Source: Nanobdellota archaeon
GTDB lineage: Archaea > Nanobdellota > Nanobdellia > Parvarchaeales > Parvarchaeaceae
DNA length: 64,000 bases
Assembly: GCA_021807125.1 (NCBI GenBank)
Contig: JAKAPK010000003.1
Coordinates: 796 to 64,795 of the forward strand
Direction: 5' to 3'
Under the pieces are notes generated by a model. It was not told where the DNA came from, did no database searches, and saw nothing but the letters and a program-made list of their open reading frames with translations. Made by a program: the position numbers and the translations under genes. This document shows positions 1 through 64,000 of this stretch, piece after piece (the first letter of the stretch is position 1; each line of letters starts with the position of its first letter).

Positions 1-38
1 TGCGTACAACCATATGTTTTAGTGTTAAAGGAGATACG

Positions 39-1810
39 ATGAAATCTATAAAGGAATTAAAAGAAACGGGAATGGTCAGCAATAACATAACAGCCGCACT
101 TATAAACAGCGATGGCTCGGTTGAGTGGATGCCAATGCCTAGGTTCGATTCTTCACCGGTTTTCTGTTCAATCTTAGACGACAAAGTCGGTGGGAAATGC
201 ACCGTTGGCGTGGGAGATTTGAGGGGCAAACAGGAATATATAGCACCAAACATATTGAAGACTGTCTTTAAATCAAAAGATGCGGAAAGCAGCGTTACAG
301 ACTTTCTTATTCCAGTGAAACCGATGCTTATACGCGAGATAAAATCGGATGTGGAAATGAACGTAAACATATTGCCCACTTTCAATTATGGCAAATGTGC
401 GGGGACTGCAGAAAAACGTGATAATTCTATAGTTTTCAGAAATCCGCAGGGGAAGGATTTTTTGGAGGTTATTTTTGATAGTCTCGAGGTAAAAAGCAAG
501 AGTCTTTCAGAATTTACCGTAAATGGTTTTGGACAGATAAGACTTGAGTATTTTATTGACGAAGCACATAAAGAAAATGAAACTAAGGTAGCGCAATCCT
601 CCTCGCCTTCACAAAGCCTTGACCACTCCCTTAAATATTGGGAAGGCATGCTTCCACCCGATGGAATAATGGGTCTCCCCGATGGACCGATAGAAATACC
701 GCAGAACGTGTTGCTTCTTTACCAACGTTCACTTTCTGTTATGCTTGGGCTTATGTACAGTCCCTCTGGGAGCATCATAGCTGCGCCCACTACATCCTTG
801 CCAGAGTCGATAGGCAAGCAATGGAATTGGGATTATAGGTACTCCTGGGTTAGAGATTCGTCCATGATGGCTGAAGCACTAATAAAATCCGGCATGGTTG
901 TGCATGGAAGGAGAATAATAGAATTCTTTTTAGGCTTGATAAACTATTCCGGAAAGCCCTTTATACCATTTTATGGTGTCGGCGGTACTAGGCCAGATCA
1001 TGAAAGACAAATACCATGGCTCTCCGGGCTTATGAATTCAAAGCCGGTGCGTGTAGGCAATCATGCAGAAGAACAGATACAGCTGGACGCGGAAGGGGAA
1101 TTCATGAATGCTCTTACGGCTTATTATAAAGCGACCAAAGACAAAGTTTTCATAAAAGTCAACTGGCGTGCTGTAGAACAAATAGCATCGTGGATAAACT
1201 CAAACTGGGAACTTGATGATAATGGGCCTTGGGAAGAGCCGTTCCGCCAGAACTTCACATATTCAAAGGTATTGATGTGGGTTGCCCTGGATTGTGCTGA
1301 GTATCTCGGCAACGAAATAGGCGTTGATGTCACTGAAATAAAATCAAACAAGGAGAAGATAAAAGCATGGATAATCGATAACTGTATAAAAAAAGGCGTA
1401 ATCGTCAAGCATTCATTCACTGACGACATTGACGCCGCACTTCTGGTGCTTCCGCTGCATGGATTTATAGATGTCGACAGTGACGTTTTCAAGAAACCCT
1501 CAAGAAGATAGAAACCGACCTCACAGACAAAGGATTGGTGTATAGGTATAAACTTCAAGAAAAGGACCGGCCAAACCACCCGTTCGTTCTGTGTTCCTCC
1601 TGGCTCAGCAGAGTGTATACTCTTTTAGGCAGACAAGAAGACGCATTAGCCGTCCTTGAAAAGATAGCTGATTCCTGCGGTCCATTAAAGCTTCTCGGCG
1701 AGAATATAGATTCAAAAAATTCAATGTTTCTCGGGAATTTTCCACAGGGGTTCGCGCATGCCGGAGTAGTTATGGCACTAAAAGACATATACGATAAAGC
1801 AAACAAATGA
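39..1810 (+). pseudogene. GH15 glycoside hydrolase (glucoamylase/trehalase type), reading frame interrupted near 1484-1511
   Basis: ORF 39..1511 has GH15 catalytic-domain motifs (WNWDYRYSWVRDSS, GPWEE). ORF 1535..1810 is the missing barrel C-terminus (FLGNFPQGFAHAG). The downstream frame is open from 1484 and reads ..TLKKIETDLTDKGLVYRY. One extra A in the run aagAAAccc (1491-1499) would fuse both parts into one protein of about 590 aa. Confidence 0.8.
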
Positions 1811-1853
1811 CTTCTAGTATTCCGCGTAAGCTACGCATCATAGTGACCAGTAT

Positions 1854-2924
1854 TCAAACAAAAATACAATAACTCTTGCCACTTTCTCCATAAAACCAGC
1901 TTTTTACAATGCTTTCGTTAATCCCTGGATTTTGCTTTGCCTGTAACCCTATCTTCGTGTTTCCCATCCTTATTTTAGTGGCCCCTATTTCTTCAAATAT
2001 CTGTGCTATGCCAGTATCGCCTGCGACTACGTATTCTACCCCGAGTTTCCTTGCAATGCATACTGCTGTGAGGAGTCCTAGTTTTACTGCGCCGTAGCCG
2101 TCAATGTAATTCCACCTGTACAGATCATGTATATACTGCTGATTTTTATGCCGGTTTGCACCTTCTATTATATCTATGTAAAGGTAATACCTGCCGTGTT
2201 TGTCTTTGCCTAAGAAACACCTGCAGAAGGCTTTTGTAACATCCTCGTTCAACTTCCCTGCTGGCTTCTCACATTTAATGCCTAAACGGCCCATAACATC
2301 TGTATAAAATATTTTAACCCCCGAATATACTTCCTTAAGCGTACGCAGTCTTCCATCTTTGGTACCTAACTTATCACAAAGAACTGAAAGCCAATTCTTC
2401 TGTTCTTCATGAACTGGTCCTTTGATGAATTTGCGTGGATAAACTTCATACACTATTGTGCCTCCGTTTAATTTGCAGTCCTCTGCCAGCATTTGGCTGT
2501 ACCGCTTCACCTGATTGCCATACCAGCATATATCACATGACTCTGCCATGTCCGCTATTTTCGTCCATTTGTCGCTCATGGGGTTAAAAAAGGCAGTCCT
2601 GTAATTGTTGTGCGTGGTGTTAAACAACACACCGTAAGCTTCTTCCTCTTTCTTTGAAAGATTCACATCGCTACTTATGGTCTTTTTGTATTTTTGCCGG
2701 GATACAATGCCTATGCGCTCTATTATATCGTCAAGTTTGCTTAGTTTCTGTCTTTTTTCACCGGAATTTGGTATCCTTATCTCTTTAGATTCTATCTTGC
2801 TCTTTACTGTTTGGGGATACTCAAGCAAATAGCGTGCCGCCAGCTCCAGTTCTTCCTCTTTTGGTACCTCGGCCAGTAAATCATACAAGCGCCCCTTCAA
2901 ATGAACGTCTCTATTCTCTTCCAT
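1854..2924 (-). CDS. hypothetical protein (356 aa from the Met at 2924; the ORF extends to 2984); C-terminus weakly GNAT-like
   Basis: Long ORF. The internal ATG at 2924 is preceded by AGAGGT and lies 22 nt after the stop of the upstream small ORF. The segment GYGAVKLGLLTAVCIARKLGVEYVV resembles a GNAT motif-A helix (weak, by eye). No other recognisable family. Confidence 0.6.
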   Translation of the reverse strand: MEENRDVHLKGRLYDLLAEVPKEEELELAARYLLEYPQTVKSKIESKEIRIPNSGEKRQKLSKLDDIIERIGIVSRQKYKKTISSDVNLSKKEEEAYGVLFNTTHNNYRTAFFNPMSDKWTKIADMAESCDICWYGNQVKRYSQMLAEDCKLNGGTIVYEVYPRKFIKGPVHEEQKNWLSVLCDKLGTKDGRLRTLKEVYSGVKIFYTDVMGRLGIKCEKPAGKLNEDVTKAFCRCFLGKDKHGRYYLYIDIIEGANRHKNQQYIHDLYRWNYIDGYGAVKLGLLTAVCIARKLGVEYVVAGDTGIAQIFEEIGATKIRMGNTKIGLQAKQNPGINESIVKSWFYGESGKSYCIFV

Positions 2925-2946
2925 AAAAAGCCAGACCTCTTGTTTT

Positions 2947-3207
2947 CTAGCTTCTAGACAAAGCAGAATATAGGTTAATTGCACCGATGGCGAGAAATGG
3001 CAGTGAAGCCGGGAATCCTACAATAAACGACATACCGCAGCAATAAACGACCAAAGCACCGCGCAGTATTCCGCACGTAGTGCTGTTTAATCCACACGCG
3101 ACTTTGTTCTTTGACCTTGTGTAAAAGCTACTGCAATAATTGAGGAAACTGTCTTTTAAAGAAATCTCGTCTTCTCCAACGAAATCATCTAAACTTCTAC
3201 TTGCCAT
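2947..3207 (-). CDS. small Cys-rich hydrophobic protein (86 aa)
   Basis: GGAGG lies 9 nt upstream of the ATG at 3207. The N-terminus is acidic and the C-terminal half is hydrophobic with 7 Cys (CGLNSTTCG, VVYCCGMSF). It sits directly upstream of, and in the same direction as, the 356-aa gene. Confidence 0.45.
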   Translation of the reverse strand: MASRSLDDFVGEDEISLKDSFLNYCSSFYTRSKNKVACGLNSTTCGILRGALVVYCCGMSFIVGFPASLPFLAIGAINLYSALSRS

Positions 3208-3684
3208 AAACCATCGCCTCCGAATGGGGAAGAATCGCCTATAGCCATTGCATAGCTATGGTATGGTTGAAGGACCGTAGCCCTTCCTATTTCGGCAAAT
3301 TTTTCTTAGTTTAGTTCACCTTCACATGAATATATGGCAGTTCTAGTATATACGCTTTTATAGAGGACTACTTAATAATAATCAGATATTAACAAAGGTT
3401 GCTGCGATGATGAATGCGTCTTCATACCAAGTAACTTGATATAACTTAAATTCTACGTTTATTCGCCGTAAACACAGGGCCATTACATGAACTTAAAACC
3501 GCACTGCTGTGAGCGCAAGGAGAAGTGGAAGTCATGATCAATTTATTATAAGAATAGGGAACAGTCCTATAAAGTTTATTGCAGCTCCGATAAGTATAGA
3601 TATGGCTACGGAACTTCTTTCTTTACCGCATAAAATTATTGTTATACGGGCCCTCTTCCAGTAGATTCATCGGGCGATTCGCTT

Positions 3685-3849
3685 TTAGCCTACAAATAGC
3701 CTTGTCGCAGCAAGTGATATCAGTACGAGCCTAAGCGATTCCGGTTCTAACTCTGCTCGCTCTGCCAATACAAGCAGCACCACCGCAAATACTATCCCAA
3801 AAAATGGCAAAAGAGGCATAGTTACTGTCCAAAATAGACTGGACAACAT
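3685..3849 (-). CDS. possible 54-aa membrane mini-protein
   Basis: An ATG at 3849 opens MLSSLFWTVTMPLLPFFGIVFAVVLLVLAE.., one clear TM helix. It lies 25 nt downstream of another mini-ORF. No homology recognised. Confidence 0.25.
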   Translation of the reverse strand: MLSSLFWTVTMPLLPFFGIVFAVVLLVLAERAELEPESLRLVLISLAATRLFVG

Positions 3850-3874
3850 GCAAAACGAGCGGTTTTCGTGCAGA

Positions 3875-4027
3875 TTAGAAAGTCTGCTTGGGGTGATAAA
3901 TTGGCTTTGCTGTTGAGAACATGCGCCCAAAAAGCCATTGACTTTGGTTCTCCGTAGTGCTTCTCTGCAGCACGCCGAATTCAACGCGGTTATCCGCCAA
4001 TTCATTTTCTACTACTTCACTTTCCAT
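3875..4027 (-). CDS. possible 50-aa soluble mini-protein
   Basis: The ATG at 4027 is preceded by AAAGGAGGT (4032-4040), the strongest SD-like motif in this intergenic stretch. Sequence MESEVVENELADNRVEFGVLQRS.. No homology recognised. Confidence 0.3.
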   Translation of the reverse strand: MESEVVENELADNRVEFGVLQRSTTENQSQWLFGRMFSTAKPIYHPKQTF

Positions 4028-4366
4028 TTCGTTACCTCCTTTATTTGCGGTAAAAAGCAAAGAAATCCAAAATAAGTGTGAACTAAAGATTAAAAACCCA
4101 ACAAATTATCTTTTTTTGGCTCAAAAAGCTCAAGATAAATAGGAGTAGGTCTGCCACTTAAAAAACTTAGGATTTAAAACCCTCTCCATAAACTATTATT
4201 ATAAGCGTGTCTGTTTATAAGCTTTTTAATTAAAATATCTTAAAGTGGGGCAACATCGTAACTGCTTTGATCATAAGCACAGATGCCGAAGAATAAATGC
4301 GCGTTACGAACCTAAGTCTGCACTCAAAAGTTTTTTTAATTTCAGAATATACTAAGAGTGCTTGCG

Positions 4367-6478
4367 TTAAGAATAGGTTGTTAACCCGGGGTACACTCTG
4401 CCCCATGCAGTATGATTTTCGGATACTCCGTCCTCCGTAGATCTAGAGTATTTAAGGAGTATGAAATAAGTTGTTTGCGGCGCCAACATGCAATTGACAT
4501 TGAAAACGAAAGTCGTTGTTGTGTCAAGCGTAAGATTATACGGAAGCGTAGGCGACATCGCCGGGAAAACCGACAAAACAGAGTTGTGATCTGCTGACCT
4601 CGAATTCGATTCAACTATCGGGACTGCGCTAGCCGAAGACGGAACGGAAATATTTGCGTATACCAATGATGCGTTTGTTATTAAGTATGACTGTTCATTC
4701 ACATCTGAAACAGGAAGAAAAAGCCCGGACGAATTGCATGTTCCATTTATAATCTTGAAATTTTCTAAGCCTATGACTCTGGCACTGCTAAGATTCTGGC
4801 TTGAATTAGTACGAACTGAGCCGACGGAACCAATACCGGGTATGTCTTCGTGTGTATCAAGACCGGACGAAGCAACGGACGATTTAAGTTCCGAAACTTT
4901 TTCCCTTATTAGCTCTGCCAAATTCGTAACGCATGTTGCGTTATTTTGCTGAGCACACGATTTTAGCTCGCTTAGAAGATTGGATATAGAACCAATTCGC
5001 CCGCTAATATTCAAACTTAAGTTACTGAAAAGTTTGCTTGAATTTATCTGTGTAAGGGTTGAATTTATAGAGCTTATTTCGGTGTCAATGCTCTGTTTCA
5101 AATGGTTTGTTTGCTCATTCTCTGTGCTGCGGGACACTTCCAAAGAGTCATTTTTCAAAGCTCCCTCTAGCACCGAGTCGTATAGTCCTGTGTGCAAAAG
5201 ATTTATCGCTCTTATTATCAAGTGTGCTGCCGACGTGTAATTTCCGGAGGAAAAAGCCCCATTTGCGTCCTGTGTCAGACTGTAAGTCTTGTTTAGCATC
5301 GTGTAAAGCGATGGTATAACGGTATTGTTGTATTGCGTGATCTGCTGTAGGGTATTATTATAGGTGATTATTTCTTCAAAAGTCTTATTTATCATCTGGC
5401 CGATTATGTTTGGATTTATGGTGACGTTAAACAAAGGTTTATAGTATCTTGCGCTTTCGTGCATGTCATCTCTAAATTTGGACAGTACGTCCAGATTAAG
5501 GCCAAGACCTCTGCCTTCGCTTGTGGATGCTACTATGCCATTATTCATAAGATATTGATTTATCTGAGTGACTATCGACGGCTCGCCTACAACGCGAACC
5601 AAAGAAAAGTTTCCTGATTTTATAGTGGCTATAATACCGGGCATCTGCGCGGAAACATTGTAAACCATCGCAAAGCTGGAATTAAGTGCAGGCATAGAGC
5701 CAAGTACCATCGAATTGTTCCAGTCGTTGTTTGCTTCACCTACTATGAGGAACCTTTGTGAAGTTCTTGGGTTCAATTGACTTATATTATCCAATGTAGA
5801 TGAGAAATTACCCGTGACTTGTGTGACGTTGAAACCCGTAAGATTACCCAACTGAGCACGATTTAGTGGTTTGGGACCAACGTAAGTGACGTTTGTTATA
5901 CCTGCCTGTTGAAGATAACTTATCACATAAGCGGGAACATATGAGAAATATGTTGGGAAAAATAGGCACTTATTTCTTGCAGAGCGGATAGAAGCATACT
6001 CATGATAAAGAAAATTCATGTTGGGGCTCTCGTTGTAATAAGAAAAAACTGCGCATTTGAAAGCGCTGTTTGGCGCTATGTATTGCGTCAATTCCAGTGC
6101 AGTCTGCACGGCCGTCACGCCCCATATCCTAGTAACATTCAGGCCTGCACTTTCTAGTATTGTAAGAGAAGAGTTTGAGATTACGGCTGGTCCGCCTAGC
6201 AGTATAACGTATTTTATGCCCTGCGCTGAAAGGTTCTGTGCAAACGAGGAAGTAATGGTTGTACCATTAATCGCGATCACCTGTATACCCGCAAGATCTG
6301 CAAGAGGATACGCCGAAAAAGTATCTATATCATTTATTCCGGTCGTTATTATAACTGTCTGATTGACGTTCTGCGTGAACCGATAATTTGATCCCGACGA
6401 AGCATGAGACAGTCCTATGCTGAACAGCACAATGGAAATCAGGCATATCGAAAGTACAACGTTACTTATCAGCTTCAT
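4367..6478 (-). CDS. secreted/surface glycoprotein with CWB2-like (cell-wall-binding repeat 2-like) modules
   Basis: N-terminal signal/anchor MKLISNVVLSICLISIVLFSIGLSHA. Very many N-x-S/T sequons. Segments such as IKYVILLGGPAVISNSSLTILESAGLNVTRIWGVTAVQTALELTQYI and LVRVVGEPSIVTQINQYL resemble the CW_binding_2 consensus. Confidence 0.7.
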   Translation of the reverse strand: MKLISNVVLSICLISIVLFSIGLSHASSGSNYRFTQNVNQTVIITTGINDIDTFSAYPLADLAGIQVIAINGTTITSSFAQNLSAQGIKYVILLGGPAVISNSSLTILESAGLNVTRIWGVTAVQTALELTQYIAPNSAFKCAVFSYYNESPNMNFLYHEYASIRSARNKCLFFPTYFSYVPAYVISYLQQAGITNVTYVGPKPLNRAQLGNLTGFNVTQVTGNFSSTLDNISQLNPRTSQRFLIVGEANNDWNNSMVLGSMPALNSSFAMVYNVSAQMPGIIATIKSGNFSLVRVVGEPSIVTQINQYLMNNGIVASTSEGRGLGLNLDVLSKFRDDMHESARYYKPLFNVTINPNIIGQMINKTFEEIITYNNTLQQITQYNNTVIPSLYTMLNKTYSLTQDANGAFSSGNYTSAAHLIIRAINLLHTGLYDSVLEGALKNDSLEVSRSTENEQTNHLKQSIDTEISSINSTLTQINSSKLFSNLSLNISGRIGSISNLLSELKSCAQQNNATCVTNLAELIREKVSELKSSVASSGLDTHEDIPGIGSVGSVRTNSSQNLSSARVIGLENFKIINGTCNSSGLFLPVSDVNEQSYLITNASLVYANISVPSSASAVPIVESNSRSADHNSVLSVFPAMSPTLPYNLTLDTTTTFVFNVNCMLAPQTTYFILLKYSRSTEDGVSENHTAWGRVYPGLTTYS

Positions 6479-6539
6479 AACCTACAATAATCAAATTAAT
6501 GCTATTTAAATATTACCGGATGGTCAACACGCAAAACCC

Positions 6540-7724
6540 TCATAAAAAAAACTTGCGGCGCTTCATCGTCATCCTTATGAACTTTGGTTTAAAAAATATC
6601 GGGAAGAACAAAGACATTATAAGCGTCGCAAAGAGTATTACTGAATAGAAATTAAGCGTTATCACCCCTGCTGCAAGGGCAACGCTGCCGATTATAATCC
6701 CGACGGCCCCTCTCCCGCCCAATATTGACATAGAACTTACTGGAGAAAGCTTATAGAAAACGCCTCTTCCGAAGTGTTTGATAAGCAATGTACTCAGCCC
6801 GCCGCTCATAACTATGATGATTAACATCATTACTACGTATGTAGGATTCGGTAGGGTTGCGGTAGCACCAGCTATGCTAAAGAACAAAGGTATAAAAAAA
6901 CTATTGTCTATTCTTCTGAAGGTTCTGATCAATTTTCTAAATAAGGACTTTCCTATTATTAATTCTTCTACAAGCATGCCTGCAAAGAAAGCACCTAAGA
7001 CAAAAGTTATGCCTACCAACTCTAAGAAAGAAGCTATTATCAGGCCGAGAAGTATGACAATTGCGAATATCGACGTCTCGCCGTTGCGTAACCTGCTTAC
7101 ATAATTGAAAAATCCGCTTATTTTGTGAGAGTATATCCTCAATATCTTCGCTATAAGGAGCATAATCGCTATAAAAACGGATACCGTGATTATCAGGCCC
7201 AAAAAACCGTACAAATCCAGGGAGTTAGATATTGCAGCGAGTATTATAAATGCGAGTATGTCTGAAATGACGACGCTGGACAGTATCCTGTCTCCGTCTT
7301 CAGTACCGAGCATTTTTTTGCGTATTAGAAGCACAGAAACTATAGATATCGAAGGAACTGCAACTGCGATAGAAACTATTACTGCCTGATTAATGCTAAG
7401 AGAAAAGAAAGCGTAGAGTACGACTGCAATCGCAAGCATCGGGATGATAAAACTTGCCAATGACAGTATTATGCTCTTGTTCGGGTGCGATGTAAAGCTC
7501 TTTGTAGTGATTTCAAGTCCTAATAAAAGTATTAGAAAGAAAAGGGATATGTCCTGTATGCCGATTAATGAACTGTTTATGGTTATAAGCCCCATAATTG
7601 TTGGCCCTAATATTACCCCACTCAGTATCGGACCGACTATGTCTGGTAGGCCGAACTTATCAAATATCTGCCCGAGTATAACGCCTGAAGCAAGAAGTAT
7701 TAATATCGAGATTATTATTTCCAT
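6540..7724 (-). CDS. cation:proton antiporter (CPA2 / Na+/H+ exchanger family)
   Basis: About 11-12 TM helices. The N-terminus LLASGVILGQIFDKFGLPDIVGPILSGVILGP is typical of the Na_H_Exchanger family. Confidence 0.85.
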   Translation of the reverse strand: MEIIISILILLASGVILGQIFDKFGLPDIVGPILSGVILGPTIMGLITINSSLIGIQDISLFFLILLLGLEITTKSFTSHPNKSIILSLASFIIPMLAIAVVLYAFFSLSINQAVIVSIAVAVPSISIVSVLLIRKKMLGTEDGDRILSSVVISDILAFIILAAISNSLDLYGFLGLIITVSVFIAIMLLIAKILRIYSHKISGFFNYVSRLRNGETSIFAIVILLGLIIASFLELVGITFVLGAFFAGMLVEELIIGKSLFRKLIRTFRRIDNSFFIPLFFSIAGATATLPNPTYVVMMLIIIVMSGGLSTLLIKHFGRGVFYKLSPVSSMSILGGRGAVGIIIGSVALAAGVITLNFYSVILFATLIMSLFFPIFFKPKFIRMTMKRRKFFL

Positions 7725-7738
7725 TTTACTTTAATGGA

Positions 7739-8275
7739 TTATTTATTGATGCTAAGAACTTTTATCTCGAAAACTAGTGTTTGGCCTGCAAGTGGAGAAT
7801 TGAAATTTATTATTACTTTAGTCGCATTCACCGCTGTGACTGTTCCATATTGCTGCGTGACGGAAGCGACGGTTTCGCCGACCTTAACCGACTGGTTTCC
7901 AAATACGGATCTGTTAACTATTATTATAAGATTAGGATTAATATCACCATACGCTTCGGCTGGTGGAACTGTAACGTTCTTTGTCTGGTCGACTTTCATA
8001 CCCAATACGGCGTTATCGAAACCAGGTATTGTACTGTTTGAACCGGCTATGAAACTGAATGGCTGACCTCCAAAATTTGATTGAAATACCGTACCGTTTG
8101 TGAAACTCAGCGTGTAGTAGACGCTTACATTATCGCCGGCGGCCACCATCGTCATAGGCGAACTATAGCTACTTAACAACAAGTAATAAGTCAATCCTCC
8201 TGCTGCCAAAACGACGATGGCTATTACCGCGTATATCGCCTTAAATCTGAACTTATTCTGTTTTGTCTCAGCCAT
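7739..8275 (-). CDS. membrane-anchored FKBP-type peptidyl-prolyl cis-trans isomerase (SlyD-like with insert-in-flap)
   Basis: An N-terminal TM helix is followed by GDNVSVYYTLSF..G..F.., IPGFDNAVLGMKV, PPAEAYG and NSPLAGQTLVFEIKVLSI, which are characteristic FKBP/SlyD motifs. Confidence 0.85.
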   Translation of the reverse strand: MAETKQNKFRFKAIYAVIAIVVLAAGGLTYYLLLSSYSSPMTMVAAGDNVSVYYTLSFTNGTVFQSNFGGQPFSFIAGSNSTIPGFDNAVLGMKVDQTKNVTVPPAEAYGDINPNLIIIVNRSVFGNQSVKVGETVASVTQQYGTVTAVNATKVIINFNSPLAGQTLVFEIKVLSINK

Positions 8276-8350
8276 ATGAATTTATGATTATGAACATGAG
8301 AGTATATTAACTTTTGCATGAGAGCGCACATAATTACTTAGATTGGTTTT

Positions 8351-8911
8351 TTACTTGTTTAAAAGGTTACCAGAGAACAAAACTGCCCATAACAGCGTCG
8401 GATAAACTATCAGGCGTTCAATGCCGCCGTGTCCTAAGCCCAAATTAATACCGACTGCGAAGAGCACGAGAGATACTATGTCTATTGCACCAAGAACCAG
8501 TGACGGATATTTTATTATATTTTTTTCTGTCAATCCAAAATACATGGCGGATAGCCCTGCGAAAAGGAATGTTATCAGAGCGAACAATAAGTGTATTGCA
8601 CCGTAGTTTTCGTTGAATATCCCGACGCCGACAGCGCCGATACCGGTAAGGAATATCAATAACGGAAAAAGCTGGGTTCTTAGTCCTTTCTGCAGGAAAA
8701 ACGACCCTAAGATGATAAGTGCACCGAGAAATATTACGGATGAATTGAATATGAGCGCAGAACTTCCTACACCAAGATCACTTATCGTGTTATTTGCTAC
8801 GCTGTAACCTGGATAAACGGCTTCTGCTATTACAAGCGAAATGATGAAATATATTGCTCCTGTCCCTATCAAAAGCCCTGCCAACATTAAGCTTCTGTCA
8901 GCTTTTTTCAT
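8351..8911 (-). CDS. DUF998-family integral membrane protein
   Basis: Six predicted TM helices and the ISDLGVG motif after the first helix, typical of DUF998. Confidence 0.65.
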   Translation of the reverse strand: MKKADRSLMLAGLLIGTGAIYFIISLVIAEAVYPGYSVANNTISDLGVGSSALIFNSSVIFLGALIILGSFFLQKGLRTQLFPLLIFLTGIGAVGVGIFNENYGAIHLLFALITFLFAGLSAMYFGLTEKNIIKYPSLVLGAIDIVSLVLFAVGINLGLGHGGIERLIVYPTLLWAVLFSGNLLNK

Positions 8912-9104
8912 ATTGTTTCTATATACCTTTAAATTTATAAATGCGAACCGGCTGCTCAGAAGTTATAAACAATTAAATACTACCGGTTCCGGTGATCCGT
9001 CGTTCTATTCGCCGGGCTGCGCTGTACTATTTCCATTGAGGTATACGGCGGTGGCATTTCATATGATACTTAAAGTATAAAATGCTGGAAAAAGAGAAAA
9101 ATAT

Positions 9105-9512
9105 ATGCATAAGGACATAATCAAACGACTTATAGAGGAAGATCCGTTCCTTAAGAACGTGGGCATAAAAGTAATGTCCGTTTCTAAGGGTAGGTGCAAA
9201 ATAGCAGTGGAATTTAAGGAAGAGCTGACAAGGACCGGTGGCATTATGAATGGAGGTGCAATAGCTACTCTTGCAGATGCCACGGGGGGATGCGCGGTGC
9301 TAACGCAGAATGAGGGAAGAAATCAGGTCACCGTTGATTTAAGTATTTCTTTTCTGAACCCTATTGAAAATGGCCCTGTCATCGCAGAAGGACACGTTAC
9401 AAGGACTGGAAAAAGATTATCGTTCGCGTATATAGAGATATTCGACGGAAAAGGCAAACTGTGTGCGACTGCGCACGGGACTTGGTTCTTTATCGGCGGA
9501 CTTAATCAATAA
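9105..9512 (+). CDS. PaaI-family hotdog-fold acyl-CoA thioesterase
   Basis: GGIMNGGAIATLADATGG and VTRTGKRLSFAYIEIFD match the PaaI/YbgC-type thioesterase pattern. Overlaps the convergent ACAD gene by 7 nt. Confidence 0.85.
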   Translation: MHKDIIKRLIEEDPFLKNVGIKVMSVSKGRCKIAVEFKEELTRTGGIMNGGAIATLADATGGCAVLTQNEGRNQVTVDLSISFLNPIENGPVIAEGHVTRTGKRLSFAYIEIFDGKGKLCATAHGTWFFIGGLNQ

Positions 9513-10618
9513 ACTGCACTTTTATCCCCAAAATCGATTTTTGAGAGATTTATCATGTCGTTAAAATGATTTCCAGTAAATACTGCTAGCGCCATCGAAT
9601 CCCTGTAAAACCTCTCTATCTTAAAATCTTCTATATACCCATACCCTCCGTGCACCTGGAGTGCAAGAGACGACGCATTTAATACCATCTCGACTGCTTT
9701 AAGTTTTGCACGAAGCGCGTTCTTGATGTCTTCCGGTGATGTCGAATTATAGAGGTCGTTTTCCATCCTATCAATCTCGGAAATATAACTTTCCAGTGAA
9801 AACGCAATCGGCTGAAAGGATATAAGTTCGGACCCGAACGTTTTTCTTGTCTTTGCATAGTCGATGGCAGCGCTTACAGCTGCTTTTGCGATACCTATAG
9901 CAATTGCGGCTACTTCATAAGACGCATTGTTGTATGTCTTTCGTATCAAGTCAAGGCCATTCGTTGTCGAAAGAAAAACTGCGTCTTTCGTCGGAGAATC
10001 GAGAACAACCTTTGAAAACCGGATTCCTCTAAAGCCGAGGTGCGGATTGTCTGCGACGACAGACACTCCTTTATTTAAAAGTAAAATACCGTCTTCGGAT
10101 CCTTTTTTTACGGCTGCAATAAAGAAGTCAGCGCCCGGGTTTAGCACGTAATCCTGTTTGCCTTTTATTTTTAACGCACTGTTATCTCCCTTTACGGAGA
10201 GATTTTCATCGATTTCTAACTGCGGCGCCGCAATCGAGTTCTTTAGCACATCCTCGAACAAAACCGCCGCGGTGGCCTTATTAGCGGCGACTTTTTCAAG
10301 TATCTCCCTGCAAATGGTCTTGTCCAAATTCTTAATCAAGAGCTCTGAAAATATCGAATTGTTCAGAAATATCCAAAAAGCTACGGAAGGCGAGTAACCC
10401 GCGAACTCCTGCAGCATCAAGGCGTAACTTTTCTTATCCAGTCCGGAACCTCCGCAGTCCTGCGGTATATAAGCTCCCAAAAAACCGTTTTCAGCGAGCT
10501 TCTGCTTTATATCATCGCTTATACCCTTCCTTTCTATGTCAAGAGCGGATTTTACGAGATATTTCTCGCAGAAGTCCTTGACTGTGTTTCTTAAAACTTC
10601 CTGTTCCTCTGTTAACAT
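9506..10618 (-). CDS. acyl-CoA dehydrogenase family protein lacking the canonical C-terminal catalytic Glu
   Basis: ACAD architecture with C-terminal VHGGYGYIEDFKIERFYRDS. The usual (I/Y)YEGT catalytic-base motif is replaced by VFTGN. Confidence 0.8.
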   Translation of the reverse strand: MLTEEQEVLRNTVKDFCEKYLVKSALDIERKGISDDIKQKLAENGFLGAYIPQDCGGSGLDKKSYALMLQEFAGYSPSVAFWIFLNNSIFSELLIKNLDKTICREILEKVAANKATAAVLFEDVLKNSIAAPQLEIDENLSVKGDNSALKIKGKQDYVLNPGADFFIAAVKKGSEDGILLLNKGVSVVADNPHLGFRGIRFSKVVLDSPTKDAVFLSTTNGLDLIRKTYNNASYEVAAIAIGIAKAAVSAAIDYAKTRKTFGSELISFQPIAFSLESYISEIDRMENDLYNSTSPEDIKNALRAKLKAVEMVLNASSLALQVHGGYGYIEDFKIERFYRDSMALAVFTGNHFNDMINLSKIDFGDKSAVY

Positions 10619-10627
10619 ATTTGTCCC

Positions 10628-11746
10628 TTATTTTTTCATCAACATTCTTGATATGACAAGTTTTTCTATCTCGCTGGTGCCCTCCCATATCTCTGTTATC
10701 TTTGAGTCTCTGTAAAATCTTTCCATGTCGGTGGCTATGCCGTCGAGACCCATGAACAACATCACGGAGCGGGTGGCTTTTGCTGCGACTGACGCAGAAT
10801 AGTACTTTGCCATACTCGTTATTACTGGATCGGGTTCAAACTTGAAAAGTTTATCCGCAGCCATGTACATCAACATCCTTGCGGCTTCTATTTCAGTTGC
10901 TGTTTCGGAAAGAAGAAACTGGGCGCTTTCATAATCTGCCATCGGCGACCCTCTGCTTTTTAACGCCGCTAAATAAGCTTTTAGCCTGTCGAGAGCCCCT
11001 TCTGCGGTGCCCAAGGCCTGAGCTGCAACGTATATTCTGCTTATGTTGAAGAAAGACATAACGTAATAGAATCCCTTCCCCTCTTCGCCGATTATATTTT
11101 CTTGAGGTATTTCTATATTGTCAAATTTAAGTTCCGCTGTGCTCGTGGCTCTCATACCGAGCTTACCAGTTATTTTTGTTGACGAAAATCCTTTCATTTC
11201 GGATTCGACTATCGCCATGCTTAGTCCGTGATGTCTTTTCTCGGGTGAATCCGGTTCCGCGGATCTTGCTAGAACATAAAAGTGATTGGCTATGGTGCCG
11301 TTCGTTATGAACATTTTCCCTCCGTTCAGTATCCACTTACCGTCCTTCTTATACAACTTTGTAGATATTCCTGCTACATCGCTTCCAGCTATCGGCTCTG
11401 TCACCGCAAAACCACTTATCTTTTCGCCCTTTAACACTGGCTCCAGATACTTTTTTTTCTGATAATCTGAGCCGTAGAGCATTATCACCTCAGAACCGAA
11501 ACCGGGAACCAAAGCCGACATCCCCACTCCCGGATCTACGCGGCAGAACTCTTCCATCGAAACCAACATACCCCATGGGTTGCCCACATCGATGAACCCC
11601 GCGTTATACGCCTTCTTTCTTATATCGTCCGGATAAGTTTCTGTAGCGTCGCACGTCAAAGTCAATTCCTGTGTGAACTCCTTGACGGCAAAATCCCTCG
11701 CCTTTTTCCTTATATCTTCAATTTCTTTCGGCAAAGAAAAATCCAT
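10628..11746 (-). CDS. acyl-CoA dehydrogenase (canonical)
   Basis: Motifs FAVTEPIAGSDVAG, FITNG and ERFYRDSKITEIWEGTSEI (catalytic Glu present). The ATG at 11746 is 1 nt after the thiolase stop (TAA A ATG). The ORF track start at 11761 is less likely. Confidence 0.9.
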   Translation of the reverse strand: MDFSLPKEIEDIRKKARDFAVKEFTQELTLTCDATETYPDDIRKKAYNAGFIDVGNPWGMLVSMEEFCRVDPGVGMSALVPGFGSEVIMLYGSDYQKKKYLEPVLKGEKISGFAVTEPIAGSDVAGISTKLYKKDGKWILNGGKMFITNGTIANHFYVLARSAEPDSPEKRHHGLSMAIVESEMKGFSSTKITGKLGMRATSTAELKFDNIEIPQENIIGEEGKGFYYVMSFFNISRIYVAAQALGTAEGALDRLKAYLAALKSRGSPMADYESAQFLLSETATEIEAARMLMYMAADKLFKFEPDPVITSMAKYYSASVAAKATRSVMLFMGLDGIATDMERFYRDSKITEIWEGTSEIEKLVISRMLMKK

Positions 11747-11747
11747 T

Positions 11748-12929
11748 TTAAGTCTTTTCAAGGACTATCGAAAATCCCTGGCCCCCTCCTACGCACAGTG
11801 TCGCTACTCCAAGCTTCTTTTTATTGTCGTTAAGTATCCTTGAGAGAGTTCCAACGAGCCTTGCGCCGCTTGCGCCCAAAGGATGTCCTATCGATATGGC
11901 GCCGCCGTGTACGTTTACTAAATCCGGTTTGATGCCGAGCTCCTTAATAGCATACAGTGCGACTACGGCAAAAGCTTCGTTTATCTCCCAGTAATCGATG
12001 TCATCGACTTTTAATCCTGCTTTTTCGAGCGCTTTTTTGCTGGCGGGCACCGGGCCTTTTCCCATAACTTCAGGATCTACTCCTGCCCAACCCATAGAGC
12101 GTATCTTGGCCAATGGTTTGAATCCGTATTTCTTTATTCCGTTTTCCGACATTAACATTACGAGTGATGCGCCAGCATTAAGAGGTGAAGAATTTCCAAC
12201 GGTTATGACGCCGCCTTGCTTAAAAGCCGGAGGCAGCCCCTTTATCTGTTCAAGAGTTGTATCGGACCGGATGCTCTGATCATTTTCTATAGTGGTTTTT
12301 TGCCCGTTATATTCTACATCTATAGGGAGTATCTCTTCCTTAAACCAGCCATCCTTCTGCGCTTTGGATGAAAGTATATGACTTCGAAGGGAAAACTCAT
12401 CCATAGAATCTTTTGTTATTCCACTCTCCTCTGCGAGTCTTTCCGCGGTCAACCCCATATTATAACCTATATTCATCTTGTACTTTGCATATTCCGGCCT
12501 AACTAGAAGTTTATAACTCGGCAAAATGAAAGGGTTATCATTTATCGGCACATGCGTCATATGTTCCATGCCACCGGCCAACACTATGTCGGAATTTCCC
12601 GTCATTATCTCCATTGCGCCTGTTGCTATTGACATCATTGATGATGAACATGCTCTGTCCATTCCGACTCCTGGAACGGTTGTAGGCAGGCCTGCCAGCA
12701 GTACTGGATGTCTACCTCCATAAAGCCAGTTTTCGCCCGACTGAAATGCACAACCAGTTATGACGTCGCCTATCTCATTGGCGTCGATTGGTTTTCTCCT
12801 CAATAATTCTTTTATAAGCATCGCCAAAGCGTCGTCCATCCTTATGGAATTGAAAACGTCCCTTTCTGGTTCCTTTGGCCTTGACCTAGAGAACGCAGTT
12901 CTTGCATAGTCCACTATATACGCTTCCAT
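11748..12929 (-). CDS. acetyl-CoA C-acyltransferase (thiolase)
   Basis: Active-site contexts [16 protein letters not shown] and [25 protein letters not shown]. Start is 1 nt after the HAD/ECH stop. Confidence 0.92.
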
Positions 12930-12930
12930 G

Positions 12931-14901
12931 TCACCTGCCTTTGAATTCCGGCTTCTTTTTCTGCATAAAGGATGATAAGCCTTCTCTTAAGTCTTCCGTA
13001 TTGAAAATTATGCCGCTGGCTATCGATTCTAAATCGAGACCGGCTTCTAAGGATATCTCAACGCTCTTATTCACGAGAGTTTTTCCAAGCGCGGCTGCTA
13101 TCGGTGCTGAATTGATTGATATTTCCTTAGCGTACTGCATGGCGTTAGACACAATGTCAGAGTCGAATATCTTTGATATTAATCCGAAATCTGATGCTTC
13201 CTTTCCCGTTATTCTCTCACTTGTCAATACCAAACGAGATGCATACGAACCGCCTATAAGTTTGGCAATTCTCTGAGAACCGCCCCATGCAGGAATCAAA
13301 CCATGCGTGACTTCAGGGAAACCCATCACCACCGAACTGGTCGCCACTCTCAAGTCGCATGCGAGTGAAAGCTCAAAACCACCGCCAAGTGCGTAACCCT
13401 CCATGACTGCGATCGTTATCTTTGGTATTTCGGACAGTTTCTTGAATGTATTCTGTCCTTTTTTGGAGAATGCTATGAACTGAGCGTCGTTGGCGAAGTA
13501 ACTCGAAAGATCTGCGCCTGCGGAAAGGATCCCTCCCTCGCCCATTACCAACAAAACGTTTACGGATTGATCGCTCCACAGGCTTGCGATTGCCCTATCA
13601 AGCTCATCCAAAACGTCTAAGTTTATTAGATTTAGTTTTGGTCTGTTTATTAATAGTCTGGCGACTTTCTCGTTTCTTTCGATAGTCACATACTTGAAGC
13701 CAGACTGTTTTTCTCCTGACGGAGTCTCGGATTCCTTATGCAGCCCGCCATCGATAGCATAAAGCATCTTGCCTTGTGATATACTAACCGATGGCTTGAA
13801 AACATCACAGTCGAATCTCTTTGCGAGCTCGTCCAATTTTTCCTTAACTTCAGAATTTGTTAGGCTTTTAGCAACTGATATCGGTCCAAACGGCCTATTC
13901 ATGCCTAACTTTACCGCCGTCTCTATCTCATCAGGAGTTGCGATATTCTCTTCTAGCAGCTTTACCGCTTCATTTATCTCGACTGAGAATAGATCCATAA
14001 GAGACAATTTGTCGGTAGGGTTGGCTGAAGTCAGTATCGCAGGCCTGCCCTTGGTCCAATCATAAAAACCTGCGCCACTTTTCTTGCCAAGAAGTTTTCT
14101 GCTTACCATATCAGAGTAAACCTTCACTTTTCCGTAGTCCGGCGATATCTCTTTCGCATAATAATCCAGTGAGTCTTTGACTATGTCCACGCCTACGAAA
14201 TCTATCAGCTCATACGGGCCCATAACCATACCCTGGCCTTTGGCAAAAGCATCGACCTCCTCTGGTTTTGCGATACCTTTGTCTATTATCAGCCCGAAAA
14301 GCAGGAGATCGGCCGCATTTATCCTGTTTACTATGAAACCAGGAGTATCTTTCTTAACGCTTACCGGCGTCTTTCCTGTACGCTTTATAAGTTCAGACGC
14401 TATTTCGAAGGTCTTATCGTTTGTCTTTTCTCCTCTGACCACTTCTACGAGTTTCATAATAACGGCTGGATTGAAAAAATGGGTTCCTATCGCTCTTTCA
14501 GGATGTTTCATCGCGGACGCTATCTGAGTTATGCGGATGTTCGACGTGTTCGAGCTTATTACTGTATCGTCCTTTATGAAATTTTCGGCTTGTGTAAATA
14601 TTTTACTCTTAAGGTCAAGATTCTCTGGGACGGCCTCAACTACAAAATCGACGTCTTTAAGACCGGACTGCATGTCAGTGAATGTCTTCATTCTTGCGTA
14701 AGATTCTTTCGCCTGTTGGTCGGTCATCTTGCCTTTCTCCGCAAGTTTATTGATGCTCTGTAAAACGTTTGACATCGCGGAATCAAGTGTGGTCTGTTTT
14801 AAATCTATAAGGTTTACATAAAATCCAGATATTGCAAAAACCTCAGCTATACCGTGACCCATCTCGCCGGCACCTATTACGGCTATTTTTTTTATGTCCA
14901 T
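12931..14901 (-). CDS. bifunctional 3-hydroxyacyl-CoA dehydrogenase / enoyl-CoA hydratase (archaeal domain order, HAD N-terminal and ECH C-terminal)
   Basis: N-terminal Rossmann motif IAVIGAGEMGHGIA with HFFNP and PGFIVNR. C-terminal crotonase motifs ILSAGADLS and GYALGGGFELSLACD. Confidence 0.92.
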   Translation of the reverse strand: MDIKKIAVIGAGEMGHGIAEVFAISGFYVNLIDLKQTTLDSAMSNVLQSINKLAEKGKMTDQQAKESYARMKTFTDMQSGLKDVDFVVEAVPENLDLKSKIFTQAENFIKDDTVISSNTSNIRITQIASAMKHPERAIGTHFFNPAVIMKLVEVVRGEKTNDKTFEIASELIKRTGKTPVSVKKDTPGFIVNRINAADLLLFGLIIDKGIAKPEEVDAFAKGQGMVMGPYELIDFVGVDIVKDSLDYYAKEISPDYGKVKVYSDMVSRKLLGKKSGAGFYDWTKGRPAILTSANPTDKLSLMDLFSVEINEAVKLLEENIATPDEIETAVKLGMNRPFGPISVAKSLTNSEVKEKLDELAKRFDCDVFKPSVSISQGKMLYAIDGGLHKESETPSGEKQSGFKYVTIERNEKVARLLINRPKLNLINLDVLDELDRAIASLWSDQSVNVLLVMGEGGILSAGADLSSYFANDAQFIAFSKKGQNTFKKLSEIPKITIAVMEGYALGGGFELSLACDLRVATSSVVMGFPEVTHGLIPAWGGSQRIAKLIGGSYASRLVLTSERITGKEASDFGLISKIFDSDIVSNAMQYAKEISINSAPIAAALGKTLVNKSVEISLEAGLDLESIASGIIFNTEDLREGLSSFMQKKKPEFKGR

Positions 14902-14904
14902 TGT

Positions 14905-15243
14905 TCACTGGGCGCGCTTAAGTAATGAAACCAGCTTTTGTGCGGAAGATAGATCGCCCGAAACTTTAAGTTTCCTAAACAAGAATGCCTTCATACTGTC
15001 TAATTTTCCTGTGAAAACGTCCCCGAATGTCGCGTCATCTGCGGTAAAAACGTTCTTAGCATCCTGTATTTCACCGTCGTTTAACGCTATAGAGCCGTCT
15101 GCATTAAATTCTAAGTAGTATGGCTGCGAATCCGAAGGTTTGAACTGAAATTTGGTAGCGCTCCATGCTTTCCCATCGTTCTTAAGTTCGTCCATTGAAT
15201 TAAATTTGTCAACAATGCCCTTTAACGCGTCTTTCGATGTCAT
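14905..15243 (-). CDS. SCP2 (sterol carrier protein 2-like) lipid-binding protein
   Basis: 112 aa. FQFKPSD..YYLEFNADG..FTADDATFGDVFTGKLDSMKAFLFRKLKVSGDLSSAQKL fits the SCP2 domain consensus. Confidence 0.8.
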   Translation of the reverse strand: MTSKDALKGIVDKFNSMDELKNDGKAWSATKFQFKPSDSQPYYLEFNADGSIALNDGEIQDAKNVFTADDATFGDVFTGKLDSMKAFLFRKLKVSGDLSSAQKLVSLLKRAQ

Positions 15244-15369
15244 AACTATAATTAAAGTTGCGTATTAATAAATATATCGTCGCAAAAAATTGCGGGTTGA
15301 TTCTGCGGCTATTACTTAATCAAGAGTTTAAGTAGGCTGTCACATGCGGAAAATTTCCGTTATCTGGAA

Positions 15370-16989
15370 TTATTTACTTTCTGGTTTGCTATATTCTTCT
15401 CTTAGCTCTTTTTTATCGACTTTGCCAGTGCTTGTCTTCGGCATCGAATCAACGAATATTACTCTGTCCGGTATCCACCATTTCTGAATTCTGTCGATAC
15501 CGATAAATTTCTGAAGGTGATCAAGCACGTCCTTTTCTGTGAGTTCACCTTTTTTGACTATAAGGGCTATCGGTCTTTCTCCCCACTTCTCATTTGGTAC
15601 GCCTATGACGGCGACTTCGCCGACGTTTGGGTGCCTGCTTATTACATCCTCGATGATTATAGTAGGTATAAACTCGCCGCCGCTTTTTACGGCGTCTTTC
15701 TCCCTGTCAACTATGTGCAGGTATCCGTATTCATCTATCACTCCTAAGTCACCGGTATGCAGCCAACCACCATCCCACAGTGCTGCGGTATTTTCCGAGT
15801 CATTATAATATCCTTGTGTGAACCACGGCGCCCTTGCTATTACTTCGCCTATGCTTTTACCGTCATGAGGAACTTCCTTTTTCTCTTTGTCTATGACTTT
15901 TACATCAACCATCGGTATCGGCAACCCTGCACTCAATAAGAGTCCAAATTTCTTTTCATCGTCCAATTTATTGGCCTTATCATTCAACGAAGCTATCGAT
16001 ATGACTGGACCAGTCTCAGACATTCCATAGCCGCCGAGAGTCAATATCCCGAACTGCTTGGCTCTCAATGCAAGTCCTTCCGGGAGGGCAGATCCGCCTA
16101 TTATCACTTTCCAGTTTTTCAAGTACTCTTTATATTCCTCTATTTTAGGCGAGTTAAGTATCATATAAAGAATAGAAGGCACCATCGCAGAAAATGTTAC
16201 TCCTTCGTTCTTTATCAGTTCCAGAAAAACGTTTACATCATATCTTCCCGCTAAGATGTATTTATTGCCGGATATAAGACCAGCGTAGGGCATTCCCCAC
16301 TGATGAACGTGAAACAACGGTACAGCAGTCATAAAAACGTCCTTATCCGAAAGGTTAAGCGGCGGCGCTTTCACAGCGTTCGAAACAGACAAAGTGTGAA
16401 GGACAAGATCCCGGTGGGTAAATGTGACTCCCTTCGGCATGCCTGTAGTACCCGAGGTATAAAATACTGTAGCGGTCGAATTCTCGTCTACATCTGGAAG
16501 CTCGTAGTCCGGCTTCTTTATAAGTTCATCATAATTATATGAGGGGCCTAGTGAGGTTTCTATCTTGCCGTGATCTTCTCTATAAACTATCCATCCTTTG
16601 ACAAAATCAAAAAGCTCCTTGTTCTTTTCTATTAGCGGCACGAACTCATCGCGGACTATAACATATTTATCACCGGCATTCTGCATCGTGTAATATATCA
16701 GTTCTGGCGGGTATCTTATATTTACGGTATGCAGGACAGCGCCCATCATAGGTACGGAAAAATATGCTTCCATGTATCTGTTCGTATCCCAGTCTAAAAC
16801 CGACACGATGTCCCCGGCCTTTACGCCTATCTCTTTTAAGCCTGCTGAAAGTCCCTTAGTCCTTTCAAAGAATTTCTTAAATGTGTACCTTTCCTTATCC
16901 GCGTATAATATTTCTCTATCGGCAAACCTGTCTGCCGTATTTATAAAAAGGTTTTTAAGATTGAGTTTGCGTCCTGGCCTCTCATCCAT
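15370..16989 (-). CDS. fatty-acid--CoA ligase (AMP-dependent synthetase/ligase)
   Basis: AMP-binding motif TVFYTSGTTGMPKGV, plus GYGMSETG, WLHTGDLG and the C-terminal GKVDKKELRE. Confidence 0.92.
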   Translation of the reverse strand: MDERPGRKLNLKNLFINTADRFADREILYADKERYTFKKFFERTKGLSAGLKEIGVKAGDIVSVLDWDTNRYMEAYFSVPMMGAVLHTVNIRYPPELIYYTMQNAGDKYVIVRDEFVPLIEKNKELFDFVKGWIVYREDHGKIETSLGPSYNYDELIKKPDYELPDVDENSTATVFYTSGTTGMPKGVTFTHRDLVLHTLSVSNAVKAPPLNLSDKDVFMTAVPLFHVHQWGMPYAGLISGNKYILAGRYDVNVFLELIKNEGVTFSAMVPSILYMILNSPKIEEYKEYLKNWKVIIGGSALPEGLALRAKQFGILTLGGYGMSETGPVISIASLNDKANKLDDEKKFGLLLSAGLPIPMVDVKVIDKEKKEVPHDGKSIGEVIARAPWFTQGYYNDSENTAALWDGGWLHTGDLGVIDEYGYLHIVDREKDAVKSGGEFIPTIIIEDVISRHPNVGEVAVIGVPNEKWGERPIALIVKKGELTEKDVLDHLQKFIGIDRIQKWWIPDRVIFVDSMPKTSTGKVDKKELREEYSKPESK

Positions 16990-17063
16990 ACTTGGTTATG
17001 TATATCATATTATAAAAAGATTGATGGTATCATAAAGATATAATCAAACTATTGGGTATTACG

Positions 17064-17804
17064 ATGGGTTACAACATAATTGTGTGCATAAAGCAGATAG
17101 CTAACGATATAGAGATAGATCCTCAGACTAGAGAGCCGGTGTTTTCTGACACAAAATATAGATTGGAAGACCTGAGCAGAAACGCGGTAGAAGAGGCAGT
17201 AAGAATAAAGGAAAAATACGGCGGCAAAGTAACTGGGATACTATTCGGCACCGAACAGTCAACCGTCGTAATGAAAGAAGCCATGGCTATGGGCGCGGAT
17301 GAGGGTATAATAGTGAAGGGCTTTAAGGAAAATTCTCCCGATTTTACCGCAAAGGTTCTTGCAGAAAGGATAAAACGAATACAGTACGATATTATAATTA
17401 TCGGGTATGCATCAGCAGACAGTTATACAGCACAGGTGCCAGGTGCACTTTCGATTCTTCTCGGCATACCACTTTTAGGTAGCGCAATAAAAACCGAAAT
17501 AGCCGATAATAAAGTAAGGATAACTAGAGAATCGGACGATTTCGACATAGTCGAATCCGCTAGCATGCCATTGCTTGTATCGGTTACGCAGGAAGCAAAC
17601 GAGCCGAGGTTGCCGTTATTAATACAAGTAATGGCGGCGGCAAAGAAACCTATGTCGATAGAGGAGACGGCACTTAAATATGATGGTATCGACAAAATCA
17701 TTGGAAATAAGGCCCCTGAGAGCGGAAGAAAACATATCATATATGAAGATGAGGGGAAAGGAATAGAAGAGATAGTCAAAATTATAAAGGGTGAAATTTC
17801 ATGA
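17064..17804 (+). CDS. etfB: electron transfer flavoprotein beta subunit
   Basis: NIIVCIKQIAN.., AVEEAVRIKEKYGG and DIIIIGYASADSYTAQVPG are typical EtfB. ATG at 17064 (ORF opens at TTG 17052). Overlaps etfA by 4 nt. Confidence 0.9.
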   Translation: MGYNIIVCIKQIANDIEIDPQTREPVFSDTKYRLEDLSRNAVEEAVRIKEKYGGKVTGILFGTEQSTVVMKEAMAMGADEGIIVKGFKENSPDFTAKVLAERIKRIQYDIIIIGYASADSYTAQVPGALSILLGIPLLGSAIKTEIADNKVRITRESDDFDIVESASMPLLVSVTQEANEPRLPLLIQVMAAAKKPMSIEETALKYDGIDKIIGNKAPESGRKHIIYEDEGKGIEEIVKIIKGEIS

Positions 17805-18694
17805 AAGCTCTATTGTTCTCCGACAGGCCACTGGTAACCGCCCAGATGTCATCATTGCTGTGTGATTATTTTGAGATTGGTTTTATGGCATATTCAAAGG
17901 ACTACGAAAGTCTCAAGGACTTTGGTGCAAAGGAAATAATCGTTATAAACGGAGAATACTCGCCTGCAGAGAGTTTAGCACGTGAGATAGTTTCGTACAT
18001 GAAAGAATATGACTATATATTCATAGGCGCAACTGTTCTCGGCCGTGAAGTAGGAGCAATGGCTGCGGCAATATCAGGCGCAGAAATGAAATCCGAAATA
18101 ATAGAGTTCGGAATAAAAGATGGAAAAACCACGACGAAAAGACTTTATTACGGAGGCAAAACGGTATTAGAAGAAGAATCAAACGCAAAGATATTCACCG
18201 TATCACAGGGTTTGAAGGAAACTAAAAAGATTGAATCTTCCCCAAAAAAAAATGAAATTGAACTAAAAACAAAATCTTCTGTAGAACTTGGAGAAAAAAT
18301 ACAGAAAGCTACTACCTCTACAGACATAACCAAAGCGGATATAATAGTAAGTATAGGACGCGGTCTGAGCAAGAAAGAGGATTTATCTATAATAACCGAT
18401 TTCGCTAGTGTAATGCACGCTGAGCTTGCTGGTTCCAGACCCATCTGCGCTGACTACCATTGGCTAGAAGAAGAAAGACAAGTAGGCCTATCCGGTAAAA
18501 AAGTAAATCCAAAACTTTACATAGCGATAGGCATATCCGGACAGATACAGCACATTGCTGGCATGCGCGGTTCCAAAACAGTGATAGCGATAAATAAGGA
18601 TAAGAGTGCGCCTATATTTTCTGAATGCGATTACGGCATCGTCGGCGACCTTTATAGTATTGTTCCAAAGCTTACGAAAATCCTTAGGGGCTGA
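17801..18694 (+). CDS. etfA: electron transfer flavoprotein alpha subunit
   Basis: C-terminal FAD-binding signature QVGLSGKKVNPKLYIAIGISGQIQHIAGMRGSKTVIAINKDKSAPIF. Confidence 0.9.
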   Translation: MKALLFSDRPLVTAQMSSLLCDYFEIGFMAYSKDYESLKDFGAKEIIVINGEYSPAESLAREIVSYMKEYDYIFIGATVLGREVGAMAAAISGAEMKSEIIEFGIKDGKTTTKRLYYGGKTVLEEESNAKIFTVSQGLKETKKIESSPKKNEIELKTKSSVELGEKIQKATTSTDITKADIIVSIGRGLSKKEDLSIITDFASVMHAELAGSRPICADYHWLEEERQVGLSGKKVNPKLYIAIGISGQIQHIAGMRGSKTVIAINKDKSAPIFSECDYGIVGDLYSIVPKLTKILRG

Positions 18695-18695
18695 C

Positions 18696-20528
18696 TTAGT
18701 TGCCTTTCTTTTCTAATGATGCCAGCAAAACTTCGGATATATCTGTCACTTTTTCGTCTTTTCCTTGCACGCTCACGGCATCGCTTAGCATATTGTTGCA
18801 GAACGGGCACATTGTCACCACGTTCTTAGCACCGGTATCGGAAAGCTGGTCCGATCTCTCATGGCTTATCCTTTTCTTTTCCGGCACTTTGTACCAGTAA
18901 TTCGCACCGCCGGCCCCGCAACAAAATGTTTCCTTTCCATGATTCTGCGGTTCTGAAACCTTTCCTGCAGATTTTAGGAGCGACCTTTGTGGCTGTATAA
19001 CATCATTGTATCTTGATAGATAACACGGATCGTGTATTGCGAATTCTTCGCCAGTATTTTTGAATTTTAGTTTTCCGCTGTCATGCAATTCGTTAAGCAG
19101 CTCTACCTCATGGTAAACTTTCACATCATTCATCCACGGATCTAGTTTTCTGTAGTCGTTTGAAAACACATTACATCCGTGCGGGCACACAAGAAGCATT
19201 TTTTTAACGTTGTATTTCTTGAAAAGACCTATGTTTTTAAATGCAAAGTCCTGGAATAGCGCCTCCTCTCCAGCCCTTCTCGCAGGGTCTCCGCAACAGC
19301 TTTCTTCCCCGCCAAGTATGGCTACCTTGTCAAGTTCGCCGGCTTCCTTCAAAAGGGACAACATTGCAAGCACACTTTGTTTTGTCTTTGGGTCAAAGCT
19401 TGCCATACATCCTAGCCATAACAAGTATTCGAACGGTTTGCTGTCCCCGGCCCGCATTACACCGGTATCAAGGAGCCACTTGTTCCTGTCAGCATTCGAC
19501 GATCCGAGGGAGTTTCTTTCCTGATATAGATTAGTTAGAAGCGCCGATTTATCTTTGTCCAGTTTGTTATTTTCGACCAGGTTTCTCCTTAGGTCATATA
19601 TAACATCAAGATGTTTTACTTCTACCGGACAACTATTAACGCATGCTCCGCAAGTAGTGCATGACCACAATTCTTCTTCGTTTATTACATCAAGAGGGTT
19701 TGCATTTGGATTACCAGCGTTTTTTTGCAATGCCAGTTTCCTAATGAGCACGCGAGGAGAAAGCGGCCTTCCTGCAGCTGTGGCTGGACATGACGACTCA
19801 CATGCGCCTATCTCTACGCATGAATCCAACGAAGCCATTTCTAGACTGTTAAATTCGCTCAGCTTCCCGACGCCCATCTTTACGTTTTGCATGTCTGAGC
19901 CGGAGCTCTGTAGCTCGCTGATGTTAAATGGCACGCGCATTTCAGAGATAGGTCTATCGAAATTGTTTAAGATATTCAAAGATGGTCTTATGTAATAAAA
20001 GGCGACTATCAAGTTCCTTATCGTCGCTATTATGTTGCTTATGTAATCTAGATTCGGCATCCATTCTAGTAAAAGTTGTATTATAGTTAGGATTATAACG
20101 GAAGCCAAAGCAATTTGCAGCACTTCGGATTTAGAAGAAAACTCCTTGTTGGTTTTTAGCTCCTTCTCCGTTCTTTTGCTTCTGACAATATGCACCGCTT
20201 TCCATCCCAGAGTTATGGCTAGCCCTACCAAAAAAGGTGTGGAGATTACAAGCAGCACATACCTCACAATATATAATGAAGCAAAAAAGCCGGTTATTGA
20301 TACTAAAAGTGACAGTAAAAGACCTCCAGCTATAACTGCGTCCATCCTACCTGCAGCTGAGCCCTTCAGGAATCTCAAAACTTCAAAACGCACAAGATTG
20401 ACTGCCCTTTTCACGCCGAATTTTAACTTCAGCTTTATTGACTGTATGACAAATGAGATTGAGATTATGATTATGCTCGATATAACGACGTAATAACTAA
20501 TCGGTTGCAGAAGCGAATACGGGTTCAT
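18696..20528 (-). CDS. membrane-bound Fe-S oxidoreductase (HdrD/GlpC-like, two CCG domains); candidate ETF-oxidising EtfD-type enzyme
   Basis: About 200 aa of N-terminal TM helices. Ferredoxin-like CTTCGACVNSCP plus a partial CVEIGACESSCP. Two CCG-type Cys motifs (CCGDPARRAG and FCCGAGG). Convergent with etfA, 1 nt apart. Confidence 0.8.
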   Translation of the reverse strand: MNPYSLLQPISYYVVISSIIIISISFVIQSIKLKLKFGVKRAVNLVRFEVLRFLKGSAAGRMDAVIAGGLLLSLLVSITGFFASLYIVRYVLLVISTPFLVGLAITLGWKAVHIVRSKRTEKELKTNKEFSSKSEVLQIALASVIILTIIQLLLEWMPNLDYISNIIATIRNLIVAFYYIRPSLNILNNFDRPISEMRVPFNISELQSSGSDMQNVKMGVGKLSEFNSLEMASLDSCVEIGACESSCPATAAGRPLSPRVLIRKLALQKNAGNPNANPLDVINEEELWSCTTCGACVNSCPVEVKHLDVIYDLRRNLVENNKLDKDKSALLTNLYQERNSLGSSNADRNKWLLDTGVMRAGDSKPFEYLLWLGCMASFDPKTKQSVLAMLSLLKEAGELDKVAILGGEESCCGDPARRAGEEALFQDFAFKNIGLFKKYNVKKMLLVCPHGCNVFSNDYRKLDPWMNDVKVYHEVELLNELHDSGKLKFKNTGEEFAIHDPCYLSRYNDVIQPQRSLLKSAGKVSEPQNHGKETFCCGAGGANYWYKVPEKKRISHERSDQLSDTGAKNVVTMCPFCNNMLSDAVSVQGKDEKVTDISEVLLASLEKKGN

Positions 20529-20724
20529 TAGAGAAATATAAAATTCGTAATATTTATAATGCGATACCTTAATAGGTACAGTTTTTTATGCCCATTTCGC
20601 GAAATTGTATACAGTAAAGTAGAATACTAGTGCAGAAAATCCTAGAATAGCCTGTTTTATCGGCGTTGCGATATACTCCTCAGAAAACGCTTTAAACGCA
20701 GGAAACTTTTGTGTTAAATTTGAT

Positions 20725-21411
<687 letters not shown>

Positions 21412-21431
21412 TTATTACACTGCGCACTGCC

Positions 21432-22769
21432 TCAATCGTTATAGCCAAATGAACGCTGCATATCCTCAAATCGCTGCATATTAATGCGTTTGACTTTCCC
21501 AGTCTTATCAATCAATATCTTTTTGGCGTCCGGAATCGCACAATGGTGATTACCTAATGTATCCTGATACGCACCGGTGTAAGCTATGCATATGAATAAA
21601 TTTTTATCTGAATCTGGTTTTGGCAGATACTTCAATTCAGGTTCATTCTTTGTGTACATGTCATCTGAATCACATGTAACGCCGTCTATGTAAGTTTTTA
21701 CATTTTTTGCACCCAACATATTAATCGGGAACATTGACCATTTTTTATTTATTCCCCATGTATCCGGTAAATCTGTTATAAAACTTCCGTCCATTACATA
21801 CCGGTATTTACCGTTCAAACGTTTTACTTCTATCAGCTTGAATATTGTGAGTTGAGTTGGCGCTGCGACCCAGCGGCCTGCTTCTAACGCCAAGTGTGTT
21901 ATCCTTCCGCGTGAATTCATGTTAAGTCTTTCTATGGCATCAATGATACACTCGAAATATTCTTGCGAATCGTGGCGGGCGTCCCGTGCTTGATCGTAAA
22001 AGGCCATTCCGCCGCCAACATCTACAAGTAAATCGTTTATTAGCCCTTCATCGAAATTTTTAAGAATGACTTGCAACAATGATATTCCCTTTGACAATTT
22101 ATCAAAACTCGCTGGCTCGCCAAAATGCAAATGCAATAGCGCCAAATCGGTTTTTATTAAACTTGCTATGTGTACTGCATCATCAAGCGACATACCAAAT
22201 CTGTCTTTGCCACCCGTATTTAACCGAATACCGAATTTTATTCTTTTCTTGTAAATAGATTTAAGCGTTTTCAACTCCGAAGGGTCCTCCAAGACAAATA
22301 CCACATCAAAACCTCTTTCGTTTAATGAAATAATCTGTTCGAGATAATCTTTAGACTTTGGGCCGTGAAAAATCAGTTTCTTGTGTTTTATCTCGGAAGG
22401 GAAGTTATTCAGAAGTAACTTAAGCTCGAATATATCGCCTATTTCTATTCCAACGCTTTTTTTGGAGCAGTTAATTATTTCTGACATTAATTCTTTCCTA
22501 GGATTTACTTTCATAGGATAAAAGTAACTTAGTTGCATGTTTACTCCCTTTTTATTCACTGCTGCTTCAAAATTAGAAAAAATTGAATCTATTCTGCTTA
22601 TTATAACGTTCGGAAACGTAACGTCCAGCGGTGTCCCAAAGTCCAGTGCTAGTTCTTCCAAATCGAAACTGTGCCCGTATAATTTAAGAACCATTTTCCG
22701 ATTTTGATTGACAAATTTGTACGGTATGTCAATCGGCAATTTAGCCTGATAAGCCGTATCTGATTTCAT
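21432..22769 (-). CDS. PLP-dependent (fold type III) decarboxylase, short SpeA-like arginine decarboxylase
   Basis: FGTPLDVTFPNVI.., YFYPMKVNPR (PLP-Lys context, compare SpeA YPIKVNQ), LLHLHFG, VDVGGGMA, DGVTCDSDD and TGAYQDTLGNHH parallel SpeA motifs. The start overlaps the helicase stop (ATGA). Confidence 0.75.
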   Translation of the reverse strand: MKSDTAYQAKLPIDIPYKFVNQNRKMVLKLYGHSFDLEELALDFGTPLDVTFPNVIISRIDSIFSNFEAAVNKKGVNMQLSYFYPMKVNPRKELMSEIINCSKKSVGIEIGDIFELKLLLNNFPSEIKHKKLIFHGPKSKDYLEQIISLNERGFDVVFVLEDPSELKTLKSIYKKRIKFGIRLNTGGKDRFGMSLDDAVHIASLIKTDLALLHLHFGEPASFDKLSKGISLLQVILKNFDEGLINDLLVDVGGGMAFYDQARDARHDSQEYFECIIDAIERLNMNSRGRITHLALEAGRWVAAPTQLTIFKLIEVKRLNGKYRYVMDGSFITDLPDTWGINKKWSMFPINMLGAKNVKTYIDGVTCDSDDMYTKNEPELKYLPKPDSDKNLFICIAYTGAYQDTLGNHHCAIPDAKKILIDKTGKVKRINMQRFEDMQRSFGYND

Positions 22770-25447
22770 AATTGTTCCACGATGCGGTTATACAGCAATT
22801 CTCCCTTTACTTTCTTTTCTTTTAATAATTTTACGAACAGATACGGGTCTTTTATAATTTCAAGCGCTTTTTTGGCGTGTTCTTCAAAAGTACGTATCTG
22901 CATAGGTTTAGGTTCGTTCATATCTAGTCTTAACCCTAATTTGCCAGTGTTTATGTTTCCGCGTAACCCTACAAAACCTACGGCTATATCGACATCTTTC
23001 TCGTTTACACCTGCATCGGCAGAAAATATGCGCCTGTACACCGCAAGTTGCCTTCTATGGTTGCTAACCCTATCTTCTGTCTTATCGGTCTTGTAGTCCA
23101 ATAAAACGAAGCGTTTACCGTCTTCTGATTCATATATCGCGTCTATTTTTGCCAAGAAACTCATGTTACTAGACAACGAAGGAAAAACGGAATTCATTTG
23201 CAGCTCTATTTCCTTTTCTGCGGCTATTTCCTTTGTTCCTTTTGCCAAGAGTTGCCTGTCTATTTCTTTTATATTTTCCAAGAACCGCATGCTTTCAGAA
23301 TCTATAGATTCCTCGTCCAGTTCCTTCTTGAACATCTTTTCGGCGATTCTGTGCACCCCTGTGCCCAATTCTGCCGCTTCACTTATTTCAGGCATGTGTA
23401 GGATGCGTTTTTTAAAAAGACCGAAAGGATCCGAAACTATTTCTTCTACAAGAGAATAAGATAGTTTGTCTATCTTGCTTAGATACGCTGATAGCGCATC
23501 CATAACCCAGGTATCCTTCTTTTCCAGGGCCATCTTAGCTTCCTCATATCTTTTATGCACGAAAAGAGAATATGCTTCATCGTACTTCTTAGAGATAGGT
23601 GCTACTTCCGCCTCTTCATCCATAACTTCACGGCTTATCAGGTTGCCTATGAGATAACGATTCTCGAGGTCATTATTGGTGCATATGTAAAGTCCTTTTT
23701 TTGCCCTCGTGAATGAAACAAAATCGACCCTTAAGTGCTCTTCCATCAGCTCTTCCCTGACATCTACCCCATTCACGCTCTTGATTATGGCGTACACTAT
23801 GGCGTCTATTGCGCTGAGGGTCTCAGATATCTTTTTCGGAATATAAATGACATTGTCAAATTCAAGTCCTTTGGATTTGTGCACTGTTGTAAGGACTATG
23901 TCCTTTTCTTTTTCGGCGATTTCGTAGTTTTCATCAGTCATTGACAAATACGTGAAAAAATCGTCTCTTTCCGGCTTCTCTAGAACATCGAATGCTTCCT
24001 TTATATTTTTGAGCATAGCCGAAGCGGTAGCGTGGTAGTCCTTGCCTATCGAGACTGATATGGGCATTATTATCCTATCAAACAAATCGTATATCGCCGG
24101 AAAGGTTACAGCTGCTTCTTTGTACCTGAAGAACGGTGCGGCTTCACGTTTAAGCTGTTCATCAGTAAGTTTTTTGGCGTGATATCTCTCCGATATTGAG
24201 AATGCCTCCTTTAGAATAACGCCAGAAAAAGGTGTAAATAGCGCGTTTATAACACTTTCGTCGTCGTCATAAAGCAGGCCCCTAAGAAAGGTAACTATAG
24301 TCTCCTTTGCTTTTTCTGACACCGATGAGCTTACTGTGGTCGAATAGTCCACTCCTTTGGAGTCAAGCATTTCTGATACATGCACGATCTGATCGTTCGT
24401 ACGCGTTATTATTGCACACTTTTCACCGTTCGGTATCATCATAAGTTTCTTTACTGCCGCCTTTATAGGATCCCTTGCTATTATTAGAGAGACTTCACCC
24501 TGGATGTTCTTACTGCTTTTTAACAAGCTCAACTCTTCGCCGTAAGATTTATCCGAAGTATTAGAAAGGAAATGTGTTTTTGCGTAGTCAAGTATGGCCT
24601 GGGAACTTCTGTAATTTTCCCCTTTTGTAACGCGTTTTATGCCCGGTAAACTTTCGAATTTCCTGAAATTGCCTATACTCCCTCCTTGAAAACCAAATAT
24701 TGCCTGTTTTCTATCGCCTACCAAAAAAAGCTCGTCTCCGCTTTCTATCGCTATTCTTGCTTCCAGTTCATTTACATCCTGAAGCTCGTCTACGAGCACG
24801 TATTTAAAATGTTTATATGACTTGTCGTAGCTCTTTATGAAGTTTAGTAACATGTCTGCGTAGTCTATGTGCTTTGGCGGTTTGAAAGCTTCGTAATCCT
24901 TGAAAGCCTGCAAAAAATATCCTAAAAGCATAATGAGCTCTTCATAGCTTACATTTGACATTTTCTCGGTTTCGTATATCAGCTGCAACTGCTCAGCGGT
25001 CCTCTTGGAGTCAACATTCTCCGGCATTATACTGAAACTTTTAAGATATCTTACTGCATTAACTATTTTTGGAACGAGCTCGGAGGCTACGTATTCTTGG
25101 CTATAATTGAACGCTTTGTTTTTCTGGAGACTTTTGAATACGGCATATCGCATTGGATTATCGCTTATTACTTCGTGTTCGCCCTTGGTCTTGACGAGAT
25201 AATCGTATGTAAAACTATGAAATGTGTGTACCCCTATCTTATATGGCCTTATGCCCTTTAAACCCGCTTCGTCTATCTTGTCTGTTATCCGTTGTCGCAT
25301 CTCCTCCGCTGCCTTTATAGTGAAAGTTATGCACAGTATCTCTTCTTCCTTCGCTCCTGATTTCAACAGTTCCACGACTTTTTCAGCCAAAGATGTCGTC
25401 TTGCCCGTGCCAGGGTTCGCAATGATTAGTGTGCCGCTTATCGCCAT
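22766..25447 (-). CDS. UvrD/PcrA-type superfamily 1 helicase fused to a C-terminal PD-(D/E)xK (RecB/Cas4-like) nuclease
   Basis: Walker A ANPGTGKTT, motif II VLVDELQDVN, TVHKSKGLEFDNV and VSFTRAKKGLYI. C-terminal nuclease motifs GTGVHRIAE, IDAIY.., LLDYKTDK and RRQLAVYRRIF. Confidence 0.88.
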   Translation of the reverse strand: MAISGTLIIANPGTGKTTSLAEKVVELLKSGAKEEEILCITFTIKAAEEMRQRITDKIDEAGLKGIRPYKIGVHTFHSFTYDYLVKTKGEHEVISDNPMRYAVFKSLQKNKAFNYSQEYVASELVPKIVNAVRYLKSFSIMPENVDSKRTAEQLQLIYETEKMSNVSYEELIMLLGYFLQAFKDYEAFKPPKHIDYADMLLNFIKSYDKSYKHFKYVLVDELQDVNELEARIAIESGDELFLVGDRKQAIFGFQGGSIGNFRKFESLPGIKRVTKGENYRSSQAILDYAKTHFLSNTSDKSYGEELSLLKSSKNIQGEVSLIIARDPIKAAVKKLMMIPNGEKCAIITRTNDQIVHVSEMLDSKGVDYSTTVSSSVSEKAKETIVTFLRGLLYDDDESVINALFTPFSGVILKEAFSISERYHAKKLTDEQLKREAAPFFRYKEAAVTFPAIYDLFDRIIMPISVSIGKDYHATASAMLKNIKEAFDVLEKPERDDFFTYLSMTDENYEIAEKEKDIVLTTVHKSKGLEFDNVIYIPKKISETLSAIDAIVYAIIKSVNGVDVREELMEEHLRVDFVSFTRAKKGLYICTNNDLENRYLIGNLISREVMDEEAEVAPISKKYDEAYSLFVHKRYEEAKMALEKKDTWVMDALSAYLSKIDKLSYSLVEEIVSDPFGLFKKRILHMPEISEAAELGTGVHRIAEKMFKKELDEESIDSESMRFLENIKEIDRQLLAKGTKEIAAEKEIELQMNSVFPSLSSNMSFLAKIDAIYESEDGKRFVLLDYKTDKTEDRVSNHRRQLAVYRRIFSADAGVNEKDVDIAVGFVGLRGNINTGKLGLRLDMNEPKPMQIRTFEEHAKKALEIIKDPYLFVKLLKEKKVKGELLYNRIVEQL

Positions 25448-25487
25448 TCAGAATAAATTGCATCTCATACGTTAATAGATATGTACT

Positions 25488-26009
25488 TCATTTACGTGAC
25501 TTGGATTTGAGATATTCATTCTTTAATTTAATATAATTCTGCCAGTTTTTAGTTATCCTCTCTTTGTGTTTTTCATCGACATTTTTTACGACTTTGGCCG
25601 GCACACCCATCACGATGCTTCCAGAAGGTATCCTTGTGCCCTCTGTAACTACAGCGCCGGCACCTATTATACACCAGTCACCTACTTCTGCACCATCGAG
25701 TATCATTGATCCCATACCGATTATACAGTTACTCCCGACTTTGCAACCGTGAACAATCGCAGAGTGGCCTATAGAAACGTTATCGCCTACTATCGCAGGG
25801 TTGAGCATTTCGGTTCCATGTATAACTGCATTGTCCTGAACGCTTACGTTCTTGCCTATTTTTATGTAATGCATATCTCCTCTGAGTACTGTTCCGGGCC
25901 ATATACTTGAATTTTCACCTATGGTGACATCGCCTATTATTTCTGCAGTACTATCTATGTATGCTGTTGTATGTATTTGTGGCTTTTTGCCCTTTAGTTC
26001 CCTTATCAT
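25488..26009 (-). CDS. gamma-class carbonic anhydrase family / hexapeptide-repeat protein
   Basis: Left-handed beta-helix repeats with the YrdA/PaaY-type pattern VTIGENSSIWPGTVLRGDMHYIKIGKNVSVQDNAVIHG. Confidence 0.88.
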   Translation of the reverse strand: MIRELKGKKPQIHTTAYIDSTAEIIGDVTIGENSSIWPGTVLRGDMHYIKIGKNVSVQDNAVIHGTEMLNPAIVGDNVSIGHSAIVHGCKVGSNCIIGMGSMILDGAEVGDWCIIGAGAVVTEGTRIPSGSIVMGVPAKVVKNVDEKHKERITKNWQNYIKLKNEYLKSKSRK

Positions 26010-26403
26010 AGGATTAGTGGTTTTCCATATTTTTTAAAGACTGTGTTTACATTGAATGTAACATCAAATTATTTCCAATGACTTCCTTGCTGAAGAACAC
26101 GTGTCCTTGTGCAATTCAAATAACTTATCATAAACTTATTGCCGTGTCTAGCTATGCACTATATCTTAATTCCTAACGGCTCTTTTGCGGCCATTGGCAC
26201 CGCTGTACTTAATACGCTAATTTCATCGAAGTGAATGAATCCTTTTATGCTCACGTTGTAGATATTTATATGAAAAGGCGCAAAATGAAGAGAAGCCAAA
26301 AGGATGAAGTTCTACAAGAAGAAACCGAAATATACGCCGCCGAAGAAACTTCTGAAGAAGAAAAAAGGCCTGAAAAGGCAGAAGAAATTTAAATTATTGA
26401 CTT

Positions 26404-27576
26404 ATGTTCAAGGAATTTGCTGATTTGAAGCATGTGCGTGGATTTAAGGGAGCAATATTCCCGTTATCGATAGCCTTTTTCATTTACACGTTTGGGTGGG
26501 GCATAACTGCGCCGATGTTTTCTATATTCGTGAACAACGTTACTGGTAATCTTTTTCTGACGGGCGTTATACTTTCTATAACGACAATGATGGGGGTCTT
26601 CCTTAATTTTCCTTTTGGGTTATTGGAAAGTAAACTTAATATTAAAAGAGTTCTACAGATAACTCTTCTCGTGTATTCTGTTATGGCCTTATTGTACCCT
26701 TTTGCTAATAACGTGATATCCTTGCTTTCAATAAGCATTATACGCGGTATCGCTTCTTCATTCCTGTGGTTGACATCCTGGTCATACATATTTTATTACG
26801 CAAAAAGCAAGGCTAAAGGAAAAGAAACAGGTTTCTTTTCTAGCATGAACGATTTTGCATCTGCGATCTCGCCCGTACTTGGCGGAGCTGTTGCTATTCT
26901 GTCGTTCTTTCTCCCGTTCTATCTTTTAAGTGCAACGAGCTTTGTGTCCTTTATTATAATAAGTAGGTACATAAAAGAAAAACCAAAAAGCGTCTCTACG
27001 AGCCTAAAAAAACAGATTCATACGCTTTCTCGTTACATAGAAAACAAGCATTTTATTAAAACGATACTGGTTGTTGTAGCTTTCTACGCGATAATAAACG
27101 TGTACTACTCATTTATAGCCGTGTTCCTTAACCTTGAAGGAATATCTATATTTCTGATAGGTGTTCTTCTAACAATCTCGCTTTTGATCACAGTCGTACT
27201 CGAAGTACCGATAGGCAACCTTATCGACAAGCACGGTATAAGAAAGATGCTTTCAATCGGTGTAATCGGCTCATGCGTTGCCGGAATCGCTTTCGCGCTC
27301 TACAGCAATATAGTATATCTTCTAATTGTGATATCGGTTTTTACTATATTTTATACAGTAATCTTCATAGGGCTTTATTCCAGAATGTCTGACATAATAA
27401 AAAAAGACAAAACTGCTATGACGGGCGCGATAGCCACATTCAAGGACGCTGGATACACAATAGGCCCGCTTGTAGCGGGTTTCGCTATGAATTATGTTAG
27501 CATAAAGGAAGTTTTTATCGCCACCGCATTGATGTTTATCATACTTTTACCGATAACCGCATCTTTGCACGACTAA
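26404..27576 (+). CDS. MFS transporter
   Basis: 12 predicted TM helices in a 6+6 arrangement with a basic central loop. Typical MFS organisation. Confidence 0.85.
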   Translation: MFKEFADLKHVRGFKGAIFPLSIAFFIYTFGWGITAPMFSIFVNNVTGNLFLTGVILSITTMMGVFLNFPFGLLESKLNIKRVLQITLLVYSVMALLYPFANNVISLLSISIIRGIASSFLWLTSWSYIFYYAKSKAKGKETGFFSSMNDFASAISPVLGGAVAILSFFLPFYLLSATSFVSFIIISRYIKEKPKSVSTSLKKQIHTLSRYIENKHFIKTILVVVAFYAIINVYYSFIAVFLNLEGISIFLIGVLLTISLLITVVLEVPIGNLIDKHGIRKMLSIGVIGSCVAGIAFALYSNIVYLLIVISVFTIFYTVIFIGLYSRMSDIIKKDKTAMTGAIATFKDAGYTIGPLVAGFAMNYVSIKEVFIATALMFIILLPITASLHD

Positions 27577-27586
27577 AAATCAAATA

Positions 27587-28465
27587 TTACTTGTTTCTAA
27601 TTATTCTGTCTGCCCAATAAGACCAATAAGGACCTAAGTTTTTTTGTATATCTTTCCTGTTTAGTTTATAGCCGCTAAAAAAGGACTTTAGCATTTCACC
27701 CATATACTTGGCCTTTTGTGCGTCTAGATACTCCGGTGTTTGTGCCGGCCCTCCTTTCAATCCAATGTCGTCCGTGCTATACCTGTCTTCTGGCTTATTT
27801 GTATAATGATGCAGATTTACTGCAAAATGTGTATACTTGCCTAGTTGCAATCCAGTCGCAAGGGACATCTGCGTCAGGAGGATACATCCGATGAATATGT
27901 TTCTTGCTAAGCCTCCGAGAGCTATGTCATTAGATCTCATCATATAAGTTGCATTGAGACAGCTATTATTATCAGTATAAAATTGGATGTCGATAGAACA
28001 CGGTGTGTAACTTCTAAGAACATCTGACGGCCTCCTTATGACTATGTTCGCCTGCCTAGTCGACGGATCTGCGCGAAGCATGTCTACGCATCGGGCCCAT
28101 TGTTTCACTTTACCGCCAAATATCCTTTCACCGTACGTGTATGGATATTTACCGCTTTTCCCGCGCCAATTGTTATAAAACTTCCACACCCTACCAACAT
28201 TGCCAGGGTTCAATCCAAGAAGTATGTCTAAAGTTTCAACGAGCAGCCCCCTACTTATCTTATTATGCCATATCTTTGTCGGGTCGTTAACTTCTATCAA
28301 AACATTGTAAATCTCTCGCATAACCGTGTGGTCATATCCTTGAAGACACCAGGGACCGGTCTTTCTATCCGTATAAACTCCATTTTTAAAAAGTGCATAT
28401 TTTGTCTTATTTACTGCATCGGCTATATCAGAAGACTCTATCCCCATGAGCGTGTCCAATCTCAT
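27587..28465 (-). CDS. divergent thymidylate synthase (ThyA) fold protein; possible dUMP hydroxymethylase-type paralog
   Basis: TPCSIDIQFY (compare ThyA PPCHxxxQFY, catalytic Cys), MMRSNDIALGGLARNI (compare RSxDxxLGxPFNI) and NLHHYTN (compare HxYxNH). Last gene of a three-gene co-directional set. Confidence 0.7.
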   Translation of the reverse strand: MRLDTLMGIESSDIADAVNKTKYALFKNGVYTDRKTGPWCLQGYDHTVMREIYNVLIEVNDPTKIWHNKISRGLLVETLDILLGLNPGNVGRVWKFYNNWRGKSGKYPYTYGERIFGGKVKQWARCVDMLRADPSTRQANIVIRRPSDVLRSYTPCSIDIQFYTDNNSCLNATYMMRSNDIALGGLARNIFIGCILLTQMSLATGLQLGKYTHFAVNLHHYTNKPEDRYSTDDIGLKGGPAQTPEYLDAQKAKYMGEMLKSFFSGYKLNRKDIQKNLGPYWSYWADRIIRNK

Positions 28466-28511
28466 AGAGTTAACTATGGATGCAGCAACTATTTAAGTGC
28501 GAATTATGAAT

Positions 28512-28778
28512 TCACACAAGTTGTGACTTAAATTCTTTTCGTTTTTCAACGAAATGACTTATATACGGACAATCTGGCCGAACCTTTAGTCCTTTCTTTT
28601 TAGCCAGATTAAAGGCTTCCTCTGCTAGCTTAGCGGCTACTCCGTTTCCTCTGTCCTCCGGCGGAGTAAATGTATGGTATATACTCATTATATTTCCCCG
28701 AATGCGGTACAAAAGTTCTGCTTCGCCATGCTCCGTTTTTAGGGACATTCTCCCCGTTTCATGAGTTTTTATGTCCAT
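28512..28778 (-). CDS. mini-GNAT N-acetyltransferase (YjdJ type)
   Basis: 88 aa. HTFTPPEDRGNGVAAKLAEEAFNLAKKKGLKVRPDCPYISHF fits the single-domain GNAT_acetyltran (YjdJ) pattern. Confidence 0.75.
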   Translation of the reverse strand: MDIKTHETGRMSLKTEHGEAELLYRIRGNIMSIYHTFTPPEDRGNGVAAKLAEEAFNLAKKKGLKVRPDCPYISHFVEKRKEFKSQLV

Positions 28779-28841
28779 GTAAATTACTACAAACTAATCA
28801 AATAAATATTTAGCAATTTTTATTAAATGATGCTTAAAAAT

Positions 28842-29780
28842 TTATGCTTTTATTTTCAAGTCTTCCTCTGACTGCTTGAATTTTCTTATCCTGGTGTCTG
28901 CACCTGTGAGTAACCTGTAATACTTGCTGAATTCGCACAAACTATGCTCTACGTTCCTTAATGTCAAGTCATTGCCATGCCAAAATTTAAAATGTAAACC
29001 CAATCTTTCGAAATGAAACCTTTGATCTTCGCGTAGTATTTTTATAAGATCTGCATATGAGAACGCGTCTTTACATTTGAAAATGTAATCAAGACCCCTC
29101 CTACAGCCTGGACCTGCATTAACCCAATCATCCTCGGAAAATTTTATTATGCCGGAATAATTAATGTCTATTACTGCTTCATATGCAAGAAAATCGCCGA
29201 AGTGTGTTATACTCTTTATAACAGAGTGTGCCTCCTCCAAAGACTTTGAATTGATAATCCCATAAAAGTAACGGTCGAAATTCCTTACTATATCGTTTTG
29301 TATCACGCCGTAAACCATATTTGGAAGTTTTTTTTCGTAGCCGCCATACTTTGCACCGGACACCATAAACGCATTTGTAAATACTGGTTTTCTGGAGTCT
29401 TCTATCTTTTTCAACGTCCTATAGATTTTGTCTGCATCGAAATTTGAAACGTGTTGAAAACCTATTGCTCTGTGTGATTCTATTTTATTGAATATCCTAT
29501 AAATCAGAATATTGAATATTACGTCTTCTGGTTTTCCCCTGCCAATTATTTCATTTTTAACGTAAAGAGTGCCCCTGTCCAGTTCCCTGTAAACGTTAGT
29601 GAATTTGTATTTTCTAAGTATTTCATCGTTTGTCCATGGTTGCGGAAGTTTTTCCACAAATCTTTTGTAGAAGATGTTTTGTCTTTCTGTAACAAACCTA
29701 AAAAATAGGTCCAGATTCTCCTTATAAACAGTAAGTGAATTATTTCGTTTTGGTTCGTAAATGGTTATTGAATTATTCAT
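28842..29780 (-). CDS. protein resembling phage DNA base (thymidine) hypermodification enzymes (aGPT-Pplase / 5-hmdU-DNA-kinase helical-domain families)
   Basis: The N-terminal block ERQNIFYKRFVEKLPQPWTNDEILRKYKFTNVYRELDRGT matches my recollection of the conserved ER..I...R..G.P.PWT.D.IL..Y.F.NV.RE.DR.T block in 'putative DNA base hypermodification protein' families. No P-loop is present. The assignment rests on memory of the family and is not a search result. Confidence 0.55.
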   Translation of the reverse strand: MNNSITIYEPKRNNSLTVYKENLDLFFRFVTERQNIFYKRFVEKLPQPWTNDEILRKYKFTNVYRELDRGTLYVKNEIIGRGKPEDVIFNILIYRIFNKIESHRAIGFQHVSNFDADKIYRTLKKIEDSRKPVFTNAFMVSGAKYGGYEKKLPNMVYGVIQNDIVRNFDRYFYGIINSKSLEEAHSVIKSITHFGDFLAYEAVIDINYSGIIKFSEDDWVNAGPGCRRGLDYIFKCKDAFSYADLIKILREDQRFHFERLGLHFKFWHGNDLTLRNVEHSLCEFSKYYRLLTGADTRIRKFKQSEEDLKIKA

Positions 29781-29819
29781 AGATTAGAGAAGATATTCTC
29801 ATATATTATTATATTAGGG

Positions 29820-29837
29820 TTGTGCATATATGCACAA
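29820..29837. promoter_or_regulatory. perfect 18-bp palindrome TTGTGCATATATGCACAA in a divergent promoter region
   Basis: Self-complementary over all 18 nt. Lies between the start of the hypermodification-like gene (29780, minus) and the 4-TM gene (29872, plus), flanked by AT-rich TATA-like boxes on both sides (TATTTAAA at 29843-29850). Confidence 0.5.
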
Positions 29838-29871
29838 AATAGTATTTAAACGGGCGGCATAATAATTAGTT

Positions 29872-30288
29872 ATGAAACAGATAAAAAAGTCACTATTATT
29901 GGAAGAGCGCCTTTGGATAATTATTAGCATCATTTTGATAGTTGTTGGTACATTGCTATGGCTTTACGCCGATTACGCAATGGTTTCTGGTCTAACTTCA
30001 TGGTCATCATCATACACTTCATGGTTTCCCCTTATATATTCAGGTATAATCCTTCTTGTCTTTGGTATAGCTGTATGGGCTGTCGTTGATCATCACGGCA
30101 AACTTACACTAACGAGCATTGTTCTTTTAGTAGTTGGTGTAGTTGGTTGGGCATATGCAGATTACAGTTGGCTTAGTGGTTATTTGTCCACGACCATGTG
30201 GTATTATCTACTTATGTCGACGATTGCGCTTATAGTAATAGGAACTGCGCTTTGGACATATACCGACATTAAAACTAAACTACTCTAA
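29872..30288 (+). CDS. small 4-TM membrane protein with internal duplication
   Basis: Two homologous halves (LWLYADYAMVSGLTSW / GWAYADYSWLSGYLST, each followed by a second helix ending ..WAVVDHH / ..WTYTDIK). Confidence 0.6.
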   Translation: MKQIKKSLLLEERLWIIISIILIVVGTLLWLYADYAMVSGLTSWSSSYTSWFPLIYSGIILLVFGIAVWAVVDHHGKLTLTSIVLLVVGVVGWAYADYSWLSGYLSTTMWYYLLMSTIALIVIGTALWTYTDIKTKLL

Positions 30289-30382
30289 TAAAATTTAACC
30301 GACTAACATAAAACGGTATTAATTTCTAATAAACTAAAAAACTAATAACAAGACTTAAATGTAAAATTAAACATAAAGACCT

Positions 30383-31165
30383 ATGGCTAAACTTGTATTT
30401 TTAGGCACCGCTGCTGCCGGTTTTGTCGGCAGTAAGAGACAACAGTCTGCAGTCTATTTTGATGGCTTGCTTCTTGATTGCGGAGCAGATGTTATCGGTA
30501 GACTAGAAGATTTAAAATTAGCGGGTAATCTCGTCGCGATATTGATAACACATCTACATTATGACCATTATGGTGGACTTTTTAGCTTACTTGTTAATTT
30601 AGCTATAAAGGAAGATGTTAAAATTAAAATGGGAGCAAAAACGAAAAAACCGAAGCTAACAATATACGCTCCTGGTGGACTTAACACAATATTAGAAGCA
30701 ATAAAAGTAACTGGAAAAGTGTATGACTTCGTTTTTGATAGACTTGACTTAAAATTCATTGAAGTTAATACTTCATTAAATTTTGAAGAAGCAGGAAAAA
30801 AAATAAAACCAATATTGATGGACCATGGAAAAACTGTTGACTTCGGTTATTTAATTGAAACAAATGGCTTTAAGCTTTTTTATGGCGGAGACTCAAGTTT
30901 TCCATCTAATGTACAAAACATAAGGGCAGATTATTTAATACATGAGGCAACTTTTCAGAATAAATACATAGATGCAGCAAAAGCGAGCGGACACAGCACG
31001 GCTAAGCAGGCTGCGGAAGCTGCAACCAAATGTGGCGCGAAAAAACTTTTTTTAACACACGTAACAAACGTAATAGTTCCAGAAAGTGAACTTGAACTAG
31101 AAGCTAAAAGAGTATTCGCAAATACTGTACTTCCTAATGACATGCAAAGTTTTGAATTGGATTAA
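30383..31165 (+). CDS. MBL-fold metallo-hydrolase (RNase Z/ElaC-like)
   Basis: LLLDCGAD and the metal motif ILITHLHYDHYGG, plus later H/D ligands (LIHEATF, GHSTA, LTHV). Confidence 0.8.
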   Translation: MAKLVFLGTAAAGFVGSKRQQSAVYFDGLLLDCGADVIGRLEDLKLAGNLVAILITHLHYDHYGGLFSLLVNLAIKEDVKIKMGAKTKKPKLTIYAPGGLNTILEAIKVTGKVYDFVFDRLDLKFIEVNTSLNFEEAGKKIKPILMDHGKTVDFGYLIETNGFKLFYGGDSSFPSNVQNIRADYLIHEATFQNKYIDAAKASGHSTAKQAAEAATKCGAKKLFLTHVTNVIVPESELELEAKRVFANTVLPNDMQSFELD

Positions 31166-31276
31166 ATCTAAAAATGCGCGCGTTTTCTGCTGAAAAGAAC
31201 TGATTAAAGTATGACTAATAGAAAAAAGACGACCAATCGTGATATGCAGGCTATTAATAATTATCTTTTTGTTGTA

Positions 31277-32140
31277 TTAAATAAAATTAAAAATCAACAG
31301 GGCTGCTATCACTACCAATATTCCAATTGCTTCTTTCGCTGAAAACTTCTCCTTGAGAAAAATAAGCGACATTATGACAATAATTGGAGAAACTAGAGTT
31401 ATTACTAACGGACTAAGAACTGGATTTATTGTATAAGCATATGCAAATACAGCTGTCGCAGAACCGTTCAATATGCCAGCAAACAATGTCGAACGCGACA
31501 TATGACGAATTTTAGTAGTGTTCTTATTTTTATTTAGATGAGAGTACACTAATGCAGCAGCAAGAGAGACACCAGACAGAGCCCAGTAATAAACGATTGG
31601 TGATTGTTGTCTCGGGAGCGTATAAAACAAAAGCCACATAAATGTCCATGATACCGCCGCTATAACTGAAAAATATATCGAAGCTCTATTACGAGCTTTT
31701 TCATTTTTTCTGCCATAACTCATAAGTATTATTCCAGACATAAGTATCACACCTGCTATAAGCGACTTGTATAACAAAGAAAAAAAGTAAAGTAGGCTAC
31801 TAAAGACTGCTATCATTATTGACTGACCTGCATTTGATATCGGCGCCACGATACCGAGCTTACCGCGTGAGTACGCTGTGAACATAGATACTACACCTAC
31901 GAAATTCAGCATTCCTATAACTGATATTGTTAGCAAACTACCGATAGTTGTTTGAGACAGCAAGTCTCCAACGAAAATTGTTGATGGAAAAAAAGCACCT
32001 ATAAACACTCCCCATGAAAAATCCAATATGGTCACATTTACATTTTTCTTGCTTATTTTGTATTTTACCAACATAGGAAACAATGACCAAAATATCAGAA
32101 CCAGCAATAATGCTGCACCATAAAATAGAATATTAACCAT
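31277..32140 (-). CDS. EamA/DMT-family transporter
   Basis: 10 TM helices in two EamA-like halves. The Met at 32140 (MVNILFYGAALLL) is the likely start; the ORF opens at 32203. Confidence 0.75.
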   Translation of the reverse strand: MVNILFYGAALLLVLIFWSLFPMLVKYKISKKNVNVTILDFSWGVFIGAFFPSTIFVGDLLSQTTIGSLLTISVIGMLNFVGVVSMFTAYSRGKLGIVAPISNAGQSIMIAVFSSLLYFFSLLYKSLIAGVILMSGIILMSYGRKNEKARNRASIYFSVIAAVSWTFMWLLFYTLPRQQSPIVYYWALSGVSLAAALVYSHLNKNKNTTKIRHMSRSTLFAGILNGSATAVFAYAYTINPVLSPLVITLVSPIIVIMSLIFLKEKFSAKEAIGILVVIAALLIFNFI

Positions 32141-32221
32141 AAAATACGAGATTGCACGTAATAAATAAATCTTTAATTTGGTGTTTATATAATATCTAAT
32201 CAAAAGATTTATCTTGTATAT

Positions 32222-33145
32222 CTATTTTGAAAGATATCTGAGCGACAAAATCATTCCCACTGCGACCATAATAATCGAAAACACAGTCAAATAAAGAAAA
32301 TCAAACCAGAGTGGATTTGCACCGGCTATACCCAGAAGTGCCTGTCGGCCGGCGTCTACTGCATAGCTTATGGGGTTTATTGCAACGATCGTCTGCATCC
32401 ACGACGGCATTATCTTGGTTGGAAACAAAGCGTTGCTAGCAAAGATGAGTGGTAAATTAAGAAGGTTCATTATCGTCATCTGCGTCTGCCAGTCCTTAGA
32501 CCTCAACGCCAACATTGTAAAAAGAGAAGATAGACTTAATGCGAGTAAGAACATCGCCGCGAACGCAACCAACAAGGACACCGGGTTTATATAGGATGTG
32601 TCCATACCAAGAACTACGGCTACTATTAACACTATGGCTGCCTGTGCAAGTGATCTCACAACTCCGGAGAGTACCTTACCGACCACTATTGAACCACGTG
32701 GTATTGGCGCACTTAAAATTTTATTTAAGTATCCTAATCTTCTGTCCCAGACTATAGACATCCCGCTGAACATGGCCGCGAAGACTATTACAAAAACCAA
32801 CATCCCCACAGAGAGAAACGAAAAGTAACTAGTTGTGCCGAATGTATTTGTAAGAAGTGTATTTCCCAAATTATTCAATACACTCGCAGGTATATTTACA
32901 CCGGGGATATTAAATGACGCTCCTGAAAATAAAGAACCGAAATTTGCGGCTTTACCGAATAAACCCAGCCAGATAATTGGTTGTATAAGCGTCATTATTA
33001 ACAGTAAAGGAACCCTATACCATTTCTTTAATTCTCTATTTGCGATTGTCCATATACCGTGCAGAGGGTTATTTAATGCCTCATACTCTGCGGCCCGCTC
33101 CGCCTCCAAGGCTTTGTTATAGTTTGTTTTAATTTTGTCCGGCAT
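32222..33145 (-). CDS. ABC-2 type transporter permease
   Basis: 6 TM helices. ABC-2 membrane pattern directly downstream (3-nt gap) of an ATPase gene. Confidence 0.85.
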   Translation of the reverse strand: MPDKIKTNYNKALEAERAAEYEALNNPLHGIWTIANRELKKWYRVPLLLIMTLIQPIIWLGLFGKAANFGSLFSGASFNIPGVNIPASVLNNLGNTLLTNTFGTTSYFSFLSVGMLVFVIVFAAMFSGMSIVWDRRLGYLNKILSAPIPRGSIVVGKVLSGVVRSLAQAAIVLIVAVVLGMDTSYINPVSLLVAFAAMFLLALSLSSLFTMLALRSKDWQTQMTIMNLLNLPLIFASNALFPTKIMPSWMQTIVAINPISYAVDAGRQALLGIAGANPLWFDFLYLTVFSIIMVAVGMILSLRYLSK

Positions 33146-33148
33146 AAA

Positions 33149-34159
33149 TTACATCCTTGCAGTTCTTATAGTGTGCAGCTGCCTAAACTGGGCGTCCTTA
33201 TCGCTTTGCTCGTTACGAATAGATTTTCCCGTATATTCCAGATAAACCTCATCCATCGTAGGTTTAGTAAGGAATATCTTAGTTATGTGGTATTTATTCT
33301 TTAGTATAAGATCGATTATTTTTGGGGCCAGTTCTTCGCCATTCTTTGCCTTGATCCTATATTCTCCACCGGATCTTTTTACGTCTTTTACATTTTTTAT
33401 TTTTAATATTCTGTCGGAAATATTTATCGATGTTTCTTTTATTCCTATCTCTATTATATCACCGCCCAACCCTGCTTTAAGCTCTTTTGGCGTGCCCATC
33501 TTGACTATTTTTCCATGATCTATTATCGCTACCCTATCACAAAGAGCGTCTACTTCTTCCAAATAGTGTGTTGTTAAAAATATAGTCATTGAGTACTCTT
33601 TTTTCAATTTCGTTATATAACTCCAAACGGCTGTCCTAGTTTGAACATCAAGCCCTAATGTGGGCTCGTCCAAGAAGAGGAGTTTCGGTCTGTTTATAAG
33701 TCCACACGCTAGTTCAAAGCGTCTTCTCATCCCTCCAGAATAACTGTCTATTTTATTTTTAGCTACATCCTGAAGACTAACTAATTTTAAAAGTTCGGCG
33801 GCCCTAGGGACGGCGATATTCCGCGGTATACCATATAAATCTGCACAGAATATTATATATTCTTGTCCGGTCATATCCGAATCGGATGTATAATCCTGTG
33901 GAACCGTGCCTATAGATTTCCTTACTTCCATCGGTTCCTTTGATATATTATAGCCACATACCATAGCAGTACCACTTGTTGGCGGAAATAAGGTAGTCAG
34001 CATATTTATCGTCGTAGATTTACCAGCGCCGTTTGGTCCTAGAAAACCAAATATTTCACCATAATTTATGTTGAAACTTATATCATCGACTGCTTTTACT
34101 TTGTTATCAAAAACCTTTGTAAGATTCTTCACTTCGATTATCGCGTTTTTGTTTGCCAT
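33149..34159 (-). CDS. ABC transporter ATP-binding protein (DrrA/CcmA-like)
   Basis: Walker A GPNGAGKST, signature YSGGMRRR, Walker B LLFLDEPTLGLD and H-loop TTHYLEE. Confidence 0.92.
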   Translation of the reverse strand: MANKNAIIEVKNLTKVFDNKVKAVDDISFNINYGEIFGFLGPNGAGKSTTINMLTTLFPPTSGTAMVCGYNISKEPMEVRKSIGTVPQDYTSDSDMTGQEYIIFCADLYGIPRNIAVPRAAELLKLVSLQDVAKNKIDSYSGGMRRRFELACGLINRPKLLFLDEPTLGLDVQTRTAVWSYITKLKKEYSMTIFLTTHYLEEVDALCDRVAIIDHGKIVKMGTPKELKAGLGGDIIEIGIKETSINISDRILKIKNVKDVKRSGGEYRIKAKNGEELAPKIIDLILKNKYHITKIFLTKPTMDEVYLEYTGKSIRNEQSDKDAQFRQLHTIRTARM

Positions 34160-34162
34160 ATT

Positions 34163-34603
34163 TTATTCTATAAGTGCTGAGAGCCGTTTTATTATCTCTG
34201 TTATCCTTTTACGATTTTTTACAAATTCCTTTTTGCCATTTCTGCTAAGGTCTTCCATATAGGAGATATAACTTTCTATTTCGACGAGCGCATCGTGAAT
34301 GCTAGTTGCTGGAGCACCAAAAACGCTGCCAAAAAACGGACTTTCTACGCTTTCTCTATGCTTTGAGTTTATCTCATATTTTCCATCTTTGTTTTTGTTT
34401 AACATAGATTCTCTTACCATGTCCTCAAGTAAAGGGTATATAGAACCTGGAGATGGTCGCCACCAACCGCCGCTCATTTCCTGCACTTTATCCATTATCT
34501 CTGTACCGGATAATTTCGTATTTCTAAGCAAAGTAAGTATTATCGGTCTAAGTATCCCTCTTTTTGACCCTCCCCAAAAACGCCATGGCGCGTGATTAAG
34601 CAT
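34163..34603 (-). CDS. PadR-family transcriptional regulator
   Basis: ILRPIILTLLRNTKLSGTEIMDKVQE..WRPSPGSIYPLLEDMVRESML is the PadR winged-helix signature. First gene of the ABC operon. Confidence 0.88.
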   Translation of the reverse strand: MLNHAPWRFWGGSKRGILRPIILTLLRNTKLSGTEIMDKVQEMSGGWWRPSPGSIYPLLEDMVRESMLNKNKDGKYEINSKHRESVESPFFGSVFGAPATSIHDALVEIESYISYMEDLSRNGKKEFVKNRKRITEIIKRLSALIE

Positions 34604-34638
34604 ATCGATAAATAGATATCGTTTAACCGATATTTAAA
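34602..34638 (-). promoter_or_regulatory. PadR operon promoter with candidate operator half-sites (ATATCG)
   Basis: Inverted repeat ATATCG (34616-34621) N6 CGATAT (34628-34633) overlaps a TTTAAATA box (34631-34638, minus strand) about 28 nt upstream of the ATG at 34603. A third copy lies within the palindrome ATATCGAT (34602-34609) at the start codon. Confidence 0.5.
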
Positions 34639-34779
34639 GCTTTTCTTTAATCTATTTTAATAAAATATTAATCGTGTATTTGCTATCGTAACCTAAATAA
34701 ATTATAACCCCTGTCTCTAAACGAACTAAAGGAATCTTTGTAATTTGAATGCGCACGACAAAATCGCCAAAGTTTTAAT

Positions 34780-35529
34780 TTATGATAGCAGGTGCACAAA
34801 TGCATTGCCACAGGAACCGCCGCCGCGGCCGGTTCTTATTTCTATAGTGTAAGTCTGTGTCGGTAAATTTACCGATGCGATGGGTATGTTGGCTGGTATG
34901 TAGTTTGGTACGTTGTTATCGCAGTCTCCCCAAACAGTGGTGCTGTTACTAAAGTAAGTGTTACCATTATTTCCGACAATAGAAATAATTGCATATCCTG
35001 AATTTCCTGTGGCGTATGTTATATTAAGATTTCCACCGCTCCATGAGCAACTACCCGTCTTTGTACTCGACAGTGAAGATAAAGAGAGTGTGAAATTACC
35101 GCATGATGAGCCGTTAATGCTAACTGTAGTAGGATTTTGGACCAAAGTAGAATTTAGGTTACTACTGACAGAATGTGGTAATGCAGATGAAAGGCCAGCG
35201 AAGGCAAATAAGCCCAAGAAACTGACACCAACTACTGCAACAAAAATAAGAAGTATAACTATAATTGCTATCTCACCCGTGAAAAGTTTAATGGCTATTG
35301 AAGATAATTTTTCATCCTTTCCTTTAAAAACAAAGTATAATATTATGTCTCCAAGCCACCCTAATAAGAACAGCAGAGCGAAAACGCGGTTTTTTTCATT
35401 CTTTATAAGGACATATATTAGAGCTACAAGCTGGCCTATCCCGAGCAAACCGAGCAAAATCCACAACCAACTCGCCTTTTCATTCGAATTCCATTTATTT
35501 GGTGTTACAGTTTGGGTCGGTGTGTCCAT
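34780..35529 (-). CDS. membrane-anchored extracellular protein, hypothetical
   Basis: Three or four N-terminal TM helices followed by a Ser/Asn/Cys-containing ectodomain with N-x-S/T sequons. The antisense 200-aa ORF looks non-protein-like. Confidence 0.6.
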   Translation of the reverse strand: MDTPTQTVTPNKWNSNEKASWLWILLGLLGIGQLVALIYVLIKNEKNRVFALLFLLGWLGDIILYFVFKGKDEKLSSIAIKLFTGEIAIIVILLIFVAVVGVSFLGLFAFAGLSSALPHSVSSNLNSTLVQNPTTVSINGSSCGNFTLSLSSLSSTKTGSCSWSGGNLNITYATGNSGYAIISIVGNNGNTYFSNSTTVWGDCDNNVPNYIPANIPIASVNLPTQTYTIEIRTGRGGGSCGNAFVHLLS

Positions 35530-35909
35530 AAGATTTTTAATAATAATATATTATATATAGTTTTTTCCGACAAGCAATCTTTTTTAACCTATCGGTAGAA
35601 GTTACAAGACAACATTGTGGATGTTTAGGTAGTTACGTTAGCTGTTGCCGTACATCGATTCAGCGATAAGAATCGTTCGACGAATTGTTTATATTTTTCA
35701 TGTACTTTGCTGCTAAAGGCATGCTGTTAAAGCATCCTGTATAAAAACTAATAAAAACGCTTGTTCACTACATTTATACTATAAACACAAATTTAATTTA
35801 TGGACTCTTATAAAAAGAAGCTGATAAAGAGAGCTGAGAGGGACCTTTACACAAGAGAAAAGAAGAAGAGAATACTAAAAAGAAATTACGATAAAGAAAA
35901 TACCACTGC

Positions 35910-38099
35910 CTAATTCGCGCCTACATGCTGTTTTATATCGCGCATCACAGAAACTGCTTTTTTGTAAAGTTCTTTCCTTTTCTCTTTTACGTCTGACTTA
36001 TTAACTGATTTATCGCGCAATTGCAAATAGAACCTTAAGCTTTGCGAGGTACCTGAAGGCCTAATCGTTATATAATTGTAATCGTCGCCAGAAAAGAATA
36101 TTCTTACCCCTTCGTCAGGAAATCCGGGCCAGTCGTGTGATTTATCATATTTCCCGGTGCAATATTCTTCTCCGCGGATGGCGGAAAGTCCTCCAAAAAC
36201 AAATTTCTTGTTGCCGTGATTCAGGCCATCCGTTATTTCAACGGCTTTTTTAAGTATGTTTATTTTTTTGCTTATGCCTTCTATCCCTTCAAACTGTCCG
36301 GATTTCGGCGATGTTTCGTAATAATTTACGAATGCGCCTATCGAGCCGTCTGTGTATATTTCTTGTTCTAGAATATCTATAATAGACCTATTGGTCGACT
36401 TTGCATAGGCTACAAGTTCCGCAAACATTGCAGAAGCAAATATGCCGTCTTTATCCTTAACGTGACCCATATCTCCGAATGTATTCATCGTTTTAGGCTT
36501 GTCACCGAATATTGAGAAACCATTAGATTGCTCACATGTAAATACGTTTATTTTTCTTTTACTATTCATCTCATAAGAATCATACACTATATCGGGGCAG
36601 GATTCTCTTGAAATCGGTATCCCGTCCCATACTTTCTGTATCGCTCCTGCCATCATGGGAAAACCGACCCATGTTTTTACATAGCCCAAGCCATATTTCT
36701 TTGCTAGTAGCTCCAGAACGTCAGTGGTAACGTGAGAAAATGCTATAAACTGCTTATTTGAATCGGGTATTGAACCGCCACCGTTTTCTGCGCGCTTATA
36801 CAATCTATACCAAAGGAGAGCAGACCAAGCTTCATCTGCAGTAAGAAATACGTGATTTGTGTCTTTATCGCCCTTTATTTTTACAACGGATCCGAACCTG
36901 TCTGAATCGGGATCCGTACCGATAAAGATATCACAATTAATAAATTCTTCAATATTGTGTTCTTCAACGAATTTCTTCACTGCGATTTCCATCATCTCCG
37001 GGTCTCCAGGATCCGGCGATTCATCAACCTTAAAGCTGGGAAATGTACCGTCTGGCAGGTTCATGTGCTCTGTAACGCTAGTCTTATAGAAACCTAATTC
37101 TTTTAAAAGTCTAGGCAATAACTCGCCTCCAGTCCCGTGAAATGCCGAGTAACTTATATCTATTGCGCCAGCCCAAACATTTAAAAGTTGCGTATCTACT
37201 ATGAACTTCTTACACTGTTCTATATATCTAGTGTGCATGTCTATAAGCTCACGGGAAAAACGCGAATCGTAATAATCTATGCCCTCATGCCTTGTGCTTT
37301 CGCCTAGGATAATTAATTCATTTGTACTTGCATCGTCTAGCTCCTTTAATTTTATATCCTGTGTAATTACTTTTGATATATAGTCTGTATACATCTTGTT
37401 CCGCTCTAGAACATTTATTTGTGCACCGTATCGGCACACTTTGTATCCGTTGTACCTCTTATCATTGTGACTTGCAGAAATATAAACGCCTAAAGATGCA
37501 CCCAAATCAACTACAGAGAACATTAGTTCGGGATAAGGAACGGCGGAATCAAAGAAATAAACCTTTAAGCCATACGCCAAAAAAAGCTTCGAAACCATTT
37601 CGGCTAGCTCCGTTCCAAGAATTCGACTGTCGTGACCGACTACTATTGTAGTAAGTCCATTTGCATTTGCGTACTTGGCTATACCTGCGGACTTTAATAA
37701 CAAAACTATGTTGTTTATCGTATTTGGTCCTTTAAGAACCGGGGCATCCAGTCCGTTAATTATTAACATCTGCAACTCGTCCCTGAGGTCTGGATTATCA
37801 TATGCACGAAGCACTGCCCTACCGCGTATTCCCGCGGTTCCGAATTTTATATCATCTATAAACGCTTCAACCAAGTCTCCCCAGCGCTCTTGTAGTATTG
37901 CGTTGTACACACCTATCTTCAAATTAGGTGACAAGTCTTCTATGTTCTTGTCGTTAATCCATTTTATTATATTATTAATTACGTTTTTGGTAGCCTTGTC
38001 GTACAATTCCTGTGAAATTGCCTTGCTTTTAAGTTGCGAATTTAGGTAGTTGGATATTCCTTTTGCAGCAATTTTTATAAATTTGGCTGCCTCTTCCAT
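35910..38099 (-). CDS. alpha-D-phosphohexomutase (phosphoglucomutase/phosphomannomutase family), long form
   Basis: FGTAGIRG, the active-site loop YISASHNDKRYNGYK (phospho-Ser), FIGTDPDSDRFG (metal loop), EQSNG and RPSGTSQSLRFY. Confidence 0.88.
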   Translation of the reverse strand: MEEAAKFIKIAAKGISNYLNSQLKSKAISQELYDKATKNVINNIIKWINDKNIEDLSPNLKIGVYNAILQERWGDLVEAFIDDIKFGTAGIRGRAVLRAYDNPDLRDELQMLIINGLDAPVLKGPNTINNIVLLLKSAGIAKYANANGLTTIVVGHDSRILGTELAEMVSKLFLAYGLKVYFFDSAVPYPELMFSVVDLGASLGVYISASHNDKRYNGYKVCRYGAQINVLERNKMYTDYISKVITQDIKLKELDDASTNELIILGESTRHEGIDYYDSRFSRELIDMHTRYIEQCKKFIVDTQLLNVWAGAIDISYSAFHGTGGELLPRLLKELGFYKTSVTEHMNLPDGTFPSFKVDESPDPGDPEMMEIAVKKFVEEHNIEEFINCDIFIGTDPDSDRFGSVVKIKGDKDTNHVFLTADEAWSALLWYRLYKRAENGGGSIPDSNKQFIAFSHVTTDVLELLAKKYGLGYVKTWVGFPMMAGAIQKVWDGIPISRESCPDIVYDSYEMNSKRKINVFTCEQSNGFSIFGDKPKTMNTFGDMGHVKDKDGIFASAMFAELVAYAKSTNRSIIDILEQEIYTDGSIGAFVNYYETSPKSGQFEGIEGISKKINILKKAVEITDGLNHGNKKFVFGGLSAIRGEEYCTGKYDKSHDWPGFPDEGVRIFFSGDDYNYITIRPSGTSQSLRFYLQLRDKSVNKSDVKEKRKELYKKAVSVMRDIKQHVGAN

Positions 38100-38421
38100 C
38101 TTATTAACACGTATACTCTCTTCCTAGCAAGTTGTATAAAAGTATAACCTATGCGGATTATTAATAAACACTATATTTTGTATACTCTTATATGGGGTCT
38201 TTATCAATGCAAAATCGGTGATAAAAAGCATTTTCTGGTCTGAAAAAGTCATTATTCGGAGTTGCCGTTCCCCTAAATAATTTGTCCTGATTGCAATGAA
38301 ATAGTAAAGGGCCAATTTTAACAGGAACGATTAGTCTTTGCATTTATTGCCACACAACTAATATATAAATTAGGATGGCGGTCTTAAAAACCTATAAACA
38401 ACTAAAAATGAGGGATAAAAA

Positions 38422-39654
38422 ATGAAAATCGCAGTTTTAGGGATGGGCTATATAGGATTGGTTACCGCCGCCGTTCTTTCTGACAAAGGTAATAAAGTAG
38501 TTGGAGTTGATGTCGATTCTTCAAAAATAAACTTGTTAAATACTGGAAAATCACCTATTTTCGAGCCCGGGCTAGACAGCTTACTAAAAAGAAATTCTGA
38601 AAGAATAAGTTTTCACGTCGATTTTGAAGCAATTAAAGATTCTGACGCAGTATTCATAGCAGTGCCCACACCGACAAAGGGTGGAAGAATAGATTTAAGC
38701 TATGTTATGAGCGCTGCTGACACGATAAATCGCATGGACAAAAACGCATTGGTAGTGATGAAAAGCACTGTAGTCCCCGGTACTGCAAAAAAGATAATGA
38801 AAAACACGAACCTTAAAGTCATATCCAATCCCGAATTCACTAGAGAAGGAACAGCATTGGAAGACACACTGCACCCTGACAGGATAATAATAGGTGGCAT
38901 AGAACAAAAAGGTTGCAATACAGTAAAAAAGATATGGTCCTTTACAAAGGCAAAAGTTCTTGTGACGTCAAATGAGAACGCCGAACTCATAAAATACGCA
39001 AGCAATTCTTTTCTGGCGACTAAAATATCGTTTATAAACGAGTTCGCGAATCTTTGTGAGAAGATACCCGGCGCAGATGTAGAAGTAGTTGCAAAGGGCA
39101 TGGGTATGGATAAGAGAATAGGTCCGTACTTCCTTAAGGCTGGAATCGGCTTCGGAGGCTCATGTTTCCCAAAAGACACAAAAGCTATACGTGCATTTTC
39201 CGAAGATATGGGTGAAGACCTTAGTATAATAGGCGCTGCTATAAAGGTGAATGATAATAGAGTAAATAGAGTCATATCATTAATAAAACGTGCTTTAAAC
39301 AGTAATGATTTATCCGGTAAAAGGATAGGGATTTTAGGGCTTGCTTTCAAAGATAATACTGACGACTTAAGAGAGTCTCAATCACTTAATCTAATAAACG
39401 GATTAACAGAACTGAATGCAAAAGTAAATGTCTATGATCCACTTGTAAAGAAATCTGTAACTGGAACGATAAAATGCGATAGCGTCGGTGAATGCGTAAA
39501 AAATTCGGAAGTTGTAGTTATAGTTACTGAATGGCCGCAATTCGAAACGCTCTCAGGTAAAACTATGTCAAATAAACCTATCATAGATGCGAAAAGAATA
39601 TTGGAACCTACACTTTTCAGAAATTTCTCCGCTATTGGACTGGGAAAGAAGTAG
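38422..39654 (+). CDS. ugd: UDP-glucose 6-dehydrogenase
   Basis: N-terminal KIAVLGMGYIGL, NPEFTREG, catalytic GFGGSCFPKD and LGLAFKDNTDDLRES. Confidence 0.92.
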   Translation: MKIAVLGMGYIGLVTAAVLSDKGNKVVGVDVDSSKINLLNTGKSPIFEPGLDSLLKRNSERISFHVDFEAIKDSDAVFIAVPTPTKGGRIDLSYVMSAADTINRMDKNALVVMKSTVVPGTAKKIMKNTNLKVISNPEFTREGTALEDTLHPDRIIIGGIEQKGCNTVKKIWSFTKAKVLVTSNENAELIKYASNSFLATKISFINEFANLCEKIPGADVEVVAKGMGMDKRIGPYFLKAGIGFGGSCFPKDTKAIRAFSEDMGEDLSIIGAAIKVNDNRVNRVISLIKRALNSNDLSGKRIGILGLAFKDNTDDLRESQSLNLINGLTELNAKVNVYDPLVKKSVTGTIKCDSVGECVKNSEVVVIVTEWPQFETLSGKTMSNKPIIDAKRILEPTLFRNFSAIGLGKK

Positions 39655-39701
39655 AACTTTTTCCCTTGTCACCTGCTGCTATTCTGTGCTTTTTTTCTTT
39701 T

Positions 39702-42110
39702 TTATTGATCTATAGCGATGCCTAGTGGATTTGTGCCGCCATTACCTATGTTAATAGTGGCGATAACTGTATCGGTGGCGATGTTTATAATTGAAATTGT
39801 ACTATCAAACTGGTTTGTAACATATGCATACTGGCCGTTGGGAGTTATCGCTATTTCGTTCGGTCCTCTCCCTACGGGTATAGCAGAACCGACAACGTTA
39901 TTAGTTGTCGTGCTTATAACAGAAACACTATTGTTGTTGTGATTCGTCACAAACACATACTGTCCATTTGGAGTTATAGCGACGCCCCATGGGGCATTGC
40001 TAACGTTAATTGTATCGAATACGGCGTTAGTAGTGGTGCTTATTACGTCAACTTTATTACTAGCATAGTCAGCAATGTACACATACTCACCGTTTGGTGT
40101 TATAGCGATACCTTCTGGAGCCGCAATGGTGCCGCTTACTTTGGATGTTGAATCGGTAGCTGTATTTAGTACCACCACCGTGCTGTCACCAGCAACATAT
40201 GCATACTGATCATTGGGAGTTATAGTAACGGTACTTGGATTTGTGCTTAGAGTTACATTTGTTATAATTGAATTAGTAGCGGTGTTTATAATTGAAACTA
40301 TACCATTAAAGTTTGTGACGTATACATACTGGCCGTTGGGAGTTATCGCAATGTCTCTTGGTGTTCCGACATTAATAACAGAGGTTACTGTATTTGTAGT
40401 GGTGTTTATCACGGAAACTGTATTAGACCCATAGTTTGTGACGTATACATACTGGCCGTTGGGAGTTATAGCGATGCCTGTTGGATTGTTGCCGACGGTA
40501 ATATTGGAGATTATAGAGTTGGTAGCAGTATTTATTACCTGAACTGTGCCATTGCCGAGACCGGAACTACCGGCATTAATAACGTAAGCAAGTGCTGTTG
40601 GTGCTCCCGATGAGGTATTCCTGTTGTTTAAGCTATTTCCGGGAAGCGAATTTATTTCATTCAAAGTAACGTTTGTATTCCGTGAACTAAGTCCGAAGTT
40701 TATGTTAACTTCCAATAGTTGCTTGTCCAAGGACATGACTTCATTTATATAAAAGAACGCTGGCAAACCATCGTAATCCGATATACATACTTGCCCACTG
40801 GTATTCGTCTTCGCGTAGCTACCATTAACATCAAATAAGCTGCAATTTTCGTTGTTATAGCTTACATGATTCACAAATGTAAACTGCGGTATAAAAGAAT
40901 TGGAAGAATAGTTTTGTAAGTTACCAGAAAATACGCCCAACGGCAGAGTTAAAAATCCGAAAATCTGGCCGAGTATAGATCTATTAACACTGGTCCCGTT
41001 TATGTTTAACAATTCCTTTGTTATATTTGTCTTTAGCGGTTCAAAACTGCATTTTAATGTGTTATTTGCGGAATTAACATTTGAGCAGGAAGTTATTCCT
41101 GAATTATTGTATAGTACGTCGAACCTTATGTAATTCGGAAGGCTGACATTGCTATTTCCTACCATATTCGCAATGTTGCTAAAATTAGACAAGTTTACAC
41201 CGAAATCGAATCTTATGGGATCCAGAACCTTTGCAACTGAAAATGACATTGGCAGGGAAAATGACAGAGGCTCTATTGCTGGAGATAGTTTTATACTGCC
41301 ACTGTAAGTGTTGTTCATATTACCGGAGCTTATGAAGTAATAGTCCGAAAGATTGAATATCTGCGGAGTTCCTTTAAGCGACTGATATGCGGACGAAACA
41401 CTGCTTGAAGGTATGGAAGTGTAATGATAAGGGTTTAAATTTAGCGCACCGACAGAGCTAAAGAGCGTTGTTAACAGAAGCAATACTATAACTACTGCTA
41501 CGCCTGATGGTACTCCTACAAATCTGTACAAGAAGAACTCTCTAGTCTTGGCAGCGCCCTTTTTAACTTTTTGCGGCGCCGGTTTCTTGAGTTTCTGCAA
41601 CACGAAGCGTAGTGCTATAAGCACCGCACCAAAAGCTATGAAAACTATATCCAAACTAATTAGTTTGGAGGTTATTGGCGTGGCTATTGTAGATATTAGA
41701 CTTGAGATACCAGATGCACTGGATGAACTGGTGAAATTCGATAATGCTGTCGGTAGAATCAGGTTAAAAATAACATATACGGAAATTAGTGATATAATTG
41801 AAAGTATTAGAACCTCTGTTCCCACCTTTGACAGACCGGTATAGCCGTCACTAAATAATATTATAAGCGCCGCGCCTGCTATTGCGACTAGACCTGAAAT
41901 CACCAATAAATAGTTCAACACGGAAATGCTCAAAAAACCGACAAGCAAGGTACTTTTAGTAAGTAGTGCTATTGTACCGGACAGGTTCTGGAGAAAAAAC
42001 GAGGATATTGAATTAGAACTAAAAAGAACATATAACCCCATAAATTCTGGCAAACTAAAGAAAAGAAGAACGTAACCAAACCCTCTGGCTAATGTACGAC
42101 CTATGCTCAT
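39702..42110 (-). CDS. polytopic-membrane-anchored surface protein with C-terminal YVTN-type beta-propeller
   Basis: About 6 N-terminal TM helices, a sequon-rich middle region, then about 7 repeats of ..ITPNGQYVYVTN..S.VSVI.T.TN.V...I.VG (the 40-residue YVTN repeat). Confidence 0.85.
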   Translation of the reverse strand: MSIGRTLARGFGYVLLFFSLPEFMGLYVLFSSNSISSFFLQNLSGTIALLTKSTLLVGFLSISVLNYLLVISGLVAIAGAALIILFSDGYTGLSKVGTEVLILSIISLISVYVIFNLILPTALSNFTSSSSASGISSLISTIATPITSKLISLDIVFIAFGAVLIALRFVLQKLKKPAPQKVKKGAAKTREFFLYRFVGVPSGVAVVIVLLLLTTLFSSVGALNLNPYHYTSIPSSSVSSAYQSLKGTPQIFNLSDYYFISSGNMNNTYSGSIKLSPAIEPLSFSLPMSFSVAKVLDPIRFDFGVNLSNFSNIANMVGNSNVSLPNYIRFDVLYNNSGITSCSNVNSANNTLKCSFEPLKTNITKELLNINGTSVNRSILGQIFGFLTLPLGVFSGNLQNYSSNSFIPQFTFVNHVSYNNENCSLFDVNGSYAKTNTSGQVCISDYDGLPAFFYINEVMSLDKQLLEVNINFGLSSRNTNVTLNEINSLPGNSLNNRNTSSGAPTALAYVINAGSSGLGNGTVQVINTATNSIISNITVGNNPTGIAITPNGQYVYVTNYGSNTVSVINTTTNTVTSVINVGTPRDIAITPNGQYVYVTNFNGIVSIINTATNSIITNVTLSTNPSTVTITPNDQYAYVAGDSTVVVLNTATDSTSKVSGTIAAPEGIAITPNGEYVYIADYASNKVDVISTTTNAVFDTINVSNAPWGVAITPNGQYVFVTNHNNNSVSVISTTTNNVVGSAIPVGRGPNEIAITPNGQYAYVTNQFDSTISIINIATDTVIATINIGNGGTNPLGIAIDQ
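39705..40590 (-). repeat. tandem repeats of about 120-123 nt encoding YVTN beta-propeller blades
   Basis: The 36-nt string gtttgtgacgtatacatactggccgttgggagttat occurs identically at 40311-40346 and 40434-40469 (123-nt period). Related copies occur at about 39820, 39950, 40080 and 40200. Confidence 0.85.
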
Positions 42111-42212
42111 TATATTATGAATTTATTTGCAATATATAAATCTGATAATAAATTGGTTTCTTGTGCATTGATTCTTTAAAGTATATATATTAAAACCTAG
42201 AAGTGGAACTCT

Positions 42213-44966
42213 ATGAGCGGTACAAACAAATTTTTGATTTATGTTATATTAGCTATTGTGGCTTTTATTGCTGTAGTATCGATATTGTATTTGACTAGCG
42301 AAACTACGAAATACGCCCAAGTGACTACAACGCAAAAAACGCCCCTCATATTCATTTCTACGCAGCCGCTGTCACAACAAGACCCTCAATTCATATCGCA
42401 CATGCAATCAAAGTATAATATTATCGAAACCGGGCCGCAGAATTTTTCATCGTTATTAAGTTCTCCTATAATAATAATAGTTGTTAACATGTCTACTGTG
42501 AACCCTATATCCGGATTAGTTGAAGGCGTACTAAAGAATGAAAGTATAAACATGTCTGTATTTAAAATTGGATCTGGCCTTTATTTTGATAATCTGTGGT
42601 CAAAACATCAGGAAGTTTATGTATTATTGAACATGAACTCTACAGAGACTACAAACGCATTGAACACTTTCTTTGGTCAACCGCAAGTATCTGTTCCTAA
42701 TCTACTGACTGCAAAATCAGATACAGTTTTCAGCGGAAAGGATCCATTACTTGATGGCATCTCTGTCCCTAATTTCCAATGTCCATATGGATGCCCTTTG
42801 GACGCGTTAACTCCTTTAATTCTAAAGCACCCTCTAGATTACTACGCAAATTTTTCTTACGCTTTTTATTTTTCAGATGACGGCTTTTTCAGCGGCGGAG
42901 GCGCTAGTCTTCCTACAAACGTAGGTTTTTGCACTCCTCCTACTCCGGGTACTTGTGTCGGTGTTTATGTCGGTGCGCCAGTGTTCCTTGGACCACAGGG
43001 GCTTGTTACACCGTTTTTGGGTCTTTTCAATGTAAATGTGTCGACAACCTTAGGCATAGACAAGGGCGTTGAAGGAACGGTAACGGAGGATTCCTTCTTT
43101 ATATCTGATTTTTCTTTCAGCCCCACAAGTATTAACAGTACAAATGAAACTATTACATATCTGTTTACGCCGCTAAGTCAACTAATACGAGACGGGGTTA
43201 AAATGTATTCAAACCCCTTGTACCCGCTTCCATTTTTTGACTGGGTTTATGGGGTGTATCCCTTAGTGAGCGTGAATTCGACCATTGGAAATGTGAGCGG
43301 TCTAACACGGACTAATTATACTAACTTGTTTTTCCCTATGAATCTTACCGCACCGGAAGTTTTTACAAACAGTTCTGGCACGTGGAACTTCTTAGAATGG
43401 AGCATATATGAAGAGATAGGAAACGAAACTTACTACCAGACATTCAATGAGTCTACTATTCCTTTCTATGTTCAAGGGCCAATACAGGCAACTGCTGTGT
43501 ATACTTATCAAGCTCCGCCCAAGCCGGGTAGCATTAGTGGGGTGGTAAAATATGCATATTCAAGATACAATAGCTACCTAAACATAAGTGGACTAGGTCC
43601 AGCAATAAGTGGAGTGCACGTCTTGTTCTATAATAACGGTTCGCTTGCAGCGAATGCTACAACCAATATCTATGGACAATATTCTACATCAATCCTGCCG
43701 GAAGGATGCTATAACGTTTCTTTACAATTCCCACTATATTATGAAAATGGGATTTATATCTATCCAGAATACTGGCCAGTATGTGTGTACGGAAACGTAT
43801 ACAATTATAATTTATATGAATTTGGTCAGCCAGGTATGGCCGTATCAAGTCCGGCCGGTTTCCAACCAATAATCCCAAAAAATCAGAATGTAACGCTATT
43901 TGCGCACCTTTATTGGCCAGACGGCAAACCAGTTACGAATTTCTCAGTATATACTTCTTTGAATAGTTCGGCTGGCACATTAAACAGCTCGATCACTAAC
44001 TCCAGTGGAGTTGCTACGATAGGCTGGAATAGCGGTTCAAAGCTCGGTTTTTATTATCTTAATTTCACGAGCTATTTGGCTCATTACCCAGTGTACTACA
44101 CCGTACCTGCAAACATAGTTTCGATAAACTTATCTCGTGAGAATGCAACGGTGCATGCGTTCAACGACAGTAATATCAGCGTACCTTTCAATCTTACTTA
44201 TCCTGGCTCTGTGTACTCTGCCCCGATACCTGCTATTTTAAGTGCAAATCTGTCCTTACCAAGTTTACCTCCTGGAATAACGGCAAAGATACTCAGAAAT
44301 CCCGTTCCATTCTATACTCAACCGGTATTATTACTCTATATAAAAAGTTCAGTTAAAACTGGGTTGTATAATATAAATATCACTGCTACGGACAACGGTC
44401 CGTCATATTGGAAATCGCCGATTTCTTCGACATATGATATGAAATTGAACGTTTCGACGTGCAGCTCTGGCCTCGGCGGAATAAGCGGAACGGTATTAAA
44501 TCTGGACGGAAATCCATCGGCTGCAAACGTAAAAATATCTAACACAAGCAGGATTGTTTATAATTTCAATACTACGAATGGCATATTTGATACTGGATAC
44601 AGCCTAGAACCTGGACAATATAATGTTTCAGCATATGGTATTTTTGGCGGAAATTCACCTTATTACAGCGCAGAAGCTTATGTAACCCGATGCGCTGTTT
44701 ATTCCCTCTCTCAGTTTACCCCTCGAGGGGCAATTTTAGTAAACGTTAAGTTGAATGGGGCTCCAGCCTATAAGGCAAACATCAGTCTACTGCGGAATAG
44801 CGTAACAGTCGCACGTGGGACTACAAGCATAAACGGCGTATATGAAACGCCTTACGATCTCTTAAAAGGAAACTACACGGTATATACGACTTATTCTACA
44901 CTTAATTTCACTTCGCTAGTAAAAATTTATTCTGGCACGTTATCAAACATCACAGTTAATATTTAA
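42213..44966 (+). CDS. large secreted glycoprotein with carboxypeptidase-regulatory-like (CarboxypepD_reg) beta-sandwich modules
   Basis: N-terminal signal anchor and dozens of N-x-S/T sequons. Three modules of the pattern G.ISG.V.......A.V......T...G.Y....L..G.Y.V (for example GSISGVVKY..TTNIYGQYSTSILPEGCYNVSL). Confidence 0.7.
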   Translation: MSGTNKFLIYVILAIVAFIAVVSILYLTSETTKYAQVTTTQKTPLIFISTQPLSQQDPQFISHMQSKYNIIETGPQNFSSLLSSPIIIIVVNMSTVNPISGLVEGVLKNESINMSVFKIGSGLYFDNLWSKHQEVYVLLNMNSTETTNALNTFFGQPQVSVPNLLTAKSDTVFSGKDPLLDGISVPNFQCPYGCPLDALTPLILKHPLDYYANFSYAFYFSDDGFFSGGGASLPTNVGFCTPPTPGTCVGVYVGAPVFLGPQGLVTPFLGLFNVNVSTTLGIDKGVEGTVTEDSFFISDFSFSPTSINSTNETITYLFTPLSQLIRDGVKMYSNPLYPLPFFDWVYGVYPLVSVNSTIGNVSGLTRTNYTNLFFPMNLTAPEVFTNSSGTWNFLEWSIYEEIGNETYYQTFNESTIPFYVQGPIQATAVYTYQAPPKPGSISGVVKYAYSRYNSYLNISGLGPAISGVHVLFYNNGSLAANATTNIYGQYSTSILPEGCYNVSLQFPLYYENGIYIYPEYWPVCVYGNVYNYNLYEFGQPGMAVSSPAGFQPIIPKNQNVTLFAHLYWPDGKPVTNFSVYTSLNSSAGTLNSSITNSSGVATIGWNSGSKLGFYYLNFTSYLAHYPVYYTVPANIVSINLSRENATVHAFNDSNISVPFNLTYPGSVYSAPIPAILSANLSLPSLPPGITAKILRNPVPFYTQPVLLLYIKSSVKTGLYNINITATDNGPSYWKSPISSTYDMKLNVSTCSSGLGGISGTVLNLDGNPSAANVKISNTSRIVYNFNTTNGIFDTGYSLEPGQYNVSAYGIFGGNSPYYSAEAYVTRCAVYSLSQFTPRGAILVNVKLNGAPAYKANISLLRNSVTVARGTTSINGVYETPYDLLKGNYTVYTTYSTLNFTSLVKIYSGTLSNITVNI

Positions 44967-44989
44967 AAAACAATAAACAATATAATAGT

Positions 44990-45271
44990 ATGATAAACGA
45001 GCTTAACGAAAACGTAAAGGAACAATTAATTGAGGAGATAAGCAAGAGGTTATTGAACCTCCCAAATGAACGAATAGATGAATTCTTTTACAGGTGCAGC
45101 GTTATCCACGTAAAAGACACCGGTTTAAAAGCTCTTAACAAACATATGCTGTCTGAGGTAAAAAGAAATGGAAAGAACAGCACTGTGCTGTCAGATCTCC
45201 TTATGAAAAGACCAATAGCAGAAGTTCTAAAAAATCTTGAATATGAAGAGTCTATTACTGGTAAGCAGTAA
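44990..45271 (+). CDS. hypothetical protein (93 aa)
   Basis: ORF 23 nt downstream of the glycoprotein gene. Helical, charged. No family recognised. Confidence 0.4.
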   Translation: MINELNENVKEQLIEEISKRLLNLPNERIDEFFYRCSVIHVKDTGLKALNKHMLSEVKRNGKNSTVLSDLLMKRPIAEVLKNLEYEESITGKQ

Positions 45272-45595
45272 TCCTGGCTTTATATAATGCCTTCAGTTGA
45301 CTGGTTTTTCTCATCATAAAATAGTCCTGCAGCCGATAAGAACAAATTTCTCTTAGTTTATTCGTGTGATCCCCTACTCATATCCGACGTATTATACTTT
45401 GCATGAGTTATCTCTTCTATCAATACTTTTATGACCGAACTGGAAGCTTTCAGCGCGAGTTTGTTTACATCATCCAAAGCCATATTACTTCTTATAAATA
45501 GATAGATTAAATAAGTTATAGCGAAAATTGGAAAAACCTGTAAATATTATAAATGCTGGGTGCAATAGTTTACTAATAAATAAAGGGTGATAAAC

Positions 45596-46168
45596 ATGAA
45601 CAAAAAGATAAAGATATTTGGATTTGGTGGAAGTTTAAGGAAGGAGTCTTATAGTTTTATGCTGCTCAAGAATGCAGCGAAACTGGTTCCGGATGATGTG
45701 GAAATACGCCTGTTCGAACCGTCAAAACTTGAAGCTATACCGAATTTCAACCAAGACAAAGAGACTAGCCCAGAACCTGCTCTTATAGAATTCAAAAATG
45801 AGATAAAAGCAGCGGATGCACTACTGATATCAACTCCGGAATATAATTATTCGGTGCCAGGGTATCTAAAAAACGCAATAGACTGTGCATCGAGACCGTA
45901 CACCGACAACGCATTTCTAAATAAACCCGTCGCATTGATGAGCGTGTCTAGCGGAATGCTTGGCGGAGTTAAAGCACAATTTAGTCTTAGACAGAGTTTT
46001 GTATTCCTACAAATGCCTGCTGTTAACAAACCGGAGATACTTATATCAAACGCTGGCGAAAAATTCGACTCCAAAGGTGATCTTAAGGACGAGAAGACTA
46101 AACAATTGATAACAGAATTGTTAAAAAATCTTTCAAATCTTACACGAAAGTTAAAAACCGACTCGTAA
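45596..46168 (+). CDS. NAD(P)H-dependent FMN reductase family oxidoreductase
   Basis: KIFGFGGSLRKESYS and LISTPEYNYSVPGYLKNAIDCASRP are diagnostic of the FMN_red family. AGGGTGA lies 7 nt upstream of the ATG at 45596. Confidence 0.88.
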   Translation: MNKKIKIFGFGGSLRKESYSFMLLKNAAKLVPDDVEIRLFEPSKLEAIPNFNQDKETSPEPALIEFKNEIKAADALLISTPEYNYSVPGYLKNAIDCASRPYTDNAFLNKPVALMSVSSGMLGGVKAQFSLRQSFVFLQMPAVNKPEILISNAGEKFDSKGDLKDEKTKQLITELLKNLSNLTRKLKTDS

Positions 46169-46258
46169 TCTGATAAAAATGCCTTATAGCTTCACGGCAA
46201 ATACAAAGATGTGCAAGGACGTGAAAGGATCATTTACAAAACCCAGCATTTGATTAAA

Positions 46259-47116
46259 ATGAAACTTAATGCATTTTTTGAGCGTGTCATTGCAGGTAGA
46301 TGGATAGCAGGGCCTAACCTAGAAGACGCATTAAAAATATGCGCACGGCTTAACAGACGCGGTGTGTCGGTTATAGTTAACTATCTGGGAGAAGACGTTG
46401 AAAACAAGCAAATCATAGCAAGCACAGTAAAAACTTATAAGATACTTATAGACGAAATAAAAAAGAGAAAACTTGAGTGCCAAATATCAATAAAATTATC
46501 TCAAATTGGGCTAACACTTTCTGAAGAAATAGCGCGGAAAAACTATTCGGATATAATATCTTATGCGAGAAATAAACACATTTTTGTTTGGATAGACATG
46601 GAAGAAAGTTACTATGTCGAGAATACCATAAATATATACTTATCCGAGGTTAACAAGGGAAATGTAGGCATAACACTGCAATCCTATCTCAGAAGAAGCA
46701 GCTCGGATCTTAAACGACTATCAAAGGTTAATTCTATTATAAGATTAGTCAAAGGTGCTTATAGTGGTAATGAAAGGATTTCTTTTAAAAACAGAAGCGA
46801 AACTACTAAAAACTATTTTAAATTGATAGATTTAGCGCTCAAAAAACTCAATAAATTCACTGTTGCGACGCACGACACAAACGCAATAAAATACTCCATA
46901 GAAAAGAATTTGAAATACAAAAAGGATGTGACATATGCAATGCTTAATGGGATAAAGAACGATTTTATTTTTGATTTGGCGGCGAAAGGTTATAAAACGT
47001 CAATTTATGTTCCTTTTGGCGAGCGCTGGATAGCTTACTCCCTTAGAAGAATAAAAGAGCCGATGAGCGCACGGCTTATAACCAGGTCTTTATTCAGAAG
47101 AAAAAATATCACTTAG
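46259..47116 (+). CDS. proline dehydrogenase
   Basis: ISIKLSQIGL, VWIDMEES, LQSYLRRS, RLVKGAY, ATHD and YVPFGERWIAYSLRRIKE follow the monofunctional PRODH pattern. ATG at 46259 (ORF opens at GTG 46211). Confidence 0.85.
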   Translation: MKLNAFFERVIAGRWIAGPNLEDALKICARLNRRGVSVIVNYLGEDVENKQIIASTVKTYKILIDEIKKRKLECQISIKLSQIGLTLSEEIARKNYSDIISYARNKHIFVWIDMEESYYVENTINIYLSEVNKGNVGITLQSYLRRSSSDLKRLSKVNSIIRLVKGAYSGNERISFKNRSETTKNYFKLIDLALKKLNKFTVATHDTNAIKYSIEKNLKYKKDVTYAMLNGIKNDFIFDLAAKGYKTSIYVPFGERWIAYSLRRIKEPMSARLITRSLFRRKNIT

Positions 47117-47264
47117 ATTTGGATTTTTCCTTCTTGTTTATCGCTTTATTAGTTATCTCAATGCTACATGCGTTATGTTTTGTGCAATAATCAAAACATC
47201 TATCCGCGAGTTCTTTGGTTTTATATTCGAGTCCGCAGTATCCGCATCTGAAGCTCTTACGCAT
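47109..47264 (-). CDS. 51-aa zinc-ribbon mini-protein (not in the ORF track)
   Basis: MRKSFRCGYCGLEYKTKELADRCFDYCTKHNACSIEITNKAINKKEKSKSK has CxxC...CxxxC plus a basic tail. The ATG at 47264 is 2 nt after the stop of the upstream 188-aa gene. Confidence 0.5.
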   Translation of the reverse strand: MRKSFRCGYCGLEYKTKELADRCFDYCTKHNACSIEITNKAINKKEKSKSK

Positions 47265-47823
47265 AGCCAGAGTGGTTCATTTCACTTTTCTTTTGTACGC
47301 TATTGCTTACGGTAGAGCCTTTTCTTATAAGCTCATAGTATGCAGATATTATATTTTGAGAGAGTGCATCGTCTAAGTCAAATGGTTTTAACGCATTATT
47401 TTTATATAGCTTTTCAAGAGTGTTCTGCCAACCTTTCATTAATCTGTCTGCACCATCTTCAGTAGTTGCAGTCACATCTATAAGCGACATTATCCGCTGA
47501 TGGTTTATTTTTTTATCACCGTATATCAGCACTCTAAATAGCATCAAAACGTTGTACATGTCGGCAGAGTAAGATCTCTTTTGACGGATTTTGCTATCTG
47601 TAGTGTATTCCTTGCCGTGCAACGACGCACAAAACCCAGAGTAATCACTTTCTACGGTGCTTACCGCCTCGCTGTTTCCCGACGACTTTATCAAATCCAA
47701 TGGCACCATGTCACAGCGGAAGTACATATCGGCCGCCTGATTAAAATTCTCCGAAACGGTCCTTTCAAAGTCGGCGAGTATCTCTTCCAATGCCGAATCA
47801 TCACTATAGTTGTTTCCAGCCAT
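47257..47823 (-). CDS. hypothetical protein (188 aa)
   Basis: Clean ORF with protein-like composition. No recognisable motifs. Confidence 0.55.
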   Translation of the reverse strand: MAGNNYSDDSALEEILADFERTVSENFNQAADMYFRCDMVPLDLIKSSGNSEAVSTVESDYSGFCASLHGKEYTTDSKIRQKRSYSADMYNVLMLFRVLIYGDKKINHQRIMSLIDVTATTEDGADRLMKGWQNTLEKLYKNNALKPFDLDDALSQNIISAYYELIRKGSTVSNSVQKKSEMNHSGYA

Positions 47824-47884
47824 TTGATTTCTTAGAAGTAATAAACTATATAAGGTTTGCCCTTATAAACTTATAGTAAATATT

Positions 47885-48853
47885 ATGGACCTAATAAGTC
47901 ACGTTCTGTTGTCTTACATATTCGCTTATTGGGTGTTTGGTCTGCAAACAAAGTACCTTATCGCTGCATCGATAGCAGGTGCATTACCTGATATGGATGT
48001 TTTGCTGTGGCCTATATCGAGAAAGTTTAAACTATTAAGACACCACGGCATAACACACTCGATTGTAGGAGTATTGTTAATTACTGCGGTAATGGCACCA
48101 GTTTTCTTATGGAATTTCGGTGGTAACCTATATGTGTATGCGCTGATTTTCGCGTTTGGCGGGCTGGGCCATATACTCCTAGATTCTTCTACTCAGTTTA
48201 AAGTATCGCCATTGCTGCCTTTCAAGCAAAATAGTCTAAGATTCGATGCGGATAGAGCCGTAAATATACTCGTTCTTGTGCTTTCATTAGGAGCAATGAT
48301 TGTATTATTACTCGAGATGAACAACGTACCGCTTTATTATTTCACAATCACAATGTATTTTGTGACGCTGTTATATCTCGTATACGCACTTCTTAGGATA
48401 ATCGGCAGGTATAAAGTTAAAAAATATTATATTTCGCATCATATGAACGGAGAGATTCTTGCGACAGCTAATCCGCTTAACTGGTTAATCTTCGGGAGAA
48501 AATTACATAGGCGTTCAATAACGTTGAACCTTTTTAAGTACAATGCGCTAAATGCTAAATGCAAGAAATTAATAAATACACAGTTAAGCAACATCAAACC
48601 AGTAAGGATAAAAACCTTGTCGCAGGCAATAGCATTGTCTTATTCTAAGATTAAAGGTGATTGGCTGATATCATCAACTAGGTGCGTTTTCAAAGCTGCG
48701 AGAAAGGGCAGTTTATGGTCCATAGTCTGGTATTCATTAGATCTTGCCGGTATGGGTTATTCGGCAGCGATATACACTACCATAAACAGAGAAGGGCGTA
48801 TTAGCGTAAAAAGTGGTTGGTATAAAATTAAGGAATTGGGCGTTATATTTTAA
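47885..48853 (+). CDS. membrane-bound metal-dependent hydrolase (YdjM/DUF457 family) with a C-terminal extension
   Basis: MDLISHVLLSY.., GALPDMDVLL and RHHGITHS are the YdjM His/Asp motifs. 5-6 TM helices. Confidence 0.7.
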   Translation: MDLISHVLLSYIFAYWVFGLQTKYLIAASIAGALPDMDVLLWPISRKFKLLRHHGITHSIVGVLLITAVMAPVFLWNFGGNLYVYALIFAFGGLGHILLDSSTQFKVSPLLPFKQNSLRFDADRAVNILVLVLSLGAMIVLLLEMNNVPLYYFTITMYFVTLLYLVYALLRIIGRYKVKKYYISHHMNGEILATANPLNWLIFGRKLHRRSITLNLFKYNALNAKCKKLINTQLSNIKPVRIKTLSQAIALSYSKIKGDWLISSTRCVFKAARKGSLWSIVWYSLDLAGMGYSAAIYTTINREGRISVKSGWYKIKELGVIF

Positions 48854-48868
48854 ATCTTACCGATAAAA

Positions 48869-50608
48869 CTAAGTTGCTGTAACATTATATGAAGGTATGT
48901 TACCATCTTTTCCAAACAAGGAAATTATATAATTATCTCCTGAAAATAGTTCTACTGTCGGGGGCGATATTCTTACTGGTCCATTCTCATTTTCTACTTC
49001 TGTAGCTGGTCCGATCGTTATATCGCCACTTAATGTAAAGGTGTATGTTGCTCCAGCGTTAAGAATGAAACCGGGAGGTAATTGAGTAGGTAAATTCAGT
49101 GTTGTATTCAAGGAGCTGCTAGCTCCACCGGATCCAGGCCCCATATTACCGCCTTGTCCAGGTTCTGGCGAAGACTGCCCATTGCTATACTGCGAGCCAA
49201 GCGTCGGAGCCTGTGTAGGATTTACAGTTACGCTCATTGGAGGAAATCCTAAAGTGCCATTAGCGAATATGAAACGTCCTATAAGCATATTTTCTGAGAA
49301 ACCAGTCTCATTCTGCGTAGGCGCGCTGGGAGGTGGCGAAAATTGGTGCGGGAACCTCATGATTATAATTGTACCATTTGGTACTGGTTCGGTGTTAAAG
49401 TGTGGCGTTTGGAAATTATTACTATTAGCTGAAGCGGGTGTCTGGTTACCTGGCGGTGGATAACTCCCATTTCCAGGGGGGAGATAAGATCCGTTACCAG
49501 GAGGTGGATAAGAGCTGTTGCCTGGTGGGGGGATTGAAGGTATGATAAGAATAGAAGAGCCGGCCGGAACTCTAAATGTAGCTGAAGTAGAATTATGGGC
49601 TATTGCCGATGCGGGTGCTGAGAAGTTAAACATTATCGGTGGCGGAGAGTATGAATTAATAAAACTCGAACCTACGTTTACAACTGTACCGTTCGGAAAT
49701 ATTACTGTTCCGTTTACAGGTACGAATGGCATCCCATTTGTTTGCAGGGAAGGTATATTTATGGAGACGTTTATCGTTGGTAAAAACACTCTCTTTGGTC
49801 CATCAAACATTAAGCCGTCTAGCTCTACAGCTGATGTTCCATTATTCTCTACTGTGACATTCAAAGAAGTATAGTTACCATTTACTTCTATATGAGCGGA
49901 AGTTATTCTAACGTTCCTTGCAGTTCCGAGTCCCGTTAAAATTTGAGTTATATTACTTGTAGAATTAAACCTCAATCTTGTTCCTACTTGTGGCGGTTCT
50001 CCGTTAGGGCTACGTGAACCTCCTGACTCGGGAGCAAAGTTGTCTCCTGGGGAAATAACTGCTTTGACTGTTGGTGTAAGCACAAATACATTCTTATCTG
50101 CAGTTTGTATTTCTGTTATTGATGGTATCAGATCAAAAAGTGCGCCGTTCTTACCGTTTGCGGTGTTGCTGGAGGTTAAATTTACAGTTAGTGTTCCCTC
50201 TCCTATCAACACAGTATAATTTACGCCATTTATTGTTATTATTGAGCTAGAAACGTTTATTTTTATCTGTTTTACCAAAGAACCATTGGATACGTTCGCC
50301 GTGGCTATTACTATCGACTGATTTTGAAGATCCAATACGTTAACCGTGCCTCCTCCTGGCAACAGTATGCTGCTTGTAACCCCATTAGTAGAAACGGATA
50401 GTTGCACTGCGGAATAAGTGACATATAGTGCAGTTGTACCGGACGGGACATCTGCCGGATCGGTAAGACCAACAAAGAAGTTTGCCTGCTTTAATGCAGG
50501 TGTAGAAACGCTTGTAGAAGTTACAAGACCGGAGATATAATATACGCCCATGCCGACGACGAGTATGCCTATAACCGCAAAAATCATGTAGGTGTATAAG
50601 GTATCCAT
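48869..50608 (-). CDS. secreted glycoprotein, DUF4382-like N-terminal domain, with a Pro-rich octapeptide repeat
   Basis: N-terminal anchor. FFVGLTDPADVPSGTTALYVTYSAVQLSV resembles the DUF4382 start. Many sequons. Central PPPGNSSYPPPGNGSYLPPGNGSYPPPGN. Confidence 0.65.
   Translation of the reverse strand: MDTLYTYMIFAVIGILVVGMGVYYISGLVTSTSVSTPALKQANFFVGLTDPADVPSGTTALYVTYSAVQLSVSTNGVTSSILLPGGGTVNVLDLQNQSIVIATANVSNGSLVKQIKINVSSSIITINGVNYTVLIGEGTLTVNLTSSNTANGKNGALFDLIPSITEIQTADKNVFVLTPTVKAVISPGDNFAPESGGSRSPNGEPPQVGTRLRFNSTSNITQILTGLGTARNVRITSAHIEVNGNYTSLNVTVENNGTSAVELDGLMFDGPKRVFLPTINVSINIPSLQTNGMPFVPVNGTVIFPNGTVVNVGSSFINSYSPPPIMFNFSAPASAIAHNSTSATFRVPAGSSILIIPSIPPPGNSSYPPPGNGSYLPPGNGSYPPPGNQTPASANSNNFQTPHFNTEPVPNGTIIIMRFPHQFSPPPSAPTQNETGFSENMLIGRFIFANGTLGFPPMSVTVNPTQAPTLGSQYSNGQSSPEPGQGGNMGPGSGGASSSLNTTLNLPTQLPPGFILNAGATYTFTLSGDITIGPATEVENENGPVRISPPTVELFSGDNYIISLFGKDGNIPSYNVTAT
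49445..49531 (-). repeat. 24-nt tandem repeat (about 3.5 copies) encoding (P-P-G-N-G/S-S-Y-P/L)n
   Basis: The DNA reads ggtggataa(c/g)(t/a)(c/g)c..ccagg repeated. The translation shows each unit carrying an N-G/S-S sequon. Confidence 0.85.
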
Positions 50609-50683
50609 CTTGATTTTAATTATCTTCTACTTATAAGCGTTTATTTAAATAACACGATGCATAACGATGTTACAATACTTTGC

Positions 50684-51430
50684 TTAAATTTCCAAATATA
50701 CTGGTGCATGGTCGGAGCCGTGTACCTTTTCGAGTATTTCTGCGGATTTTATCCTGTTTTTAAGTTCTTCTGAAACGACAAAATAGTCTATTCTCCAACC
50801 GATATTCCGTGATCTGGCATTAAAGCGATAAGTCCACCATGAATAGTGCCCTCCTTCCTTTACGAATATCCTATAAGTATCGATGTATCCTATCTGCAAG
50901 AATCGCGTCATCCAGTCACGTTCCTGTTTCGTAAAACCAGGGTTGTTCTCATTGTCCTTAGGCCTTGCTATATCAATATCTGTGTGCGCAACGTTAAAAT
51001 CACCGCATATTATAACCGGCTTTGTTTTCCTAAGCCTTTCGGAGAACGCTTCTAACTTATTGTTAAAATCCATCTTGAAATCCAGCCTTGTGAGACCGTG
51101 CTGTGAGTTTGGGAAGTAAGCGTTAATAACGAAAAATTCGGGATATTCCAAGGTTATAGTGCGTCCTTCATCATCAAATTTTTGATCGTCTATACCATAT
51201 TTAACAGATAATGGCTTTGTCTTTGACATAGACATTGTGCCACTGTAACCTTTCTTCTTTGAGGGGAAAGCGAAATTCTCATATCCTAACGAATGAAGGG
51301 TCACTGGCACAGAATCGGTTTTTATTTCCTGCATCATAATCACATCGTATTTACCCTTGCTTATGAAATCGGGAAGTCCTTTGCTCAGTGCACTCCTCAG
51401 CCCATTTACATTCCAAGATACAAGACGCAT
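50684..51430 (-). CDS. xth: exodeoxyribonuclease III / AP endonuclease
   Basis: MRLVSWNVNGLR, IMMQEIK, ICGDFNVAH, WWTYR, GWRIDYF and SDHAP are the ExoIII/APE1 family motifs. Confidence 0.92.
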   Translation of the reverse strand: MRLVSWNVNGLRSALSKGLPDFISKGKYDVIMMQEIKTDSVPVTLHSLGYENFAFPSKKKGYSGTMSMSKTKPLSVKYGIDDQKFDDEGRTITLEYPEFFVINAYFPNSQHGLTRLDFKMDFNNKLEAFSERLRKTKPVIICGDFNVAHTDIDIARPKDNENNPGFTKQERDWMTRFLQIGYIDTYRIFVKEGGHYSWWTYRFNARSRNIGWRIDYFVVSEELKNRIKSAEILEKVHGSDHAPVYLEI

Positions 51431-51535
51431 ATCACACAATCCTAAATGCGAGTTTAAAATATTTATAATAGCCTTTTCTACGCTGCACAGCTGAAAATAG
51501 ATTACTATATAAAATCAAGACGGGATTACTTTATT

Positions 51536-52630
51536 ATGCATTACTTTTTAAGTTGCACTTCGTGCGGAAAGAAACTGCCGGAAGATTGTTCTGAATTCAG
51601 GTGTTCCAAATGTAAGGGTATACTAGAGGTAAATTATGACTATAATAAAATCGGGGAGCTATCAAAAACCTCGGCTATAAACAACGAGAGATACAGCTTT
51701 CTATTTCCAATACATCAAAGATTATTTAGTTTAAATGAAGGCGGCACACAACTAGTCGAAAATACTATCTTCGGTATTAAAATAAAATTAAAATTAGAGA
51801 CGCAAAACCCCACGCGCTCCTTCAAAGATCGCGGATCTGCAGTAGAGATAACAAAAGCTATAGAATTCGGGTTTGACGGTGTTTGTTGTGCTTCTACTGG
51901 TAATATGGGACTTTCAATTGCAACTTATGCAAAAATTGCAGGAAAAAAGTGCACGATCTTCATAAGCAAAGATGCATATCCCGACAAAATAGGGAGGATA
52001 AAGGAAGCTGGTGCGGAAGTAGTGGAAGTAGATGGCGACTTCAATGATGCGCTTGATGCTGCAGAAAAGTTTGCAGTCAAAAACGGTTCTTTCTTATGCG
52101 GTGATTATCACTTCAGGAAGGAGGGACAAAAAAGTGTCATGTTTGAAATATTGGAACAGTCTCAATACTCAGTGCCCGACTTCTTATTTGTGCCTGTTGG
52201 AAATGCTACTCTTCTTTCTGCAGTTTATAAGGCGCTTTTGGAGTTCAGGAGACTTTCGCTTATAAAAACGTTTCCGAGGATAGTTGCTGTGCAAGCTTCC
52301 GGGTGTTCTCCTCTAATAGACGCTTACAATAAAAATAAAGAAATAGAGCGTATAAGACCCAAGACTATCGCAGATGCAATAGCCGTCGGTTACCCAACAT
52401 TTGGATTTGAAGGGCTAGAAAGTTTAAGAGCTACCGATGGGGTTGCAATCGCAGTCGATGACGAAGAAATAATTAATGCGCGTAGGATACTAAATGAGAA
52501 CGGTATAAGCTCAGAACCCGGTGGTGCATCTGCTTTTGCAGGTTTTATAAAGCTAAAGAACAAAAACAAGAATTATTTTCACAAAAAGAGTTGCGTAGTT
52601 ATAGTGAGTGGCGACAATGAGAAAATTTAA
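51536..52630 (+). CDS. threonine synthase-like PLP enzyme with an N-terminal zinc ribbon
   Basis: CTSCGKK..FRCSKCKG zinc ribbon. PLP-Lys motif QNPTRSFKDRGS. ASTGNMG. The glycine-rich phosphate loop is retained. Confidence 0.82.
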   Translation: MHYFLSCTSCGKKLPEDCSEFRCSKCKGILEVNYDYNKIGELSKTSAINNERYSFLFPIHQRLFSLNEGGTQLVENTIFGIKIKLKLETQNPTRSFKDRGSAVEITKAIEFGFDGVCCASTGNMGLSIATYAKIAGKKCTIFISKDAYPDKIGRIKEAGAEVVEVDGDFNDALDAAEKFAVKNGSFLCGDYHFRKEGQKSVMFEILEQSQYSVPDFLFVPVGNATLLSAVYKALLEFRRLSLIKTFPRIVAVQASGCSPLIDAYNKNKEIERIRPKTIADAIAVGYPTFGFEGLESLRATDGVAIAVDDEEIINARRILNENGISSEPGGASAFAGFIKLKNKNKNYFHKKSCVVIVSGDNEKI

Positions 52631-52843
52631 ATCAATGTTAATTTAGACATCAAAAACTAAAATTTGGTTTAAATAATAATCTATTTTCAATACTGTGTTG
52701 TAGTACATTAAATAATCTATTAAGTTGTAAAATATACAAATAATTACCATAAAATTTTGTAATTTATCATTAAAAAATTATTTAAAGGACTAACAATCAT
52801 AATAATATTGTAAGTTATTTTTTAGTGAGTGGAGGGGGTTAAA

Positions 52844-55054
52844 ATGACAAGTAAATCGATTGGTTTAGAGGAGTTCTTAGCGTTAAGCAGCGAAAAACCG
52901 AGTCTGCTTTTCAATGCTCCGCAACGTGTTCTCGCGTCAATACTGCGTCTTGGAAAGGATAGCAGAGGACGATGGAATTTCATGTATCGCCAGACAAATG
53001 ATGATAGAAAGATAAATAATTTGTACGGTCTCGATTCCGCAGCAGACGAATTTGTAACCGGTCTTCAAAGAGCAACTCAAAATAAAGAAGAGCGCAAAAA
53101 GGTATTCATAGCTTTAGGTCCTGCCGGTTCCGGTAAGAACGAGTTTGTAAACACTCTAAAGGCAACGTACGACAGTTACTTAGAAAGCGAAGAAGGCGCA
53201 GTGTACAAAGCGAAAATATATGTAAGTAGATTACTAGACAAAAACTTCTCAGAATTCTTCGAATCTGAAGACAAACAGAAAGAGTTCGTGCAATACTTGA
53301 AGACAAACGCTTTCGGTGAAGCGGATAGGATTATGCTGTCTATAGGGAACAATATACAAACAGTATTGTACATGTTCACGAAACACGAAGGTGGAGCCGG
53401 AAAAACGGCTGTAGAAAAAATGATCAATGAAATAAACTCCAATGTAAAGGAAAACTGGAAGAAAGTTGCAATAGACGAAAACGCTGAAAGTTCGACGGTG
53501 CTTCACGTAAAGAGCGTTCTGCTTGATGCGTTTGAAATGTTTGCAAAGGATCCTTCTAAAAAATATGAATTCCTTGAAAGGGCAGTAGCTATAGAAAAAG
53601 GCAAAAAGGGAATTGACACCTTAGTTGCATCTTCTCCAGCAGTGTCCTCCGACAATAAGGACTTTGAATCAAAACAGGTATTTGGCGGGGAAAAAGACCT
53701 TGATATGCTTAAGAAGCTTGATGCAAAAGATTCGAGCCCGCTAGCATACAAATATGGTATAGCTGGAGGCCAAAATCTTCCATCGCCAGCCGGTGGGCTT
53801 TTGGAACTTAGTGAGATGTTAAAAGGGGGCAGTGGATTCAAAAACAAATTCCTTGACTTCATACAGAACAGGCGTGTCGACTTTTCGTCTTCTTTCACTG
53901 AGTCTTACGATGTAGTTGCGGTCGGATCCGGTAATCTTGATGAGATACCTTCCCTTAGGGCGGAATTAAAATCCTATCTAATGAGCAGGCTTAGCATAAT
54001 CGCGTTCCCGTACATGACTAGGAGAAGCGACATCAAAAAATCCCTTGAAGAGATTTATTCAAATGCAAAGAATGAGTTGGACATCCATTATTCTCCAAGA
54101 TTTTTGCATATGTTAAGCCTTCTTTTATCGGAAATATCGATAGAAGAATACCCTAACCTTTCCCTTAAGACTAACTCTGAACTACATGACGGCGTAATGA
54201 GACCTCAATCTAAAGTTTCTATATCGATAGAAGAGATACTTAGGTTCGTAAACTCTAAACCGATAACCGAAAGGAAGGAAGGGATTACTCTTGGACTTCC
54301 TTACAGACATGTAAGCGCGTCGCCTAGCGACTTCCGTAAGCTTGCAAAGAAAGTGCTAGAAAGCAGAATGGAAAAGGGCGGCAAGAACATACCGGAAGAT
54401 CACTTGTGTCTGGATATGGTTTTTGACGACAACAATACTAGCTATCTGGAAGATTTCCTTAACACTATGGACGATGTTACCACTGACACTGCTGGCAGAA
54501 TAAGATCAAAGGTCGGCACAGAAGGATCGGTAGCAAGCACTATAGTGCAGGACGCATTCGATGAATACAGGAAAATGGTCACTAGCGACGTTTCTGCTGC
54601 TTTCATGGGCGATGCCGCAATATCTAAGCCTATAGAAGACTACATAAGACAGGTATACTATTTGCAAAAAGGAACGGAAAAATATGTAGACTATGATGGC
54701 AGACTTAAACCTGTAGACAAAGACGAAATTACCCACTTGGAAGTAAAAGCAGGTCTTAACAGCAACGCAATTAGAGAGGGTGTTGTAAGGACTGTGGACA
54801 GTTACATCCAAGCTGCTTATCCTACTGGCGGCCTTACCAATGATATGATAGCCAAAGCTGCACAAGCCGTAATGGATGAATATCCTCAATTGCAGTCCGC
54901 TGTCATCGAAAGACAATCAGCAGGAAAAACCATATCCGTCGTAGAAGAGGAAGTGATAAGAAGACTTGAAAAACGCGGATACTGCACGGAATGCGCGAAG
55001 GTTGCTATAAACGTTTACAAACAGTATTCGATACAGGTAAAGCACGTACGTTAA
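52844..55054 (+). CDS. PrkA-family AAA-type putative Ser protein kinase (paralog 1)
   Basis: LYGLDSAADEFVTGLQRA..KKVFIALGPAGSGKNEFVNTLK parallels the YeaG/PrkA N-terminus (Walker A). GGAGGGGG lies just upstream of the ATG at 52844. Confidence 0.8.
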   Translation: MTSKSIGLEEFLALSSEKPSLLFNAPQRVLASILRLGKDSRGRWNFMYRQTNDDRKINNLYGLDSAADEFVTGLQRATQNKEERKKVFIALGPAGSGKNEFVNTLKATYDSYLESEEGAVYKAKIYVSRLLDKNFSEFFESEDKQKEFVQYLKTNAFGEADRIMLSIGNNIQTVLYMFTKHEGGAGKTAVEKMINEINSNVKENWKKVAIDENAESSTVLHVKSVLLDAFEMFAKDPSKKYEFLERAVAIEKGKKGIDTLVASSPAVSSDNKDFESKQVFGGEKDLDMLKKLDAKDSSPLAYKYGIAGGQNLPSPAGGLLELSEMLKGGSGFKNKFLDFIQNRRVDFSSSFTESYDVVAVGSGNLDEIPSLRAELKSYLMSRLSIIAFPYMTRRSDIKKSLEEIYSNAKNELDIHYSPRFLHMLSLLLSEISIEEYPNLSLKTNSELHDGVMRPQSKVSISIEEILRFVNSKPITERKEGITLGLPYRHVSASPSDFRKLAKKVLESRMEKGGKNIPEDHLCLDMVFDDNNTSYLEDFLNTMDDVTTDTAGRIRSKVGTEGSVASTIVQDAFDEYRKMVTSDVSAAFMGDAAISKPIEDYIRQVYYLQKGTEKYVDYDGRLKPVDKDEITHLEVKAGLNSNAIREGVVRTVDSYIQAAYPTGGLTNDMIAKAAQAVMDEYPQLQSAVIERQSAGKTISVVEEEVIRRLEKRGYCTECAKVAINVYKQYSIQVKHVR

Positions 55055-55060
55055 GGATTT

Positions 55061-56908
55061 ATGACTCCAGAAAACCTTGAGTCTCTCTTAACGTTAAGAG
55101 AGAAAGCCGTCAAAGAAGGAGAAGAAGCTCCGACAGATAAGACGGTTGCGGAAGTATTAAGCGGCTACATAACCACTTCTGATCTTGATAAAAGAATACG
55201 TGGACTTTACGAAGTAAAAAGAAACATAATTCAGGCCTTAAAAAAAGCTTCTTTCGTTTCCAGGCAGGGTTATATACCTATGATTCTTTTTGTTGGACCG
55301 AGCGCAAGCGGGAAAACGGAAATCGTGGAAGAATTACGTACCATATATTATCAAACAGTCAGGGATAAAACACCGATATATACCTTATCTATATCCGGTG
55401 TTGAGTGTCCATACAGGGAGAATCCATATAATATACTTAGATCCGTAATCCCTTTCAAGTTTAAACTTGAAGGCGTACCTCAAACAACAAAGAAAGGTCC
55501 GGAAATATGCTCGGTGTGCGTAAAGAAACTTGAAGCGCTTGTGTCTGCTGGCAAAGACTCCAAAGATGTAATGATACACAAAACGTCTCCGCAGACTGCT
55601 AATCTGCAACTAAATGACGAACACCTTGCAGATAAGTTCTACACTGTCGTAAAAAATGCTAACAGGAGCTTTCTATTAGTAGCTGCCGACAAAAGTAAAA
55701 TATCAGGTATAAATCCGCGAACGTACGAATTTCTTGTCAATCTATACGATAACTTACTTTCAGACCTACAAGGCAACCATGTGCCATTAGACATGCTGGT
55801 AATAATCAATTCTAATGAAGAGTTCCTCGCCGAATCAAATAACTCTGATAGTTCAGCGCCATTAAAGGAACGTATAATAGAAATCCAGGTAAGACGAAAC
55901 TTATCATATACTGAAGAAGAAAAAATGTATCACGGGTTAAATCTGCCTCTGTTGAGAACCTTTCCTAATGCGCTTAAGTATGTTGCGATAACTAACATCC
56001 TTTCTAGAATAAACGACAAACTCATACAGCAAAAACAGGCTAAGTCAAAACCGTCCAATTCATACAACGCAATGTTTGAGAATGAACCTAAACGGACGAC
56101 TTCTTCAGATAACATTAGAAGAATACATTCTATTTTGACTATACTTGATTTATATGATACTGGTTTGCTCGATCAGTCGAAAATGACCAATTCAATAATA
56201 AATCTGTTGGGAAAGGGAAACCCATACGATGACGTTCTTAACATGATAAAGGAACAGGAAAAATACACTTCTGCATGGGAATCTGGCATATCATTCAGAC
56301 AAGTGACCAACCAATTAAAGACTAAAAATGGCGATTTTAACTTCTCTGATTTCAACAACTATTTAGAACAAAATGCCACAAGAGGGCTTACAGACGAAAA
56401 AATACAATATATAGAGAAGACGGTTGCAGCAGATATAAAATCAAAACTCGATTATCTACTGCTTTGTCACAATTTTGAAGTGCAGGACAAGTCGATAGAC
56501 AGATATACGAAAAAAACAATGGACTACTTAGAATGGAGCTCTGTATCGCATGGCCCCGACGAAGAATTCGATGACCGAGAAGAACTTGTTAAAAAATTGG
56601 AAACGTACATTGACGTTGAAAGGTTAAAATCCGGTTATAAAGCGTACAAAAGTGATAATGCGCCAATAATGGGAAAATTTGAGCCGAACTTCATTCAATT
56701 CTTAGAATATCTTTATCTAACTGATGAACGTTCAATTCTAAAAATGGATGAGGCAGTCCAAAAACAATTATACGAGAAGAATTCCGACCTGCACAAGAAA
56801 ATAAAAGGCCAAATGTTATCAAGATTCTCGTTTTGGGACGAAAGTTTCCTAGAAGCACTTTCGGTATACAAAAATAACAAGTTAGCGGCGGCGTCTCATG
56901 ACTACTGA
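55061..56908 (+). CDS. PrkA-like P-loop protein (paralog 2, 'kinase anchor'-type)
   Basis: ILFVGPSASGKTEIVEEL (Walker A) in a PrkA-like context. 6 nt downstream of paralog 1. Confidence 0.7.
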   Translation: MTPENLESLLTLREKAVKEGEEAPTDKTVAEVLSGYITTSDLDKRIRGLYEVKRNIIQALKKASFVSRQGYIPMILFVGPSASGKTEIVEELRTIYYQTVRDKTPIYTLSISGVECPYRENPYNILRSVIPFKFKLEGVPQTTKKGPEICSVCVKKLEALVSAGKDSKDVMIHKTSPQTANLQLNDEHLADKFYTVVKNANRSFLLVAADKSKISGINPRTYEFLVNLYDNLLSDLQGNHVPLDMLVIINSNEEFLAESNNSDSSAPLKERIIEIQVRRNLSYTEEEKMYHGLNLPLLRTFPNALKYVAITNILSRINDKLIQQKQAKSKPSNSYNAMFENEPKRTTSSDNIRRIHSILTILDLYDTGLLDQSKMTNSIINLLGKGNPYDDVLNMIKEQEKYTSAWESGISFRQVTNQLKTKNGDFNFSDFNNYLEQNATRGLTDEKIQYIEKTVAADIKSKLDYLLLCHNFEVQDKSIDRYTKKTMDYLEWSSVSHGPDEEFDDREELVKKLETYIDVERLKSGYKAYKSDNAPIMGKFEPNFIQFLEYLYLTDERSILKMDEAVQKQLYEKNSDLHKKIKGQMLSRFSFWDESFLEALSVYKNNKLAAASHDY

Positions 56909-57989
56909 AATCGGCGACTCTTTAGAAAAATACAAAAAGAAAATGGAGGAAGAGGGCGATGACCTATACTTCGGTACGGAAGAACTATACGAGATAGTTA
57001 ACGGTCGCGTCGTAGTAAAACAAATCCCGTACAAAGTGAACCCGCGTATAGTTTTTGGCCACGACGATAGCGGACCCGGTGGAGATGGTAGTGGTGATGA
57101 TGACGGTGATGATGATGGCGGAGATAATAACGGTCCTGGAAATGGTAAAAGTAAGCCGAAACGTGGTTTCAATAAAGCCGATATAGTGGACATAGAAAAG
57201 AACTGGGGCATAAAATTCACTAAACCCGGAAGAAAGGAAAAAATTAATTTGGAATATATGATAGCAAGACAAGGCTATCAAGAAAATCAAGATGCAACCT
57301 TAGATGCGATGCTTGAAAGACAGATAATGAGCGGTGAATTCAAAAAACGCGGATTAAAAATAGACATAAAAGAAGAAGATATAAGATATGATCGTGCAGA
57401 TGCAAAGATAACTCTGGAGAACAGTGCCCATTTCATAATAATGCGTGATGTTAGTGGATCTATGGTAGAAACGGCAAACTTGTCGAAGATAATATCACTA
57501 TATGTGGCGATAGGACTGTCTGAGATGTATAAGGATCGTGTGACGAGAGTCTATATTGCGCACACAGACTATGCTTCAGAATATAGCGAAGAGGAATTCT
57601 TTTTGAATGTAATGCCTGGTGGTGGAACATCATTTAGTCCCGCATATTCGATAATAAATTCCATGCTTGAGGGCACTAGCTACGAGACTACTTTGAATTA
57701 CCCTAGAAAAATAGACTACAACACAGATGATGTGTACGTATTGCATATAACTGATGGAGAGGCTTTCGACAGGCCTCAAAGCTTGGAAGAGATTTCTAAA
57801 ATGATACCGAAGATAACGCGTTTGATGTATCTGCAGATAGGTGGCATGGATAAAAGTTTTGGCGATGATCTAGAATCGAGATTTGGGGATAAGATAAGAA
57901 CTAGTTATATCAGCCCGCAAAATACTATGTCAAACGTAAAGAAAGCCGTTACAGAATTAATGGGGGGAACAAACAGTGATGGAAGCTGA
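56898..57989 (+). CDS. YeaH/YhbH (DUF444) family protein with a vWA/MIDAS motif
   Basis: Gly/Asp-rich N-terminal tract (GPGGDGSGDDDGDDDGGDNNGPGNG), the MIDAS-like IIMRDVSGSM, and HITDGEA. Overlaps the upstream gene by 11 nt. Confidence 0.85.
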   Translation: MTTEIGDSLEKYKKKMEEEGDDLYFGTEELYEIVNGRVVVKQIPYKVNPRIVFGHDDSGPGGDGSGDDDGDDDGGDNNGPGNGKSKPKRGFNKADIVDIEKNWGIKFTKPGRKEKINLEYMIARQGYQENQDATLDAMLERQIMSGEFKKRGLKIDIKEEDIRYDRADAKITLENSAHFIIMRDVSGSMVETANLSKIISLYVAIGLSEMYKDRVTRVYIAHTDYASEYSEEEFFLNVMPGGGTSFSPAYSIINSMLEGTSYETTLNYPRKIDYNTDDVYVLHITDGEAFDRPQSLEEISKMIPKITRLMYLQIGGMDKSFGDDLESRFGDKIRTSYISPQNTMSNVKKAVTELMGGTNSDGS

Positions 57990-59520
57990 TGAATTCTTAG
58001 TAAAAGAGGGTGCTTTCGTGAATGACTATTATACTCAAAAAGCAAGAGAAATAGCGAAGTTCATGCGTGAAAAACTTGGCTTATCGTTCGATAATGCAGA
58101 ATTCAGACTTGTGAATAATGATGATATGGCGGAAAGTATGGCAACGTATGGAGACCCGTTACCAACATGGGCTACCGGGCAAAATTACATAATAAGCCGG
58201 ACGGAAATGATGGATTTACACTACAGTTTATACGAGATGGTAGGTCATTATACTTATGATTCTTTTAGCAATGGAAGAAAATTTATAGTTTACATAAACA
58301 AAAGTGACAGGGAGCATGAGATACTTGGAGTTATAGCTCATGTTTACGGTCACTTACACATGGACAAGAACAATTTTGTGTGTGCGGATAATTTATCTGA
58401 TTTAAGCAAACATTCTGCTCTCAGACGTCGTTATAGAAAGTTGGAAGAACTTGTCGGCTCAAAAGAAGTAGAGCGGGTCTTCGATCTCGGTCAGACTCTT
58501 GCAGGGTTGATAGATTTATACCCTACGTCAAGAACAGAAAAAAAGCAGGAGTATTATTCTACTGACAAAGACTCACCAGGACACGATGAATATGATGTGT
58601 TCGATTTTGTATTAAAGAACGTAACTATGTTACCTTGGGAAAGAGAAGTTTTAGAGATGGTAAAAGACATATACAGCACTTACCGCACAGTGAGAGTAAA
58701 GATAATGCATGAAGGATTCGCATCATTTGTACAGGAAAAGTACGCTGAAGAAGTATCAAAGACGGACATCGATACTGGCCTAAAGATGCATGAACTCCTT
58801 TATGCTATAGCAAATCCCCTTAACGATTCGCAGATGCCATATGCATTTGGACTCAGACTGTTTAAGGACATAGAAAAAAGATGGAATGAAGGAAAACATG
58901 GGCTGGTTTACTCACAACTGCCAAGACAGGACAGATTAGAATACAAAACCGATGAAAAAAGGGGAATGGAAAAGGTCTTAGACATAACGCGCTCGTGCAG
59001 TGATTGGGATTTCATATTCAAATACTGCGACGAGGACTTCATGGACAAGTACACAAAAGAAACACTGGATATGCTTGAAGTAGAGCTAAGAAGGGAAGCT
59101 GTAGAAAGAGACGAAAAATATGAAAAATCATGGTGGTATAAATGGATTATGAGATACACGAGAGAAAGGACAGATCCCGAAGAGTTAAAGCTAGAACTCC
59201 TGACTAGAACCGAAAGCTATTCGCCTACCGTATATATTCCAAAAGGAGGTTTCAATAATCAAGAAGGACTTACTTTAAAACAGGACTTGAGCGTACTAGA
59301 TAGATACGTAAACTCCACGGACCCGGACAAAAGAGAAGAAGAACTGGCAGAAGTTAAGGCCAGATTTGCAGAACAGCTAACCGTAACGAATGGATTCACG
59401 TATGCGGCACTTTCAAGAGTATCTAATTTCATAAAGCTTCCCGTACGCCTTCAAACAATAGACGAAGAAGGAAATGATATAACAATAGTCGCTGATGGCG
59501 AAGATGTATACGCAGAATAG
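57979..59520 (+). CDS. SpoVR/YcgB family protein
   Basis: VIAHVYGHLHMDKNN, LPWEREVL, IMHEGFASF and the overall length match SpoVR. Overlaps the DUF444 gene. Confidence 0.85.
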   Translation: MEADEFLVKEGAFVNDYYTQKAREIAKFMREKLGLSFDNAEFRLVNNDDMAESMATYGDPLPTWATGQNYIISRTEMMDLHYSLYEMVGHYTYDSFSNGRKFIVYINKSDREHEILGVIAHVYGHLHMDKNNFVCADNLSDLSKHSALRRRYRKLEELVGSKEVERVFDLGQTLAGLIDLYPTSRTEKKQEYYSTDKDSPGHDEYDVFDFVLKNVTMLPWEREVLEMVKDIYSTYRTVRVKIMHEGFASFVQEKYAEEVSKTDIDTGLKMHELLYAIANPLNDSQMPYAFGLRLFKDIEKRWNEGKHGLVYSQLPRQDRLEYKTDEKRGMEKVLDITRSCSDWDFIFKYCDEDFMDKYTKETLDMLEVELRREAVERDEKYEKSWWYKWIMRYTRERTDPEELKLELLTRTESYSPTVYIPKGGFNNQEGLTLKQDLSVLDRYVNSTDPDKREEELAEVKARFAEQLTVTNGFTYAALSRVSNFIKLPVRLQTIDEEGNDITIVADGEDVYAE

Positions 59521-59576
59521 AGACGATTTTCCTGTGCTTTTGCTACATTTATATCTGATTACTATATGTTTATTTA

Positions 59577-60482
59577 ATGCCTGAAATAATCTGCAAGAAC
59601 CTTTCAAAAAGGTATGATAAGGACCGTCTGGCGTTGGATAAAATAAACCTTTCATTAAAATTAAACGGTGTTTTTTCTCTTATAGGAAGGAACGGCGCTG
59701 GTAAGACGACACTGGTAAGAATATTATCGACTACTCTTCTGCCAAGTGCGGGTAGCGCTTACATAGACGGCATGAATGTGATGAGCGAGGCGGGAAAAAT
59801 AAGAGAGCGAATTGCAGTAGTTCCACAAGAAGCAAGACCAATAGGGTGGATGACTCCTAAGGAAATGATAAGCTCGTACCTGATGTGGCGGGGCTTCAGT
59901 TATAGGGAATCGATAAAAAGATCTGAAGAAGCGCTGGATCTGTTAGGAATAACTAAATTCGCTAATCGGCTCAGCCAAAGGCTGTCTGGTGGAACAAAAA
60001 GAAAGGTTTTGGTAGCGACCGCAATAGCATCAGATGCGGACATAATATTTTTAGATGAACCGACTACGGGTCTTGACCCTATATCTAGAGGAGAGCTTTG
60101 GGATTTGTTGTTGAAATTAAAGAAAACCCGTTTCATATTCCTAACGACGCACTACTTGGAAGAGGCCGAAATTCTTGCTGACAGGATTGGCATACTTGAA
60201 AATGGAAAACTTTTGTCGGTAGGAAACCTGCATGAACTTAGAAACAAGATGGGCTACCCATACAGTATAAAGATTCTTGGATCTGTAAAGGAGATAAAAA
60301 TCAATAAAGGCAGGATAGTTAAGGGGAGAGACGGCCATACACAAATATTCACAACGGAGAAGGAAGCACGAAGACTAGGTAGTATCTTAATAAAGAGAAA
60401 AACTAGATTTTCAATAAATCCGGTGTCTTTAGAAGACATATTCTATTACTTCACTAAAGAAGAAGTGGGCGAGGAGAGCTGA
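59577..60482 (+). CDS. ABC transporter ATP-binding protein
   Basis: Walker A GRNGAGKTT, signature LSGGTKRK, Walker B IIFLDEPTTGLD and TTHYLEE. Confidence 0.92.
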   Translation: MPEIICKNLSKRYDKDRLALDKINLSLKLNGVFSLIGRNGAGKTTLVRILSTTLLPSAGSAYIDGMNVMSEAGKIRERIAVVPQEARPIGWMTPKEMISSYLMWRGFSYRESIKRSEEALDLLGITKFANRLSQRLSGGTKRKVLVATAIASDADIIFLDEPTTGLDPISRGELWDLLLKLKKTRFIFLTTHYLEEAEILADRIGILENGKLLSVGNLHELRNKMGYPYSIKILGSVKEIKINKGRIVKGRDGHTQIFTTEKEARRLGSILIKRKTRFSINPVSLEDIFYYFTKEEVGEES

Positions 60483-60484
60483 AA

Positions 60485-61228
60485 ATGAAGAGAAACGTTG
60501 CCAGTCAACTGCTTGCATCGATACTTGTTAACGCAGTATACGCGATGAAGAATATGCCCGTGATGCTTATAAACACGCTTCTTACCCCTTTCTCCTTTCT
60601 TATCGTTATAACTTTCATAAGCCGCGGCTCTTTACTAGGTGTAGCTATAGAGGGCGCACTTATAATGACTATGGTATCCAACGGACTTGGTCTGCAGGGA
60701 GACCTTTCGCACCTAAAAAATGATATGAAGTTGCAGGAGATGGTCGTAGGATCGCCGACAAGTGCGACAATATATTTGACAGGAATGGCGATTTCAGAAC
60801 TGATATATGCGCTGCCAGCCCTAATTTTACTTGCTATACTCGCGGTTTTGTTTCTTAGTCTTACGCCTTTTGGGATAATCTCCATTGTTGGCGCAATGGT
60901 CATGATCTTCATAGTCTCTGTCGCGCTTGGATTCTTTTTTTCAACGCTTACAGCAGATGTTATACAGAGTTTCGCATTTGGAGGTATGCTATCTACAATA
61001 TTGTCGGCTTTACCCCCCGTATATTACCTGATAACGTACATACCGATGCCGTTTAGATACCTTGCGTACATATCACCCACGACATACGCTGCCGAAATAG
61101 CACAAAATGCGGCCGGTTTCATAAACATATCGACTACGAATCTGGTACTAGACTGGTCCATTTTGGCTGTATTTGCAGTAGTGTTCCTATTTATAGCCAT
61201 AAAAAAGAGCAGATGGGTAGACATTTAA
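60485..61228 (+). CDS. ABC-2 type transporter permease
   Basis: 6 TM helices, 2 nt after the ATPase gene. Confidence 0.85.
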   Translation: MKRNVASQLLASILVNAVYAMKNMPVMLINTLLTPFSFLIVITFISRGSLLGVAIEGALIMTMVSNGLGLQGDLSHLKNDMKLQEMVVGSPTSATIYLTGMAISELIYALPALILLAILAVLFLSLTPFGIISIVGAMVMIFIVSVALGFFFSTLTADVIQSFAFGGMLSTILSALPPVYYLITYIPMPFRYLAYISPTTYAAEIAQNAAGFINISTTNLVLDWSILAVFAVVFLFIAIKKSRWVDI

Positions 61229-61348
61229 ATGAAAACGCAGAAAGAACGCACATATAATGCGCAGAAAAGATTCATAATACTGAATGCCATAATTTTGGCA
61301 GCGATGATTGTCTCTGCAACGATCATTGTAGTTTACCTAATAAAATGA
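61229..61348 (+). CDS. possible 39-aa single-TM mini-protein coupled to the ABC-2 operon (not in the ORF track)
   Basis: The ATG directly abuts the permease stop (TAAATG). MKTQKERTYNAQKRFIILNAIILAAMIVSATIIVVYLIK has a basic N-terminus and one TM helix. Confidence 0.45.
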   Translation: MKTQKERTYNAQKRFIILNAIILAAMIVSATIIVVYLIK

Positions 61349-61390
61349 ATTTACAAGAGAATTGTTTATCTACACAAAATAAAAGTTTAA

Positions 61391-61426
61391 AATAAAAAAA
61401 CCGGGCTACCACAACGTGATACCCGG
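61391..61426 (-). terminator. possible terminator: short GC hairpin followed by TTTTTTTATT on the minus strand
   Basis: CCGGG (61401-61405) pairs with CCCGG (61422-61426). The A7 run at 61394-61400 reads as an oligo-T tract on the minus strand, immediately 3' of the Cys-rich ORF. The stem is only 5 bp. Confidence 0.35.
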
Positions 61427-61435
61427 CGCAATTAC

Positions 61436-61534
61436 TTAATTACAGCAACTGCAACCGCACGAGCACTTCGCTTCATTCTCGTGAGAACAGCTGCAGCATG
61501 CTTCCGTTTTTTTCTCTGCTTTTTTCTTTGCCAT
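61436..61534 (-). CDS. 32-aa Cys-rich peptide, metallothionein-like (not in the ORF track)
   Basis: MAKKKAEKKTEACCSCSHENEAKCSCGCSCCN has 9 Cys and 1 His in the last 20 residues. A TTTATAT box (61557-61563) lies 22 nt upstream of the ATG, the same spacing as at neighbouring genes. An oligo-T run follows the stop. Confidence 0.5.
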   Translation of the reverse strand: MAKKKAEKKTEACCSCSHENEAKCSCGCSCCN

Positions 61535-61556
61535 ATAATACTAGATTACAAAACGG

Positions 61557-61563
61557 ATATAAA
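61557..61563 (-). promoter_or_regulatory. TATA-box-like element for the Cys-rich peptide gene
   Basis: TTTATAT on the minus strand, 22 nt upstream of the ATG at 61534 (leaderless-type spacing). Confidence 0.4.
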
Positions 61564-61616
61564 AACCGTAAACCGACGCAAAGCTTTAAAAAGCTATAAA
61601 CTTTAGACTGGATACC

Positions 61617-61625
61617 TATTTAAAT
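61617..61625 (+). promoter_or_regulatory. TATA-box-like element for the ThyX-like gene
   Basis: TATTTAAAT, 24 nt upstream of the ATG at 61650. Confidence 0.4.
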
Positions 61626-61649
61626 TAGAATCTTTTCTAAGAATAAATC

Positions 61650-63374
61650 ATGGTGGACGTCACATTAAAGTTTCATGAAGATGACAAGGGTACGACCGTT
61701 GAATCTTTTTCCGATGCAGAAGCTAAAAGATTATCTAGATTAGTAACTAACGTAAACAGCAATATATACGCAATAAAAATAGGCAGGTACCTGCCTCCAG
61801 AACAGGCTGGTGCATTACAGTCAAGATACAGCAGGACGAGTCTCACTGGCAGGGCACTGCTGCTTAAGGAGTTTCTTCCGAACAGAAACAAGGGCAGGGA
61901 ATTTTTTAAGGCCTGGCTAGCTGACTTCGGTGACGACTCAATACAGGAAATGCCTGGTGGACTGCCTCTTTCCTGCGAATTTATATCGGATCTTGCCGCA
62001 ATGAAGATAGAAGAAAGCCGAATAGGAGCCTCCTTCATAAGAAAATCGACAAGATACGTAGCTTTTGATAAGAAACTGCCAAATGGAGAGTTCATGTTCT
62101 ACAATGATAAGCGTATAAGTGAATCGAAATTTTCGGATGAGTATACCTCTTTGATGAGGGCGCTATTCGAATCTTACACTAGAAATATGCCAGTAATGCA
62201 AAAATATGTCGCTGAAATAAATCCTTTTGAGGAACAGACCTTCTCGATAAACGGCGAAAGCTTCAAACTGCCCGAATTTAAACATGGGCTAGAAGAAAAA
62301 CTCGGAATAAGCGAGGAGGAACTAAAGAAAGCGTACGATTCTTCAGTAAAGGCCTATGCTCTTGACTTGTTGCGTGATTATCTGCCCTTATCCACACTTA
62401 CTCACATGGGTATAAGTATGAATGCCAGAGCATATGACAACTTGATAAGTAAATTAAGTGCGAGTCAACTGGCAGAGTTCAGATGGATAGGCAAACGCAT
62501 ATCCGTTGAATTAGAGAAATTAGCGCCGTCTTTAATAGGAAAGTCCAGGGAAAAATATCAAAACAAGCAGGTGGAATTCCTGACAAAAAAGGAAATTAAT
62601 ATTCGCAATTCGCTTCAGGACATACTATCCAGCGCTACGCCGGCGGAAAACCCCGAGAGTTGTTCTTTGTTCGATTATACAGGTTATGGAACAGAGAGCC
62701 CTGATGCATACTCTCAGACAATTCTTGCCTCACAAATATTGCATGACAATAGCCGAGGACTGTCGATATCAGACGCGAAACGCATAATTGAAAGCTTGTC
62801 AGCACAAAGAAAAAAGGAGATAATAACTGCTTACGTAGGGGACAGAAAGGACAGAAGACAAAAGCCTGGCCGGGCATTCGAAAGCGTTAATTATTCGTTT
62901 GATTTGACAGGGCGCATAGGCATCTTAAGGGACTACAAAAGACATCGCATTGGCACGCAAATAATGCAGCCCGTGTCACCAAACCTCGGATTCGAAGTAC
63001 GAAAGCAATACGACGCTATAGGGATAAGTGATGATTACCGAAGCAAAATGGCGGAGGTAAAGGCGCTCTATGACAGAATGTATATGGAACTGCCGGACGA
63101 GGCCCAGTATGTAGTCACGTTCGGATTCAAGTCGCGTTGGTCATACTCGTTCAATGCAAGGCAGGCATTTCATCTGATAGAGTTAAGGACATCACCACAA
63201 GGACATGAGGACTATCGCCGTCTTACGCAAGATATTTATCGCGCTATAGATAAGGTTCACCCAACTATCGCAAGTTACATCGAATATGTCAATCTTAAAA
63301 GATTCGAACTAGGCCGCCTTAATTCTGAGATAAGGATAGCGCTTAAACGAAAACAGGTTAAGAAAACGGCATAA
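61650..63374 (+). CDS. long-form ThyX-like (Thy1 family, flavin-dependent thymidylate synthase-like) protein
   Basis: YKRHRIGTQ (the RHR of the ThyX motif) and HLIELRTSPQGHEDYRRL (compare the ThyX ..lR....AQ.EiR.. helix). The N-terminal half (QSRYSRTSL) looks like a degenerate second Thy1-like module. Confidence 0.55.
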   Translation: MVDVTLKFHEDDKGTTVESFSDAEAKRLSRLVTNVNSNIYAIKIGRYLPPEQAGALQSRYSRTSLTGRALLLKEFLPNRNKGREFFKAWLADFGDDSIQEMPGGLPLSCEFISDLAAMKIEESRIGASFIRKSTRYVAFDKKLPNGEFMFYNDKRISESKFSDEYTSLMRALFESYTRNMPVMQKYVAEINPFEEQTFSINGESFKLPEFKHGLEEKLGISEEELKKAYDSSVKAYALDLLRDYLPLSTLTHMGISMNARAYDNLISKLSASQLAEFRWIGKRISVELEKLAPSLIGKSREKYQNKQVEFLTKKEINIRNSLQDILSSATPAENPESCSLFDYTGYGTESPDAYSQTILASQILHDNSRGLSISDAKRIIESLSAQRKKEIITAYVGDRKDRRQKPGRAFESVNYSFDLTGRIGILRDYKRHRIGTQIMQPVSPNLGFEVRKQYDAIGISDDYRSKMAEVKALYDRMYMELPDEAQYVVTFGFKSRWSYSFNARQAFHLIELRTSPQGHEDYRRLTQDIYRAIDKVHPTIASYIEYVNLKRFELGRLNSEIRIALKRKQVKKTA

Positions 63375-63398
63375 TTTTATACTATATATAGTGTAAAA

Positions 63399-64000
63399 TC
63401 AGCTTCTTGGCCTGAAAAGCGTAGAATATTGAGATATCGCCACGATGTTCCCGGAAAAGTCCTCGAAAACCTGTGCGTGGCCCTTACCGGTTCCAAACGA
63501 CACAGAATAGTTGTTTACATGCACAAGCGAACCGTTATAAAGGTCTATTATATACTTATTCTTACCTTCCGAATATACTATATATATTGAGCTTCCGTTT
63601 ATTCTCCTTCCCTTCCTAAATATATAGCCCTGTTCGCAATGTGCTTTTTTGTTTGATTTGCTTGATTGTGCGTGATAATTGATAGCAAGGGTAATAAGTA
63701 GTGCGGCCTCGGGATAACCTGCGACGTTATTTGCCAAGGCCTCACCGATATCTATCGTGCTGCCGCTGGTTAATCTGTAAGTGCCTCCGTCGGACTTGTA
63801 CCTGATCATTTTTCTAACCGCCTTTATAAGTTTGTTCATGGAGTGCTGGTCCAATTGCTCGTCGTCTATCAAAGACATTAGTCTTCCTATCGGAAGTCTA
63901 CTCAGCGAAGGTATCTTTGAGTAATTTCCTTCCGAATAAATTTCTACAACGTCGCCCGGCTTTGGTTCCGACGACCTCAAGTCACATTCATCATATCCGT
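63399..64000 (-). CDS. hypothetical protein, 5' end possibly beyond the window
   Basis: The frame stays open from 63399 to the window edge (the track starts it at TTG 63980). No family recognised. Confidence 0.5.
   Translation of the reverse strand, partial: GYDECDLRSSEPKPGDVVEIYSEGNYSKIPSLSRLPIGRLMSLIDDEQLDQHSMNKLIKAVRKMIRYKSDGGTYRLTSGSTIDIGEALANNVAGYPEAALLITLAINYHAQSSKSNKKAHCEQGYIFRKGRRINGSSIYIVYSEGKNKYIIDLYNGSLVHVNNYSVSFGTGKGHAQVFEDFSGNIVAISQYSTLFRPRS

Follow-up and report, generated by a model that had tools for sequence, protein, structure and literature searches.

A three-gene cassette on an archaeal chromosome is, on balance, probably a stripped-down copy of a two-gene nucleotide-modification module with a conflict role of the DS-4 type. 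The real unit is the pair formed by an HMUDK_hel gene and a ThyA-like gene, two families that are linked in both viruses and cells, and the membership of the intervening GNAT gene in the system is doubtful. As a minimal variant of a known module, with neither a kinase nor an effector, the cassette is an incomplete relative and not a full hypermodification pathway.

Organization of the cassette and its surroundings

The open reading frame (ORF) list of the window, by which we mean the whole 64-kb stretch of DNA analyzed, places three co-directional ORFs on the minus strand at 27587-29780, in agreement with the preliminary description, whose quoted peptide motifs were also found. They encode an HMUDK_hel protein of 312 aa (28842..29780; PF18723, formerly aGPT-Pplase clade 1), a single-domain GNAT of 88 aa (28512..28778; Acetyltransf_CG, YjdJ/NATD1 type) and a ThyA-fold paralog of 292 aa (27587..28465), with gaps of 63 bp between the HMUDK_hel and GNAT genes and 46 bp between the GNAT and ThyA-like genes. 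Since homologs of the 292-aa protein start at the residue aligned to Met7 of the window protein, the ThyA-like gene probably begins at 28447 rather than 28465. On direct reading of the sequence, the divergent intergenic stretch that precedes the HMUDK_hel gene (29781..29871) is a candidate archaeal promoter, as it contains two TATA-like AT-rich boxes, TTTAAATA and ATATAATAATATAT, which lie about 65 nt and about 25-37 nt, respectively, before the ATG. TATA-like strings also precede the GNAT and TS-like genes, and an oligo-T tract lies 3' of the HMUDK_hel stop codon.

The genes flanking the cassette are housekeeping in appearance and, as reported before, no P-loop kinase, integrase or virion gene adjoins it, as judged from the neighboring genes and a profile search of the window. 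A possible defense exception is found roughly 2 kb away, a UvrD-PDDEXK fusion matching GajB HMMs. The window also encodes a TreH1_Arch-type trehalase, contigs of relatives encode thermosome, LSM and aS21, and one MBL homolog comes from a Thermoplasmata archaeon, so that an archaeal source, probably in Thermoplasmata, is plausible. PADLOC 2023 holds no model for the cassette proteins.

The 312-aa protein belongs to the HMUDK_hel family

The 312-aa protein is a genuine enzyme-like member of HMUDK_hel. It matched PF18723 with 243.9 bits (Pfam cut-off, 25 bits; E 2.8e-72), residues 22-290 corresponding to profile positions 3-274 of 281, and PHROG 2396 at E 9.7e-65; the family named for it in the preliminary description, aGPT-Pplase clade 1, was therefore the correct one. 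Other members are M6-like gp55 and SP10 gp186, the latter through its C-terminal half. Its sequence motifs comprise FTNVYRELD (60-68), GDF..Y....D (195-205), GPG (223-225) and C282-E283-x-x-K286, and it keeps all of the universally conserved family residues (R33, R65, D68, F197, D205, G223, G225, C282, E283 and K286), each of which is 100% conserved across 154 viral and cellular members. The AF2 model (pLDDT 92.8) is all-helical and HhH-glycosylase-like, and a Foldseek comparison of the kind proposed earlier confirmed the family fold, with a TM of 0.80 to SP10 gp186 and 0.65-0.77 to the PhiW-14 and phiRSL1 members. The best PDB match was PaMx11 gp46 (8z2n; prob 1.0, TM 0.45-0.49), followed by QNG1, AGOG and OGG1. 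QNG1, which has an HhH fold, acts on a free nucleotide.

The family is large (about 6,260 clusters at 50% identity) and includes fusions to Thymidylate_kin and to MazG plus MazG_C, and in the published literature found, catalytic activity is shown for no HMUDK_hel protein. Standalone HMUDK_hel genes are also present in genomes of Haloferax, Halorubrum, Nitrososphaerales, Thermoplasmata and DPANN, so that this archaeon is not alone in carrying the module.

The 292-aa protein is a predicted hydroxymethylase

The 292-aa protein matched Thymidylat_synt (PF00303) with 58.4 bits (E 7.9e-16) over the core only, residues 93-226, and fell far under all NCBIfam thymidylate synthase (TS) equivalog cut-offs (48.7 versus 174.55 bits for TIGR03283 and 47.1 versus 327 for NF002495). 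Alignment with the E. coli ThyA reference sequence, verified against PDB 1aob, showed that E58, Y94, R126, C146, R166, S167, D169, N177, H207 and Y209 are retained, that W80 is deleted, and that L143, H147 and R127 are replaced by Y, S and Q, respectively. The C-terminal 65 residues could not be aligned to ThyA; the prediction for them is two helices, which MilA also has. In ThyA, the methylene intermediate is shielded, and hydride transfer supported, by Trp80, Leu143, His147 and the C-terminus that closes over the site. The nucleophile, the phosphate-binding residues and the uracil-specifying Asn (N177) are thus intact in the 292-aa protein and the hydride-transfer features are lost. The AF2 model (pLDDT 90.0) superimposed best on the CMP hydroxymethylase MilA (TM 0.77-0.80) and less well on thymidylate synthases (0.52-0.63). 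With the catalytic core kept, these features lost and MilA the closest structure, the residue pattern and the modeled fold indicate that the protein is probably a uracil-specific pyrimidine-nucleotide C5-hydroxymethylase rather than a thymidylate synthase. MilA itself prefers CMP, being specific for cytosine and for ribonucleotides. The nearest phage matches of the 292-aa protein are TS paralogs of hypermodifying phages.

It is most improbable that the ThyA-like gene is instead the organism's ordinary thymidylate synthase and its neighbors are unrelated to it. In favor of this reading, the protein keeps its catalytic Cys, Arg, Asn, His and Tyr, and the ThyX-like protein whose gene had been noted at 61650-63374, and which matches Pfam Thy1 (E 8.2e-30) in two stretches, is atypical in falling under the TIGR02170 equivalog cut-off (59.9 versus 87.9 bits). 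However, the equivalog scores, the residue losses and the MilA-like fold bear out the earlier view that this ThyA paralog is not an ordinary thymidylate synthase. In addition, a search at E<=1e-5 found only 22 homologs, all near ones examined being linked to HMUDK_hel, and the best matches of both genes lie in one foreign locus.

The HMUDK_hel and ThyA-like genes form a recurrent pair

A TS-like gene was found near HMUDK_hel in 52 of 80 viral loci (within ~6 kb) and in 29 of 81 cellular loci (within ~8 kb), and in 23 of the latter 29 the two genes are immediate same-strand neighbors, separated by a median of 4 bp. A ThyA-like gene is a more frequent partner of HMUDK_hel than are the characterized hypermodification enzymes, as a P-loop 5-HMUDK was present in 17 and ADDT in three of the 80 viral loci, and neither occurred in the 81 cellular loci. 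The cellular neighborhoods are rich in TIR (44/81) and Nmad2 (38/81) and also contain SLOG, SLATT, DCD (dCTP-deaminase-like), Nmad1 and ImmA/HTH proteins; viral neighbors, judged by eye, are dUTPase-, HD- and MazG-type in appearance. Elsewhere in archaea and bacteria, HMUDK_hel-TS pairs also occur bare (for example, loci L016, L027, L046 and L077), which suggests that the pair is a self-sufficient unit.

The pattern for the GNAT is quite different. The identity of the 88-aa protein is borne out by its match to Acetyltransf_CG (PF14542; 73.4 bits against a Pfam cut-off of 30 bits, E 1.7e-20), in which residues 13-84 cover profile positions 4-78 of 80. Its place in a conserved module, as first proposed, did not hold up: a GNAT of the cassette type was found in none of the 160 other HMUDK_hel loci and only in contigs of this organism, and its 56%-identical relatives have ribosomal, ATCase and MetRS genes around them and neither HMUDK_hel nor TS in the vicinity. 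The GNAT gene would most likely be an insertion specific to this lineage rather than part of the core.

The closest relatives lie in defense islands

The closest relatives of both window genes stand side by side in defense islands. In Nitrososphaerales metagenome-assembled genomes (loci L005-L007), the HMUDK_hel (66% identity) and TS (55% identity) genes have the same order as in the window, HMUDK_hel then TS on one strand, within the arrangement SLATT-TIR-HMUDK_hel-TS-Tmk, and Nmad3, an SLFN-type helicase and AIPR follow a few kb downstream. Another defense-island relative (L087) adjoins Hachiman. Whereas SLATT, ThsB-TIR, Thymidylate_kin, DCD and Nmad3 surround the pair in these relatives, the window pair is bare and split by the GNAT gene. 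Profiles built from 79 TIR and 39 Nmad2 sequences, and kinase sequences from DS-4, L087 and M6-like phages, had no matches in the window, and no SLATT, SLOG effector, Nmad or dCTP deaminase homolog was detected in the 64 kb.

The closest known system, which the preliminary description overlooked, is the cellular anti-phage system DS-4 ('NTTI') of E. coli, a validated system composed of a TS, a dNMP kinase, HMUDK_hel, TIR and Nmad2 (DeWeirdt, Mahoney & Laub, Science 2026; PMC13092281). Its recorded effect is modest, about 1 log on lambda (PMC13092281). The DS-4 HMUDK_hel protein (WP_087900470, 'putative DNA base hypermodification protein') shares 32% identity with the 312-aa protein (E 2e-29), and the DS-4 ThyA-like protein shares 27% identity with the 292-aa protein (E 7e-8).

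The lack of these partners raises the question of decay. A decayed remnant, left by either a DS-4/Thoeris-like island or a viral module for nucleotide metabolism, with no present defense function and with the GNAT having landed in the gap, would explain why the Tmk, TIR, SLATT and Nmad3 genes that surround the pair in its closest relatives are all missing, why synteny with a related species is broken at the cassette site and why a foreign gene splits a normally abutting pair. We nevertheless consider this origin unlikely: both ORFs are intact and all of their invariant or catalytic residues are kept, independent samples carry the same or almost the same cassette sequence (the three genes differ at 3, 1 and 0 nucleotides), and bare pairs recur elsewhere.

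Two key enzymes of thymidine hypermodification were not detected in the window

The preliminary description read the three genes as a candidate kinase-less thymidine hypermodification cassette; such a pathway would place a modified, possibly acetylated, thymine in DNA of the host or of an integrated element. Parts of this reading stood, namely the HMUDK_hel family, the non-ordinary ThyA, the ThyX-like gene and the missing kinase; hypermodification itself is at odds with the lack of both the kinase and ADDT in the 64 kb. No P-loop 5-hmdU DNA kinase was detected among window ORFs of at least 50 aa, whether with a profile of 18 viral kinase sequences or with M6-like gp54, and ADDT (aGPT-Pplase2, PF18724) had no window match with a profile that is shallow (three sequences); in Pfam the 312-aa protein matched HMUDK_hel alone. 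These two enzymes are necessary and sufficient for thymidine hypermodification in vitro (PMC8989533). HMUDK_hel had earlier been merged with the base-substituting enzyme, which is in fact ADDT; moreover, the in vitro M6 reaction worked without gp55 (PMC8989533), and the related Yuavirus gene syntenic to gp55 encodes HMUDK_hel (PF18723 E 7e-56).

Hypermodification of DNA by the cassette is therefore decidedly unlikely, even though phage homologs of both core genes reside in thymidine-hypermodification clusters, the GNAT gene is wedged closely between the core genes, and a GNAT of phage PaMx11 acetylates 5-NmdU (PMC8989533). The FAD lyase that provides the amine for PaMx11 acetylation was not seen adjoining the cassette, and the occurrence of the GNAT in no other HMUDK_hel locus, together with its housekeeping relatives, argues against a shared role. 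Replacement of T through the dNTP pool would, in addition, hit the whole genome, and the window encodes no dNMP kinase for a modified nucleotide.

A more specific role for the GNAT, in which it replaces the kinase, is highly unlikely. It would O-acetylate the 5-hydroxymethyl group, and HMUDK_hel, through Cys282, would generate an exocyclic methylene open to a nucleophile with no phosphorylation step, giving a modified uracil in the pool or in DNA. If true, this route would constitute a three-enzyme, kinase-independent path to modified uracil in an archaeon and the first activity for HMUDK_hel.

A proposed role in virus-host conflict

For the two-gene module that we favor, the ThyA-like enzyme would convert dUMP and methylene-folate to 5-hydroxymethyl-dUMP, or a similar C5 adduct, and not to dTMP. 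Cys282 of HMUDK_hel may then attack C6 of the 5-substituted uracil, and the enzyme would go on to react at C5 or the glycosidic bond. Given that the enzymes to which HMUDK_hel is fused, and those that neighbor it, act on free nucleotides, its substrate is more likely to be a free nucleotide than DNA. The biological role would be virus-host conflict of the DS-4 type, and neither dTMP supply for the host nor full thymidine hypermodification.

A MilA/MilB-like small-molecule or nucleotide-pool pathway unrelated to DNA modification overlaps with this proposal in chemistry and differs from it mainly in purpose. The hydroxymethylase would make 5-hydroxymethyl-(d)UMP, HMUDK_hel would release or convert the base or nucleotide and the GNAT may modify the product; the product could serve as an antimetabolite or a signal, or could arise when hmU nucleotides of viral origin are salvaged or detoxified. 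Consistent with such a pathway, the TS-like protein finds its best fold match in MilA, HMUDK_hel resembles QNG1 and is fused to Tmk and MazG, and DCD and the dUTPase- or HD-like proteins that neighbor HMUDK_hel in other loci act on free nucleotides. Nonetheless, no biosynthetic genes besides the cassette are found nearby, the window holds no antibiotic gene cluster, and elsewhere the module belongs to conflict systems and viral replication modules and not to secondary metabolism, leaving this pathway improbable as well.

Several observations count against the favored conflict-type module itself: no TIR, SLATT or SLOG effector, Nmad or kinase accompanies the pair and its flanks are housekeeping-like; the GNAT gene splits two genes that usually abut; the effect of DS-4 is modest and the M6 reaction proceeds without gp55; the ThyX-like score is under its cut-off; the HMUDK_hel-ADDT link is one of resemblance; and MilA, the best fold match of the ThyA-like protein, prefers CMP.

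The module is of interest for the size of the HMUDK_hel family and its frequent ThyA-like partner, and HMUDK_hel is also part of a validated anti-phage system, DS-4. The window version is a natural minimal construct, with two core genes whose catalytic residues are intact, no kinase or effector, and a separate ThyX-like gene, and it suits two questions, what the pair makes and whether it alone is a functional unit. If the pair makes 5-hydroxymethyl-dUMP or a derivative in the cell, this would point to defense by nucleotide-pool modification and extend the chemistry to archaea, and if the pair is inert it documents the decay of such islands.

Comparison with known systems

The phage clusters of M6/YuA, PaMx11, ViI, SP10 and PhiW-14 (Lee et al. 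2018, 2021) contain the same HMUDK_hel family as the window, and their Yuavirus ThyA-like gene, annotated as thymidylate synthase and presumed to encode a dUMP hydroxymethylase, carries W80 to M and H147 to N substitutions like those of the window protein. Unlike the window, the phages encode a P-loop 5-hmdU DNA kinase, ADDT, PLP, rSAM or FAD tailoring enzymes and their own DNA polymerase, and the in vitro activity in these clusters belongs to the kinase and ADDT and not to HMUDK_hel.

ADDT (PaMx11 gp46, M6 gp51 and YuA Pplase2), whose cysteine is catalytic (PMC8989533; PMC13458397), shares with the 312-aa protein an HhH hairpin and a C-terminal E-x-x-L-C with a spacing of ~85-95 residues. Identity between gp46 and the 312-aa model is 11% at the TM of 0.45-0.49, the Cys is followed by an invariant Glu in HMUDK_hel and by a glycine-binding Lys in YuA ADDT, and profile-profile comparison of the two families found no link. 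HMUDK_hel thus appears to be a paralog of ADDT and not a member of its family, the link being a resemblance of fold and motif.

The MilA/MilB pair of mildiomycin biosynthesis follows the same logic as the window pair, a hydroxymethylase with a glycosidase-like partner. The MilA superposition on the 292-aa model includes the C-terminal helices, at 19% identity; in contrast, the fold of MilB differs from that of HMUDK_hel, and the specificity of MilA is for cytosine and ribonucleotides.

DS-4, like the window cassette, is cellular and not viral, and the two have in common a ThyA-like gene and a standalone HMUDK_hel. DS-4 additionally has a dNMP/adenylate-type kinase, a ThsB-like TIR and Nmad2 and is without a GNAT, whereas in the window none of these partners was detected and a GNAT is present.

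Organization and genomic surroundings of the cassette

The three genes of the cassette lie on the minus strand at exactly the positions proposed in the preliminary description (ORF listing), and Pfam bore out the family assignment of all three products. The gene at 28842-29780 encodes the 312-aa HMUDK_hel protein, the one at 28512-28778 an 88-aa mini-GNAT of the Acetyltransf_CG family (Pfam E 1.7e-20), and the one at 27587-28465 the 292-aa ThyA-like protein, in which the Thymidylat_synt match (E 7.9e-16) covers the core only (residues 93-226). Intergenic gaps are 63 bp and 46 bp. The annotated first ATG of the ThyA-like gene is probably not the true start, as homologues begin at the residue aligned with Met7, corresponding to position 28447 and a 286-aa product. 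Each gene is preceded by TATA-like strings, which were read by eye and are not significant at 37% GC, and an oligo-T tract lies just after the stop codon of HMUDK_hel. Five contigs from independent samples, one of them part of GCA_021788735.1, carry the cassette in identical or near-identical form; the three genes differ by 3, 1 and 0 nt between strains that are ~99.6% identical, an identity at which dN/dS between independent contigs is uninformative.

The host is an archaeon, probably a member of the Thermoplasmata. The flanking genes look like housekeeping-type genes, encoding an MFS transporter, a hexapeptide transferase, a UvrD-PDDEXK fusion, an MBL-fold protein, ABC transporter subunits and PadR. 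Scans for tRNAs and Rfam RNAs found none within the 64-kb window, and no integration site or element boundary is definable around the cassette, where synteny shows a breakpoint at the MBL gene (30383-31165, plus strand) and nothing more. Relative to a locus from a related species (L175:1-2149; MBL protein 72% identical), gene order is kept on the PadR/ABC/PGM side and stops exactly at the MBL gene, beyond which an unrelated 392-aa gene of the related locus stands where the window has a transmembrane protein gene, the cassette and the MFS gene. This breakpoint fits a variable region without defining an insertion. The transmembrane protein gene (29872-30288, plus strand) is divergent from the HMUDK_hel gene and encodes 138 residues with four predicted transmembrane segments, an internal repeat W[LA]YADY..SG and no Pfam family; since it is missing at the syntenic position in the related locus, it may share the variable region of the cassette.

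The UvrD-PDDEXK fusion (22766-25447, minus strand) is an 893-aa UvrD-type helicase with a C-terminal PD-(D/E)XK nuclease that matches the PADLOC GajB HMMs (E 7e-38) and whose gene overlaps the start of a downstream Orn/Arg decarboxylase-like gene by 4 bp; it could be a repair or defence helicase-nuclease. This fusion and the MBL protein, which has an Apyc1 Pfam match, were considered as defence-island markers and rejected as unsupported, because the MBL gene is conserved in housekeeping contexts in relatives and the UvrD matches to the GajB HMMs are generic. None of the three cassette proteins is covered by a PADLOC 2023 model.

HMUDK_hel as a candidate cysteine enzyme

The proposal that the 312-aa protein belongs to a hypermodification family held up, as it matches PF18723 over its full length (E 2.8e-72, 243.9 bits). 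Pfam now lists this family as HMUDK_hel; its former name was aGPT-Pplase clade 1. The Yuavirus protein named aGPT-Pplase1, equivalent to gp55 of phage M6, falls in the same family (E 7e-56), and its neighbour aGPT-Pplase2 matches PF18724 (ADDT). The AlphaFold model of the 312-aa protein (pLDDT 92.8) superposes best among viral proteins on the SP10 5-hmdU DNA kinase fusion (TM 0.80), with further matches to HMUDK_hel of PhiW-14 and phiRSL1 and, more distantly, to ADDT proteins. Among solved structures Foldseek placed PaMx11 gp46 (8z2n), a 5-PmdU glycinyltransferase, first (probability 1.0, TM 0.45-0.49), followed by the queuine-salvage protein QNG1 and then the HhH glycosylases AGOG and OGG1; searches of the PDB with the sequence and with a 40-sequence profile gave nothing significant.

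Ten residues (R33, R65, D68, F197, D205, G223, G225, C282, E283 and K286) are 100% conserved among 154 HMUDK_hel members, 75 viral and 79 cellular, and the window protein retains all of them. Its motif VEHSLCEF resembles VETVLCKW of ADDT, its hairpin FGDFLAYEAVID resembles FGPWIGFKIADM, and the spacing between the two shared motifs is similar. The ADDT cysteine is catalytic, attacking C6 of 5-phosphomethyl-dU (PMC8989533; PMC13458397). Fold and motifs thus suggest that HMUDK_hel, too, may use a cysteine to act on a C5-substituted pyrimidine. When HMUDK_hel and ADDT were compared profile against profile, from a single sequence and from a 4-sequence alignment, no relationship emerged, so the link between the families is drawn from Foldseek and motif resemblance. 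The cited hypermodification and defence literature reports no catalytic activity for any HMUDK_hel protein, and the in vitro reaction of M6 proceeded without gp55 (PMC8989533).

A divergent ThyA-like protein

The 292-aa protein scores far under every NCBIfam thymidylate synthase equivalog cut-off (best 48.7 versus 174.55 bits). Aligned to E. coli ThyA (sequence verified against PDB 1aob), it keeps E58, Y94, R126, C146, R166, S167, D169, N177, H207 and Y209; W80 is deleted, L143, H147 and R127 are replaced by Y, S and Q, respectively, and the C-terminal 65 residues are not alignable. W80 and H147 are also replaced in the M6-like phage ThyA paralogue, a presumed dUMP hydroxymethylase, and in the DS-4 protein. 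Thymidylate synthase relies on Trp80 and its closing C-terminus to shield the exocyclic methylene intermediate, which external nucleophiles can trap in mutants at the equivalent tryptophan; the loss of both features would thus fit a hydroxymethylase. That the protein is an ordinary thymidylate synthase and its neighbours are unrelated, a reading for which the retained catalytic residues speak, is very improbable given the equivalog scores and these losses.

Retention of N177 argues for specificity towards uracil, as predicted from the alignment. Several homologues carry Asp at this position, among them the HMUDK_hel-linked paralogues P0137-P0139 and those at L016:3418-4362 and L070:8964-10037; this substitution predicts a preference for cytosine over uracil, and the module may therefore exist in hmU-type and hmC-type versions. 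The ThyA-like model (pLDDT 90.0) is clearly closer to the CMP hydroxymethylase MilA (TM 0.77-0.80) than to any thymidylate synthase (TM 0.52-0.63), and a MilA/MilB-like small-molecule or salvage pathway would agree with this similarity; we nevertheless regard such a pathway as unlikely. Homologues at E<=1e-5 numbered only 22, and every near one examined is linked to HMUDK_hel. The closest phage matches are ThyA paralogues of Ackermannviridae, PaMx11-like and SP10-like phages. We found nothing relevant in the literature on an archaeal dUMP hydroxymethylase or on a mechanism joining a thymidylate synthase to TIR.

The HMUDK_hel/ThyA-like pair in viruses and cells

The HMUDK_hel family comprises 6,263 clusters at 50% identity (E<=1e-3). 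Neighbours were classified at 80 genomic loci (8-kb flanks) and 80 viral loci (6-kb flanks), the cellular set numbering 81 with the window included. A ThyA-like gene lies near HMUDK_hel in 52/80 viral and 29/81 cellular loci, and in 23 of those 29 it is on the same strand and directly adjacent (median gap 4 bp). The P-loop 5-hmdU DNA kinase is viral (17/80 versus 0/81), as is ADDT (3/80 versus 0/81, both lower bounds because its detection is low in sensitivity), while TIR and Nmad2 are largely cellular (44/81 and 38/81, against 1/80 viral loci each). Other cellular neighbours include TIR-SLOG fusions, SLATT, dCTP-deaminase-like proteins, Nmad1, radical SAM, papain-like protease and ImmA/HTH pairs. 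It is the HMUDK_hel/ThyA-like pair that forms the unit, and elsewhere the pair occurs in conflict settings. Some HMUDK_hel proteins carry an N-terminal Thymidylate_kin domain (P0201, P0208, P0226) or C-terminal MazG and MazG_C domains (P0212, P0215, P0252); this repeated fusion to enzymes that act on free nucleotides hints at a nucleotide monomer, and not DNA, as the possible substrate of HMUDK_hel.

Both window genes find their best matches in a single Nitrososphaerales MAG locus (HMUDK_hel 66%, thymidylate synthase-like 55% identical), indicating that the pair moved as a unit. That locus is ordered SLATT-TIR-HMUDK_hel-TS-Tmk and is followed, a few kb further downstream, by Nmad3, SLFN-type helicase and AIPR genes; a related locus of the pair adjoins Hachiman. 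HMUDK_hel occurrences in archaea are numerous in genome data; limited literature searching found no description of them.

Cultured strains of Haloarchaeobius, Haloferax, Halorubrum and Halomarina (L008, L012, L013, L015, L017) share a conserved cluster of TIR, SLATT/DUF4231, a 190-aa protein (its gene lacking in L012), a ~300-aa protein with a rubredoxin-like C-terminus and then HMUDK_hel, with no ThyA-like gene. Bacteroidota loci L024-L078 carry a recurrent set of two HMUDK_hel paralogues (about 294 and 337 aa), TIR, two TIR-SLOG cluster genes, a second TIR and Nmad2, an architecture suggestive of Thoeris-like signalling with HMUDK_hel at its centre. A 41.7-kb metagenome contig (L090) encodes a ThyA-like protein 44% identical to that of the window beside Tmk, HMUDK_hel, HD, DUF559 and B12-radical SAM genes and many small ORFs, and resembles a viral or mobile element with the same clade of the pair.

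The GNAT and the ThyX-like gene

The preliminary description had made the GNAT part of a hypermodification cassette, a role that the survey speaks against: it is absent from all 160 other HMUDK_hel loci, and the genes of its closest relatives (56% identical) are flanked by ribosomal, carbamoyltransferase, tRNA-binding and MetRS genes, with neither an HMUDK_hel nor a ThyA-like gene nearby. It is probably not a core component. In the window it sits inside a gene pair that normally abuts. A pathway hypermodifying the cell's own DNA, with the GNAT as final acetylase, would draw on the placement of the GNAT between the two core genes; in light of these findings we consider it quite improbable.

The separate gene at 61650-63374 (plus strand), earlier described as ThyX-type, encodes a 574-aa protein with two Thy1 stretches (Pfam E 8.2e-30), which upholds the family; its 59.9 bits fall under the TIGR02170 cut-off of 87.9. 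The protein could be a pseudo-dimeric ThyX arranged in tandem, and five near-identical cluster members exist.

Proposed role and comparison with DS-4

We lean slightly towards reading the cassette as a minimal HMUDK_hel/ThyA-like module with a role in virus-host conflict. The ThyA paralogue would produce 5-hydroxymethyl-dUMP or a similar C5 adduct, and HMUDK_hel would perform cysteine-dependent chemistry on the C5-modified base, its substrate being quite possibly a free nucleotide, as these are what the proteins fused to it or encoded beside it act on.

The nearest validated relative is DS-4 of E. coli, which combines TS, a dNMP kinase, HMUDK_hel, a ThsB-like TIR and Nmad2 and was experimentally validated against phage, with a recorded effect of about 1 log on lambda and a mechanism not studied by its authors (PMC13092281). 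Profiles for TIR, Nmad2, 5-hmdU kinase and ADDT found nothing across the entire 64 kb, in keeping with the kinase-less cassette first proposed, and single-sequence searches with the DS-4, Tmk and M6 kinases, Nmad5 and DCD likewise matched nothing there. The cassette might on these grounds be the decayed remnant of a DS-4-like island; with all ten invariant HMUDK_hel residues intact, we think this doubtful. HMUDK_hel and the ThyA-like protein of the window are 32% and 27% identical to their DS-4 counterparts. Earlier work already covers both families, how they are linked and a cellular anti-phage role (Iyer et al. 2013, as relayed by Lee et al.; Lee et al. 2018, 2021; DeWeirdt et al. 2026); new in this locus are the lack of kinase and effector, the GNAT interruption and an archaeal host with a separate ThyX-like gene, and its main value is as a minimal test case for HMUDK_hel activity.
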